A DNA stretch of 64,000 nt from Pecten maximus. Its lineage: Eukaryota. The stretch spans positions 3,720,001 through 3,784,000 of the forward strand of contig NC_047029.1 of the NCBI RefSeq assembly GCF_902652985.1. The letters are read 5' to 3'. Each line of letters opens with the position of its first letter. Position 1 is the first letter of the stretch. Under the pieces are notes generated by a model. The model worked only from the letters and a program-made list of their open reading frames with translations, made no database searches and was not told the DNA's origin. Position numbers and translations under genes: made by a program. Of the stretch, positions 1 through 64,000 are shown in pieces.

Positions 1-395
1 ACCAAAGGCCTATCTAATCATCCGTCAAAGGCCTACCTAATCATCCACCAAAGGCCTACCTAATTATCCGCCAAAGGCCTACCTAATCATCCCCTACCTT
101 ATCATCCGTCAAAGGCCTACCTAGTTATCCGCCAAAGGCCTCCCTAATCATCCGCCAAAAGCCTACCTAATCATCCCCTACCTAGTTATCCGTGAAAGGC
201 CTACCTAATCGTCCGCCAAAGGCCTACCTAATCGTCCGTGAAAGGCCTACCTAATCGTTCGCCAAAGGTCTACCTAATCGTCCGCCAAAGGCCTACCTAA
301 TTATCCGCCAAAGGCCTACCTAATCATCCCCTACCTAATTATCCACCAAAGGCCTAACTAATCATGCGACCAAAGGCCTACCTAATCATCCGCCA
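1..395. repeat. ~23-bp minisatellite (ccaaaggcctacctaatcatccg)
   Basis: Visible tandem copies with short deletion variants. Confidence 0.9.
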
Positions 396-659
396 TGCCT
401 TCTGTTCTGGTTAATTCGAATTAACGGAATCACGAAATTATGTGTGAATGTCTTCCGATATTAAAAAGAAAGTGATCATTGCTGTACGATATCGCAATAA
501 AACTTCATTCTAACCCTTCCAAGTAATGGATGACGATGTATGCTATACATCTTCATGTTGCTTATACTCCTCTATTACCTCAGCTTCATATTGTCATTCC
601 GTAATTTGGTTTTACACAAAATGGAGATCGAGTTGTCCCAGGTCAATATACAAAGTATA

Positions 660-1183
660 GTTTTCGATGGATGGCATAATACCCGAGCCGGAGGGCACTA
701 TGATCTGATAGTACTGTCGAGGGATGGCATATTACCCGAGCCGGAGGGCACTATGATCTGATAGTACTGTCGAGGGATGGCATAGTACCCGAGCCGCAGG
801 GCACTATGATCTGATAGTTCTGTCGGGGGATGGCATAGTACCCGAGCCGGAGGGCACTATGATCTGATAATATACAGTTTTCAAATGGGTAGGAGGGCGA
901 TAGTAATTTTGTCAGCCCCGAATTACCCCATTTGATAACTGTTTTATTATACCTTTACTTTTTTTCTTTTTTTTAATATATATATATAAGTAGTTATTCG
1001 CTACCCCGAGGGATGGCATAGTACCCGAGCCGGAGGGCACTATGGTTTGATAGTGTTGCAGAGGCGTGGCATAGTACCCGAGCCAAAGTCTCAAATCAAT
1101 TCTGTTGTATACACATTACTGATTTACCTTGCATTTACTGCGTTTTTAAATATTTCGAAATTTACCACTGAATCACAAATCGA
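660..1183. repeat. Interspersed element with ~59-bp internal tandem repeats; 3' part (c.1075-1183) recurs at c.41820-41933
   Basis: ggatggcatagtacccgagccggagggcactatg x5; shared gagccaaagtctcaaatcaatt...gaatcacaaatcgat. Confidence 0.75.
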
Positions 1184-1296
1184 TGAAAGTATAATATTAA
1201 CTATATGACGTAATCGCTTTTGATAAAATAACATGTGTGATTACTCCGCTATTATCTGCTGTTGATTGCTATTGTTGTTGTTTTTATTGTTTTTAG

Positions 1297-1395
1297 ACCG
1301 GATGTTTCCCCTTACACTACGCCGCTCAGAAAGGTTATATCGATGTTGTTGATCTTTTGCTGGAAAAGGGTGCCGAGACATTCGCATGGGATAAG
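1297..1395 (+). CDS. Ankyrin-repeat exon TGCFPLHYAAQKGYIDVVDLLLEKGAETFAWDK
   Basis: 99 nt, phase 0-0, ttttag|...|gtaagt; matches ankyrin consensus G.tPLH.AA..G...vv..LL..GA. Confidence 0.93.
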
Positions 1396-4300
1396 GTAAG
1401 TAACATGTGCTAATGCAGTAAAATGAAACGTCAGTCCAACCTTTAGTCAAGTTACATATTCACAATTTAGATATAAGTAATTATTTAACTATTTATAGTT
1501 ACTTCCCATTAAGTAATTGGAGCCAGTAATAACAGTTGTACAATTCGAGTACAAAAGCGTTTGTGACAAGCAAAAACAGCACAAACTTGCGAAACGCCAA
1601 ATATAGGAAACGGAAAAATCACTATAATCACGTATGAAATATAGCTATCAACATTATTTCTTTTATAATATCATAATGCTGTGATTCATTTCCAAATTCC
1701 TTGTTTCAGAATGGCCAAACAGCGTTACACAAAGCTGCTATGCAAGGGCACGTGAACGCTATAATATCCCTGGTCGCCAGAGGAGCCAGGGTTGATATAA
1801 TTGATCGGGTGAGTAACTAGGGAGTTAAGTTGTTTGAAAACTGATAAGAAAGATAATGTGTCAATGTGTTCATCATCGTATGCAATAATGCACAGACATG
1901 CCTGGGTTGGTCAGTTTGGCTGGTTATATTAATCGTGTCTCGTGTTTGCATAAAAAGGTGTTGTTTTTTGCTTTTTTTTTTATTTTTATCAAACGTGTGC
2001 GTATCGATCAGTTTTGAATGTTCACATTACCAGGACAAATTTCTCAGTGTCAACACACAAGGACAAGATATTCATTCAGTAAAAAATCATAACTCAAACA
2101 TAACACATCATGGCAAAATATTAAAAATGTCAACTAAACCAGTGTATAATAAATCCATTTTGTGTGCCCTAAGGACCCTTTTGTCAGATCCTGACTCATA
2201 TATGACCGACGTATAGTAAGCAGTACGCCAGCATCTTACGCTAATGTATGTCTATTGTATAACATGAAACTTTCGCTGTGTATAAACTTTCTTTGTTTTC
2301 GTGGTTGCTATGGAAACAAGAATATAGATACAACAAATAGTGTTGCATGTATTATTGTTTTATTGTTGATGCAAGGGCTAACCGCGAATTAGTTAAAAGT
2401 TCTAAACCACGAAAGAAAGTGCACACGAACATTTCATGGTATACAGTATATAGAAGTAATATTATGTTTTCGTCTTACCTAGACTGGACGGTTGGCACTG
2501 GAGTATGCCGTGAGGAGCAAACATGTTGCTGCCGTAAAGCTGCTGTGTCAGTTTGGATCAGAGCCACTTCTCTTAGACTGGGTAGGTATTGCCAAAACAG
2601 CTATCTTATATACTTGGTAGGTAATGATATCGGCTTCCTAGCCAAGGTTACGTTCTCTGGAATATGTCATGGCAAAGTCAGTGCCATTTTGTGGATACAA
2701 CCGAAAGCCTAGTTTGTTCCTTCGTACATCAAACGGTTTGTGAGGTAGCTGTACTGATAAACTAACTGGCGACTTTGAATTGGTTTGTTGTTCCTTTGTA
2801 ATCGTTAAAATTAATGCATCATATTCGCGCAAACCCTTCCAACTCTGGAATATCGAGAATGTAAGATTTGATATGCTCCATTATGATAGCAAAGACAACG
2901 TGTCCAGATTTCCTACTCCCTCACACAGATTAATAACAATATAAATATAAATTATTGTTTTGTGCTGGTGATATAATTGGTTATATACCATACACCTAAT
3001 AGGAGTATGATCAGTATTTCATGTAAAACGCCTTTTAGACAGGTTAATTGCTCAGAAGATTGAAGCTTTTTATTTTATGTATCCTGGCTCCTTTCCACGT
3101 AATAAAACTGTAGAACTATGTTATACATGTCATTATTTTCACACATTATACAGTCCATTGATATTGAGCCATATGTCACGACTAACTCCTCAATACAAGC
3201 TACACTTTCATGGTCATGCTAATTCTGACAAACAATTATGTTTGAAAACCGAATCTTTTAGAAAATGAAACACTAATGATGTATTTGTATAAAACAGCCA
3301 ATTAATAAACCGTACCTGCTACACTGCTCATAAATAAAACAGTCAGAAAACTGCTCAAATGACAAAACAACAACAGTCAGAAAACTGCTCAAATAACAAA
3401 ACGCAAAACCACAACAACAGTCATAAAACTGCTCAAATAACAAAACGCAAAACCACAACAACAGTCAGAAAACTGCTCAAATAACAAAACAACAACAGTC
3501 AGACAGCTGTTTAACAACAAGACAAAGATTAACAACAAGTCAGAGAGCTGCTCAACAGCAAAACATAAATTCACAACAGTCAGACAGTTACTCAACAACA
3601 AAAAACGAATACAAAACAACAGTAAGAAATCTGCTCACAAATAAAACAACAACAGTCAGAAAGCTGTTCATAAACAAAACAACAACAATCAGAATGCTGC
3701 TCATAAACAGAACAGCAAGTCAGAAAACATATCAACAACAAAACACAAATCCACAACAACAGTCAGAAAGCTGCTCAATAATAAAACATAAATCCTCCAC
3801 AACGCCCAGAACGCTGTTCAGAAACAACACAAGTTGACAACAGCAGTCAGAAAGCATGTTTGCTTTGAGAATTGTAAAAGTATTTCCAAATCTCCACTAA
3901 ATCTTATGAAGATATTGATACAGACCTTTTTTCCGTTTGAATACAAAAAGGCTAAATAATATATAGGTGATTCTATTTTCCCTTTCCTTGTATATTGAGA
4001 CGTAATGCATTAAAATATAAAAAATAAGTGTAAGCACATGTACATTTTAAATGATGTATAATGCGTGTAAATGCATTGTGAAACGTTCCTATTGCAAGGT
4101 AAACACTTCAAAAATTGGGAAGACATAAAACGTTTTAGTTTGTTGGTGTGTTGTTTGACAATGAATCCATCTGAAGATAGCACTGTGTTATCCTAAAAGT
4201 GATACCTGAAATGTGAAATCTAAATTTTGAAACCTAAAATGACACTTAGTAATGTACTACCTCTGCAACATGAGATGATCTTTGATCGTCCTTGATAGCG

Positions 4301-7300
4301 ATCAATACGAGTCTCCATTGATAGCGATCAACACGAGTCTCTAGTGATAGCGATCAACACGAGTCTCCAGTGATAGCGGTCAACACGAGTCTCCATTGAT
4401 AGCGGTCAACACGAGTCTCCAGTGATAGCGATCAACACGAGTCTCCAGTGATAGCGGTCAACACGAGTCCCCAATGATAGTGTCCAACACGAGTCCCCAA
4501 TGATAGCGATCAACACGAGTCCCCAATAATAGCGATCAACACGAGTCTCCAGTGATAGTGTTCAACACGAGTCCCCAATGATAGTGATCAACACGAGTCC
4601 CCAATGATAGCGATCAACACGAGTCTCCAGTGATAACGATCAACACGAATCTCCAATGATAACGATCAACACGAGTCTCCAGTGATAGCGATCAACACGA
4701 GTCTCCAGTGATAGCGATCAACTCGAGTCCCCAGTGATAGCGATCAACACGAATCTCCAGTGATAGCGGTCAACACGCGTCCCCAGTGATAGCGGTCAAC
4801 ACGAGTCCCCAATGATAGCGATCAACACGAGTCCCCAGTGATAGTGATCAACATGAGTCCCCAATGACAGCGATCAACACGAGTCACCCATGGTAGCGAT
4901 CAACACGAGTCCCCAATGATAGCGGTCAACAGGAGTCCCCATTGATAGCGGTCAGCACGAGTCTCCATTGATAGCGGTCAACACGAGTCCCCAATGATAG
5001 CGATCAACACGAGTCTCTAGTGATAGCGATCAACACGAGTCTCTAGTGATAGCGGTCAACACGAGTCCCCATTGATAGCGGTCAACACGAGTCTCCATTG
5101 ATAGCGGTCAACACCAGTCTCCATTGATAGCGATCAACACGAGTCTCTAGTGATAGCGATCAACACGAGTCCCCAGTGATAGCGATCAACACGAATCTCC
5201 AGTGATAGCGGTCAACACGCGTCCCCAGTGATAGCGGTCAACACGAGTCCCCAATGATAGCGATCAACACGAGTCCCCAGTGATAGTGATCAACACGAGT
5301 CCCCAATGACAGCGATCAACACGAGTCACCCATGGTAGCGATCAACACGAGTCCCCAATGATAGCGGTCAACACGAGTCCCCATTGATAGCGGTCAACAC
5401 GAGTCCCCATTGATAGCGGTCAACACGAGTCTCCATTGATAGCGGTCAACACGAGTCCCCAATGATAGCGATCAACACGAGTCTCTAGTGATAGCGGTCA
5501 ACACGAGTCCCCATTGATAGCGGTCAACACGAGTCTCCATTGATAGCGGTCAACACCAGTCTCCATTGATAGCGATCAACACGAGTCTCTAGTGATAGCG
5601 ATCAACACGAGTCCCCAATGATAGCGATCAACACGAGTCTCCAATGACAGCGATCAACACGAGTCACCAATGATAGCGATCAACACGAGTCACCAATGAT
5701 AGCGATCAACACGAGTCACCAATGATAGCGATCAACACGAGTCACCAATGATAGCGGATCAAGACGACGTCTTCCTCCTATGTTCATTCCTTATCTTGAT
5801 TAAGTCCGAAAATATTATTTGATTTAATGTTTGATGACATTTATTCGGTTATTTAAATAAAAATCGTTGTTTTACAGACATGGTTACAAGATGACGACCT
5901 CAAGAAAAAATCCGACCTGTTCGAAATAGCCAAAGTTTTAAAGAGACAGCTCATGCGTATATCTGGTTATAAACACGGGTATGTACACTTCCGACTATAG
6001 ATATCTAAGTACATGTACATTTTAAACGATGTATAATGCGTGTAAATACATTGTGAAACGTTTCTATTGCAAGGTAAACACTTCAAAAATTGGGAGATAT
6101 AAATAGTTTTCGTTTGTTTATGTGCTGTTTGGCAATAAAGCCATCTGAAGACAGCAATGTGTTATCTGAAAAGGGAAACCTGAAATGTGAAATCTAAATT
6201 TTGAAACCTAAAATGACACTGAGTAATGTAATACTTCTGAAACATCAGATGGTTTTCGATCACATAATCTCCCATAGTATTGCCCCTCCTCCAGTTTCCT
6301 CCCATGTCGGCCCCTCCTCCAGTTTCCTCCCGTGTCGGCCCCTCGTTCAGTTTAATCCCACAGTACGGCCCCTCGTCCAGTTTCCTCCCACAGTATGGCC
6401 CCTCGGCCATTTTCCTCCCATAGTATTGCCCCTCGTCTAGTTTCCTCCCATAGTATTGCCCCTCGGCCATTTTCCTCCCATAGTATTGCCCCTCGTCTAG
6501 TTTCATCCCATAGTATTGCCTCTCGTCCAGTTTACTCCCATAGTATTGCCCCTCGTCCAGTTTCATCCAATAGTATTGCCCCTCGTCCAGTTTCATCCCA
6601 TAGTATTGCCCCTCGTCCAGTTTACTCCCATAGTATGGCCCCTCGTCCAGTTTCATCCCATAGTATTGCCCCTCGTCCAGTTCATCCCATAGTATTGCCC
6701 CTCGTCCAGTTTCATCCAATAGTATTGCCCCTCGTCCAGTTTCATCCCATAGTATTGCCCCTCGTCAAGTTTACTCCCATAGTATTGCCCCTCGTCCAGT
6801 TTCATCCCATAGTATTGCCCCTCGTCCAGTTCATCCAATAGTATTGCCCCTCGTCCAGTTTCATCCCATAGTATTGCCCCTCGTCCAGTTTCATCCCATA
6901 GTATGGCCCCTCGTCCAGTTTAATCCCATAGTATTGTCCCTCGTCCAGTTTCATCCCATGTCGGCCCCTCGTCCTGTTTAATCCCATAGTATTGCCCCTC
7001 GTCCAGTTTCATCCCATAGTATTGCCCCTCGTCCAGTTTCATCCCATAGTATGGCCCCTCGTCCAGTTTAATCCCATAGTATTGCCCCTTGTCCAGTTTA
7101 ATCCCATAGTATTGTCCCTCGTCCAGTTTCATCCCATGTCGGCTCCTCGTCCAGTTTATTCCCATAGTATTGTCCCTCGTCCAGTTTCATCCCATGTCGG
7201 CTCCTCGTCCAGTTTATTCCCATAGTAAGGCCCTTCGTCCCGTTTCGCCCATTGCACGGCCCCTCGTCCAGATTCCTCCCGTACATGTAGTTAGACCCCT

Positions 7301-9611
7301 CGTCCAGTTTTCTCCAATAGAAAGACCCCTCGCGCGCTTCCATCAAGGGCATCAGGAATGTTTAGAATTATTTGGCAATCGGGAACCTTCGGTACTTTCC
7401 GTAAATAAGACGATAGCATTTTCCGTTTACGAATAGTGTTGGAGGTTCCTGATTGTAGAAGTTGGTATAACTTATTTCTCAACAGTGGTCAGATAAATAA
7501 ATGTTCTATATATATTGTAACCACTCTGACCCCATTTTTCAATAAAATGTTTGTCAACAGAGCGATAAGACTCGATGTGGCGTTGATCATCCCAGGGGAG
7601 GGGTCGACGATACTACTACAGAACACGGGTGTTGATGTGAACACGGTAGAGGGACAGGGATCCTACTACTTTTATCTGTGTCAGACAGAGGAAGCGTACA
7701 GCAACCCACCAGCTCTGGAGCCGGGGGAGGAGGCGTTCGGCCACATACTGGAATGTCAGACCTGGGGGTCCCGGGTCAAGACAACCACCCTAACAGTGAC
7801 CGTCGAAAGGCCACTCCGGAGTAATGAGGAGGTTGTCCTACGGCCCGAAACAAAACTTGGAGGCGTTGACCAAGCGGAGGTACAAGATGTGGGAGGAAAA
7901 GAGGTATGTTTAAGTATAATATCTTAATATGCCACTGTGGTAGATTGATTCCTTCAACTTAGAATGGACTGAGTGGAAATTATGAAGGAAAATTTTCATT
8001 GCTGAAATATTGAATCTTAGAAACAATCCCGCCATGTTGTAGAGTGAACTTAAGTCGTTGTTTAACTTGACTATTTATATTATTATATTAAAATGACAGA
8101 AAAATAATTTCTAATTTCTTACTGTGTATAAAGGTTACCATAGTGACTCTAACTATTCCACTGCCCTCATCTGGCGTCTACCACTTCGCTATGGCAACAA
8201 GGGAAAAAAAACAAGTCTTTCCAACTCTCAAATGAAGCTGTTACGCTCAAACCGGATGTGGAACCAGAGGCGGAAATAGCCATTCCTGCTGGCACGTTTG
8301 AGTCGGGGGAATTGTCAATAAAGGTCGGCGACCGTGCATTTGTTTTCTATCACGCTCACTCATAATTACCCATCATTTAAAACGGCCTTCCAGTTATCTT
8401 GTAAAGGTTTTTTTTTTTTTTTTTTTTAACTTGTTTTGGATTTATTGAAAACTATTAGAGAAAGCACTGTAACATCTACATCATCATTTGAGAGATGACA
8501 ATGTTTTAGTATTTATTGAAATGTACTTATTTGAAGACAGAAAGAAAACTATTTCTTGGTAACTAAGTATGTATACAAACTACCAAATGTTATTAAATTT
8601 TCAGAAATAATGAACACAAAAAATGTCAAAAAGTTAGGACATTTATGTAGATTTATAAAACTTAAATTTCAAAAAGTCTGACGATCTGTCCTCCACATGC
8701 ATCGAATTTGCTTTGTTTGTTCATTGTTCCAAATATGTTTTTCTCCGTTCTTCTCATTTTGTGAATAGAAATGAAATTAAGCTTAAAGATAGTTTGAAGA
8801 AAACATAGTTCTTGCTTTAGATAAAGGTTTGGATTTGTAATGATTTCATACTATGATATCTCAGTCTTTGATGTGAGTCACAACCTCGACAATCAATCAT
8901 CTTAATGATGTGACATTGTCAATGGTATGTAATCTGGTGTGTCACCATTCGTCAAAGCGTTAACCTTCACCCTAACGTTATCTTCAGTTCGTGGATACCG
9001 CTGAAGTAAATGAAGAAATCAAGGAGAGTGAAGAATCTGAGAATGCCTCAGATGGTCCTATGTTGATGACGAATGTCCTTGACCTCTCCACTACTGACGG
9101 ACAACAACCTACCAAAGACATAGAGATGAGAATTCCGGTAAAAACAAAAGACAAAACGGAGGAGTTTTTAGTGCTGACGTCATCAAACCCCGACCCAAAT
9201 CTGGAGGAATGGGTGTGGGAAAAACTGGAGGCGGAAATAGATGATGCTGGCAAGGCTGTGTTCAACATAAACCACTTTTCAATGTGAGTATTACCCTGTT
9301 GTGCTGTTATTGAAAAATAATTTTATCTATATAGCTCATTGACATGTTTTAGAGTCAGTAATGAAATAAGATTAAAATACATGTACAAGTTAAACTATTT
9401 TTGCTCATTGAGACGATTGCAGTCATACCGGCTAACAGTTTTTTGTTTGTTTCTTTTATAATATTATATACTGAATAAGTAAATTGCGCTTTCCGAATAT
9501 ACCTATGTACTTGCTGTTCTTTACGAACCAATGTTGTAAATTCTGGAATTGATTGAATAATTGAACTAGTGTACCTCCTCGACAAGATTGTGACATTTGT
9601 TCCGACCAGAT

Positions 9612-9647
<36 letters not shown>

Positions 9648-12600
9648 GCTTGCTGTTGTCTCATTGATATCAACACTCGAGACCCGTAATATCACTGACA
9701 AGTCGAAGACTATTTGTTTGGCTCAATCTCCCAATTCGTGTTGAAGTGGGTCAATATCTGTGCGACTTTTGTACAATCCTCTAAAAGGACTGTTTTAAAG
9801 TTTTGATGGCGTAACCAAAGCATTATACAATTACAGGTCAGATGAGTATTCAGTAAAATGAACATGATACCCAGTAACTTTCATAATGAAATCAGGATTT
9901 TTGGAAAAAAATGTCAACTTTTGTCTTCTTGCAGATATGCTGGAGCTGCAAAGAAAACTGTTCTTAAAGATGAAAAGACTGTTGAGGCTGCAATTCGCCA
10001 ATCTTACTTAAAAATGAGGAAAATTCATTTCTTGGTCATGGTAAACAAACCACAGCCAAACGCTACCAAAACTGACATTACCATTATGTGTGGCACACAG
10101 CGTAAAACGAAAACAGACAAGAAAAAAATGTACAAAAGGTCATGCGAGTGCTTTGATAGCGGGACAGACTTGTTTGAGGTACCGGAGGGACAGATATTCC
10201 AGGTAACGTATCTGAGAACGATTGCTAACATACCAACTTCCTTTCTCACAAATTTCCATAAACTTTCAATTACGCAATATTGTTAATAGTCTTAGTCTAA
10301 CAAATCTTCCGAAATAGACCTGGGTAGAAATATCATTGATGTTTTGATGTGTTGACGTGTTGACGTGTGTTGATGTGTTGATGTGTTGATGTTTTGACGT
10401 GTTGATGTGTTGACGTGTTGACGGAAAGTGTTAACTATTCACAACTATGCTTATTTTAGGCCAATCATTATGGCAAGCCGTTTGGGTTTTTACCTATTGA
10501 AATGAAGATATCTCTATTTAATTAAAGATATCTCTATTTAAAATGAAGATATCTCTATTTAATTAGAGATATCTGTAATTTAAATAAAGATATCTCTATT
10601 TAAATAAAGATATGTCTAATTTAAATACAGATATCTCTATTTCTACTGAAAATAGAGATACCTTCTTTTAAATTACAGATATCTCTATTTCAAATTCAGA
10701 TATCTCTATTTGAATTACAGATATCTTTAATTGTAATTGAGATATCTTTAATTGTAATTGAGATATCTTTATTTTAAATAGAGATATCTTTAATTCTTGT
10801 CCAATTAAAGATATCTTTATTTAAAATAGAAATATCTCTATTTGAATTAAAGATATCCCTATTTTAAATAGAGATATCTTTAATTTTGTTTAAATAGAGA
10901 TGTCTTCATTTTAAATACAGATATCTCTAATTCAATTACAGATATCTCTATTTTAAATAGAGATATCTTTAATTGAATTATAGATATCTGCAATTACTTT
11001 GCAATACAGATATCTCTATTTCAAATACAGATATCTCTATTTCAAATACAGATATCTGTATTTACACGTGTTTGCTCAGTGCGAAGATTAATATTGAAAC
11101 ACAAAGAAAATAATGATTACTCCCTAATCCTGATCAGTGTTAACGAAACGCTTGTAATTAAATTGGACTATCCGGATCCCATATGCATGCATGAGAGATG
11201 TAGGTCTAAACCGATAAACTTGCTACTTGGAGGGGATTTCTAAAGGACAGAACATGGCAACTGTTCTACGGGAAATAGAGCGAACTGTTGCGGCTATACG
11301 CAGTACCATTGAAAGCAGCACACGGTCTGCATTTCCCGCCATTTTGCGTCACTACTGCTTTACTTCCGTCATGCGCAAAAGGGAGAATCAAGGGAGCAGT
11401 CGTTTTTCCTATTTGATGGTTATATACAGATATCTCTATTTCATGTCAAATAAAGATATCTTTAATTCAAATAGAGATATCTGTATTTAAAATAAAGATA
11501 TCTGTATTTCTACAACAATTAGAGATATCTGTATTTGAAATAGAGATATCTTTAATTGAATTAGAGATGTCTTTAATTGAATTAGAGATATCTGTATTTG
11601 AATTAGAGATATCTCTATTTCGTGTTTAATTAGAGATATCTGTATTTTAAATTGAGATATCTCTAATTCAAATACAGATATCTCTAATTCAATTAAAGAT
11701 ATCTCTATTTAAATTAAAGACATCTCTATTTCAATTAAAGATATCTTTAATTTTTATATTAATAATGATATCTTTATTTTGAATACAGATATCTGTATTT
11801 AATAGGTAAAAACCCAAACGGCTTGCCATAAATCATATGGTGTTCCGTTAGGGCCAAATTTCCCTTATCGCTTCTTTGCTCCTTCGACCTAAACGCGAAG
11901 GACGTGTTTTCTCTCCTTCGCCATCGTATTTTCGCTCCCTCGCTTCTTCGCTTCTTCGCTCCTTCGCAATCGTGTTTTCGCTTCTTCGCTATACAAACAA
12001 TATTGAACCGGGGCATGGTATGAAATTTTAAATCGACTAAGGTTAAAATAAAATAATAGAGGTATCTATGTAAATATAAAAAGGCGAGTTCGATTAAATT
12101 CCAATTTGAATTGACAGCTGGGCTTAAAGGGACTAAATGGTTAGATTTCAATAATTTCTACATGCATTTGATTTCCGGAAAGCGTTGTGATACTTGAAAT
12201 TAGATTGTTTACAAAATTATGACACTTTTTGTGAAATATTGGCAATGTTTATCAACTTCGAATTATCGCTGAACAACATTTGCTGTTTACATCGGAGAGA
12301 GCCGAGTGCGTCACATGATTTCGGTATCCTCGCTTTCACCCGACGAAAATGGAATCGAGGTAAGTGTAAACATTTGTCACGTGGATGTAGAACATGTGAT
12401 TACTTTGCAATCAGATGGCTTATACGGTCTCTAGGAATACCAATCGTTATTCACTATTGTTGATTGAGAGCTCAAACAGATAAAACTACGTAATAACCCT
12501 CAGAAGTAGCATGTGAAATTTTGACATTCGGCAATGGGGCCTCCAAAGGGGACTTCGTTTCGTTTTTTGTGAACTAGGAAAATATTATTATCATTCATCT

Positions 12601-24600: not shown

Positions 24601-25117
24601 ACGATGCCAAACTATCAACAAAATATGGAATCCATAAAAAAATGCTAAAATAGTTTAATCGATGATTCTCGCCTTTAGTTATTTTTTTGTTTTATCTTTT
24701 TCAATTTAAATATTTACCTAATGTATTCGTGACTTTGTACAAGGATACTTTTGGATATATGTATATTGACCTTCACACTTATGGTATTTTACAGGCATTA
24801 TCCCTGCCTTGAGATGGAAGAACTTGCGCGAGACCATGAAGGAGTTGTCAGAAGAAGAAGCGTTACAACTTGGGGCACAACTCGGAATAAAGCCAGACGT
24901 ACTCGATGAGATTCGGGAGAAGAGTTCTGAAAGCGACATCGGCTTCAATATTATTTTCAAATGGCGACTAAAACTGCCAGGCAACCACCAGGCAATGCAG
25001 CTTCAAAACGCATTCGTAGGCATCGGTAAAACCCAGATTGCCGGACGGATGTCAAATCAGGGCTTGGAGGAGCAGCAGCACGATACTAGTGGAGAAATGT
25101 CCACTTCCGAGGATTGA
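1297..25117 (+). CDS. Spliced gene, 5'-partial: ankyrin repeat, ZU5-ZU5, UPA-like and death domain protein (ankyrin/PIDD/DTHD1-like architecture). Exons 1297-1395, 1710-1808, 2483-2581, 5878-5978, 7561-7903, 8134-8323, 8988-9283, 9935-10202, 23405-23708, 24440-24496, 24795-25117
   Basis: All junctions are AG/GT and phase-compatible apart from one +1 shift inside exon 8134-8323. Three 99-nt ankyrin exons, ZU5-like segments and a C-terminal death-domain pattern were recognised by eye. Confidence 0.85.
1710..1808 (+). CDS. Ankyrin-repeat exon NGQTALHKAAMQGHVNAIISLVARGARVDIIDR
   Basis: 99 nt, tttcag|...|gtgagt, ankyrin consensus. Confidence 0.93.
2483..2581 (+). CDS. Degenerate ankyrin-repeat exon TGRLALEYAVRSKHVAAVKLLCQFGSEPLLLDW
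   Basis: 99 nt, cctag|...|gtaggt. Confidence 0.88.
3330..3855. repeat. Degenerate A/C-rich minisatellite (caacagtcagaaaactgctc...)
   Basis: Recurrent 30-40 bp core. Confidence 0.8.
4294..5757. repeat. 26-bp minisatellite (gatagcgatcaacacgagtctccagt)
   Basis: About 55 tandem copies. Confidence 0.95.
5878..5978 (+). CDS. Linker exon TWLQDDDLKKKSDLFEIAKVLKRQLMRISGYKHG
   Basis: tttacag|...|gtatgt; phase 0-2 bridges the flanking exons. Confidence 0.8.
6270..7330. repeat. 30-bp minisatellite (cccatagtattgcccctcgtccagtttcat)
   Basis: Tandem copies with degenerate edges. Confidence 0.95.
7561..7903 (+). CDS. ZU5-like exon (AIRLDVALIIPGEGSTILLQNTGVDV...GGKE)
   Basis: Within ORF 7436-7927; caacag|...|gtatgt; phase 2-0. 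Confidence 0.85.
8134..8323 (+). CDS. Exon joining ZU5-1 and ZU5-2 (VTIVTLTIPLPSSGVYHFAMATRE / SFQLSNEAVTLKPDVEPEAEIAIPAGTFESGELSIK), with apparent +1 frameshift
   Basis: 190 nt between phase-0 neighbours. The two halves read in different frames across A8 at 8204-8211. EIAIPAGTF is ZU5-like. Confidence 0.7.
8988..9283 (+). CDS. ZU5-2 C-terminal exon ending AVFNINHFS
   Basis: ORF 8991-9287; cttcag|...|gtgagt; phase 0-2. Confidence 0.88.
9935..10202 (+). CDS. UPA-like exon (YAGAAKKT...EGQIFQ)
   Basis: ORF 9858-10286; ttgcag|...|gtaacg; phase 2-0. Confidence 0.85.
10335..10422. repeat. 8-bp repeat (tgaygtgt)n
   Basis: Directly visible. Confidence 0.85.
10469..11830. mobile_element. Non-autonomous DNA transposon, IS3EU-like
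   Basis: Perfect 30-bp TIR tatggcaagccgtttgggtttttacctatt; 6-bp TSD AATCAT (10463-68, 11831-36); subterminal arrays of agagatatct palindromic units. Confidence 0.85.
13683..13977. mobile_element. Short Helentron/HINE-like element
   Basis: aaacaagaggcccattggcc...ggtcacc end and caggtgacctaaa end. Confidence 0.65.
14200..14670. repeat. ~33-bp degenerate minisatellite (gactattgagtattagtgagtgttgacat...)
   Basis: Visible tandem copies. Confidence 0.85.
14862..15341. mobile_element. Helentron/HINE-like element
   Basis: aaactaaaggcccagagggcc hairpin end; ggtccttcggacc hairpin plus aggtcagcta end. Confidence 0.65.
15337..15657 (-). pseudogene. Transposase C-terminal exon remnant of the Kolobok element
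   Basis: YHRIY.HKSSRR...YKVERTYQHIQGLINLIVANR...DPRR...LAYVPPPSTAQMV resembles Kolobok transposase C-termini (recalled pattern); frameshifted; cttatag acceptor. Confidence 0.65.
16282..16418 (-). mobile_element. Solo-LTR-like element carrying a tRNA-derived sequence (Ajax-like)
   Basis: TGTAAC...GCTACA termini; CATG TSD (16278-81, 16419-22); minus strand accaggtagctcaattggtagagca (A box/D arm)...ccggtctgg. Confidence 0.7.
16917..17526. repeat. Three tandem ~210-bp units inside the P-like element
   Basis: gctacatggttt...gtaaacaaaacaa x3, near identical. Confidence 0.9.
19150..20300 (-). mobile_element. Decayed non-LTR retrotransposon (LINE) ORF2 3' fragment
   Basis: LFLLMYTDDMALF (YADD-like RT motif), IFDSYVNSILRYASEIWG, C-terminal CNNCDLGDIEDEFHFILICPLY; stops and frameshifts. 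Confidence 0.9.
21630..21826 (-). pseudogene. N-terminal ORF remnant of the Kolobok element
   Basis: MANTRSKWKG...KKRRIE...RTRI/RWHQLK/TEGIKTDPPLAKLM across frameshifts; resembles the R.W..LK...G.KTD motif of Kolobok-associated ORFs. Confidence 0.5.
22192..22980. mobile_element. Non-autonomous Kolobok-type MITE nested in the large Kolobok
   Basis: TIR agggacctcacggtaaa / tttaccgtgatgtccct (1 mismatch); ttaa left, tttaa right. Confidence 0.8.
23405..23708 (+). CDS. UPA-like exon (IRLGDGLKETSGNEHLTLIF...VRLVKK)
   Basis: ttccag|...|gtaagg; phase 0-1; overlaps ORF 23450-23734. Confidence 0.85.
23761..24167. repeat. 43-bp minisatellite
   Basis: cgtggttacgatactgttaacgtgtgactgacatatagtataa x~9.5. 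Confidence 0.95.
24440..24496 (+). CDS. Acidic linker exon EANEDDDPSTMDELDMKDK
   Basis: ctacag|...|gtaagt; 57 nt; phase 1-1. Confidence 0.8.
24795..25117 (+). CDS. Death-domain terminal coding exon
   Basis: LGAQLGIKPDVLDEIRE...IIFKWR...LQNAFVGIGKTQIA fits the death-domain helix pattern; stop TGA at 25115-25117. Confidence 0.88.
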
Positions 25118-25225
25118 GTATATTTTTCTGCAGGTAACTAATTTTTCATCAAAGCATTAGTTACTAATTTTTCGTTTAACAAGGAAATATGGGATAAAAG
25201 GCCTGGTAGGGTTTGATAATGGCTC

Positions 25226-26490
25226 ATTTTATTAGCTCAAATGGTCCGAATGACCTAGGTTACCTAAGGGCATACCGTAGCTTTCGTCGTCAGTCCGTCC
25301 GTCCGTCAACAGAAAAACAACGACGTCTTCTTCTTAATTACTGATTGGAATTTAACCTAATTACACTTGAAGCATCTGTAAGAGGTGGTGATCTCAAACG
25401 CTACAAATGGTGGAGCTGAACCCCAAGGGGCTCAGGGGCGGGACGAAAAGGGCGCGACATAGCTATATTGCGACACACAAATTTTCTTTCGAACTAAGCG
25501 CGATGGATATCGCTTATATTTGACTTTCGGCATCCCCAGGTAGTAGGGATTCAAAAAAACTGCCAATTGCGAGGCTGGCCCTACAGGGCTGAGGGGCGGG
25601 TCCAAAAGAAATCAATTCGGCTATATTGCAAAAAACGGCTTCTTGTATTTTTGAAACGTTCAGATTCCCCATCCCATAACCATATATATCATTGCTGGGC
25701 ATCAAGAGATAAACACCTGTTGTCAAAATAAGCCATGGGGTCTTCCACCAACCAAAGGAACTTTATTTCTTAGATATAGCATTGAAACTGTATAGATCTC
25801 CACTCTATAACCATATATAGCTTTGCTGGGCATATAGAGACAAAAACAATCATGATGTAATATTGGCACTGGAACCTTTCCCCACCGCTAGGAGTTTAGT
25901 TTTCTTCGTTATGCATTTGAAACCGCTTAAATTCCCACCTTATCTCTTTACATTGTTGGGCATAAGATATAAAGATATAAGAGATAAACACAATCTTTTT
26001 GTGAAAATAGACCTGGTGTCTGTCTCCATCCCTTGGTACTTACCAGTAGTTTATTGGTTATATTTTTGAAACCGTTCTGATCCCCGCCCCATAACCATAT
26101 ATAACATTTCTGGGAATAAAAACAATCCTGATTAACAGGCCCAAGGGTCTTTCCTTACCCCTAGAGACTTAGTTCCTTGATTTTATATTTGAAATCGCTA
26201 AGATCTCAATCCCATAACTATATATAGCATTGCTGGTTACCAAGAAATACACACAATGTCGTTGTAAAAATAGGATCTGGGGTTTTTCTCAATCCCAAGA
26301 GACTTAGAGTCTTTGTTATATCTTTGAAATCACTAAGATCTCTACCCCATAACCATATATAGCATTGCTGGGCATCAAGAGGTAAAGACAATCCTGATGT
26401 TAAAATAAGTCCAGGGGTCTTTCCCCAACCTCAGCTTCTTTAAACACAATCATGTTGTAAATACCATCCCTGGGTCTTTCACGCCCCTAG
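25226..26490. mobile_element. HINE/pearl-like element with (gtcc)n microsatellite and diverged internal tandem units
   Basis: ttttattagctca start, gtccgtccgtccgtc, repeated ccataaccatatatagcattgctgggcatcaagag core. Confidence 0.7.
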
Positions 26491-26493
26491 GTA

Positions 26494-26590
26494 GTCAATT
26501 TAAAGTCAAACTCAAGTCAATTTAAGGTCAAATTCAAGTCAATTTAAAGTCAAATTCAGGTCAATTTAAAGTCAAATTCAGGTCAATTTG
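26494..26590. repeat. 11/22-bp repeat (gtcaatttaaagtcaaattcag)
   Basis: Directly visible. Confidence 0.8.
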
Positions 26591-27100
26591 AATTGAGATG
26601 ATGACATTTTGCCTGTGTACACGGCTACACTTCTATCTATATTGTACAGTGTATTATGTATATTTAACGTCCAATCAATGTAAATACATGTATTTACAAC
26701 AAATTGCCTCTGAAATATCTTTTTTTTCTGTATTTTTCTGTGATACGTTTTTGCACAAATTGAAACCTTCCGTTAATACTTTAGGAAAAAATTGGTCATA
26801 TATTTACAGTTGGCTCATGATGATCAATCGACTTTTTACATTAAGAAATTCTAAATTGATTATTAATATTTCATGCAAAATATTAATTTGAAAGAATTAT
26901 AGTTTATATATAGTCCTTGGAATTAGATGTTTTGATTCTGATCGGAGTAAGAGACAGGTAATCAACAGCATTGTGTTTTATTACAAAGAGGAATTCCTTG
27001 CTGTCAATACAGACAGATTATTATTAACATTCGTAGTATGATAAGTAGTCACGTGATCAACATCAATCTAAGCAGATATTTTGTTATTTTGAATATTTAT

Positions 27101-30100
27101 ACTGTGTGTATAGTATATTGACACATTGACAAAGGGGTTAATTGTCCCTAAATAATTACTGTAAAGTTTTGTTTGGTATATTTAACAATATCTATGTATG
27201 GATGTGGGAGAGCGATACCTACTTTGGATAATCTTGTTCTCGAATATGATTTGATTGTGTGATGAGGTGAGGGTGTTTAAACATGTTCTCGGATATGATT
27301 TGATTGTGTGATGAGGTGATGTGTTTAAACATGTTCTCAGATATGATTTGATTGTGTGATAAGGTGAAGTGTTTAAACATGTTCTCGGATATGATTTGAT
27401 TGTGTGATGAGGTGATGTGTTTAAACATGTTCTCAGATATGATTTGATTGTGTGATGAGGTGAGGTGTTTAAACATATTCTCGGATATGATTTGATTGTG
27501 TGATGAGGTGATGTGTTTAAACATGTTCTCGGATATGATTTGATTGTGTGATAAGGTGATGTGTTTAAACATGTTCTCGGATATGATTTGATTGTGTGAT
27601 GAGGTGATGTGTTTAAACATGTTCTCGGATATGATTTGATTGTGTGATGAGGTGAGGTGTTTAAACATGTTCTCGGATATGATTTGATTGTGTGATGAGG
27701 TGATGTGTTTAAACATGTTCTCAGATATGATTTGATTGTGTGATGAGGTGAGGTGTTTAAACATATTCTCGGATATGATTTGATTGTGTGATGAGGTGAG
27801 GTGTTTAAACATGTTCTCGGATATGATTTGATTGTGTGATGAGGTGAGGTGTTTAAACATGTTCTCGGATATGATTTGATTGGACTGTGTGATGAGGTGG
27901 TGTTTAAACATGTTCTCAGATATGATTTGATTGTGTGATAAGGTGATGTGTTTAAACATGTTCTCGGATATGATTTGATTATGTGATGAGGTGACGTGTT
28001 TAAACATGTTCTCAGATATGATTTGATTGTGTGATGAGGTGAGGTGTTTAAACATGTTCTCAGATAGGATTTGATTGTGTGATGAGGTGACGTGTTTAAA
28101 CATGTTCTCAGATATGATTTCATCGTGTAATGAGGTGAGGCGTTTAAACAGAGATATTTATGTCGGGTTGGTTTAGAATAGCTTAATATCCCCCGTGTTA
28201 ATGTATCGTGTTCTAACTTTATCTTTTTATAGTTGGATATTTTTTTTTTTTATTTTTACTCCGTCCATCATTCCGTTGCCAACTTTGTTAAATAGACTTT
28301 TTTATCGATATTTAGGTCCGTGTTTGTAATCTTTATATGATCTTTTGTAATTTATCTGTTCCTGTGAAATCTTTATCTGTTCCCGTGTAATCTTTATCTG
28401 TTCCTGTGAAATCTTTATCTGTTCCCGTGTAATCTTTATCTGTTCCTGTGAAATCTTTATCTATTCCCGTGAAATCTTTATCTGTTCCCGTGAAATATGT
28501 ATCTGTTCCCGTGTAATCTTTATCTGTTCCCGTGAAATCTTTATCTGTTCCCGCGAAATCTTTATCTCTTCCCATGAAATCTTTATCTGTTTCCGTGTAA
28601 TCTTTATCTGTTCCCGTGTAATCTTTATCTATTCCCGTGTAATCTTTATCTGTTCCCGTGTAATCTTTATCTGTTCCCGTGAAACCTTAGCTGTTCCCGT
28701 GAAATCTTTATCTGTTCCCGTGTAATGTTCATGTGTTCATACTGTGGGTATAGTATATTGACACATTGACAAAGGGGTTAATTGTCCCTTAATAATTACT
28801 GTAAAGTTTTGTTTGGTATATTTAACAATATCTATGTATGGATGTGGGAGAGCGATACCTACTTTGGATAATCTTGTTCTCGGATATGATTGGATTGTGT
28901 GATGAGGTGACGTGTTTAAACATGTTCTCGGATATGATTTGATTGTGTGATGAGGTGAAGTGTTTAAACATGTTCTCAGATAGGATTTGATTATGTGATG
29001 AGGTGAGGTGTTTAAACATGTTCTCAGATAGGATTTGATTGTGTGATGAGGTAAGGTGTTTAAATATATTCTCGGATATGATTTCATCGTGTAATAAGGT
29101 GAGACGTTTAAACAGAGATATTTATGTCGGGTTGGTTTAGAATAGCTTAATATCCCCCGTGTTAATGTATCGTGTTATAACTTTATCTATTTATAGTTGG
29201 ATATTTAAAAAAATTTTTTACTCCGTCCATCATTCCGTTGCCAACTTTGTTAAATAGACTTTTTTATCGATATTTACGTCCGTGTTTGTAATCTTTATGT
29301 GATCCTTTGTAATTTATCTGTTCCCGTGAAATCTTTATATGTTCCCGTGAAATCTTTATCTGTTCCTATGTAGTCTTTATCTGTACCCGTGAAATCTGTA
29401 TCTGTTCCCGTGAAATCTTTATCTGTTCCCGTGAAATCTTTATCTGTTCCCGTGTAATCTTTATCTGTTTCCGTGAAATCTTTATCTGTTCCTGTGTAAT
29501 CTTTATCTGTTCCCGTGAAACTTTATCTGTTCCCGTGAAATCTTTATCTGTTCCCGTGTAATCTTTATTTGCTCCCTGTAATCTTTATCTGTTCCCGTGT
29601 AATCTTCATTTGTTCCCTGTAATCTTTATTTGTTCCCTGTAATCTTTATCTGTCCCTGTGAAATCTTTATCTGTTCCCGTGTAATCTTTATTTGTTCCCT
29701 GTAATATTTATCTGTTCCCGTGAAATCTTTATCTGTTCCCTGTAATCTTTATCTGTTCCAGTGAAATCTTTATCTGTTCCCGTGAAATCTTTATTTGTTC
29801 CCTGTAATCTTTATCTGTCCCCGTGAAATCTTTATCTGTTCCCTGTAATCTTTATCTGTTCCCATGAAATCTTTATCTGTTCCCGTGAAATCTTTGTTCC
29901 CTGTAATCTTTATCTGTCCCCGTGAAATCTTTATCTGTTTCCGTGTAATCTTTATCTGTTTCCGTGAAATCTTTATATGTTCCCGTGAAACTTTATTTGT
30001 TCCCGTGAAATCTTTATCTGTTCCCGTGTAATCTTAATCTGTTCCCGTGAAACTTAATCTGCTTCCGTGAAACTTTATTTGTTTCCTTGTAATCTTTATC

Positions 30101-30230
30101 TGTTCCCATGTAATCTTTATCTGTTCCCGTGAAATCTTTATTGTTCCCGTGTAATCTTTATCTGTTCCCGTGAAATCTTTATTGTTCCCTTGTAATCTTT
30201 ATCTGTTCCCGAGTAATCTTTATCTGTTCT
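27101..30230. repeat. Tandemly duplicated composite block (27101-28740; 28741-30230), each with a 48-bp and a 21-bp minisatellite array
   Basis: Near-identical unique spacers; 48-mer at c.27235-28150 and 28875-29112; 21-mer at c.28350-28725 and 29310-30228. Confidence 0.95.
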
Positions 30231-31459
30231 TAGACTGTCTTTACAATTATTTTTTCGTGAAACGCAGAATTTGATTCATCCAGATGTTCATACCACTTCT
30301 AACCAACTTAGTTTTAAAATAGAGTACTGTGTTATCACACCGAAAGCCTTTAGGTTCCAACAGTACATTGTATTAGCGAAAATACTGCTTCTGTTTTCGA
30401 CTGTTTTTATAAGATTCTATTTGAGTGCTGACATGTTTCATTGGTTATTTAATCAATACTAACAGACGAGTATTGCTTGGTTCCTAGTGTTAAAGTAAAT
30501 CGCTTTCAGGTCTCTTTATGCAAAAGGTATAGTTGTTTAAAATTACCAAATGTGCTGATTATCGCCTAGGCAGAAGACAGATTACGAGTACCCCAATCAT
30601 CGACTTTATATAAACTCTTGTATCTATATTATTTATCAACTGGCAATGATCATTATTGGCCCTTTAATAGATTAAATTGTCTGATTAAATCATATATGTC
30701 TATGATCTGGTAAAGGTGTAAGAACACGATTACGTAACATCTATAAAAGAAAAGAAAAACCGGGGAACGGGGATCAATGGTACTTAAATTACTAAAATAG
30801 ATTTAAAATGATAATGTGTATATAAAGGCCTGTATACGTGCCCAATTTTTAACATAATTTAGATTACATTTATACAACAGGTAGAATTTAGTGACACACA
30901 TGTCAACACATTAAGAAACATCGTGTGCATCCTGTAGTACATATACGTGTATATAATTTAACACAATCGTCCAGTCGGTCTCTTCAATATCTACCGGGTA
31001 AGGTGGGAAGATGCTGCTCCACTGAATTAGGTACGCAGTTTAAATTTTACGACAATTATCTGAACGTCTTTTAATCACAGTGACGGATTAAAATGTATCT
31101 ATCTGGTCAGAATTATACAAAATAGTCTGTGATGTCACGTTATGTATGTTTATTTTCTGCTGGCCCCTTTATGACTTAAAACTTTACCTTCGATCTCGGC
31201 TATGTGATCTGTTTTGTTATACATACAGGGTAAAACTAAGTATTTGTAGATTATAACTATGCTTGTATCTGTAAAATAAATCTAATATAAACACTCACGT
31301 TAACATAGCCCGGAAGTGAAAGGAGCGTAACATTGTACGTGTGTTGTAAGTATTGCTAGTGGTCATTAGGTAAATAGGAGATGGGGAGTTATTTTTCTTG
31401 TTTATGATTTCATTTCGAATATGAATTTGTACATATATGCACACCTATAAGCACAATTA

Positions 31460-32290
31460 GCGCTTTGTAAGGTAACAGTAAAGTGCCATATGCACTGTGA
31501 ACGTTTTGTAAGGTAGAGTATAGTGCCATATGTACTGTGAACGTTTTGTAAGGTACAGTATAGTGCCATATGTACTGTGAACGTTTTGTAAGATACAGTA
31601 AAGTGTCATATTAACTGTGAACGTTTTGTAAGATACAGTAAAGTGCCATATGTACTGTGAACGTTTTGTAAGGTAGAGTATAGTGCCATATGTACTGTGA
31701 ACGTTTTGTAAGATACAGTAAAGTGCCATATGTACTGTGAACGTTTTGTAAGATACAGTAAAGTGTCATATTAACTGTGAACGTTTTGTAAGGTAACAGT
31801 AAAGTGTCATATGTACTGTGAACGTTTTGTAAGGTACAGTATAGTGCCATATGTACTGTGAACGTTTTGTAAGATACAGTAAAGTGCCATATGTACTGTG
31901 AACGTTTTGTAAGATACAGTAAAGTGTCATATTAACTGTGAACGTTTTGTAAGGTAACAGTAAAGTGTCATATGTACTGTGAACGTTTTGTAAGGTAACA
32001 GTATAGTGTCATATGTACTGTGAACGTTTTGTAAGGTAACAGTAGTGTCATATGTACTGTGAACGTTTTGTAAGGTAACAGTATAGTGTCATATGTACTG
32101 TGAACGTTTTGTAAGGTACAGTAAAGTGTCATATGTACTGTGAACGTTTTGTAAGGTACAAGTTAAGTGTCATATGTACTGTGAACGTTTTGTAAGGTAC
32201 AATTTAAGTGTCATATGTACTGTGAACGTTTTGTAAGATACAAGCTAACTGTCATATGTACTGTGAACGCTTTGTAAGGTACAAGTTAAG
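31460..32290. repeat. 40-41-bp minisatellite (gtgccatatgtactgtgaacgttttgtaagatacagtaaa)
   Basis: About 20 copies. Confidence 0.95.
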
Positions 32291-33098
32291 CTTGTTATAA
32301 AGTTGAATTTAATTAATTGAATAATAAATATATTAATTAAAGTAAGATTAATGTCTGCTTAATTGAATCGTTCAAACATCCAACATGTTAAGGTGGAAGT
32401 GTTGTTAAAATAAAAACACCAACAAATGTGTTCAGTATGTTCTGTTTAATGGATGATGTTAACAAGGTTGAATAACGATGAGGATACACTAAGCTTAGAA
32501 AAGTGTACAAACTTGCATATAGTTCTACTCCATAACCGTATAAACACACTGTACTAATCTCGCACCCCTATACTACAACAACGTGGAGGTGTCCCTACAC
32601 AGCAGTCACGGAGCAACGCACTGGTACGAGCACGTGCATCACGTACTCAATGTGACAATGTGAACCTTATGCGTTAAAGTCTGACAACATGATGTTTAGA
32701 GTTACATTAACGTCAACACGTGTTTTTGTTTTGTTTTTCGTTATATTTTCGTAAACGCCAAAAGATATTTTCGTTAGTTATCCAATGAAAATTTAACCTT
32801 ATTGTGCATTACTTACAGTAAATAACAACACACTGTTTACCATGATGTTACGTTGAGTTTGAGTCGAAAATAGTCATATCTGAAATACTATTTGTTAAGA
32901 TGAGTTTTTAAAAGATGTCGACATTTCACGCTACCCGGTATTTGACTAAGACAAAGTTAATGTTGTCCTGCGGTTTTTTATACACATTGCGTAACAATAA
33001 AACACCAGGCAATACCAAAACATCAAAATTGGAGCAAGAACAAGAGCCGTAGTACTGACTAGATCGGCACCAAAGAGTTATCACTCCATAACTCTCCT

Positions 33099-33429
33099 GG
33101 CCACCGGAACATCTCGTGTATCTTCATAAAAAAATCACTGATGACCACCGGAACATCTGTGCATCTTTATAAAAAAATCACTGATGACCATCGGAACATC
33201 TCGTGCATCTTCATAAAAAAAATCACTGATGACAACCGGAACATCTCGTGCATCTTCATAAAAATTTCTAAACGGGCCGAGGATAGTTAAAGGCTCTATA
33301 TATTTATTTATTTCAAAATAAATTTGTCAAATTACTGTTTACACTAAAAGTTGTTAGCTAATAACATAAGATTTGATAAGTTGTAACAAATGGTTGGCGT
33401 GAACAGATAACGAAGATGTTCCGGTAGCC
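33099..33429. mobile_element. Possible MITE with tandemly amplified left end
   Basis: ggccaccggaacatct ... agatgttccggtagcc inverted; ~44-bp unit x4; TSD unclear. Confidence 0.5.
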
Positions 33430-35080
33430 TTGATTATAGAGCGAAACATCAAAGTGTAAATTTCGTAATTCAAAAAATACACATAAACAATATATATGTT
33501 CTATATCTGCATATGGTCTGTGTCGGGTACGCTCGATAAAGTATATAATTATATGAATGTGTAATAAAATGATAACTAAAACTAGAAAAAGTAGTAAAAA
33601 TTAAGAAAAATGTGATTTTAAATAAAAGTTTAAATTAACTACTGTAGCATGTACCTTATTTTTCCTTAAATCATTTACAGATAATACGGGTGGAGATGGT
33701 CTAGTTCAATTGTAACTTTACTATTTGTAGCCATAAAAATTATATCAAGATATTAATTAATGAACTAGATGACAGTACCAACACCACAGACCTCGCGAAC
33801 ACATCAATCGCTGGTCGGTATCTAAATTAAGTCTAACAAGACTTCATCATCCAAACACGTGACCTACACTAGTGGAATACGTAGACCCTACAGGGTTATG
33901 AACACATTATCAAAGCATGGCACATAGACCCGCTCACCACTTAAAGCAAAGACAAAAAATGAATACTATCTCTAATTAACTCTTCATACTTTTTCGAGAC
34001 AAATTGTTACAAAATAATTTTTGCATCATGATTCAAAAGAAGTTGTGAACATCTGTGTCTATTCTACGCTTGTTACTGGAATTTTAGCTTGTAGAGATCA
34101 TGTTATAACCAGCAATGTAGATGGTCTTTATTTCGTCACAAAATGTTCACTGTTATTCGCATAGCTGGTTTGCTAAAACTTTTCTTTTAATGAATAATAC
34201 AAATTTTACTATTCCAAAACATACCAATATAAATATGTGTGAAAATCTTACCTCACATAGTTAATCGTCAGTACACAGGGGCATCTATTTTCTTACATAT
34301 ATAGGTATTTCTGGCTATTTTTAATATAAAACAAGACATGCCCATGTGGTCAGTATCAACGTTTGTAACACATTATAATTTCTGACCAAAAAATACAAGA
34401 AAACGTGATATTGCTCAATGTTACTTTTAAAGAACAGAGCTGTTCCACTTTGCAGTATACAATCGAAATAATATACACAAAATTAAAAATATCTATAAAA
34501 TCGCACTTAAACAATAAAATGAAATAAATGTTGTATATACCATATAGTTTGATTTCATTTTTGGTGGGAGAGTAAGATATAAGATACATATACATGTATA
34601 TATATATATATGGAAACCAAGCAATATTACGCTGAAAAGTGAAAACACCTTTTTCCTAAAATAATCCTGTTGATTTTCAATTAGATTTTGATAGATTTTT
34701 GTGTATGTATATGTTGATTGACTAATATAGATCACAGCGTCAAGGGCCAGTCGTACAATCCGGCCCAGGAATGTAACAAATATGCGGGTAAAATCAAAGC
34801 TGTTTGGCCTCTCCTAATACTTCATCTCGTAGGAATTCAGAACGATCGAGAAATATATAAAATCGCAAATGATTTGAATCACATACAGATCCAACAAAAT
34901 AAGGCTAGAACACGGGTATTTAATACCCAGTATTAGACATCGGTACTACAGTCATAATACACAAAACCTATAGGAATACAGTAAACTATCGCTTACAGCC
35001 TCCGCCTTAATATACATAATGTAAATACTGAACAAAGTACGTAACACCAGATAGAGTAGAACCTAGACAATGAACGACTG

Positions 35081-36488
35081 GACATGTCACCATCTGTCAC
35101 CATCTAACGTCAGACACATGTCACCATCCGTCACCATGTAACGTCAGACACATGTCTACATCTAACGTCAGACACATGTCACCATCCGTCACCACCTAAC
35201 GTCAGACACATGTCACCATCCGTCACCATCTAACGTCAGACACATGTCACCATCCGTCACCACCTAACGTCAGACACATGTCTACATCTAACGTCAGACA
35301 CATGTCTACATCTAACGTCAGACATGTCTACATCTAACGTCAGACACATGTCACCATCCGTCACCATCTAACGTCAGACACATGTCTACATCTAACGTCA
35401 GACACATGTCTACATCTAACGTCAGACACATGTCACCATCCGTCACCATCTAACGTCAGACACATGTCACCATCCGTCACCATCTAACGTCAGACACATG
35501 TCTACATCTAACGTCAGACACATGTCACCATCCGTCACCACCTAACGTCAGACACATGTCACCATCCGTCACCATCTAACGTCAGACACATGTCTACATC
35601 TAACGTCAGACACATGTCACCATCCGTCACCATCTAACGTCAGACACATGTCTACATCTAACGTCAGACACATGTCACCATCCGTCACCATCTAACGTCA
35701 GACACATGTCTACATCTAACGTCAGACACATGTCTACATCTAACGTCAGACACATGTCTACATCTAACGTCAGACACATGTCTACATCTAACGTCAGACA
35801 CATGTCACCATCCGTCACCATCTAACGTCAGACACATGTCACCATCCGCCACCATCTAACGTCAGACACATGTCACCATCCGTCACCATGTAACGTCAGA
35901 CACATGTCTACATCTAACGTCAGACACATGTCTACATCTAACGTCAGACACATGTCTACATCTAACGTCAGACACATGTCACCATCCGTCACCATCTAAC
36001 GTCAGACACATGTCACCATCCGTCACCACCTAACGTCAGACACATGTCTACATCTAACGTCAGACACATGTCTACATCTAACGTCAGACACATGTCTACA
36101 TCTAACGTCAGACACATGTCACCATCCGTCACCATCTAACGTCAGACACATGTCACCACCTAACGTCAGACACATGTCACCATCCGTCACCATCTAACGT
36201 CAGACACATGTCTACATCTAACGTCAGACACATGTCACCATCCGTCACCATCTAACGTCAGACACATGTCACCACCTAACGTCAGACACATGTCACCATC
36301 CGTCACCATCTAACGTCAGACACATGTCACCACCTAACGTCAGACACATGTCACCATCCGTCACCATCTAACGTCAGACACATGTCACCACCTAACGTCA
36401 GACACATGTCACCATCCGTCACCATCTAACGTCAGACACATGTCTACATCTAACGTCAGACACATGTCTACATCTAACGTCAGACACG
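35081..36488. repeat. Minisatellite of interspersed 24-bp and 34-bp variant units
   Basis: acatgtctacatctaacgtcagac / acatgtcaccatccgtcaccatctaacgtcagac. Confidence 0.95.
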
Positions 36489-38109
36489 TCAATCTAAGAA
36501 GGTAATTTAGGACCGAATATGTCACCATCCAACGCCAGAAGTAATTTGGTTATAACTTTGATTAGAATATTAAGGTATGCCCATCTCTAAATGCACAAGC
36601 GAGTAAAAACTACAAAAATGTTTTTAAAAAATCCAAAAAAAATCGCACAAATTGATTCAAAACTTGTCAATCTCTCCTTTTTTGAGTTAAAATTTGATAC
36701 TGAATAGAAACTGATTTTGTCAAGTAATCTCAGTGGCAGGCTAAAGTGATAGATTTCAACAGTTATAGTTCATACCTTAGCAAAGAAATTATCTGTCATC
36801 AATGACACTTTGTAAAGTATTTGGAGAAACAAGCGAATCTGTCCTTGCAGGAAAAGTAATTATGCAGTAAATATCTTGCTGTAATAATTGGGAACCTCTA
36901 AGTCAGAAAACATGAGCCTCTTACTTGGTAAAGCTAGCGCAAAGAGTCTTTGGAATAAGTAACAAAAGCATGGCACAAATATAATATGTGTTATATGTAG
37001 TTACTAGAAAACATAATATCATGTCATCTCATAATTGCTGAAAATAAGTATAAAAAAATATGATATTACTAATTTCGTAATACATGTACCTAAAAATAAC
37101 TGGTAATTAACTTATTGCAAAGTTTAAGAATATTGGCCGAATAATGGAAAGAAATCAGCCTTCCAAAAATACAATTGTAAATAATTAATGGTTTACTTGT
37201 CTCAGTGCGATGGTTATAGGTGATGGAGACAGGCCCACCTGGGGTTAAACTAGGGCAGACCACTTACCAAAATAGTCACTAGGTCAATATCTTCTCCCTA
37301 GGAATTAAAATCATTAGTTTGAAGTCAAACTAAAAGTACTTCATTATATATATCTTCGTAAACATAAAGACTGAAATCAGGCAACTGAACATACAATGGT
37401 GATAGGGAACACAATACTTGTCATGCCTGCATGACATTTAGCTGTAGGTGATGTTGATCAGGGGTTACCACGGAAACAGTGTCTTCTGGAGGCTTTCCAT
37501 GATATGGCCAAAATGGATATCAACACTAACTGCCTGAAATAAATATTGATCTAAAGAGGCTTGCCAGATAAACCTGTAAACACGGAAATCCAGGGCATCA
37601 ACTGGTGGACATGACGACACATACTACCCCTAAGCTAGACAGAAAATGTATCCTCAACGTTGTCATTCATCACGTCATTGTTGTAGTAGATTGCCATATA
37701 AGATATGATGCAAATTTTAACAAGCAGCAGGCACCTAAAGCTTTAATTTACTAGCTAGTCAGCAACAGTCTTTTAAGTTTCCAAGGATCAGTATCAGACA
37801 GTTTTGAATACATTTGAATGTCTCTGTTTGAGGTCCGAGCTATTGGTGATACTGACCTTATGAAATTTGATACTTTGGGTCCAGAACTTGGAAAAATTTT
37901 AATGAGGAAATATAAATTCAAGTAATTTATGTAAATTGGTCTAGTCTTATTTAATATATTGCATCTTGGTTTACTTTCTCAACTGTGAGCACCTGAATTA
38001 CAAATAGTTAATACTTGTTATCTCAAATTCTGATAACTCAATAACCCTGCTTAACTGGAAATTAACATTCAGTTCTGACAGTAAAAATCATATGTAAAAT
38101 ACAAAGGTT

Positions 38110-38693
38110 ACCTCAAATACTTAGGATATCTCAAATACTCAGGATATCTCAAACACCCAGGATATCTCAAATACTCAGGATATCTCAAATACTCAGGATA
38201 TCTGAAATACCCAGGATATCTCAAATACTCAGGATATCTGAAATACCCAGGATATCTCGAATACTCAGGATATCTCAAATACCCAGGATATCACAAATAC
38301 TCAGGATATCTGAAATACTCTAGATATTTCAAATACTCAGGATATCTCAAACACCCAGGATATCTCAAATACTCAGGATATCTCAAATACTCAGGATATC
38401 TGAAATACCCAAGATATCTCAAATACTCAGGATATCTCAAATACCCAGGATATTTTAAATACCCAGGATATCTCAAATACTCAGGATATCTCAAATACTC
38501 CGGATATCTCAAATTCTCAGGATATTTTAAATACTCAGGATATCTCAAATACTCAGTATATCTCAAATAATCCGGATATCTCAAATACTCAGGATATCTC
38601 AAATACTCAGGATATCTCAAATAATCCGGATATCTCAAACACTCAAGGATATCTCAAATACTCAGGATATCTCAAATACCCAGGATATCTCAA
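38110..38693. repeat. 18-bp minisatellite (ggatatctcaaatactca), probably inside a decayed Tc1/pogo-type MITE (c.38020-38742)
   Basis: Tandem copies; right end gagataatgaggttcgactg-ta. Confidence 0.85.
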
Positions 38694-39650
38694 AGTTTGT
38701 CCATGAGCCCAATAACTTGGGAGATAATGAGGTTCGACTGTAATCTGTTCAGAAAATATCATTTCAATGTGCATCTTAATAATAAAAAAATCATTATATT
38801 CTACATCAACATAAAATGAAAAATCATTACATCAAATTAATATATTGCTAAATATAAAATAACTTCTCATTCAAATCAAAATTTTCAATTTCATTACCAT
38901 AATTTAGCAATGAGCATGTTTGATGCTATGAATTCGAAGTCATCAATGTGAGCTGACTTAGAAGGTGGAGCAGGATAATGGCTATTTATCAAATGTACAT
39001 CAATATAGGTTTACATAATGGTTCTCTACACTACACATTGCATATACAGTTAAAATATACAAATCAAAATATACAAACAAAATTTTAAAGTATTTTTTAG
39101 AATACTAAATATAGCTATTATATATAATTTAAGTACAACAACATTTCAGGTTCACCTTGCAAGCCCTTCCATACAAACACGCACTCTTATACAAATCCTT
39201 ACACACATTCTATTTGAAAAGATGATGCCAGCAAATGACAATCTTGCACAAAATTCATATAAAAATAATCACTGTACTATTATGTTGCTAGTTTTACAGA
39301 TATACATCATTTAAGTAATTATTTCAGTCCAACTTTCACCAATTGTAAAATCAATAAGTTCAATTTATCTGTAGTGATAATAAAGGGTATTTTCATGACA
39401 ATCACAAAATTATGTTAGATTTTACTGTACACTGAAATGTAGTCTTATCAGAATATTAATTTCAAGTGATAATTTACAAGTTGAAACAGCGAAACACTGC
39501 TTTTTAAGGTAATACAGATTTCTCAAATATCCAGATATTGGAATTTGAGATTTTAATACTGTACAAAGCTTGATATAAAATGTGAAACAATGACCTTGTT
39601 GCTCAGGTCAAAAGTGACCCATGTCAGTCTGATCTCAAGTCATTGATCCT

Positions 39651-39892
39651 GGCCCAGTTGTTCAAAAGGTGATTAGCTTAATCACTTGATTAGTGAAAAT
39701 CTCATTTCTACTTTACTTCAAAACCGCTGTGTGTATTCCTTAAAATGGACAGGTAGGAAGGACTGATGAGTGTTACATTTATATAGTTTCATAAAGTTTT
39801 GTCACGTCAGTTTTTTAAAAACATGATTTATCAGGTTTTTTAAATTGTTGTTAAATTGTGATTAGCCTAATTATCTTTTGAACAAGTGGGCC
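39651..39892. mobile_element. MITE (PIF/Harbinger-like); second, interrupted copy at c.62220-63310
   Basis: TIR ggcccagttgttcaaaag / cttttgaacaagtgggcc. Confidence 0.75.
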
Positions 39893-40079
39893 CTGGGGTA
39901 AAGGTTGGCTAACCCAATCTAATTATATAGGTCAAACAAGGTTGGCAGATCCAAAGGCAAACTTGAAGTTCAAATTGGCTGGACATAATCATAGATCAAT
40001 GTTGGCTGATCCCAACCAGAGCACAGGCCTAGGTCTGCAGACTCTAACAAGACTTCTGGTCAAGTTTGCTGACCATAAT

Positions 40080-40260
40080 CAGACGTCAGATCAAGGTTGG
40101 GTGATCAACACCACAGGTCAAGGTTGGCTGATCCCAGTGGGACGTCAGGTCAAGGTTGGCTGATCTCAATCAGACCTCAGGTCAAGGTTGGATGATCTCA
40201 ATCAGACCTCAGGTCAAGGTTGCATGATCTCAATCAGACCTCAGGTCAAGGTTGGATGAC
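40080..40260. repeat. ~30-bp repeat (gatctcaatcagacctcaggtcaaggttgg)
   Basis: Visible copies, degenerate upstream. Confidence 0.8.
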
Positions 40261-41149
40261 CCCAACTTGACAAGACTAGAGTTCTCCATCTCAGAACAGA
40301 CATTAATTATCAGACAAAAATTTATCAGAGAAAAATACCAGATCTGACCAGACCAAAATCAGTCAAAAATGAGCTATACAGATTTTTTTGGGAATGATTC
40401 CTATCATTATAAATTAACAATAAAAAATTAGAAAAAAAAAACAACACAAGAACGTGTAGCCGCCTAATGATCTAAACGTACTTCATTGTACAGCAGCCAC
40501 GATACCCTAATAATCACTCACAGAAGTGGACTATCACAATAACATACTACTGGATACTGCTACCATAGGACTATGTAAAGATTGTAAATACGTAAAACAT
40601 GTGGAATAATGAAAACTAGCAAAAATGTGGTCATTTCCTCTGTTAGCTGACAATTCCCAGCATTCTAACACATCAAAGGTAACATGCTACCCCACACATT
40701 GATTTGAACTTCATGATCAGTTCTTTACAAACAGGCCTTAGTAGTCCTGATCTTAGCACATCTGTCAACTTTCCAAATCAATGCTAACATCCAAATTATA
40801 AGTTACAGGTGCTTTTGAGAACTCTTTTGAAAGTGAGATTATCGTTAGAAAGGTAGCATACATCCTTAACTGTCTTGTAACAGTTTACCTAGCCCTATGT
40901 AGACATTTCCACCGCCAATGTTATTGGCAGTACCCCATCACACCATCTACTGGACTGTTGATACTTTTCATTGCTAGATGTAGTCGAGGTAATGATTTAA
41001 TTTGGTCTTGACAGTTCCTGTGTCATAGAAAGCACACAATGTTACTCATCACCGATCGTGATCAGTCACCGTTCGCAGCATGCTAAACACTTTACTGTTT
41101 GTGTGTGTCACATGCATCAACTTATCAGATTTCTATTGACTTTGAATGA

Positions 41150-41420
41150 CACATCGCTGACCACCATTCATGATTTGCAGTCACACCAATGATTGTGTTT
41201 CAATATGCTTCAAGTCACACATCACTGATCACGTCTCCATTTGCTTCAAGTCACACATCACTGACCACGTCTCCATTTGCTGCAAATCACACATCACTGA
41301 TCATGTCTCCATTTGCTGCAAGTCACACATCACTGATCATGTCTCCATTTAATTTGCTGCAAGTCACACATCACTGAACAACTCTCTATTTGCTGCGAGT
41401 CACACATCACTGATCACTGT
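41150..41420. repeat. ~36-bp minisatellite in the probable GALNT 3' UTR
   Basis: caagtcacacatcactgatcacgtctccatttgctg; starts about 90 nt past the stop codon. Confidence 0.85.
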
Positions 41421-41509
41421 CAAGTCTCCATTCTCACAGTTGTGGCAGATAATTAAATATTTTAAGCTTATCACAAGTTTTTACATTGAATACTAGACTA
41501 CACCTTTTA

Positions 41510-41565
41510 TCACCATTTCATATCCTTTATTATCCATTTTTGAGAAGCACTACCATCACAAGCTC
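41510..41565 (-). CDS. GALNT1: GALNT last coding exon [18 protein letters not shown]
   Basis: gtttcag acceptor, phase 1, final Cys and QxW, TGA. Confidence 0.9.
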
Positions 41566-44500
41566 CTGAAACAGAAGAAAGTTCTGGCTACAATACACAT
41601 TACATTGTACAACTTTTAAAAATAACAACATTGTTATGTCATTCCCAATTTAATTGTATTTGCACCAGATTCTTAGCGACACCAAACGGTGTCGGATAAT
41701 TCCACGTTTTCATATAGTAGTGCGCTCTGGCCCTACACCAGACATGGTGTCAGGGCAAGAGGAAACTCGGCCTATGGCTAGACATTGTGGGTGAGTAATG
41801 GAGAGGGGAAATGGCTTGACATAGTAGCGGAGCCAAAGTCTCAAATCAATTATGTTGTATACACATTACTGATTTACCTAGCATTTACTCTGTTTTTAAA
41901 TATATCAAAATTTACCACTGAATCACAAATCGATAGTTTAGACACTGTGGGTGAGGATTTATATGAGAACATACAGCTTGACAGCTCCTAGACACTAAGG
42001 GTGGGTATTGGAGAGGGGAGACAGCTTCACAGCACCAAAACACTGTGGGTGGGTATTGGAGAGGGGAGACAGCTTCACAGCACCAAAACACTGTGGGTAG
42101 GTATTGGAGAGGGCAGATGGATTGATAGAGCCTAGTATATACAAAGTGGGCAGGTATTGGAGAGGGCAGATAGGACCTAGACACAGTGGGCAGGTACTGG
42201 AAAGGGCAGATAGGATCTAGACACAGTGGGTAGGTACTGGAGAGGGAAGATAAGACCTAGACAATGTGGGTGGGTATTGGAGAGGGCAGATAGGACCTAG
42301 ACACAGTGGGCAGGTACTGGAGAGGGGAGATATGACCTAGACACAGTGGGCAGGTATACTGGAAAGGGCAGATAGGATCTAGACAATGTGGGTGGGTACT
42401 GGAGAGGGAAGATAAGACCTAGACAATGTGGGTGGGTATTGGAGAGGGCAGATAGGACCTTGACACAGTGGGCAGGTACTGGAGAGGGGAGATAGGACCT
42501 GGACAATGTGGGTGGGTATTGGAGAGGGCAGATGGATAGACAGGACCTAGACATTGTGGGTGGGTATTGGAGAGGGGAGATGGATAGACAGAACACAGAC
42601 ATCGTGGGCAAGTTTTGGAGAGGGGAGATGGATAGACAGGACCTAAACATTGTGGGCAAGTTTTGGAGAGGGCAGATGGATAGACAGGACCTAGACATTG
42701 TGGGAAAGTTTTAGAGAGGGGAGATGGATAGACAGGACACAGACATTGTGGGCAAGGTTTGGAGAGGGGAGATGGATAGACAGGACACAGACATTGTGTG
42801 CAAGTTTTAGAGGGGAGATGGATAGACAGGACCTAGACATTTTGGGCAAGTTTTAGAGAGGGGAGATGGATAGACAGGACCTAGACATTGTGGGCAAGTT
42901 TTGGAGAGGGGAGATGGATAGACAGGACCTAGACATTGTGGGCACGTTTTGGAGAGGGGAGATGGATAGACAGGACACAGACATTGTGTGCAAGTTTTAG
43001 AGAGGGGAGATGGATAGACAGGACCTAGACATTGTGGGCAAGTTTTAGAGAGGGGAGATGGATAGACAGGACCTAGACATTGTGGGCACGTTTTGGAGAG
43101 GGGAGATGGATAGACAGGACACAGACATTGTGTGCAAGTTTTAGAGAGGGGAGATGGATAGACAGGACCTAGACATTGTGGGCAAGTTTTGGAGAGGGGA
43201 GATGGATAGACAGGACCTAGACATTGTGGGCAAGTTTTGGAGAGGGGAGATGGATAGACAGGACCTAGACATTGTGGGCAAGTTTTGGAGAGGGGAGATG
43301 GATAGACAGGACCTAGACATTGTGGGCAAGGTTTGGAGAGGGGAGATGGATAGACAGGACCTAGACATTGTGGGCAAGTTTTGGAGAGGGGAGATGGATA
43401 GACAGGTCACAGACATTGTGGGCAAGTTTTGGAGAGGGGAGATGGATAGACAGGACCTAGACATTGTGGACAAGTTTTAGAGAGGGGAGATGGATAGACA
43501 GGACACAGACATTGTGGGCAAGGTTTGGAGAGGGGTGATGGATAGACAGGACACAGACATTGTGGGCAAGTTTTGGAGAGGGGAGATGGATAGACAGGAC
43601 ACAGACATTGTGGGCAAGTTTTGGAGAGGGGAGATGGATAGACAGGACACAGACATTGTGGGCAAGGTTTGGAGAGGGGAGATGGATAGACAGGACCTAG
43701 ACATTGTGGGCAAGTTTTGGAGAGGGGAGATGGATAGACAGGACACAGACATTGTGGGCAAGGTTTGGAGAGGGGAGATGGATAGACAGGACCTAGACAT
43801 TGTGGGCAAGGTTTGGAGAGGGGAGATGGATAGACAGGACCTAGACATTGTGGGCAAGTTTTGGAGAGGGCAGATGGATAGACAGGACCTAGACATTGTG
43901 GGCAAGTTTTAGAGAGGGGAGATGGATAGACAGGACACAGACATTGTGTGCAAGTTTTAGAGGGGAGATGGATAGACAGGACACAGACATTGTGGGCAAG
44001 TTTTAGAGGGGAGATGGATAGAAAGGACCTAGACATTGTGGGAAAGTTTTGGAGAGGGGAGATGGATAGACAGGTCCTAGACATTGTGGGCAAATTTTAG
44101 AGAGGGGAGATGGATAGACAGGACACAGACATTGTGGGCAAGTTTTGGAGAGGGCAGATGGATGGACAGGACCTAGACATTGTGGGCAAATTTTAGAGAG
44201 GGGAGATGGATAGACAGGACACAGACATTGTGGGCAAGTTTTGGAGAGGACAGATGGATAGACAGGACACAGACATTGTGGGCAAGTTTTGGAGAGGGCA
44301 GATGGATAGACAGGCCACAGACATTGTGGGCAAGTTTTAGAGAGGGCAGATGGATAGACAGGACACAGACATTGTGGGCAAGTTTTGGAGAGGGCAGATG
44401 GATAGACAGGACACAGACATTGTGGGCAAGTTTTAGAGAGGGGAGATGGATAGACAGGACACAGACATTGTGGGAAAGTTTTAGAGAGGGGAGATGGATA

Positions 44501-47500
44501 GACAGGACACAGACATTGTGGGCAAGTTTTGGAGAGGGGAGATGGATAGACAGGACCTAGACATTGTGGGAAAGTTTTGGAGAGGGCAGATGGATTGACA
44601 GGACCTAGACATTGTGGGCAAATTTTAGAGAGGGGAGATGGATAGACAGGACCTAGACATTGTGGGCAAGTTTTGGAGAGGGGAAATGGATAGACAGGAC
44701 ACAGATATTGTGGGCAAGGTTTGGAGAGGGGAGATGGATAGACAGGACCTAGACATTGTGGGAAAGTTTTGAAGAGGGGAGATGGATAGACAGGACACAG
44801 ACATTGTGGGAAAGTTTTGAAGAGGGGAGATGGATAGACAGGACACAGACATTGTGGGAAAGTTTTGAAGAGGGGAGATGGATAGACACACCTAGATACT
44901 ATGGATAAGTATTGGACATGTAGAGGAAGGCTGGGGATAGAATCTTACCAATTGTTGGTGCCTCCCTATCTGACGGCTTGGCAGCACCTAGACATTGTTT
45001 GCTATTAATGTGTCGCAGCTCCAATGTCTGTAAAACAAACAAACATGATTTACAACACCTAACAAATAGCATCAGATCTGATAGAGATAACAATACTTGT
45101 GTCACATAAAATACTCTCATAATCTTCTAGTTACATTATGCTCGAGTTTCATTAATAATCCTACCCAATAATAAATAACCCTACCTTAAGGGTACAACAA
45201 TTATAAAACATCCCCTGTATATACTTCAGTCCCCTATTTGAGATTTGGAATGACCATTTTGATCACACTTATTAAAAAGGATTTTTAAGCAAAAAAAAAA
45301 AAAATATTTTTTTAACTGTTTCCATTGTTATGTCAAAAATGGATACCACAAATTATGAATTTGTTCCCCTACAAAAAACAGAGGAACACTTCAGGATAAC
45401 TACACATTAAATGTTTATATTAGGTTAGGAACTCAAGGGTGACCAGGCCAAACCAAGTCTACGAAAACATGATGATAATTCAATATTCAAACAGAGTTAA
45501 ACTCCCATATTGTACCGGTAAGTAAATTTGTTAGAAGTTGCTGGTGATCAGATTTTAGTATTATTATAACATACATGCTGGTGATCAGATTTTAGTATTA
45601 TTATAACATACAAATTTATTTAACTGTACACAGTGAGTTGATGCATGGATGGCTCTATATAACAACACTGTCATAGTTTATATCGTTCAACAATTAAATG
45701 TGCTAGCATCATAATAGCAAGTTCAAAACGAGATACAGCTGTACGTGTCATTGATCACATGTATAGGCTCAGAATAACAGATTTAAAATACACTGAATCA
45801 TAGATAAAAATAAAACATGGTTCACTTAACCATCATATCATTCAAATTAATATATATCGGAAAAATTGCCTGTCTTTAATCCCTTTTTTTCAAATTCCAA
45901 AACAAATAATACTGCAAAGCGATGTAGGGTGAAATTCTGAAACCTTACAAAGGAATATTCTGCACAATTTCTGTCTGTTCTGTACCTTACATGAAGAACT
46001 TTTTCAAACTACTCTACTAGGAAAGCTCATTCAGTTAGTTAAGGCAATGTAACCTCAGGCGAAGATCCCAGGTACTTGTTTCAACACTCACCACCAATGG
46101 CGGTTTGTGTTTCTCAGGAAGCTGAGAAATAAATTGTTCTGAGCTGACCTATGTGGTTGTGTCCTTGGACAAAACACTTTACCCTTATTGCGCTGGATGA
46201 CATGCCACCTCGCAACAGGCTATTTGTTAGTTGTTCAATGATGTCGTCACCAACTATTACATGGAGACCCCGCCTCAAAATGACCCAACCGTTCACGAGG
46301 CAATAAACCAAACAAACAAATCTTTAAAGCTATTGTCAGCATCAAAATATCTTTCCTGTGGTCAGTTTGGAAAAATGCAACTAACATGTGACTGCCTTAT
46401 TATGGTGGATTTGGAAATCCAGAACTGAAGGGTCACAGAATCATGGACTTTATGCAAGTAATGGATGAATACAAAAGTGTGTACATTGTAAACCTACCAT
46501 TTCTACTGGCATCACAATTTCTTTGCTTATTAAGCTTATTTCTTGTGAATTTTAAAATGTACATATTAGATATCTCACACTGTTTAGCTAATTTAATGCA
46601 AACCTGATGTGATGCAATGAGGGCCATGAGGATGTTTATCAATCGATCTAGATAGATCAACATCAAATTTCTATAAATCAAATATTGTATGTTTGGTAAA
46701 TTGCGGCATATTATTTTCATAACAAAATATTACGCTTTTGTCAATTCAATTTTCACAAAAAATCATCATATGAAATCCTAACTTGTGCTGAATACCCCTT
46801 TGATCACACACCACAACAGTTCGTCATCTGAGTGAGGTTTTGCCTCTGTCTTGTAGGAACTTGATACAATGATGCACAAATTATATTTTCATTAATAATA
46901 AATGTGATTTGACAACATAATAAAGCATTGTTGATGTCCCTCCTCAGTTCAGAAATCGAGCAAACTATATATTATTAGATTTTTATATTAGTAGAAGCCT
47001 TTAATTACGAGACTAAATCAGTGAATTGAATAGAAAAGCGGTTTAATTTGAGAAAAAGAATAACGAAAAAAGAACTTTCAAATTTTACGATGATATTTCA
47101 GAATGACAGATGTTAGAGAGCGTGTACACATAAATTAATTTAGTGTTGAACAATATTACCCATACTTTCTGGAGAGGAGGGACACAGTGTATCAACGTTA
47201 TATCACCTGTCGCTTATGTCAATCAAGGATGTTAATTATTCTAAAATATCAATCTTAAGATCTAGATGAGGAAAGAATTAGATATCAAAATACAAACCGT
47301 TATCTTAGGAAGAGTATCAGGCATGCTGCCTGAACATTGTGAACAATCTCTATAAAATATGGCTTTCTCGCCAACAATGAATGAAAACCTGGTTGACAAT
47401 AAGCGACAATATAATGAAATTGTACGTATCAACACCATTAATACACCAGGCTGGCCAGCATGCTGTGATCCACACTCCATGGTCAACAAGTTCAGGTTAT

Positions 47501-50500
47501 CTCCCCTTCATAATAGGAACAAGTTATTTTCCTTTGTACAGCTAGGTAATGGTTATTTCCACTTTGTAATGAGTATGGGTTATTTCCCCTTTGTAATGAG
47601 TATGGGTTATTTCCCCTTTGTAATGAGTATGGGTTATTTCCCCTTTGTAATGAGTATGGGTTATTTCCCCTTTGTAATGAGTATGGGTTATTTCCCCTTT
47701 GCAATGAGTACGAGTTATTTCCCCTTTGTAATGAGTATGGGTTATTTCCCCTTTGTAATGAGTATGGGTTATTTCCCCTTTGTAATGAGTATGGGTTATT
47801 TCCCCTTTGTAATGAGTAGGGGTAACTTCTCCTTTGTAACGAGTATGGGTTATTTCCCCTTTGTAATGAGTAGGGATAACTTCTCCTTTGAAATGAGTAT
47901 GGGTTATTTCCCCTTTGTAATGAGTATGGGTAACTTCCACTTTGAAATGAGTATGGGTTATTTCTCATTTGTAATATGTATGAGTTATTTTGTAAAAGGT
48001 TTAAGTTATTTTATCCTTTGTTATAGTTATTTCCCCTTAGTAAAAAGAGAAGAGTGAAACATTAAACTTTTAAAATTGTTATAGGTTAAGATGTGGTGAG
48101 TACAACTAAATCAGAGATAGTGTTTGGGTATTGTGAGTTGTGAGAGTGGTTAGTTTATAGACAACAGACTTAATGTCTGATAAACTCTTAAGCCTCTACA
48201 TGTATCTATTTACTAACACACTACATCCATGTCTACTCTATACAGTATCTAATGTACATCTTATTGCTTTTTTATCATAAAACTGTGACACTAAGTTAAA
48301 GTTGCTTTTAATACCAAACAGATCAGCCTTAGATACATCTTCATTTCAAAACTACATACCTAATATAATATCTTGATATGTTTAATTTTTGTTCTTGTAA
48401 ACTATTTCAAAATATAGATAATTTTAATAATAACTGATTAATTAAAGGGTAGTAACATAGACTGTTTGAAAGTAGATATTGCGAGATTCACAAGCAATAG
48501 TTGTGGCAGGTTTAACACTAGTATATTTTACAGCAATGAGCCTGTTCCTGGAAACAAAGCTATATATATATATATATGCATGTCAAATGCATTCCTTGGC
48601 ACATCTGTCATGAATGTTTGGATACTAACATGAACAATTCTTATTAATTACAGAATCAATGTCTATCAGGGAATCAATTAAGCATACATTATAGGTTAGA
48701 TTCAGCATTATCTTAAGTGCTAAGTATCCCTCAATATATATATCAATCAGAAAAGATGTCACACTTGTATCTACTTCCATAACAGTCTTAACCAAATGAC
48801 AACTTTGTTAATGCCAGTCAAAACAATACCATCAAGTGGTATTTCATTGTCCTAATAAAATCTGTATTCTACTTCGTGTAAATGTTGGCCACCTGGACCT
48901 GATATAGGATAAATATGTTTCGCTCCGATTTCCTGAGATTCATACTTTCATACTGTGAACAAACATTACATTGTCAAGGTTAAATATGCACTAGTACATA
49001 ACAAACAACTTTAACAATACCATACTGTAAAAGGTGTATAGACACAACTCTAATACAACAGAATCTGGCCTCACAATTAGTCCAAAACGTACTAATCAGT
49101 AAACAAACATCTGACATGTATCTAGGCATATAAGACATCTTAGCTTTGTGTTAGTAAGGGTTATTCTAAAACAAACGTTAACTAATCCTTGCTCACCTCT
49201 AAACCTACACAGATCTAGAGTTAGCTAAAACATAGAGTTAGCCTAAACCTACACAGAATTAGACTAAACCTACACAGAGTTAGCCTAAACCTACACAGAG
49301 TTAGTCTAAACCTACACAGAGTTAGCCTAAACCTACACAGAGTTAGTCTAAACCTACACAGAATTAGACTAAACCTACAGAGTTAGCCTAAACCTACACA
49401 GAGTTAGACTAAACCTACACAGAGTTAGCCTAAACCTACACAGAGTTAGCCTAAACCTACACAGAATTAGACTAAACCTACACAGAGTTAGCCTAAACCT
49501 ACACAGAGTTAGACTAAACCTACACAGAATTAGACTAAACCTACACAGAGTTAGACTAAACCTACACAGAGTTAGACTAAACCTACACAGAATTAGACTA
49601 AACCTATACAGAGTTAGACTAAACCTACACAGAGTTAGCCTAAACCTACACAGAGTTAGCCTAAACCTACACAGAGTTAGACTAAACCTACACAGAGTTA
49701 GCCTAAACCTACACAGAGTTAGACTAAACCTACACAGAGTTAGCCTAAACCTACACAGAGTTAGCCTAAACCTACAGAGTTAGACTAAACCTACACAGAG
49801 TTAGCCTAAACCTACACAGAGTTAGCCTTAACCTACACAGAGTTAGCCTAAACCTACAGAGTTAGACTAAACCTACACAGAGTTAGCCTAAACCTACAGT
49901 TAGACTAAACCTACACAGAGTTAGACTAAACCTACACAGAGTTAGACAAAACCTACAAATGTGTTAAGAAATACACCTGTGTTAGTCTATACCTACACCT
50001 GTGACAGTCTATACCTACACCTGTGTTAGTCTATACCAACACCTGTGTTAGTCTATACCTACATCTGTGGTAGTCTATACGTATACCTACACCTGTGACA
50101 GTCTATACCTACACCTGTGACAGTCTATACCTACACCTGTGTTAGTCTATACCTACACCTGTGATAGTCTATACCTACACCTGTGTTAGTCTATACCTAC
50201 ACCTGTGGTAGTCTATACCTACACCTGTGTTAGTCTATACCTACACCTGTGTTAGTCTATACCTACATCTGTGATAGTCTATACCTACATCTGTGATAGT
50301 CTATACCTACACCTGTGGTAGTCTATACCTACACCTGTGTTAGTCTATACCTACACCTGTGGTAGTCTATACGTATACCTACACCTGTGACAGTCTATAC
50401 CTACACCTGTGACAGTCTATACCTACACCTGTGACAGTCTATACCTACACCTGTGGTAGTCTATACCTACACCTGTGGTAGTCTATACCTACATCTGTGA

Positions 50501-53500
50501 TAGTCTATACCTACATCTGTGGTAGTCTATACGTATACCTACACCTGTGGTAGTCTATACCTACACCTGTGATAGTCTATACCTACACCTGTGGTAGTCT
50601 ATACCTACACCTGTGTCAGTCTATACCTACACCTGTGTTAGTCTATACCTACACCTGTGATAGTCTATACCTACACCTGTGGTAGTCTATACCTACACCT
50701 GTGATAGTCTATACCTACACCTGCGTTAGTCTATACCTACACCTGTGTTAGTCTATACCTACACCTGTGTTAGTCTATACCTACACCTGTGATAGTCTAT
50801 ACCTACACCTGTGTTAGTCTATACCTACACCTGTGTTAGTCTATACCTACACCTGTGTTAGTCTATACCTACACCTGTGATAGTCTATACCTTAGTATTA
50901 GCCCAACTCAGTTAGCCTATAAATTGTATATAATTATATGTGTGTATAAAGCCCATACCTACACTGTGTCTTTTTATATATAAAAACATTCACAAGTATA
51001 TCAGCCTATATATACCTACATAATATATATATATATGTTAGACAATATGTATATACACCTGTGTTAAACAATACCTGCAACTTTGCTTGCCTTAATATAT
51101 TTACATATTAATATGAACCTATATATATCAGCCTAAATTAACATAAACATATGCCTATGCACGTGATAGCCTATTCCACATGCATGTTAGCCTATTCCTC
51201 CACCCATTTTATACTACACCTCCACCAATATTAGTATGCCCCTCCACCTGCAGGATAGCCAATCTCTCCTCACCCTATTTTAGGTGGCTACTCAATAATC
51301 TATTTAACACCTTCTTAAGGGGGTTCATTCCTAGGTCCCTTCTCTCCTCAATGTGTACAAGGGGAAACATTTGATTCGTTTTTTCATATCTTATTAACTT
51401 TTAAATAGCACAGTACCAAAAAAATTAAATAGTACAGGTCACAAAAATCATATCATATAGAAAATAATAAAATAAATAAGACAAACTTTAAAAATTAAAA
51501 AAAAAAACACCTTAAAAAAACCTTCCAAAATTTAAATTCTAAAATATATTACAGTGTATTATTGTGTGAGCATCAACTGATTTCTGTCATAAGATAGGGT
51601 TGGAGTTTATCTTTCACATTACAGGGCAGTATAGTGGACCAAACTATATTCCGATGGGTGGACAGATGACCATGTATACAGGACAGATGCAAGTTATGCT
51701 ATTTACTCCTATCATTTTTAATGATATTCATAAATTGATTTATGAACATGGATGAATGGGGTGTATTATATATACAGTATTACAAAGAACAGTGCATCAT
51801 TTAACTTCTACAGGACACACAAGGTCATTCTTGGATAGAGTTTGATCCAGAGAGCAGCACAAAGAGAAGAGAGTGGCTAAAATCCCCGGGATGGGGCAGC
51901 TGGGTGAGAAAGGGGTTAGGCTGTGAAACACCACACCCAATAAGCAAGGTTACAAGCTACAATTCAACACTACCTGTCGCATATATTTCCATCGCCCTTT
52001 TCCACTGTCACACCGCACAAATTTTACTTGATTGTACGCGGCCTCCATACAGATGTTTTCGTCAGTCATTATCTGCTGCTTGCCCGTGTAGGCAAACACC
52101 TGGTGTAATACATGCAGATTTAGCATTATGGACACATGGGAGTGGTAGACATGCCCACAGCTAGGTGGACAAGCCTTACGCCACAGCATGCCAGCCTCAC
52201 AGCTCTGGAAACAATCTTATTAATACCAGCAGCCATGACACAGACGCCTATGTCCACAGACACCAGATACACAGGACACAGGGAGGTAAACTTCAGGATA
52301 ATCTTAATCGTTACAGGTTAATCTGTTGTATCATTAATTAATAATGATTAAAATATGCCACCCAAAGCATGGTACAGAGAAAATGTATGAATAAACAGGA
52401 CAAAAGGTCCATAAACTTTCCATGCAATTAACTGGAAATAGAAATCATAAATCAACATTGGGACATGTTATTTTATCCTGAGAAGTTGACCAGCTGTGTA
52501 ATGCAGTTCCAGTGCGTGTGGTCAGTTGGCATGGCTGGTCAGTTCTGTAGATGTCAGATCAAGGACAGCCAGTTACCTGTCCGTTATAATCCCACTGCTG
52601 GTTGCCACCCAGACCATGACACTGAAACAATTTTACCGGCCCACCGATGGACGACACATCCAAACACAAGTCATCAGTTTGTAAAGCTTTCTTTTTGGTG
52701 TAAGAAAATATCTGAAAGTGTGCAGTCATGGTTAATCAAATTAACGATTTAATGATTATTCTTATTTCCAGACATCCCTTTATCAGAAGATCAACATAAG
52801 TAATTCATAACAATCATTAATATCAATATATATTGCAAGTTTATATTTTGAAATTAAAACATGACATTGTAAAAATGTTGCAGCAAATATTCAAAGAAAC
52901 TATTCCAAGACTGATTTATGTTACCCCACACCCATATGCATGACTTTCTAAAACACAAGACAAGAAGTTAATCTGAAAGTCTTGAAGGAGTCTTGAACAC
53001 CAATTCTCAAAATCCACCTAGATTGCATATTCTTTACTTGTGAATTGAACCAAAGCCTTTTAAATTGTTTTATCATAGTTTTTACCCATTCTTTCAATTG
53101 ATTCCTCTACCCTACCTGTTTGTCTCCCTTGAAATATTGTCTATTTTTATTGATGGCATCTCCTAAAGTATTGTCCAACTACCTCCCCTGTTTTTATTGA
53201 CGGCATCTCCTAAAATATTGGCAAAATATTCCCTTGCCCCAGCTACCTAAATGCATTCCATAAAATATATGATTAATTCCCATCTTACATAGTTAACTCC
53301 TCTATAATATCCAAATACTTCCCCTGCCTTGCCTAGCTGCCTGTCGTTATTTATGTGATAAATTCATCATTCATTCTTGCCTAGTTACCTCCCCTATAAT
53401 ATCTGATTACCTCCCCTGCCTAACCTAGTTACCTCCCCTATAATATCTGATTATCTCCCCTACCTTACCTGGATACCTCCCCTATAATATCTGAATACCT

Positions 53501-56500
53501 CCCCTGTCTTACATAGTTACCTCCCCTGCCTTACATAGTTACCTCCCCTATAATATCCGATTACTTCCCCATCTTACCTGGTTGCCGCCCATGCCATGAC
53601 AGTTGACAAGGCCAACTTTCTCCCCGCTCTTCCTTCCCATACTGTCCACACAGTGACCTGTCTCTTTGTTACGAATCTGTTAACATAAAACAGGTATGAC
53701 GAATCTGTTAACATGAAACAGGTATGACGAATGTGTTACCATATAACAGGTATGACGAATGTGTTAACATAAAACAGGTATGATGAATGTGTTACCATAT
53801 AACAGGTATGACAAATCTGTTAACATAAAACAGGTATGACGAATCTGTTATAACAGGTAACCGGTATGACAAATCTGTTAACATGAAACAGGTATGACAA
53901 ATCTGTTAACATGAAACAGGTATGACAAAGTGTTGTAATGAAAAAAGAATATTTCTTATTGCGTATAATATAACATTTTACTTTAAAGGAATCAACAAAA
54001 CCTACATACCTATATGTATGCATTCTGGTGTATTTTTTTTCTCTGCATAAATTGGGATTAAAATATTTATTAAAACTTTATTAAAACTTCTATGTTTGAC
54101 TGTAGATGTTCAGATTTAAAGAGAACCCTCTCCTAACAAAGGCTTAAATATAGATAGGTGCACTGTATATAGAGTATATAGTAATAACGATAGTGAGTTC
54201 CAGTATAGGTACTGGATCCTAACAAACAGATGTTCGCTGGATACGTATTACTAGAAATAGTAAATTGGTAGTGTAGTAATAACTACAGTACAGACAAGTA
54301 AATTGATGAGGCAATTCACCCCTTAATGAAGATGCAAGTAGATTACAAACGATCACATACAAACATTTAACATGAAACAGTTACATAACTTTAGTAGATA
54401 ATCAACAAACAATATCTTTCTGTTTATGTTAATGATCTGTTCGGTCCATAATTCATTCGCTGGAAGCCTATTCTAATTAATCAGAAAAAGAAAATATCTT
54501 TGGTGACATATATATAAATAGATACACAAATGTCTTCATACTGAATGACTTTTGGTCTCCAGTACAAAAGTCACCGATTACCCCCCTACCATTCTAACAC
54601 CAGACACGTTTGTAAATGCCAGTAATTCTCACCTCTCCCAAGGCGAAGTAGTCCACTGGCATCTGAGATTCTGGATACACGTTTTCTAAGTACCAGCGGA
54701 AACTTTTACAATTCATTTTCTTCCTCATGTCTTTTCTAGCTGTCACGTCCCCGTAACTGGTACTTTTCACCGCTGCAGTAAATAAGACATTTCAGAACTT
54801 TAATAAATTGTTAAACATGCAGTACCATCCTCTGATGACAAATCACTTTCGAAAGAGAAAGCGTATGAGGAAATAGCACTTGGGGCATTTTTTGAGTGAG
54901 TCTGAACACTGAAAATAGAGCAAAGTTAATCCAGATATAGGATGTACAGCATCTTTGCTTAAAAAAAAGATCCACAGGTCAGGAGTAAAAAGATGAATTC
55001 ATTCCACAGCTTCCTGAGGCAAAGTTAAATGGGAACATCCAATAAACTTCCTTAATATAGACCAAAATCATTATTTTCTACCTCAAAATTCTGTGATTAA
55101 TGAATCTTAAATTCAAAAGAAATCAAAAGTGAAGATTCATACCCTTAACCATCTGTTTGTCTGGTTAGAAGGAGACAGCAAATGTAGAAGAGAAAGATTG
55201 ATACCTGGATTTATTTTATAGAAGAATTCCTTGTATTCATCCATCCACACCTCCACAATACGTTGTGTGTTGTGGTTGATGATGCGTGCCACGCCCCCAG
55301 GCCAGGAGTATGGTGAGGTCTTCCTGAACACGTGTCCGACTCTGGAGCAGGTCACAATAAACACCTGTCCGCCGCACATCCATACCTACAAAACAGGGAG
55401 ATTGATACACATCCATACGTACAAAACAGGGAGATTGATACACATCCATACGTACAAAACAGGGAGATTGATACACATCCATACCTACAAAACAGGGAGA
55501 TTGATACACATCCATACGTACAAAACAGGGAGATTGATACACATCCATACGTACAAAACAGGGAGATTGATACACATCCATACCTACAAAACAGGGAGAT
55601 TGATACACATCCATACGTACAAAACAGGGAGATGTATACACATCCATACGTACAAAACAGGGAGATGGATACACATCCATACGTACAAAACAGGGAGATT
55701 GATACACATCCATACCTACAAAACAGGGAGATGGATACACATCCATACCTACAAAACAAGGAGATTGATACACATCCATACGTACAAAATAGGGAGATTG
55801 ATACACATCCATACCTACAAAACAGGGAGATTGATACACATCCATACGTACAAAACAGGGAGATTGATACACATCCATACCTACAAAACAGGGAGATGTA
55901 TACACATCCATACCTACAAAATAAGGGAGACGGACACACATCCATACCTACAAAACAGGGAGATGTATACACATCCATACCTACAAAACAGGGAGATTGA
56001 TACACATCCATACGTACAAAACAGGGAGATTGATACACATCCATACGTACAAAACAGGGAGATGTATACACATCCATACGTACAAGTCCCTAACACTCCC
56101 CTACCCCATATATACAATACTTACTCAGTGAAGGGCATCTCTAAGTCCCTAACACTCCCCTACCCCATATATACAATACTTACTCAGTGAAGGACATCTC
56201 TAAGTCCCTAACACTCCCCTACCCCCTATATACAATACTTACTCAGTGAAAAACATCTCCAAGTCCCTAACACTCCCCTACCCCATATATACAATACTTA
56301 CTCAGTGAAGGACATCTCCAAGTCCCTAACACTCCCCTACCCCATATATACAATACTTACTCAGTGAAGGACATCTCTAAGTCACTAACACTCCCCTACC
56401 CCATATATACCATACTTACTCAGTGAAGGACATCTCCAAGTCCCTAACACTCCCCTACCCCATATATACAATACTTACTCAGTGAAAAACATCTCCAAGT

Positions 56501-59500
56501 CCCTAACACTCCCCTACCCCATACAATACTCACTCTGAAAGGCATCTCTAAGTCCCTAACACTCCCCTACCCCATACAATACTCACTCTGAAGGACATCT
56601 CTAAGTCCCTAACACTCCCCTACCCCATATATACAATACTTACTCAGTGAAGGACATCTCTAAGTCCCTAACACTCCCCTACCCCATATATACAATACTT
56701 ACTCAGTGAAGGACATCTCTAAGTCCCTAACACTCCCCTACCCCATATATACAATACTTACTCAGTGAAGGACATCTCCAAGTCCCTAACACTCCCCTAC
56801 CCCATATATACAATACTTACTCAGTGAAAAACATCTCCAAGTCCCTAACACTCCCCTACACCATATATACAATACTTACTCAGTGAAGGACATCTCCAAG
56901 TCCCTAACACTCCCCTACACCATATATACAATACTTACTCAGTGAAAAACATCTCCAAGTCCCTAACACTCCCCTACACCATATATACAATACTTACTCA
57001 GTGAAGGACATCTCCAAGTCCCTAACACTCCCCTACCCCATATATACAATACTTACTCAGTGAAGGACATCTCTAAGTCCCTAACACTCCCCTACCCCAT
57101 ATATACAATACTTACTCAGTGAAGGACATCTCTAAGTCCCTAACACTCCCCTACCCCATATATACAATACTTACTCAGTGAAGGACATCTCTAAGTCCCT
57201 AACACTCCCCTACCCCATATATACAATACTTACTCAGTGAAGGACATCAGTCCCTAACACTCCCCTACCCCATATATACAATACTTACTCAGTAAAGGAT
57301 ATCTCTAAGTCCCTAACACTCCCCTACCCCATACATCTCTAAGTCCCTAACACTCCCCTACCCCATATATACAATACTTACTCAGTGAAGGACATCTCTA
57401 AGTCCCTAACACTCCCCTACCCCCTATATACAATACTTACTCAGTGAAAAAACATCTCCAAGTCCCTAACACTCCCCTACCCCATATATACAATACTTAC
57501 TCAGTGAAGGACATCTCCAAGTCCCTAACACTCCCCTACCCCATATATACAATACTTACTCAGTGAAGGACATCTCTAAGTCACTAACACTCCCCTACCC
57601 CATATATACCATACTTACTCAGTGAAGGACATCTCCAAGTCCCTAACACTCCCCTACCCCATATATACAATACTTACTCAGTGAAAAACATCTCCAAGTC
57701 CCTAACACTCCCCTACCCCATACAATACTCACTCTGAAGGACATCTCTAAGTCCCTAACACTCCCCTACCCCATACAATACTCACTCTGAAGGGCATCTC
57801 TAAGTCCCTAACACTCCCCTACCCCATATATACAATACTTACTCTGAAGGACATCTCTAAGTCCCTAACACTCCCCTACCCCATACAATACTCACTCTGA
57901 AGGGCATCTCTAAGTCCCTAACACTCCCCTACCCCATACAATACTCACTCTGAAGGACATCTCTAAGTCCCTAACACTCCCCTACCCCATATATACAATA
58001 CTTACTCAGTGAAGGACATCTCTAAGTCCCTAACACTCCCCTACCCCATATATACAATACTTACTCAGTGAAGGACATCTCCAAGTCCCTAACACTCCCC
58101 TACACCATATATACAATACTTACTCAGTGAAAAACATCTCCAAGTCCCTAACACTCCCCTACACCATATATACAATACTTACTCAGTGAAGGACATCTCC
58201 AAGTCCCTAACACTCCCCTACCCCATATATACAATACTTACTCAGTGAAGGACATCTCTAAGTCCCTAACACTCCCCTACCCCATATATACAATACTTAC
58301 TCAGTGAAGGACATCTCTAAGTCCCTAACACTCCCCTACCCCATATATACAATACTTACTCAGTGAAGGACATCTCTAAGTCCCTAACACTCCCCTACCC
58401 CATATATACAATACTTACTCAGTGAAGGACATCAGTCCCTAACACTCCCCTACCCCATATATACAATACTTACTCAGTAAAGGATATCTCTAAGTCCCTA
58501 ACACTCCCCTACCCCATACATCTCTAAGTCCCTAACACTCCCCTACCCCATATATACAATACTTACTCAGTGAAGGACATCTCTAAGTCCCTAACACTCC
58601 CCTACCCCCTATATACAATACTTACTCAGTGAAAAACATCTCCAAGTCCCTAACACTCCCCTACCCCATATATACAATACTTACTCAGTGAAGGACATCT
58701 CCAAGTCCCTAACACTCCCCTACCCCATATATACAATACTTACTCAGTGAAGGACATCTCTAAGTCACTAACACTCCCCTACCCCATATATACCATACTT
58801 ACTCAGTGAAGGACATCTCCAAGTCCCTAACACTCCCCTACCCCATATATACAATACTTACTCAGTGAAAAACATCTCCAAGTCCCTAACACTCCCCTAC
58901 CCCATACAATACTCACTCTGAAGGACATCTCTAAGTCCCTAACACTCCCCTACCCCATACAATACTCACTCTGAAGGGCATCTCTAAGTCCCTAACACTC
59001 CCCTACCCCATATATACAATACTTACTCTGAAGGACATCTCTAAGTCCCTAACACTCCCCTACCCCATACAATACTCACTCTGAAGGGCATCTCTAAGTC
59101 CCTAACACTCCCCTACCCCATACAATACTCACTCTGAAGGACATCTCTAAGTCCCTAACACTCCCCTACCCCATATATACAATACTTACTCAGTGAAGGA
59201 CATCTCTAAGTCCCTAACACTCCCCTACCCCATATATACAATACTTACTCAGTGAAGGACATCTCTAAGTCCCTAACACTCCCCTACCCCATATATACAA
59301 TACTTACTCAGTGAAGGACATCTCCAAGTCCCTAACACTCCCCTACCCCATATATACAATACTTACTCAGTGAAAAACATCTCCAAGTCCCTAACACTCC
59401 CCTACACCATATATACAATACTTACTCAGTGAAGGACATCTCCAAGTCCCTAACACTCCCCTACACCATATATACAATACTTACTCAGTGAAAACATCTC

Positions 59501-62500
59501 CAAGTCCCTAACACTCCCCTACACCATATATACAATACTTACTCAGTGAAGGACATCTCCAAGTCCCTAACACTCCCCTACCCCATATATACAATACTTA
59601 CTCAGTGAAGGACATCTCTAAGTCCCTAACACTCCCCTACCCCATATATACAATACTTACTCAGTGAAGGACATCTCTAAGTCCCTAACACTCCCCTACC
59701 CCATATATACAATACTTACTCAGTGAAGGACATCTCTAAGTCCCTAACACTCCCCTACCCCATATATACAATACTTACTCAGTGAAGGACATCAGTCCCT
59801 AACACTCCCCTACCCCATATATACAATACTTACTCAGTAAAGGATATCTCTAAGTCCCTAACACTCCCCTACCCCATACATCTCTAAGTCCCTAACACTC
59901 CCCTACCCCATACATACAATACTTACTCAGTGAAAAACATCTCTAAGTCCCTAACACTCCCCTACCCCATACATACAATAATTACTCAGTGAAGGGCATC
60001 TCTAAGTCCCTAACACTCCCCTACCCCATGTATACAATACTTACTCAGTGAAGGACATCTCTAAGTCCCTAACACTCCCCTACCCCATATATACAATACT
60101 TACTCAGTGAAGGACATGTCTAAGTCCCTAACACTCCCCTACCCCATATATACAATACTTACTCAGTGAAGGGCATCTCTAAGTCCCTAACACTCCCCTA
60201 CCCCATACATCTCTAAGTCCCTAACACTCCCCTACCCCATATATACAATACTTACTCAGTGAAGGGCATCTCTAAGTCCCTAACACTCCCCTACCCCATA
60301 CATCTCTAAGTCGCTAACACTCCCCTACCCCATATATACAATACTTACTCAGTGAAGGACATCTCTAAGTCCCTAACACTCCCCTACCCCATATATACAA
60401 TACTTACTCAGTGAAGGACATCTCTAAGTCCCTAACACTCCCCTACCCCATATATACAATACTTACTCAGTGAAGGACATCTCTAAGTCCCTAACACTCC
60501 CCTACCCCATACAATACTCACTCTGAAGGACATCTCTAAGTCCCTAACACTCCCCTACCCCATACAATACTCACTCTGAAGGACATCTCTAAGTCCCTAA
60601 CACTCCCCTACCCCATACAATACTTACTCAGTGAAGGACATCTCTAAGTCCCTAACACTCCCCTACCCCATACAATACTCACTCTGAAGGACATCTCCAA
60701 GTTTTCACCGCCCCATATATCCATGCCTTCATCGTAGGAGCCAACCTCATAGAAGTAGCTTCTATCAATGGCAAATAGCCCACCTGCCATTGTAGGAGTT
60801 CTGTGAATACAAATATCAGTTTTACTAAATACATTGTAAGAGTTCATTTAATATAAACATCATACTAAATATCTGTCACCAAAGTCAAAACAGCTGAAGT
60901 TGGCTTTGTCTTTAGTATGTGTAGTGATCATTGGAGAAGTTGTAAGTTTACCCCCATAGATCTTCTACATCATATGACTGAAATCTTTACTCAAATATCC
61001 AGCATTTAAATTCATATTTAGTGCTTTACCCAGGCATTGTCTACTGCAAGCAACTGGAACTCACAAAAAAAAAAAATATGTAGCAAAATATAGATGAAGA
61101 TTTCTGAGAAGTTTTTTTTATAAGTCAGGATCAATAGAATCTATCATGGGTTTGTTCCGTGGACAGGGATATATCAACCCGAGTGTAAGAGTTTGGCCAG
61201 TCAGCACGAGGCTTGTGTCACATAGCGCGTGCGGCTGTCTTTACCCCCCCTCCCCCCGATCGATTTATCTTTTCCCTAGCAACCGTCATATAACCCTGTG
61301 AAGTATGGGAGAAAAATCAATATCTATAGCTAGTGTGTCTACAGTTTCCATAATTTGTCGGGTAACTGTGCGATCTCCATTTCTGAGAAGTTATTTTATA
61401 AGTCAGGATAAATGAATCCATATCTAGTGTGTCTACAGTTTCCATACTTTGTCGAGTTACTGCGACCTACATTTCTGAGAAGTTATTTTATAAGTCAGGA
61501 TAAATGAATCAATATCTAGTGTGTCTACAGTTTCCATACTTTGTGGGGTTACTGCGATCTCCATTTCTGAGAAGTTATTTTATAAGTCAGGATAAATAAA
61601 TCAATATCTAGTGTGTCTACAGTTTCCATACTTTGTCGGGTTACTGCGACCTACATTTCTGAGAAGTTATTTTATAAGTCAGGATAAATGAATCAATATC
61701 TAGTGTGTCTACAGTTTCCATACTTTGTGGGGTTACTACGACCTACATTTCTGAGAAGTTATTTTATAAGTCAGGATAAATGAATCAATATCTAGTGTGT
61801 CTACAGTTTCCATACTTTGTGGGGTTACTACGACCTACATTTCTGAGAAGTTATTTTATAAGTCAGGATAAATGAATCAATATCTAGTGTGTCTACATTT
61901 CCATACTTTGTGGGGTTACTGCGATCTCCATTTCGTCGGTCCAGCTCCCTCTGCGGTACAGGATACCACCTAAAGTTGAGTTTCCAGTTAAAACCACCCC
62001 AGGTCATATCAGATCCAGTAATATATTCAAACGTGTCATCACTGATGACGTCAATGATTGGGCAAACCACAGAGGTCCTACAACAGAACATAACATAGAA
62101 GAGTCAACACTTGTTGTTTAAGATAATATATACAAACAACAAAACACAACAAAGTCAACACTCATGTTTTAGAATCTATTCACATACCAAATAAGAGTTG
62201 TTTTGATCAAAATCACTGGTTATAGCTTAATCTTGATTAGGCCAAATAAAATTAATTTCTTGTTTCTCAGGCCCGCCCGCATCCAATATGAACCCCCCGC
62301 ACCACTCACTTTTTATTGAAATCAAAAAATAAAAACGTCCGCGCCGAAAAATAAATTCCGGAAAAAAATCCGACCTTGGTTGCCGCAATATCCGGAACTT
62401 GCCCGATCCGTGTTTTAGAATCTCCCAAATCAGATCATTGAAACGTTTGTTTATCTTTTAGAAGCTTGATTTTTCGATTGCACATGGTAGCAATGATTTC

Positions 62501-64000
62501 CATTCAAATATCTTTTTCTGGCAGTGTTATTTTACCCTGGACAATCATATCGAATTATAGCGACACTTGTTCGTTTGGCGAACTTTACAAGGGTCTGCGC
62601 GATGGATCGCTTGGTCCCGACGACTGGTCGTTTCCGCCAAAATTCACGGATCATGATGTGTCGGCCGCGATCGGCAAACGGAAAGCTGATGTTTTTGATA
62701 AAGTAATGATTGATGTCTTTGAAGGTAAACGAAGCAACAAAACTGTTTGGACATTATGTAAGAACCAAATCTTAAAACATAGGGAGTTCCTGATCACTTG
62801 TGTACATCTGGTGAACATTGAACATAAAATTGTATTTCAATTGTTTTTCAATTTAAATTGCAAGTTTAATACCAGAAAATAAAGACAATAGTTTAAAATT
62901 AAGATTTCTTTATTCATTTTATGCATTTAACAATTGACACAATTTCAAATCACATGATTTATGTATATGTATCATTATGTGACTGAGAGAAAAAAATAAA
63001 AAAAAGTCCCTCCCTCATCACATTTTTAGGTAGTAAAAAAAAAAAAAAAAAAGCCTCCCTCCCTCATCCTTTTTTGGAAAAATGTGCCTGAGAAACAAGA
63101 CATTAATTTTGTTTGGCCTTAGTGAAAATCTCATTTCTCCTTTACTTCAAAACCTGAGTGTGTGTATTTCTTAAAATGGGCAGCTTGTAGTAAGAGACTG
63201 ATGACTGTTATAGTTTCCTGAAATTCTGTCAAGTTAGTTTTACCAGAAATTTTATCAGGACTTTAAAATAAAACTGTGATTAGCATTATCACCTTTTGAA
63301 CAACTGGGCCCAGATTGTAATATAATTTTATAATAGTGTATACCTGTCCTTGTGGATCTCGGCTAATAATGGTTCCAGCCAGCCCTCCGTACACTCACAG
63401 TGAGCATCCAGGAATGTGATTACATCTCCCTTAGCCGCTGCTGCTCCTACAAACATCACCAAAATCCTTGACCAACATTCATCACCAATTATAGAATTAT
63501 AAAAGATTATAACATTTTCTTAAAATTAATCATGATTTGATATGTGCCTCTTGGTTGTTAAATGCAGTCAATGGTGGGCAATATATTTAAACCTGCATTA
63601 TAGATAGCAGCAGCACTTTGTAAAATAATTTGATGATACCAGTAGTCAGAACAGCACCTACATTTTAGTTCTTGTGCTCTGAGTATCTAGTTCTTGTGCT
63701 CTGAGTATCTAGTTCTTGTGCTCTGAGTATCATCAGGTCAAAATTTTGGGATCAAGAAATGATATCATCATGTATCTGTAGTTTTCTGATTAAGTAACAC
63801 GTAAGACATTGTTGTCTAAAGAGCTTTTTTTCCAGGAGTTGTTACACTAAAAAGAATCAACTGCATTGATTAAACTTCAGAGCCCAGATGATTGAAAGCA
63901 TACTCTTTATATATAAATCAATGTTTTACAGTCAGTAATTACCTGTCAGTCTAGCCCGGATCAGTCCGTTTCGTGACTCTGACCTCATCACCTTCGTAAG
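41510..64000 (-). CDS. GALNT1: Polypeptide N-acetylgalactosaminyltransferase, GALNT1/13-like, 5'-partial. Exons >64000-63943, 63446-63344, 62077-61907, 60800-60683, 55385-55205, 54772-54633, 53676-53578, 52711-52577 (alternative 52099-51974), 45027-44949, 41565-41510
   Basis: Hallmark motifs [58 protein letters not shown], and a ricin-type lectin domain. All junctions are GT-AG and phase-consistent. GALNT1 vs GALNT13 orthology cannot be resolved by eye. Confidence 0.96.
41975..44900. repeat. 40-48-bp minisatellite in the last GALNT intron
   Basis: gacaggacctagacattgtgggcaagttttggagaggggagatggata, about 60 copies. Confidence 0.95.
44949..45027 (-). CDS. GALNT1: GALNT lectin gamma exon [26 protein letters not shown]
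   Basis: 79 nt, tttacag|...|gtaaga, phase 0-1. Confidence 0.9.
46020..46320 (+). mobile_element. Decayed SINE
   Basis: gtgtccttggacaaaacactttacccttattgc core; tail taaaccaaacaaacaaa. Confidence 0.6.
47550..47975. repeat. 27-bp minisatellite (gagtatgggttatttcccctttgtaat)
   Basis: About 15 copies. Confidence 0.95.
49200..50890. repeat. Two adjacent related minisatellites: 21-bp (49200-49957) and 22-bp (49972-50890)
   Basis: acctacacagagttagactaa vs acctacacctgtgttagtctat. Confidence 0.95.
51974..52099 (-). CDS. GALNT1: Putative alternative lectin beta exon [43 protein letters not shown]
   Basis: 126 nt, phase 0-0, caccag|...|gtagtg; aligns to exon A (F.YT.K...TD..C......VK...C......W.Y..Q). 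Confidence 0.8.
52577..52711 (-). CDS. GALNT1: GALNT lectin beta exon [46 protein letters not shown]
   Basis: 135 nt, phase 0-0, canonical CLD and QxW. Confidence 0.95.
53280..53577 (-). repeat. Degenerate repeat derived from the donor junction of exon 53578-53676
   Basis: ttacctggttgccgccc (junction) vs ttacctggatacctccc, taacctagttacctccc. Confidence 0.7.
53578..53676 (-). CDS. GALNT1: GALNT lectin alpha exon [33 protein letters not shown]
   Basis: 99 nt, phase 0-0. Confidence 0.95.
53677..53930 (-). repeat. 28-bp repeat of the acceptor junction of exon 53578-53676
   Basis: Sense unit catacctgttttatgttaacag|ATTCGT x~9. Confidence 0.9.
54633..54772 (-). CDS. GALNT1: GALNT exon [46 protein letters not shown]
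   Basis: 140 nt, phase 1-0; absent from the ORF track. Confidence 0.95.
55205..55385 (-). CDS. GALNT1: GALNT exon [22 protein letters not shown]...FYKINP
   Basis: 181 nt, phase 0-1. Confidence 0.96.
55386..56085 (-). repeat. 33-bp acceptor-junction minisatellite
   Basis: Sense unit tgtatcaatctccctgttttgta(g/c)|GTATGGATG x~21. Confidence 0.95.
56086..60682 (-). repeat. 53-59-bp donor-junction minisatellite
   Basis: Sense unit GAGATGTCCTTCAGA|gtgagtattgtatggggtaggggagtgttagggactta and variant ...TTCActga|gtaagt..., about 80 copies. Confidence 0.95.
60683..60800 (-). CDS. GALNT1: GALNT exon TPTMAGGLF...[11 protein letters not shown]
   Basis: 118 nt, phase 2-0, donor gtgagt. Confidence 0.96.
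61330..61906 (-). repeat. 92-bp donor-junction minisatellite
   Basis: Donor copies at 61905, 61814, 61722, 61630, 61538, 61446; each unit includes the last 27 nt of the exon. Confidence 0.95.
61907..62077 (-). CDS. GALNT1: GALNT exon [18 protein letters not shown]...[11 protein letters not shown]
   Basis: 171 nt, phase 2-2, donor gtatgg. Confidence 0.96.
62240..63118. mobile_element. Non-autonomous TIR element (PIF/Harbinger- or CryptonV-like) inserted into a MITE
   Basis: ~33-bp imperfect TIR ggccaaataaaattaatttcttgtttctcaggc; TTA duplication; empty site visible in the copy at c.39689. Confidence 0.8.
63344..63446 (-). CDS. GALNT1: GALNT exon with DxH motif ([33 protein letters not shown])
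   Basis: 103 nt, phase 1-2. Confidence 0.96.
63667..63731. repeat. 22-bp repeat x3 (agttcttgtgctctgagtatct)
   Basis: Directly visible. Confidence 0.85.
63943..64000 (-). CDS. GALNT1: GALNT exon (partial) [20 protein letters not shown]
   Basis: GLIRARL motif; donor gtaatt. Confidence 0.93.

What the first reader, a model, noticed from the sequence alone, without database searches (positions are those of the whole stretch)
41975..61933. Splice-junction-seeded minisatellites: GALNT introns are repeatedly built from copies of the gene's own exon-intron boundaries
Seen: five arrays abut an exon and have units spanning the junction itself. These are 61330-61906 (donor, 92 bp), 56086-60682 (donor, 53-59 bp), 55386-56085 (acceptor, 33 bp), 53677-53930 (acceptor, 28 bp) and 53280-53577 (donor, degenerate). 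A sixth (41975-44900) carries an exon-like core. In each the exon-proximal copy is the real splice site and the array extends into the intron. Unit sequences are unrelated, so origins are independent. Inference: a recurrent mechanism amplifies junctions (e.g. transcription/splicing-coupled breaks or slippage at exon edges), or only junction-spanning duplications survive because they leave the exon intact. Either way the pre-mRNA has over 100 decoy splice sites that need silencing or are exploited. The neighbouring gene's arrays do not show this pattern.
Basis: partly seen in the sequence, partly recalled or inferred. Interest (0 to 1): 0.9.

Follow-up and report, generated by a model that had tools for sequence, protein, structure and literature searches.

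The report
Minisatellites copied from splice junctions
In a mollusc GALNT gene, several intronic tandem arrays really are copies of the neighbouring exon edge plus its splice site, but this looks like a harmless by-product of a genome that makes minisatellites at a very high rate, not of a process aimed at splice junctions.

Summary
The minus-strand GALNT gene has 11 GT-AG exons in the window. Six of its ten tandem arrays match the adjacent exon far better than shuffled controls. Four clearly start inside the exon and carry the real splice site: B donor (92 bp), C donor (53/59 bp), D acceptor (33 bp) and F acceptor (28 bp). One is degenerate (F donor). The 48-bp array holds an exon-I motif in register but no splice site. 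Intron C-D (5,297 nt) collapses to 58 nt once its two arrays are reduced to one unit each. RNA contigs show that the exon-proximal sites are the ones used.

The proposed junction-amplifying mechanism is not required. In 13 GALNT paralog segments that I did not pre-select (128 junctions, 44 arrays), 7 arrays span a junction against 3.6 expected from uniformly placed tandem duplications (P=0.06). Thirty-seven do not span one. The excess is about two-fold at most and fragile.

Junction-spanning minisatellites are a known kind (human F7, IFI6, CBS). What is unusual here is their density, about 5% of junctions sampled. First-stage notes report the same pattern in at least 8 other windows of this genome; those are unchecked. 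A genome-wide test could not be run.

The parts
61322..61934 (-). 92-bp array, 6.7 copies, after exon B. The first unit is the last 27 nt of exon B plus the real donor plus 65 intron nt. Five further copies keep the donor dinucleotide.
56083..60702 (-). 53/59-bp array, about 79 copies with higher-order blocks, after exon C. The unit is the last 15 nt of exon C plus the donor plus about 37 intron nt. There are 77 donor-like copies including the real one.
   Evidence: real donor used in RNA contig
55375..56085 (-). 33-bp array, 21.5 copies, before exon D. The unit is 22 intron nt plus the first 11 nt of exon D. Nine copies keep AG and 11 have AC. It joins the donor array directly, so intron C-D has no unique sequence.
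   Evidence: real acceptor used
53671..53926 (-). 28-bp array, 9 copies, before exon F. The unit is 21 intron nt plus the first ~7 nt of exon F. Five of the eight copies found keep AG.
   Evidence: joint E-F at 54633/53676 in two RNA runs
53280..53583 (-). Degenerate 22/44-bp array after exon F. The first unit holds about 6 exon nt plus the donor. This is the weakest of the five junction arrays.
   Evidence: 17.5 against highest shuffle score 15; real donor used; same sequence in an independent DNA run
41973..44896 (-). 48-bp array (with 40-bp variants) in the last intron, I-J. It holds a 16/17-nt copy of an internal exon-I motif in register with the array but no splice site. Degenerate units reach to within a few nt of the donor. 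A 122-bp dispersed element (41813-41934) cuts off a solo unit at 41778-41821.
41510..64000 (-). GALNT (polypeptide GalNAc-transferase) gene; its 5' end lies beyond the window. Exons: A0 63945-64000, A 63344-63446, B 61907-62077, C 60683-60800, D 55205-55385, E 54633-54772, F 53578-53676, G 52577-52711, H 51974-52099, I 44949-45027, J 41510-41565.
47551..50892 (.). Three arrays inside intron H-I (27, 21 and 22 bp) that match no exon. They serve as internal controls showing that arrays also arise away from junctions.

Best explanation
These are ordinary local tandem duplications, produced by replication slippage or unequal exchange and later expanded, in a genome that generates minisatellites at a very high rate. 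Arrays make up 37% of this window and about 0.6 arrays occur per kb of intron.

A duplication that straddles an exon-intron junction leaves the exon-proximal copy of the splice site intact and puts the extra copies inside the intron. It is therefore as harmless as a purely intronic duplication, whereas a duplication inside an exon is removed by selection. With short introns (a few hundred nt before the arrays) and units of 20-90 nt, several percent of junctions are expected to be spanned by chance.

The spliceosome keeps using the exon-proximal site: the first 5' site, and the 3' site next to the defined exon. The decoys stay silent, or give transcripts with premature stop codons.

Shown: the structure, the local and independent origin, the use of the proximal sites, and the near-neutral frequency. 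Inferred: the slippage mechanism and the way decoys are ignored.
For: - Units contain exon tail plus splice site.
- The arrays are specific to this locus.
- Four arrays in the same gene, and 37 of 44 in the paralogs, are not junctional.
- Unselected paralog sample: 7 spanning against 3.6 expected, P=0.06, and no excess if 50-70% of the intron was available.
- The exon share of the unit ranges widely, from 0.14 to 0.75, as random placement predicts.
- A 60-bp intron segment is single-copy in one copy of a paralog and about 32 copies in the other. The flanks are 94-98% identical, so arrays are born in place and expand quickly.
- Large blocks at 96-99% identity inside the C-D array show stepwise growth.
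- RNA contigs use the proximal sites.
- Use of a decoy would bring an in-frame stop codon.
- In human F7 the most upstream of several identical donors is chosen (PMC1557585).
Against: - This gene has 4-5 spanning arrays against 0.69 expected.
- Arrays that span or lie within 12 nt of a junction are about two-fold over-represented in the paralogs (P=0.006).
- The same junctions recur in paralogs with unrelated units: B donor in 4 of 11, D acceptor in 3 of 13, F acceptor in 2 of about 7.
- A 58-nt ancestral intron acquiring two arrays is unlikely under a uniform model.
- The sample is a single gene family and only 72 kb.
Confidence: 0.65

Rival explanations
1. A mutational process focused on junctions. 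Splice junctions would be hot spots for minisatellite birth, for example through transcription- or splicing-coupled breaks. Alternatively, an unstable array lying near an exon could capture the junction in later, larger duplications.
For: - 4-5 spanning arrays against 0.69 expected in this gene.
- About two-fold excess of arrays at or within 12 nt of junctions in the paralogs.
- Recurrence at the homologous B-donor, D-acceptor and F-acceptor junctions.
- Copies inside the 92-bp array that are again identical to the exon, suggesting repeated re-sampling.
- At least 8 unchecked first-stage notes of the same pattern elsewhere in this genome.
Against: - The unselected sample is compatible with the neutral model (P=0.06, and higher if less of the intron was available).
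- Most arrays are not junctional.
- The window gene was chosen because of the pattern.
- Given about 0.05 spanning arrays per junction, many windows are expected to show examples by chance.
- No sequence feature common to the junctions was found.
Confidence: 0.2
2. The decoy arrays are maintained because they are useful. Possible roles include recruiting U1 or U2AF, recursive splicing at AG|GT units, or in-frame 27-nt cassette exons from the 92-bp unit.
For: - Nine of the 20 copies of the 33-bp unit found, the real acceptor among them, carry AG|GT.
- The 92-bp unit has the form of a 27-nt exon-like piece followed by a 65-nt GT...AG piece.
- Dual-specific AGGT sites in tandem repeats are used in human (PMC10809524).
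Against: - No decoy junction appears in any RNA contig, although contigs drop rare forms.
- Decoy use in C-D gives stop codons.
- Units differ between paralogs at the same junction, and AG is lost in about half of the acceptor copies.
- The arrays are young and variable.
Confidence: 0.07
3. The arrays are assembly artefacts.
For: A 5.3-kb array is hard to assemble, and its copy number was not verified.
Against: - Contigs of an independent DNA run cover 53294-53703 without a single difference, plus parts of the 28-bp array and the start of the 33-bp array, with raised depth on repeat contigs.
- Variants inside the arrays form ordered higher-order blocks.
- The same kind of array is seen at 8 junctions in the paralogs.
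Confidence: 0.03

Closest known systems
Human minisatellites whose first unit spans an exon-intron boundary: F7 IVS7 (37 bp), IFI6/6-16 (12 nt), CBS IVS13, LMNB2, PDGF intron 4 (PMC1557585)
   Same: An intronic tandem array whose first unit is exon tail plus the authentic donor. Identical pseudo-sites are repeated in the intron, and the most upstream site is the one used.
   Different: In human these are isolated cases, and all the cited ones are at donors. Here 4-5 occur in one gene and on about 5% of the sampled junctions. Acceptor-side arrays also occur, and one intron consists only of its donor array plus its acceptor array.
Introns embedded in tandem repeats with dual-specific AGGT splice sites (UBC, VCX3A; PMC10809524)
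   Same: Repeat units that carry splice-site motifs. The AG-type copies of the 33-bp acceptor array read AG|GT.
   Different: In UBC the same repeated site serves as both 5' and 3' site, and intron length is a multiple of the unit. Here donor and acceptor units are different sequences, the arrays are non-coding, and no internal site was seen in use.
Intron creation or exonisation by tandem duplication of a segment holding AGGT (Rogers model; recalled from my own knowledge, not checked here)
   Same: Tandem duplication produces extra functional-looking splice sites.
   Different: The introns here are old, with positions shared among paralogs. The duplications lengthen existing introns and do not create new ones.

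Membership tests
Junction-spanning minisatellite (F7 IVS7 type) | Tandem array of roughly 10-100-bp units lying in an intron | tested here: met
   TRF; gene model
Junction-spanning minisatellite (F7 IVS7 type) | The first (exon-proximal) unit contains terminal exon nucleotides and the authentic splice site | tested here: met
   unit-versus-exon scores 17.5-50 against highest shuffle scores of 12-15
Junction-spanning minisatellite (F7 IVS7 type) | The splice-site sequence is reiterated as pseudo-sites within the intron | tested here: met
   77 donor-like copies in C-D, 6 in B-C, 20 and 8 acceptor copies
Junction-spanning minisatellite (F7 IVS7 type) | The authentic exon-proximal site is the one used in mRNA | tested here: met
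   RNA contigs: C donor joined to D acceptor, E-F and F-H joints at the model coordinates. The B donor was not covered by the one reads call allowed.
Junction-spanning minisatellite (F7 IVS7 type) | Copy number varies between individuals (VNTR) | tested here: inconclusive
   Contigs cannot count copies. A non-junction array differs 1 against ~32 copies between two diverged copies of a paralog.
Dispersed or transposon-borne satellite family | The same unit occurs at other loci in the genome | tested here: not met
   The 59-bp and 48-bp arrays hit only their own locus. The search skips very common words, so this is not absolute.
Tandem-repeat intron with dual-specific splice sites (UBC type) | The same repeated AGGT site is used as both 5' and 3' splice site, and intron length is a multiple of the unit | tested here: not met
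   Donor and acceptor units of intron C-D are unrelated sequences. No internal joint appears in RNA contigs.
Recursive-splicing ratchet points | Intronic AG|GT sites are used stepwise during intron removal | not testable with these tools
   The motif is present in 9 copies of the 33-bp unit. Intermediates are not visible in assembled contigs.

The most novel reading that the evidence does not exclude
Splice junctions in this mollusc are true hot spots for minisatellite birth, 2-6 times hotter than neighbouring intron. The cause would be a transcription- or splicing-linked process, or capture of the junction by unstable nearby arrays. The same junctions are hit repeatedly in paralogs, so that thousands of junctions genome-wide (about 5%) carry ladders of decoy splice sites.
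Probability: 0.2. Interest if true: 0.75.

Novelty: new member of a known kind. Interest (0 to 1): 0.45.

Why it matters
- If about 5% of junctions in this genome carry reiterated, near-identical splice sites, the genome is a large natural experiment on how the spliceosome chooses among identical sites. In human this question has been studied on single genes such as F7.
- It shows that an intron can grow about 90-fold (58 to 5,297 nt) purely from copies of its own two ends.
- It is a practical warning for gene prediction and read alignment in tandem-repeat-rich invertebrate genomes.

Tried and rejected
1. My first guess, that the 41973-44896 array lies outside the gene, was wrong. Exons I and J place it in the last intron.
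2. "All arrays of the gene abut exons" is rejected: four arrays are internal and match no exon.
3. The 48-bp array is not part of a transposon. A 122-bp dispersed element inserted into it, and the unit occurs only at this locus.
5. One candidate case, the array at 23761-24168, starts about 50 nt after a possible donor and does not span it.
I replaced it with coordinate-based work.
7. Exons were searched one by one by reference.
8. Literature searches for a genome-wide report of this pattern in molluscs found none. That does not show that none exists.
Full report
**Setting.** The window is C15:3720001-3784000 of a 918,306,378-base assembly in 3,983 contigs. RNA runs that hold the gene are labelled as mollusc. 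From memory, the assembly size and contig number match the king scallop reference, but I did not verify this. Tandem arrays (period 8 or more, 2.5 copies or more) cover 37% of the window, in 39 arrays.

**Gene model.** The GALNT gene lies on the minus strand.
- Pfam places the glycosyltransferase and ricin-lectin pieces in the expected order.
- Reading the sequence gives eleven exons with GT-AG introns and consistent phases. Their coordinates are listed under parts.
- I searched the exons one by one and never joined them into a spliced model.
- RNA contigs of two runs from one study join D to E (55205/54772), E to F (54633/53676) and F to H (53578/52099). A contig ending at 55385 continues with the last 16 nt of exon C.
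- So the real C donor, D acceptor, F acceptor and F donor are the exon-proximal copies.

**The observation.** Each junction array starts inside the exon.
- The 92-bp unit holds the last 27 nt of exon B plus the donor.
- The 53/59-bp unit holds the last 15 nt of exon C plus the donor.
- The 33-bp unit holds the first 11 nt of exon D behind 22 intron nt.
- The 28-bp unit holds about 7 nt of exon F.
- The degenerate 22/44-bp array after exon F holds about 6 exon nt.
- In an objective test, unit dimers were aligned to all exons with 25-nt flanks. Six arrays score far above 200 shuffles, each only against its own neighbouring exon. Four arrays in the same gene match no exon.
- Intron C-D is 5,297 nt and shrinks to 58 nt when its two arrays are collapsed to one unit each. 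Over the whole gene, arrays account for about half of intron length: 21,227 nt now against 10,127 nt collapsed.
- Decoys: 76 donor-like copies in C-D, 5 in the 92-bp array, 19 acceptor decoys in the 33-bp array and 7 in the 28-bp array. Of all copies found including the real site, 9 of 20 in the 33-bp array and 5 of 8 in the 28-bp array keep AG.
- Use of a decoy in intron C-D would bring an in-frame stop codon.

**The sixth array.** It lies in the last intron.
- By TRF it starts about 50 nt after the exon-I donor, but degenerate units reach almost to the donor.
- Its unit holds a 16/17-nt copy of an internal exon-I motif. A distal variant matches 21 of 27 nt. The exon motif lies 143 nt (3x48-1) from the first array copy, so it is in register.
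- No unit holds a donor. "Exon-like core" is therefore correct, but a junction origin is only plausible.

**Is a junction-specific mechanism needed?** I used the paralogous GALNT exons found in the same genome as a sample that was not chosen for the pattern. This gave 13 multi-exon paralog segments, 72 kb, 128 junctions and 44 arrays.
- Inspection shows seven arrays whose units contain exon sequence plus the splice site. These are the B donor in three paralogs, the D donor, the E donor, the F acceptor and the D acceptor.
- There is also one young two-copy duplication at a D acceptor. Four further arrays start within 12 nt of a junction.
- The null model lets a tandem duplication of unit length u fall uniformly on tolerated positions: inside a collapsed intron, or straddling a junction. 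It expects 3.6 spanning arrays (observed 7, P=0.06) and 4.8 spanning or within 12 nt (observed 11, P=0.006).
- If only 70% or 50% of today's unique intron sequence was available, for example because the rest is younger insertion or lies outside the gene, the P values rise to 0.23/0.06 and 0.55/0.30.
- For the window gene the same model expects 0.69 against 4-5 observed (P=0.003 and 0.0002). This gene was reported because of the pattern, so those values are inflated by selection.
- At about 0.05 spanning arrays per junction, many windows of this genome should show examples by chance. This fits the eight or more unchecked first-stage notes.

**Origin and age.**
- The 59-bp and 48-bp arrays occur only at their own locus.
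- Inside the C-D array, 301-bp blocks recur at 96-99% identity about 1.2 kb apart, which indicates stepwise growth by large duplications.
- In one paralog a 60-bp intron segment is single-copy on contig C3556 and about 32 copies on C3. The flanks are 94-98% identical. Arrays are therefore born in place from unique sequence and expand fast.
- An independent DNA run carries the F-donor array without a single difference, plus parts of the 28-bp and 33-bp arrays. This argues against an assembly artefact for the short arrays. The copy number of the 5.3-kb array was not verified.

**Comparison with known cases.** Minisatellites whose first unit spans an exon-intron boundary are described for human F7, IFI6, CBS, LMNB2 and PDGF. 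In F7 the most upstream of several identical donors is selected (PMC1557585). Introns embedded in tandem repeats, and dual-specific AGGT sites, are described for UBC and VCX3A (PMC10809524). The arrays here meet the defining features of the first kind. They differ in density, in including acceptor-side arrays, and in one intron made only of its two junction arrays.

**Verdict.** The best explanation is neutral junction-straddling tandem duplication in a minisatellite-rich genome with short introns, with splice-site choice ignoring the decoys. A modest junction bias, and recurrence at the same junction in paralogs (B donor in 4 of 11, D acceptor in 3 of 13, F acceptor in 2 of about 7; all noted post hoc), remain unexplained and need the genome-wide test I could not run.

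Noticed in passing
window 51974-52099 and 52577-52711: Exons G and H are duplicated lectin-beta exons used in a mutually exclusive way. One RNA contig joins F directly to H. Others join G to F and to I, and H to I.
   Followed up: yes
window 54199-54305: A roughly 100-bp element in intron E-F has word depth about 54,000 in a DNA run (baseline about 50) and is also present in RNA contigs that continue into unrelated sequence. It is a very high-copy dispersed repeat.
   Followed up: no
window 41813-41934 and 1063-1184: A 122-bp dispersed element, 92% identical between the two places. At 41.8 kb it is inserted into the distal end of the 48-bp array and splits off a solo unit at 41778-41821.
   Followed up: partly
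L013/L035 (C3556:50305-53842) versus L014/L034 (C3:4452709-4458116): Two diverged copies of one GALNT paralog (haplotig or recent duplicate, flanks 94-98% identical). They differ by a 60-bp intron segment present once in one copy and about 32 times in the other.
   Followed up: partly
paralog loci L005/L063, L007, L015, L012, L049, L048, L024, L033: The same junctions carry unrelated junction-spanning arrays in different paralogs: exon-B donor in 4 of 11 genes, exon-D acceptor in 3 of 13, exon-F acceptor in 2 of about 7. This is more recurrence than a uniform per-junction rate suggests, but it was noted post hoc.
   Followed up: partly
L016-L022, L028, L029, L032, L038-L040, L042 (C1, C5, C10, C11): Seven GALNT-like copies carry exons A-E in one open frame of 282-623 codons. 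They are intronless, possibly retrocopies.
   Followed up: no
window 19125-20242 (minus strand): Open frames with reverse-transcriptase-like motifs, probably a fragment of a non-LTR retroelement in the neighbouring region.
   Followed up: no
window 9614-9645, 13907-13933, 18023-18049: Perfect homopolymer runs of 32 G, 27 C and 27 C.
   Followed up: no
window 61354-61906: Each 92-bp unit has the form of a 27-nt exon-like piece followed by a 65-nt piece that starts with GT and ends with a pyrimidine run plus AG. In-frame cassette exons are therefore conceivable.
   Followed up: no

What the first reader, a model, noticed from the sequence alone, without database searches (positions are those of the whole stretch)
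61354..61906. 92-bp array forms five in-frame 27-nt micro-exon plus mini-intron cassettes
Seen (sense strand): each unit is gtatgg...cctgac...cttctcag (64-65 nt with GT, branch-like CTGAC and AG) followed by a 27-nt phase 2-2 copy of the exon end. Intact copies are at 61816-61842, 61724-61750, 61632-61658 (all NVGRSNPTK), 61540-61566 (NGDRSNPTK, identical to the exon) and 61448-61474 (NVGRSNSTK). None has a stop, and some differences are synonymous (CGC/CGT, CCC/CCG). The sixth copy has lost GT and frame. Inference: 0-5 nine-residue inserts could be added just before PTMAGGLF in the catalytic domain, giving exon/intron gain by tandem duplication in progress. The introns may be too short for this species.
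Basis: partly seen in the sequence, partly recalled or inferred. Interest (0 to 1): 0.8.

Follow-up and report, generated by a model that had tools for sequence, protein, structure and literature searches.

The report
Splice-donor minisatellite in scallop GalNAc-transferase intron
A 92-base piece spanning the end of a scallop glycosyltransferase exon and the start of its intron was copied about seven times in tandem; the copies look like tiny in-frame exons, but four transcriptomes show only the normal splice, so this is most likely an inert junction repeat of a kind known from amphioxus and from one human gene.

Summary
On the minus strand, the last 27 nt of exon 62077-61907 plus the first 64-65 nt of its intron are repeated head to tail. 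There are six intact units and a seventh degenerate one.

The genome is the Pecten maximus (king scallop) assembly. The gene is a GalNAc-T1-type polypeptide GalNAc-transferase.

The cassette reading is not supported:
- **RNA:** contigs from four transcriptome runs of four studies join 61907 directly to 60800. None has a 27-nt insert, and none lies on the array.
- **No coding constraint:** the exon-like parts vary more than the intron-like parts (5/27 against 3/65 columns), with 3 nonsynonymous and 2 synonymous changes.
- **Young and local:** the unit occurs nowhere else in the genome, and the orthologous intron of two relatives has no array.

The array began as a duplication between two GAAAT microhomologies. 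A dispersed repeat later split its last unit.

It is one of at least four or five arrays in this gene seeded at exon/intron boundaries. A relative carries such arrays at other junctions of the orthologue. First readers noted the same pattern on other pieces of this genome; those notes are unchecked.

The closest known cases are the amphioxus "mirage" minisatellites and the human F7 intron-7 VNTR, where the first donor is used. Rare or tissue-specific inclusion cannot be excluded from contigs.

The parts
61907..62077 (-). Authentic exon (171 nt, phase 1 to phase 2) of a GalNAc-T1-type polypeptide GalNAc-transferase. It ends ...[10 protein letters not shown] + AA.
   Evidence: Translation. PDB GalNAc-T1 1xhb/8v9q at E about 1e-30. 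tblastn. RNA contigs cover 61907-62076 and join both neighbouring exons.
61901..61906 (-). Authentic 5' splice site GTATGG, the first of six identical donors and the one used in RNA.
   Evidence: Joint 61907|60800, skipping 1106 nt with GT..AG on the minus strand, in X1 and X3. The same joint appears in a synonymous allele in X3, X7 and X10.
61322..61934 (-). 92-bp tandem array as called by TRF: six intact units plus the 5' part of a seventh.
   Evidence: The unit is unique to this locus in the 918-Mb genome.
61383..61842 (-). Five pseudo-cassettes: 27-nt exon-like copies at 61842-61816, 61750-61724, 61658-61632, 61566-61540 and 61474-61448, each followed by a 65-nt intron-like part with GTATGG, CTGAC and CTTCTCAG.
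   Evidence: No RNA contig lies here.
61316..61382 (-). 5' part of the degenerate seventh unit (2-nt insertion, GT changed to TT).
61145..61315 (.). Dispersed repeat inserted into the seventh unit (boundaries approximate).
   Evidence: 1164 first-look candidates and 117 scored matches genome-wide. Very high summed contig depth, with tens of contigs in all four runs.
61100..61144 (-). 3' part of the seventh unit (...ATCCTGACTTATAAAAAAAACTTCTCAG) plus AAAT, the intron-side microhomology where the array meets unique intron sequence.
   Evidence: Local alignment to the unit and sequence.
60801..61099 (-). Unique remainder of the intron, ending in the authentic acceptor ...ttcacag.
60683..60800 (-). 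Next exon (TPTMAGGLF...[11 protein letters not shown]). Its own donor starts the neighbouring 59-bp array.
56083..60702 (-). Neighbouring donor-seeded 59-bp array (about 78 units) whose first unit includes the last 20 nt of exon 60800-60683. This is context for the finding, not part of the 92-bp array.

Best explanation
This is a young, locally born minisatellite that spans an exon/intron boundary, the same kind as the amphioxus 'mirage' repeats. A 92-bp segment, made of the last 27 nt of the exon plus the first 64-65 nt of the intron, was duplicated in tandem between two GAAAT microhomologies: cgacGAAATgga in the exon and ctcaGAAATcttc in the intron. The duplicate was then amplified to about seven units, probably by unequal exchange or replication slippage. 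Later a dispersed repeat inserted into the last unit. The array is tolerated because the spliceosome uses the first (authentic) donor and the single distant acceptor at 60801, so every copy is removed as intron. That each copy looks like a 64-65-nt mini-intron plus a 27-nt in-frame micro-exon follows from where the intron-side breakpoint happened to fall (just after a CAG, at a distance divisible by three), not from function. Shown: the anatomy, the microhomology, uniqueness in the genome, absence in relatives, use of the first donor in RNA, and lack of coding constraint. Inferred: the amplification mechanism and neutrality.
For: Anatomy and microhomology. The unit is found only at this locus in the whole assembly, so it is not a transposon. 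RNA: a 2386-nt X1 contig carries exons 63445-63343 / 62076-61907 / 60800-60681 with no extra letters. X3, X7 and X10 show the same joint in an allele differing only by two synonymous changes in the last 6 exon letters. Depth is zero over 61322-61881 in all four runs from four studies. Variable columns are 5/27 in the exon-like part against 3/65 in the intron-like part (Fisher p=0.045; p=0.02 for copies 2-6), with 3 nonsynonymous and 2 synonymous changes. The orthologous intron in two relatives (95% amino-acid identity in this exon) is about 210 and about 390 nt with no array. The same relative has a 91-bp x25 array seeded at the upstream donor and an 80-bp x3 array seeded at an acceptor. In this window, 4 of 6 arrays in the 52.5-64 kb part of the gene overlap an exon boundary and a fifth ends 7 nt from one. 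Precedents: in amphioxus mirages RT-PCR shows regular splicing (PMC3087553). In the human F7 IVS7 37-bp VNTR the most upstream of identical donors is selected (PMC1557585).
Against: Only assembled contigs were available, and these drop rare variants, so low-level or tissue-specific inclusion is not excluded. Six further joints were not displayed. The mini-intron acceptor is no weaker in pyrimidine content than the authentic acceptor at 60800 (0.61 each), and 64-65 nt is physically within reach of animal spliceosomes. Signal strength alone therefore does not forbid use. Why arrays are seeded so often at junctions is unexplained. A neutral-tolerance model alone predicts mostly internal arrays.
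Confidence: 0.85

Rival explanations
1. One reading: the units are working cassettes. Mini-introns of 64-65 nt are removed and one to five 27-nt micro-exons are included, adding 9-45 residues (NVGRSNPTK repeats) just before TPTMAGGLF in the catalytic domain. This would be exon birth by tandem duplication in progress.
For: All signals are present in five units. The donors are identical to the authentic one. There is a YTNAY-like CTGAC 21 nt before the AG. Acceptor pyrimidine content equals that of the authentic acceptor at 60800. The length is 27 = 9 codons with an open frame. The idea that mirage units could be recruited as exons has been proposed for amphioxus globins (PMC3087553).
Against: No insert in any of four transcriptome assemblies, and no contig on the array. 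No coding constraint on the copies. No array in the orthologous intron of relatives. Among about 35 exon gaps of GalNAc-transferase paralogues in this genome the smallest are about 130-155 nt and none is under 100 (rough). Micro-exons of 27 nt usually need dedicated enhancers (general knowledge). The F7 precedent shows that downstream identical donors stay silent.
Confidence: 0.05
2. The repeated decoy donors have a regulatory role without entering the protein. Examples would be extra U1 snRNP binding that helps define the weak AAA|GTATGG donor or protects the intron, or occasional use of a downstream donor (+92n nt, frameshift and stop in the second unit) as unproductive splicing that tunes expression.
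For: Six identical U1-type sites lie within 550 nt of a suboptimal donor. Junction arrays recur in this gene and in a relative, which could hint at benefit. F7 pseudo-sites are functional when the first site is disabled.
Against: No contig shows use of a downstream donor. The arrays sit at different junctions in different species and are absent at the orthologous site, which looks like turnover rather than conservation. Nothing here tests U1 binding.
Confidence: 0.07
3. Assembly artefact: the array or its copy number was produced by mis-assembly of long reads.
For: No independent DNA run was laid on it. The runs used were RNA and do not cover the array.
Against: A 0.6-kb array is far shorter than PacBio reads. 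The units carry distinct ordered variants, and a dispersed repeat is inserted in the last unit. Comparable arrays exist in an independent HiFi assembly of a relative.
Confidence: 0.02

Closest known systems
Amphioxus 'mirage' minisatellites (Adh3, Canestro et al. 2002, as cited in Ebner et al. 2010; globin genes BflGb6/BflGb9, PMC3087553)
   Same: Tandem repeats whose unit spans an exon/intron boundary, so the splice site and a piece of exon are copied into the intron. Many units keep AG/GT signals. Regular splicing is not disturbed. Edge units are more diverged than inner ones. Both donor and acceptor boundaries can be seeded.
   Different: Described in cephalochordates, whereas this is a bivalve mollusc. 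I found no paper in the held library describing it in bivalves. Length or somatic instability, shown for Adh3, was not tested here. The generating mechanism is unknown in both.
Human F7 intron 7 37-bp VNTR spanning the exon 7 donor (Borensztajn et al. 2006, PMC1557585)
   Same: The first repeat element spans the exon/intron boundary, so the authentic donor is followed by identical pseudo-donors that stay silent. The most upstream site is chosen.
   Different: The unit is 37 bp, too short for any mini-intron/micro-exon reading. It is a single locus in a genome where such arrays are rare. The choice mechanism was shown by mutagenesis there and is only inferred here from RNA contigs.
Intron gain by tandem duplication of an AGGT-containing exon segment (Rogers model, discussed in PMC3087553)
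   Same: A tandem duplication creates extra splice-signal pairs that could in principle define a new intron and exon.
   Different: In that model the duplication lies inside an exon and the new intron is spliced, restoring the original mRNA. Here the duplication spans an existing donor, the copies lie in an existing intron, and no new splice event is seen.
Alternatively spliced micro-exons (27 nt or shorter) of animals
   Same: The size (27 nt), the in-frame length and the position in a surface-loop-like, length-variable stretch of the protein.
   Different: Known micro-exons are conserved, under purifying selection and detectably included. None of these holds here.

Membership tests
Exon/intron-boundary ('mirage'-type) minisatellite | Head-to-tail repeat with minisatellite-size unit | tested here: met
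   92-bp unit, 6.7 copies, 95% matches.
Exon/intron-boundary ('mirage'-type) minisatellite | First unit spans the authentic exon/intron boundary, so exon end and splice site are repeated | tested here: met
   Unit 1 is the last 27 nt of exon 62077-61907 plus GTATGG.... The exon boundary is fixed by RNA joints.
Exon/intron-boundary ('mirage'-type) minisatellite | Regular splicing from the authentic site is retained | tested here: met
   Joint 61907|60800 in four runs of four studies. This is contig-level evidence only.
Exon/intron-boundary ('mirage'-type) minisatellite | Copy-number instability or polymorphism | not tested
   No DNA runs were laid on the array.
Alternative cassette micro-exon | Flanked by acceptor and donor signals, with length divisible by three and an open frame | tested here: met
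Alternative cassette micro-exon | Included in mature transcripts | tested here: not met
   No 27-letter insert and no contig on the copies in X1, X3, X7 or X10. Rare isoforms are not excluded.
Alternative cassette micro-exon | Conserved in relatives and under purifying selection | tested here: not met
   Absent from the orthologous introns in L001 and L002/L004. The exon-like part is more variable than the intron-like part.
Polypeptide GalNAc-transferase (GT27, GalNAc-T1/T13-like) as host gene | GT-A catalytic domain with DxH motif | tested here: met
   Exon 63465-63343 hits PF00535 (E 1.7e-9) and contains FLDAHCE.
Polypeptide GalNAc-transferase (GT27, GalNAc-T1/T13-like) as host gene | Gal/GalNAc-T motif region (WGGENLE) | tested here: met
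   Exon 60800-60683 reads ...[13 protein letters not shown] and hits PF02709. The exon of the finding matches PDB GalNAc-T1 at E 6e-31.
Polypeptide GalNAc-transferase (GT27, GalNAc-T1/T13-like) as host gene | C-terminal ricin-type lectin domain | tested here: met
   Exon 53679-53578 hits PF00652 (E 3.8e-7).

The most novel reading that the evidence does not exclude
The cassettes are spliced in at a low level or in a particular tissue or stage, giving GalNAc-T1 isoforms that differ by steps of nine residues next to the catalytic core. That would catch exon and intron birth from a junction minisatellite in the act. More broadly, splice junctions would be true hot spots of minisatellite birth in scallops as in amphioxus, two lineages with very high heterozygosity.
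Probability: 0.05. Interest if true: 0.75.

Novelty: new member of a known kind. Interest (0 to 1): 0.3.

Why it matters
This locus is an ordinary, probably neutral by-product, and the proposed protein diversity is not supported. Its value is as a clean example of a wider pattern. In the king scallop, minisatellites are repeatedly seeded at exon/intron boundaries: several in this gene, others at different junctions of the orthologue in a relative, and many first-reader notes elsewhere in the genome. Such arrays have been described as 'mirages' in amphioxus, and I found no description for molluscs in the held literature. If a genome-wide census confirms enrichment at junctions, it would point to a junction-linked duplication mechanism shared by distant, highly polymorphic marine invertebrates. 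It would also provide many natural test cases for how spliceosomes choose among identical donors.

Tried and rejected
1. The search for homologous proteins with P0063 was meant to reach named close relatives or annotated isoforms. P0063 turned out to be a nematode protein and the list was all ecdysozoans, so it was uninformative.
2. I located COX1 in the assembly to name the species. This became unnecessary once the assembly size and scaffold number (918,306,378 bp; 3,983) matched the Pecten maximus paper exactly.
3. Literature searches for boundary-spanning minisatellites in scallops, oysters or bivalves found none. That holds for the held library only.
4. Transposon origin of the 92-bp unit is rejected, because the unit is unique to this locus.
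5. The 'no stops, some synonymous differences' argument for coding constraint is rejected.
6. Judging the mini-introns non-functional from a weak acceptor is rejected, because the acceptor's pyrimidine content equals that of an authentic acceptor.
7. Minimal intron size of the species: I obtained only a rough proxy from GalNAc-transferase paralogue exon gaps, which is not a species-wide figure.
8. The ORF at 62466-62882 has no Pfam hit and lies in a young dispersed repeat, so it is not a nested gene of interest.
9. The joined (spliced) protein model was not searched.
10. No DNA runs were laid on the array, so its copy-number polymorphism remains unknown.

Full report
**Observation.** The stretch is as described. 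TRF reports a 92-bp array at 61322-61934 with 6.7 copies, 95% matches and score 1075. On the minus (sense) strand the units run 61933-61843, 61842-61751, 61750-61659, 61658-61567, 61566-61475 and 61474-61383. Each unit has a 27-nt part, AAATG(G/T)AG(A/G)TCG(C/T)AGTAAC(C/T)C(C/G)ACAAA. This is followed by GTATGGAAA(C)TGTAGACACACTAGATAT(T/G)GATT(C/T)ATTTATCCTGACTTATAAAATAACTTCTCAG, which is 64 nt in the first unit and 65 nt in the others. In phase 2 the 27-nt parts read [16 protein letters not shown] three times, NGDRSNPT and NVGRSNST, without stops. The seventh copy (61382 onward) has a 2-nt insertion and has lost the GT.

**Host gene and organism.**
- Exon 62077-61907 translates to [56 protein letters not shown]. 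It matches the solved GalNAc-T1 structures 1xhb and 8v9q at E about 1e-30.
- Neighbouring exons carry FLDAHCE (PF00535), [13 protein letters not shown] (PF02709) and a ricin-type lectin piece (PF00652).
- The window's assembly has 918,306,378 bases in 3,983 sequences. These are exactly the figures of the king scallop Pecten maximus assembly (PMC7191990).
- Exons were searched one at a time by reference. The joined protein was not built or searched.

**Anatomy and origin.**
- The exon-side edge of the unit lies in cgacGAAATgga. The array ends in the intron at ctcaGAAATcttc (about 61104-61096). The founding duplication therefore joined two GAAAT microhomologies.
- The CAG that looks like an acceptor is simply the intron sequence just before the intron-side microhomology.
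- The seventh unit is split. Its 5' part is 61382-61316 and its 3' part is 61144-61104.
- Between these two parts lies a dispersed repeat with over a thousand first-look candidates in the genome. It also shows very high summed RNA contig depth.
- The edge unit is more diverged than the inner ones, as expected for arrays homogenised by unequal exchange.
- Two units used as a query find only this locus in the whole assembly. The array was therefore born here and is not transposon-derived.
- Without the array and the insert the intron would be about 365 nt. The orthologous introns of two relatives with 95% amino-acid identity in this exon are about 210 nt (L001) and about 390 nt (L002), and neither has an array.

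**RNA evidence.** One search for runs and one lay of reads were allowed. All runs on offer were kept as Logan contigs, and I laid four runs from four studies.
- In X1 a 2386-nt contig carries 63445-63343, 62076-61907 and 60800-60681 back to back, with no extra letters. The joint 61907|60800 skips 1106 nt with GT..AG on the sense strand.
- X3 shows the same joint.
- X3, X7 and X10 also show it in an allele whose last six exon letters read CCT ACG AA instead of CCC ACA AA. Both changes are synonymous. The aligner reports this as a joint at 61913 with six letters between.
- No 27-letter insert is listed, and depth is zero over 61322-61881 in all four runs.
- Exon 60800-60683 likewise uses the first donor of the 59-bp array that follows it.
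- Contigs drop rare variants, and six further joints were not displayed. This therefore shows the main product, not the absence of minor ones.

**Do the copies behave like coding sequence?** No. Among units 1-6 there are 5 variable columns in the 27 exon-like positions against 3 in the 65 intron-like positions (Fisher p=0.045; p=0.02 for copies 2-6). The five exon-part changes are 3 nonsynonymous and 2 synonymous. This is what neutral drift gives, and the sample is small.

**Could they be spliced at all?**
- The donors are identical to the authentic one (AAA|GTATGG, a moderate site).
- The acceptor has a pyrimidine fraction of 0.61 at -20..-3, the same as the authentic acceptor at 60800. The A of CTGAC lies 21 nt before the AG.
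- The signals therefore do not forbid use. The obstacles are the size of the intron (64-65 nt) and of the exon (27 nt).
- As a rough proxy for intron size, about 35 gaps between adjacent exons of GalNAc-transferase paralogues in this genome are all above 100 nt. The smallest are about 130-155 nt. This is not a species-wide minimum.
- From general knowledge, 64-65 nt is near the lower limit for animal introns but not below it.

**Context.**
- 37% of the window is tandem arrays, in 37 merged arrays.
- In the 52.5-64 kb part of the gene, four of six arrays overlap an exon boundary and contain that exon's own sequence in their units:
  - the 92-bp array at donor 61907;
  - the 59-bp array at donor 60683;
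  - the 33-bp array at acceptor 55385;
  - the 28-bp array at acceptor 53679.
- A fifth array ends 7 nt from donor 53578. With arrays placed at random in these introns I would expect roughly 5-10% to overlap a boundary. That figure is my rough estimate, not a computed test.
- In the relative's orthologue (L004), a 91-bp x25 array starts in the exon ending ...EIHKDR, with 80 nt of exon plus 11 nt of intron per unit. An 80-bp x3 array spans an acceptor. Both sit at junctions that are array-free in P. maximus.
- Junction seeding is therefore recurrent, independent and short-lived. Most such units are far too short to mimic cassettes.
- First readers noted the same pattern on this window and on other pieces of this genome. 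Those notes are unchecked, and I tested only the part inside this window.

**Comparison with what is known.**
- Tandem repeats spanning exon/intron boundaries were named 'mirages' in amphioxus Adh3 and found again in amphioxus globin genes. There, RT-PCR showed regular splicing, and the authors raised the same idea of exon and intron gain (PMC3087553).
- In human F7 a 37-bp VNTR spans the exon 7 donor. Mutagenesis showed that the most upstream of identical donors is chosen and the pseudo-sites stay silent (PMC1557585).
- The present array meets the structural features of that kind and the feature of retained regular splicing. Instability was not tested.
- It fails two defining features of a cassette micro-exon: inclusion in transcripts and conservation with constraint.
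- I found no description of such arrays in bivalves in the held library.

**Verdict.**
- This is most likely (about 0.85) an inert boundary-spanning minisatellite, created by a microhomology-mediated tandem duplication and then amplified. It is tolerated because the first donor is used.
- The cassette appearance is a coincidence of unit length and breakpoint.
- Functional cassettes have about 0.05 probability, a regulatory decoy-donor role about 0.07, and an assembly artefact about 0.02.
- It is a new member of a known kind. Interest for this locus is low to moderate, and the wider junction-seeding pattern deserves a genome-wide census.

Noticed in passing
window 55375-60702: The 5.3-kb intron after exon 60800-60683 is filled by a 59-bp array seeded at its donor (about 78 units, 56083-60702). 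This abuts a 33-bp array seeded at the acceptor of exon 55385 (55375-56085, 21.5 units). RNA contigs use the first donor.
   Followed up: partly
window 53376-53926: A 28-bp x9 array (53671-53926) overlaps the acceptor of exon 53679-53578 by 9 nt. A 22/44-bp array (53376-53570), whose unit contains CAG|GTATTA on the sense strand, ends 7 nt from that exon's donor.
   Followed up: partly
L004 3792-4031 and 5715-7992 (relative, ENA ERZ25073814 contig): The orthologous gene of a related bivalve has a 91-bp x25 array beginning in the exon ...[27 protein letters not shown] plus GTAATT donor, and an 80-bp x3 array spanning an acceptor. Both are at junctions that are array-free in the window.
   Followed up: partly
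window about 61145-61315: A dispersed repeat is inserted in the last unit of the 92-bp array. It has 1164 first-look candidates genome-wide, a two-part structure (query parts 31-129 and 131-217 often occur separately), and very high summed RNA contig depth.
   Followed up: partly
window 62239-63024: A young dispersed repeat lies in the upstream intron, with 40 or more copies at 97-99% identity on many chromosomes. It is covered by RNA contigs at about ten times the depth of the GalNAc-transferase exons in X1. Its 138-aa ORF (62466-62882, + strand) has no Pfam hit.
   Followed up: partly
window 63119-63311: Another high-copy repeat. Many RNA contigs have internal deletions of 97-132 nt and 'opposite strands' joints, which suggests an inverted-repeat (MITE-like) element.
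   Followed up: no
window 61907-61912: Three of four transcriptome runs carry an allele with two synonymous changes in the last two full codons of the exon (CCT ACG instead of CCC ACA). None of the array copies has this variant.
   Followed up: no
window 1-64000: 37% of the window (37 merged arrays) is minisatellite DNA, far above the 1% 'simple repeats' given for the assembly in its paper. Many unit consensus sequences contain donor-like GTGAGT, GTAAGG or GTATG motifs.
   Followed up: no
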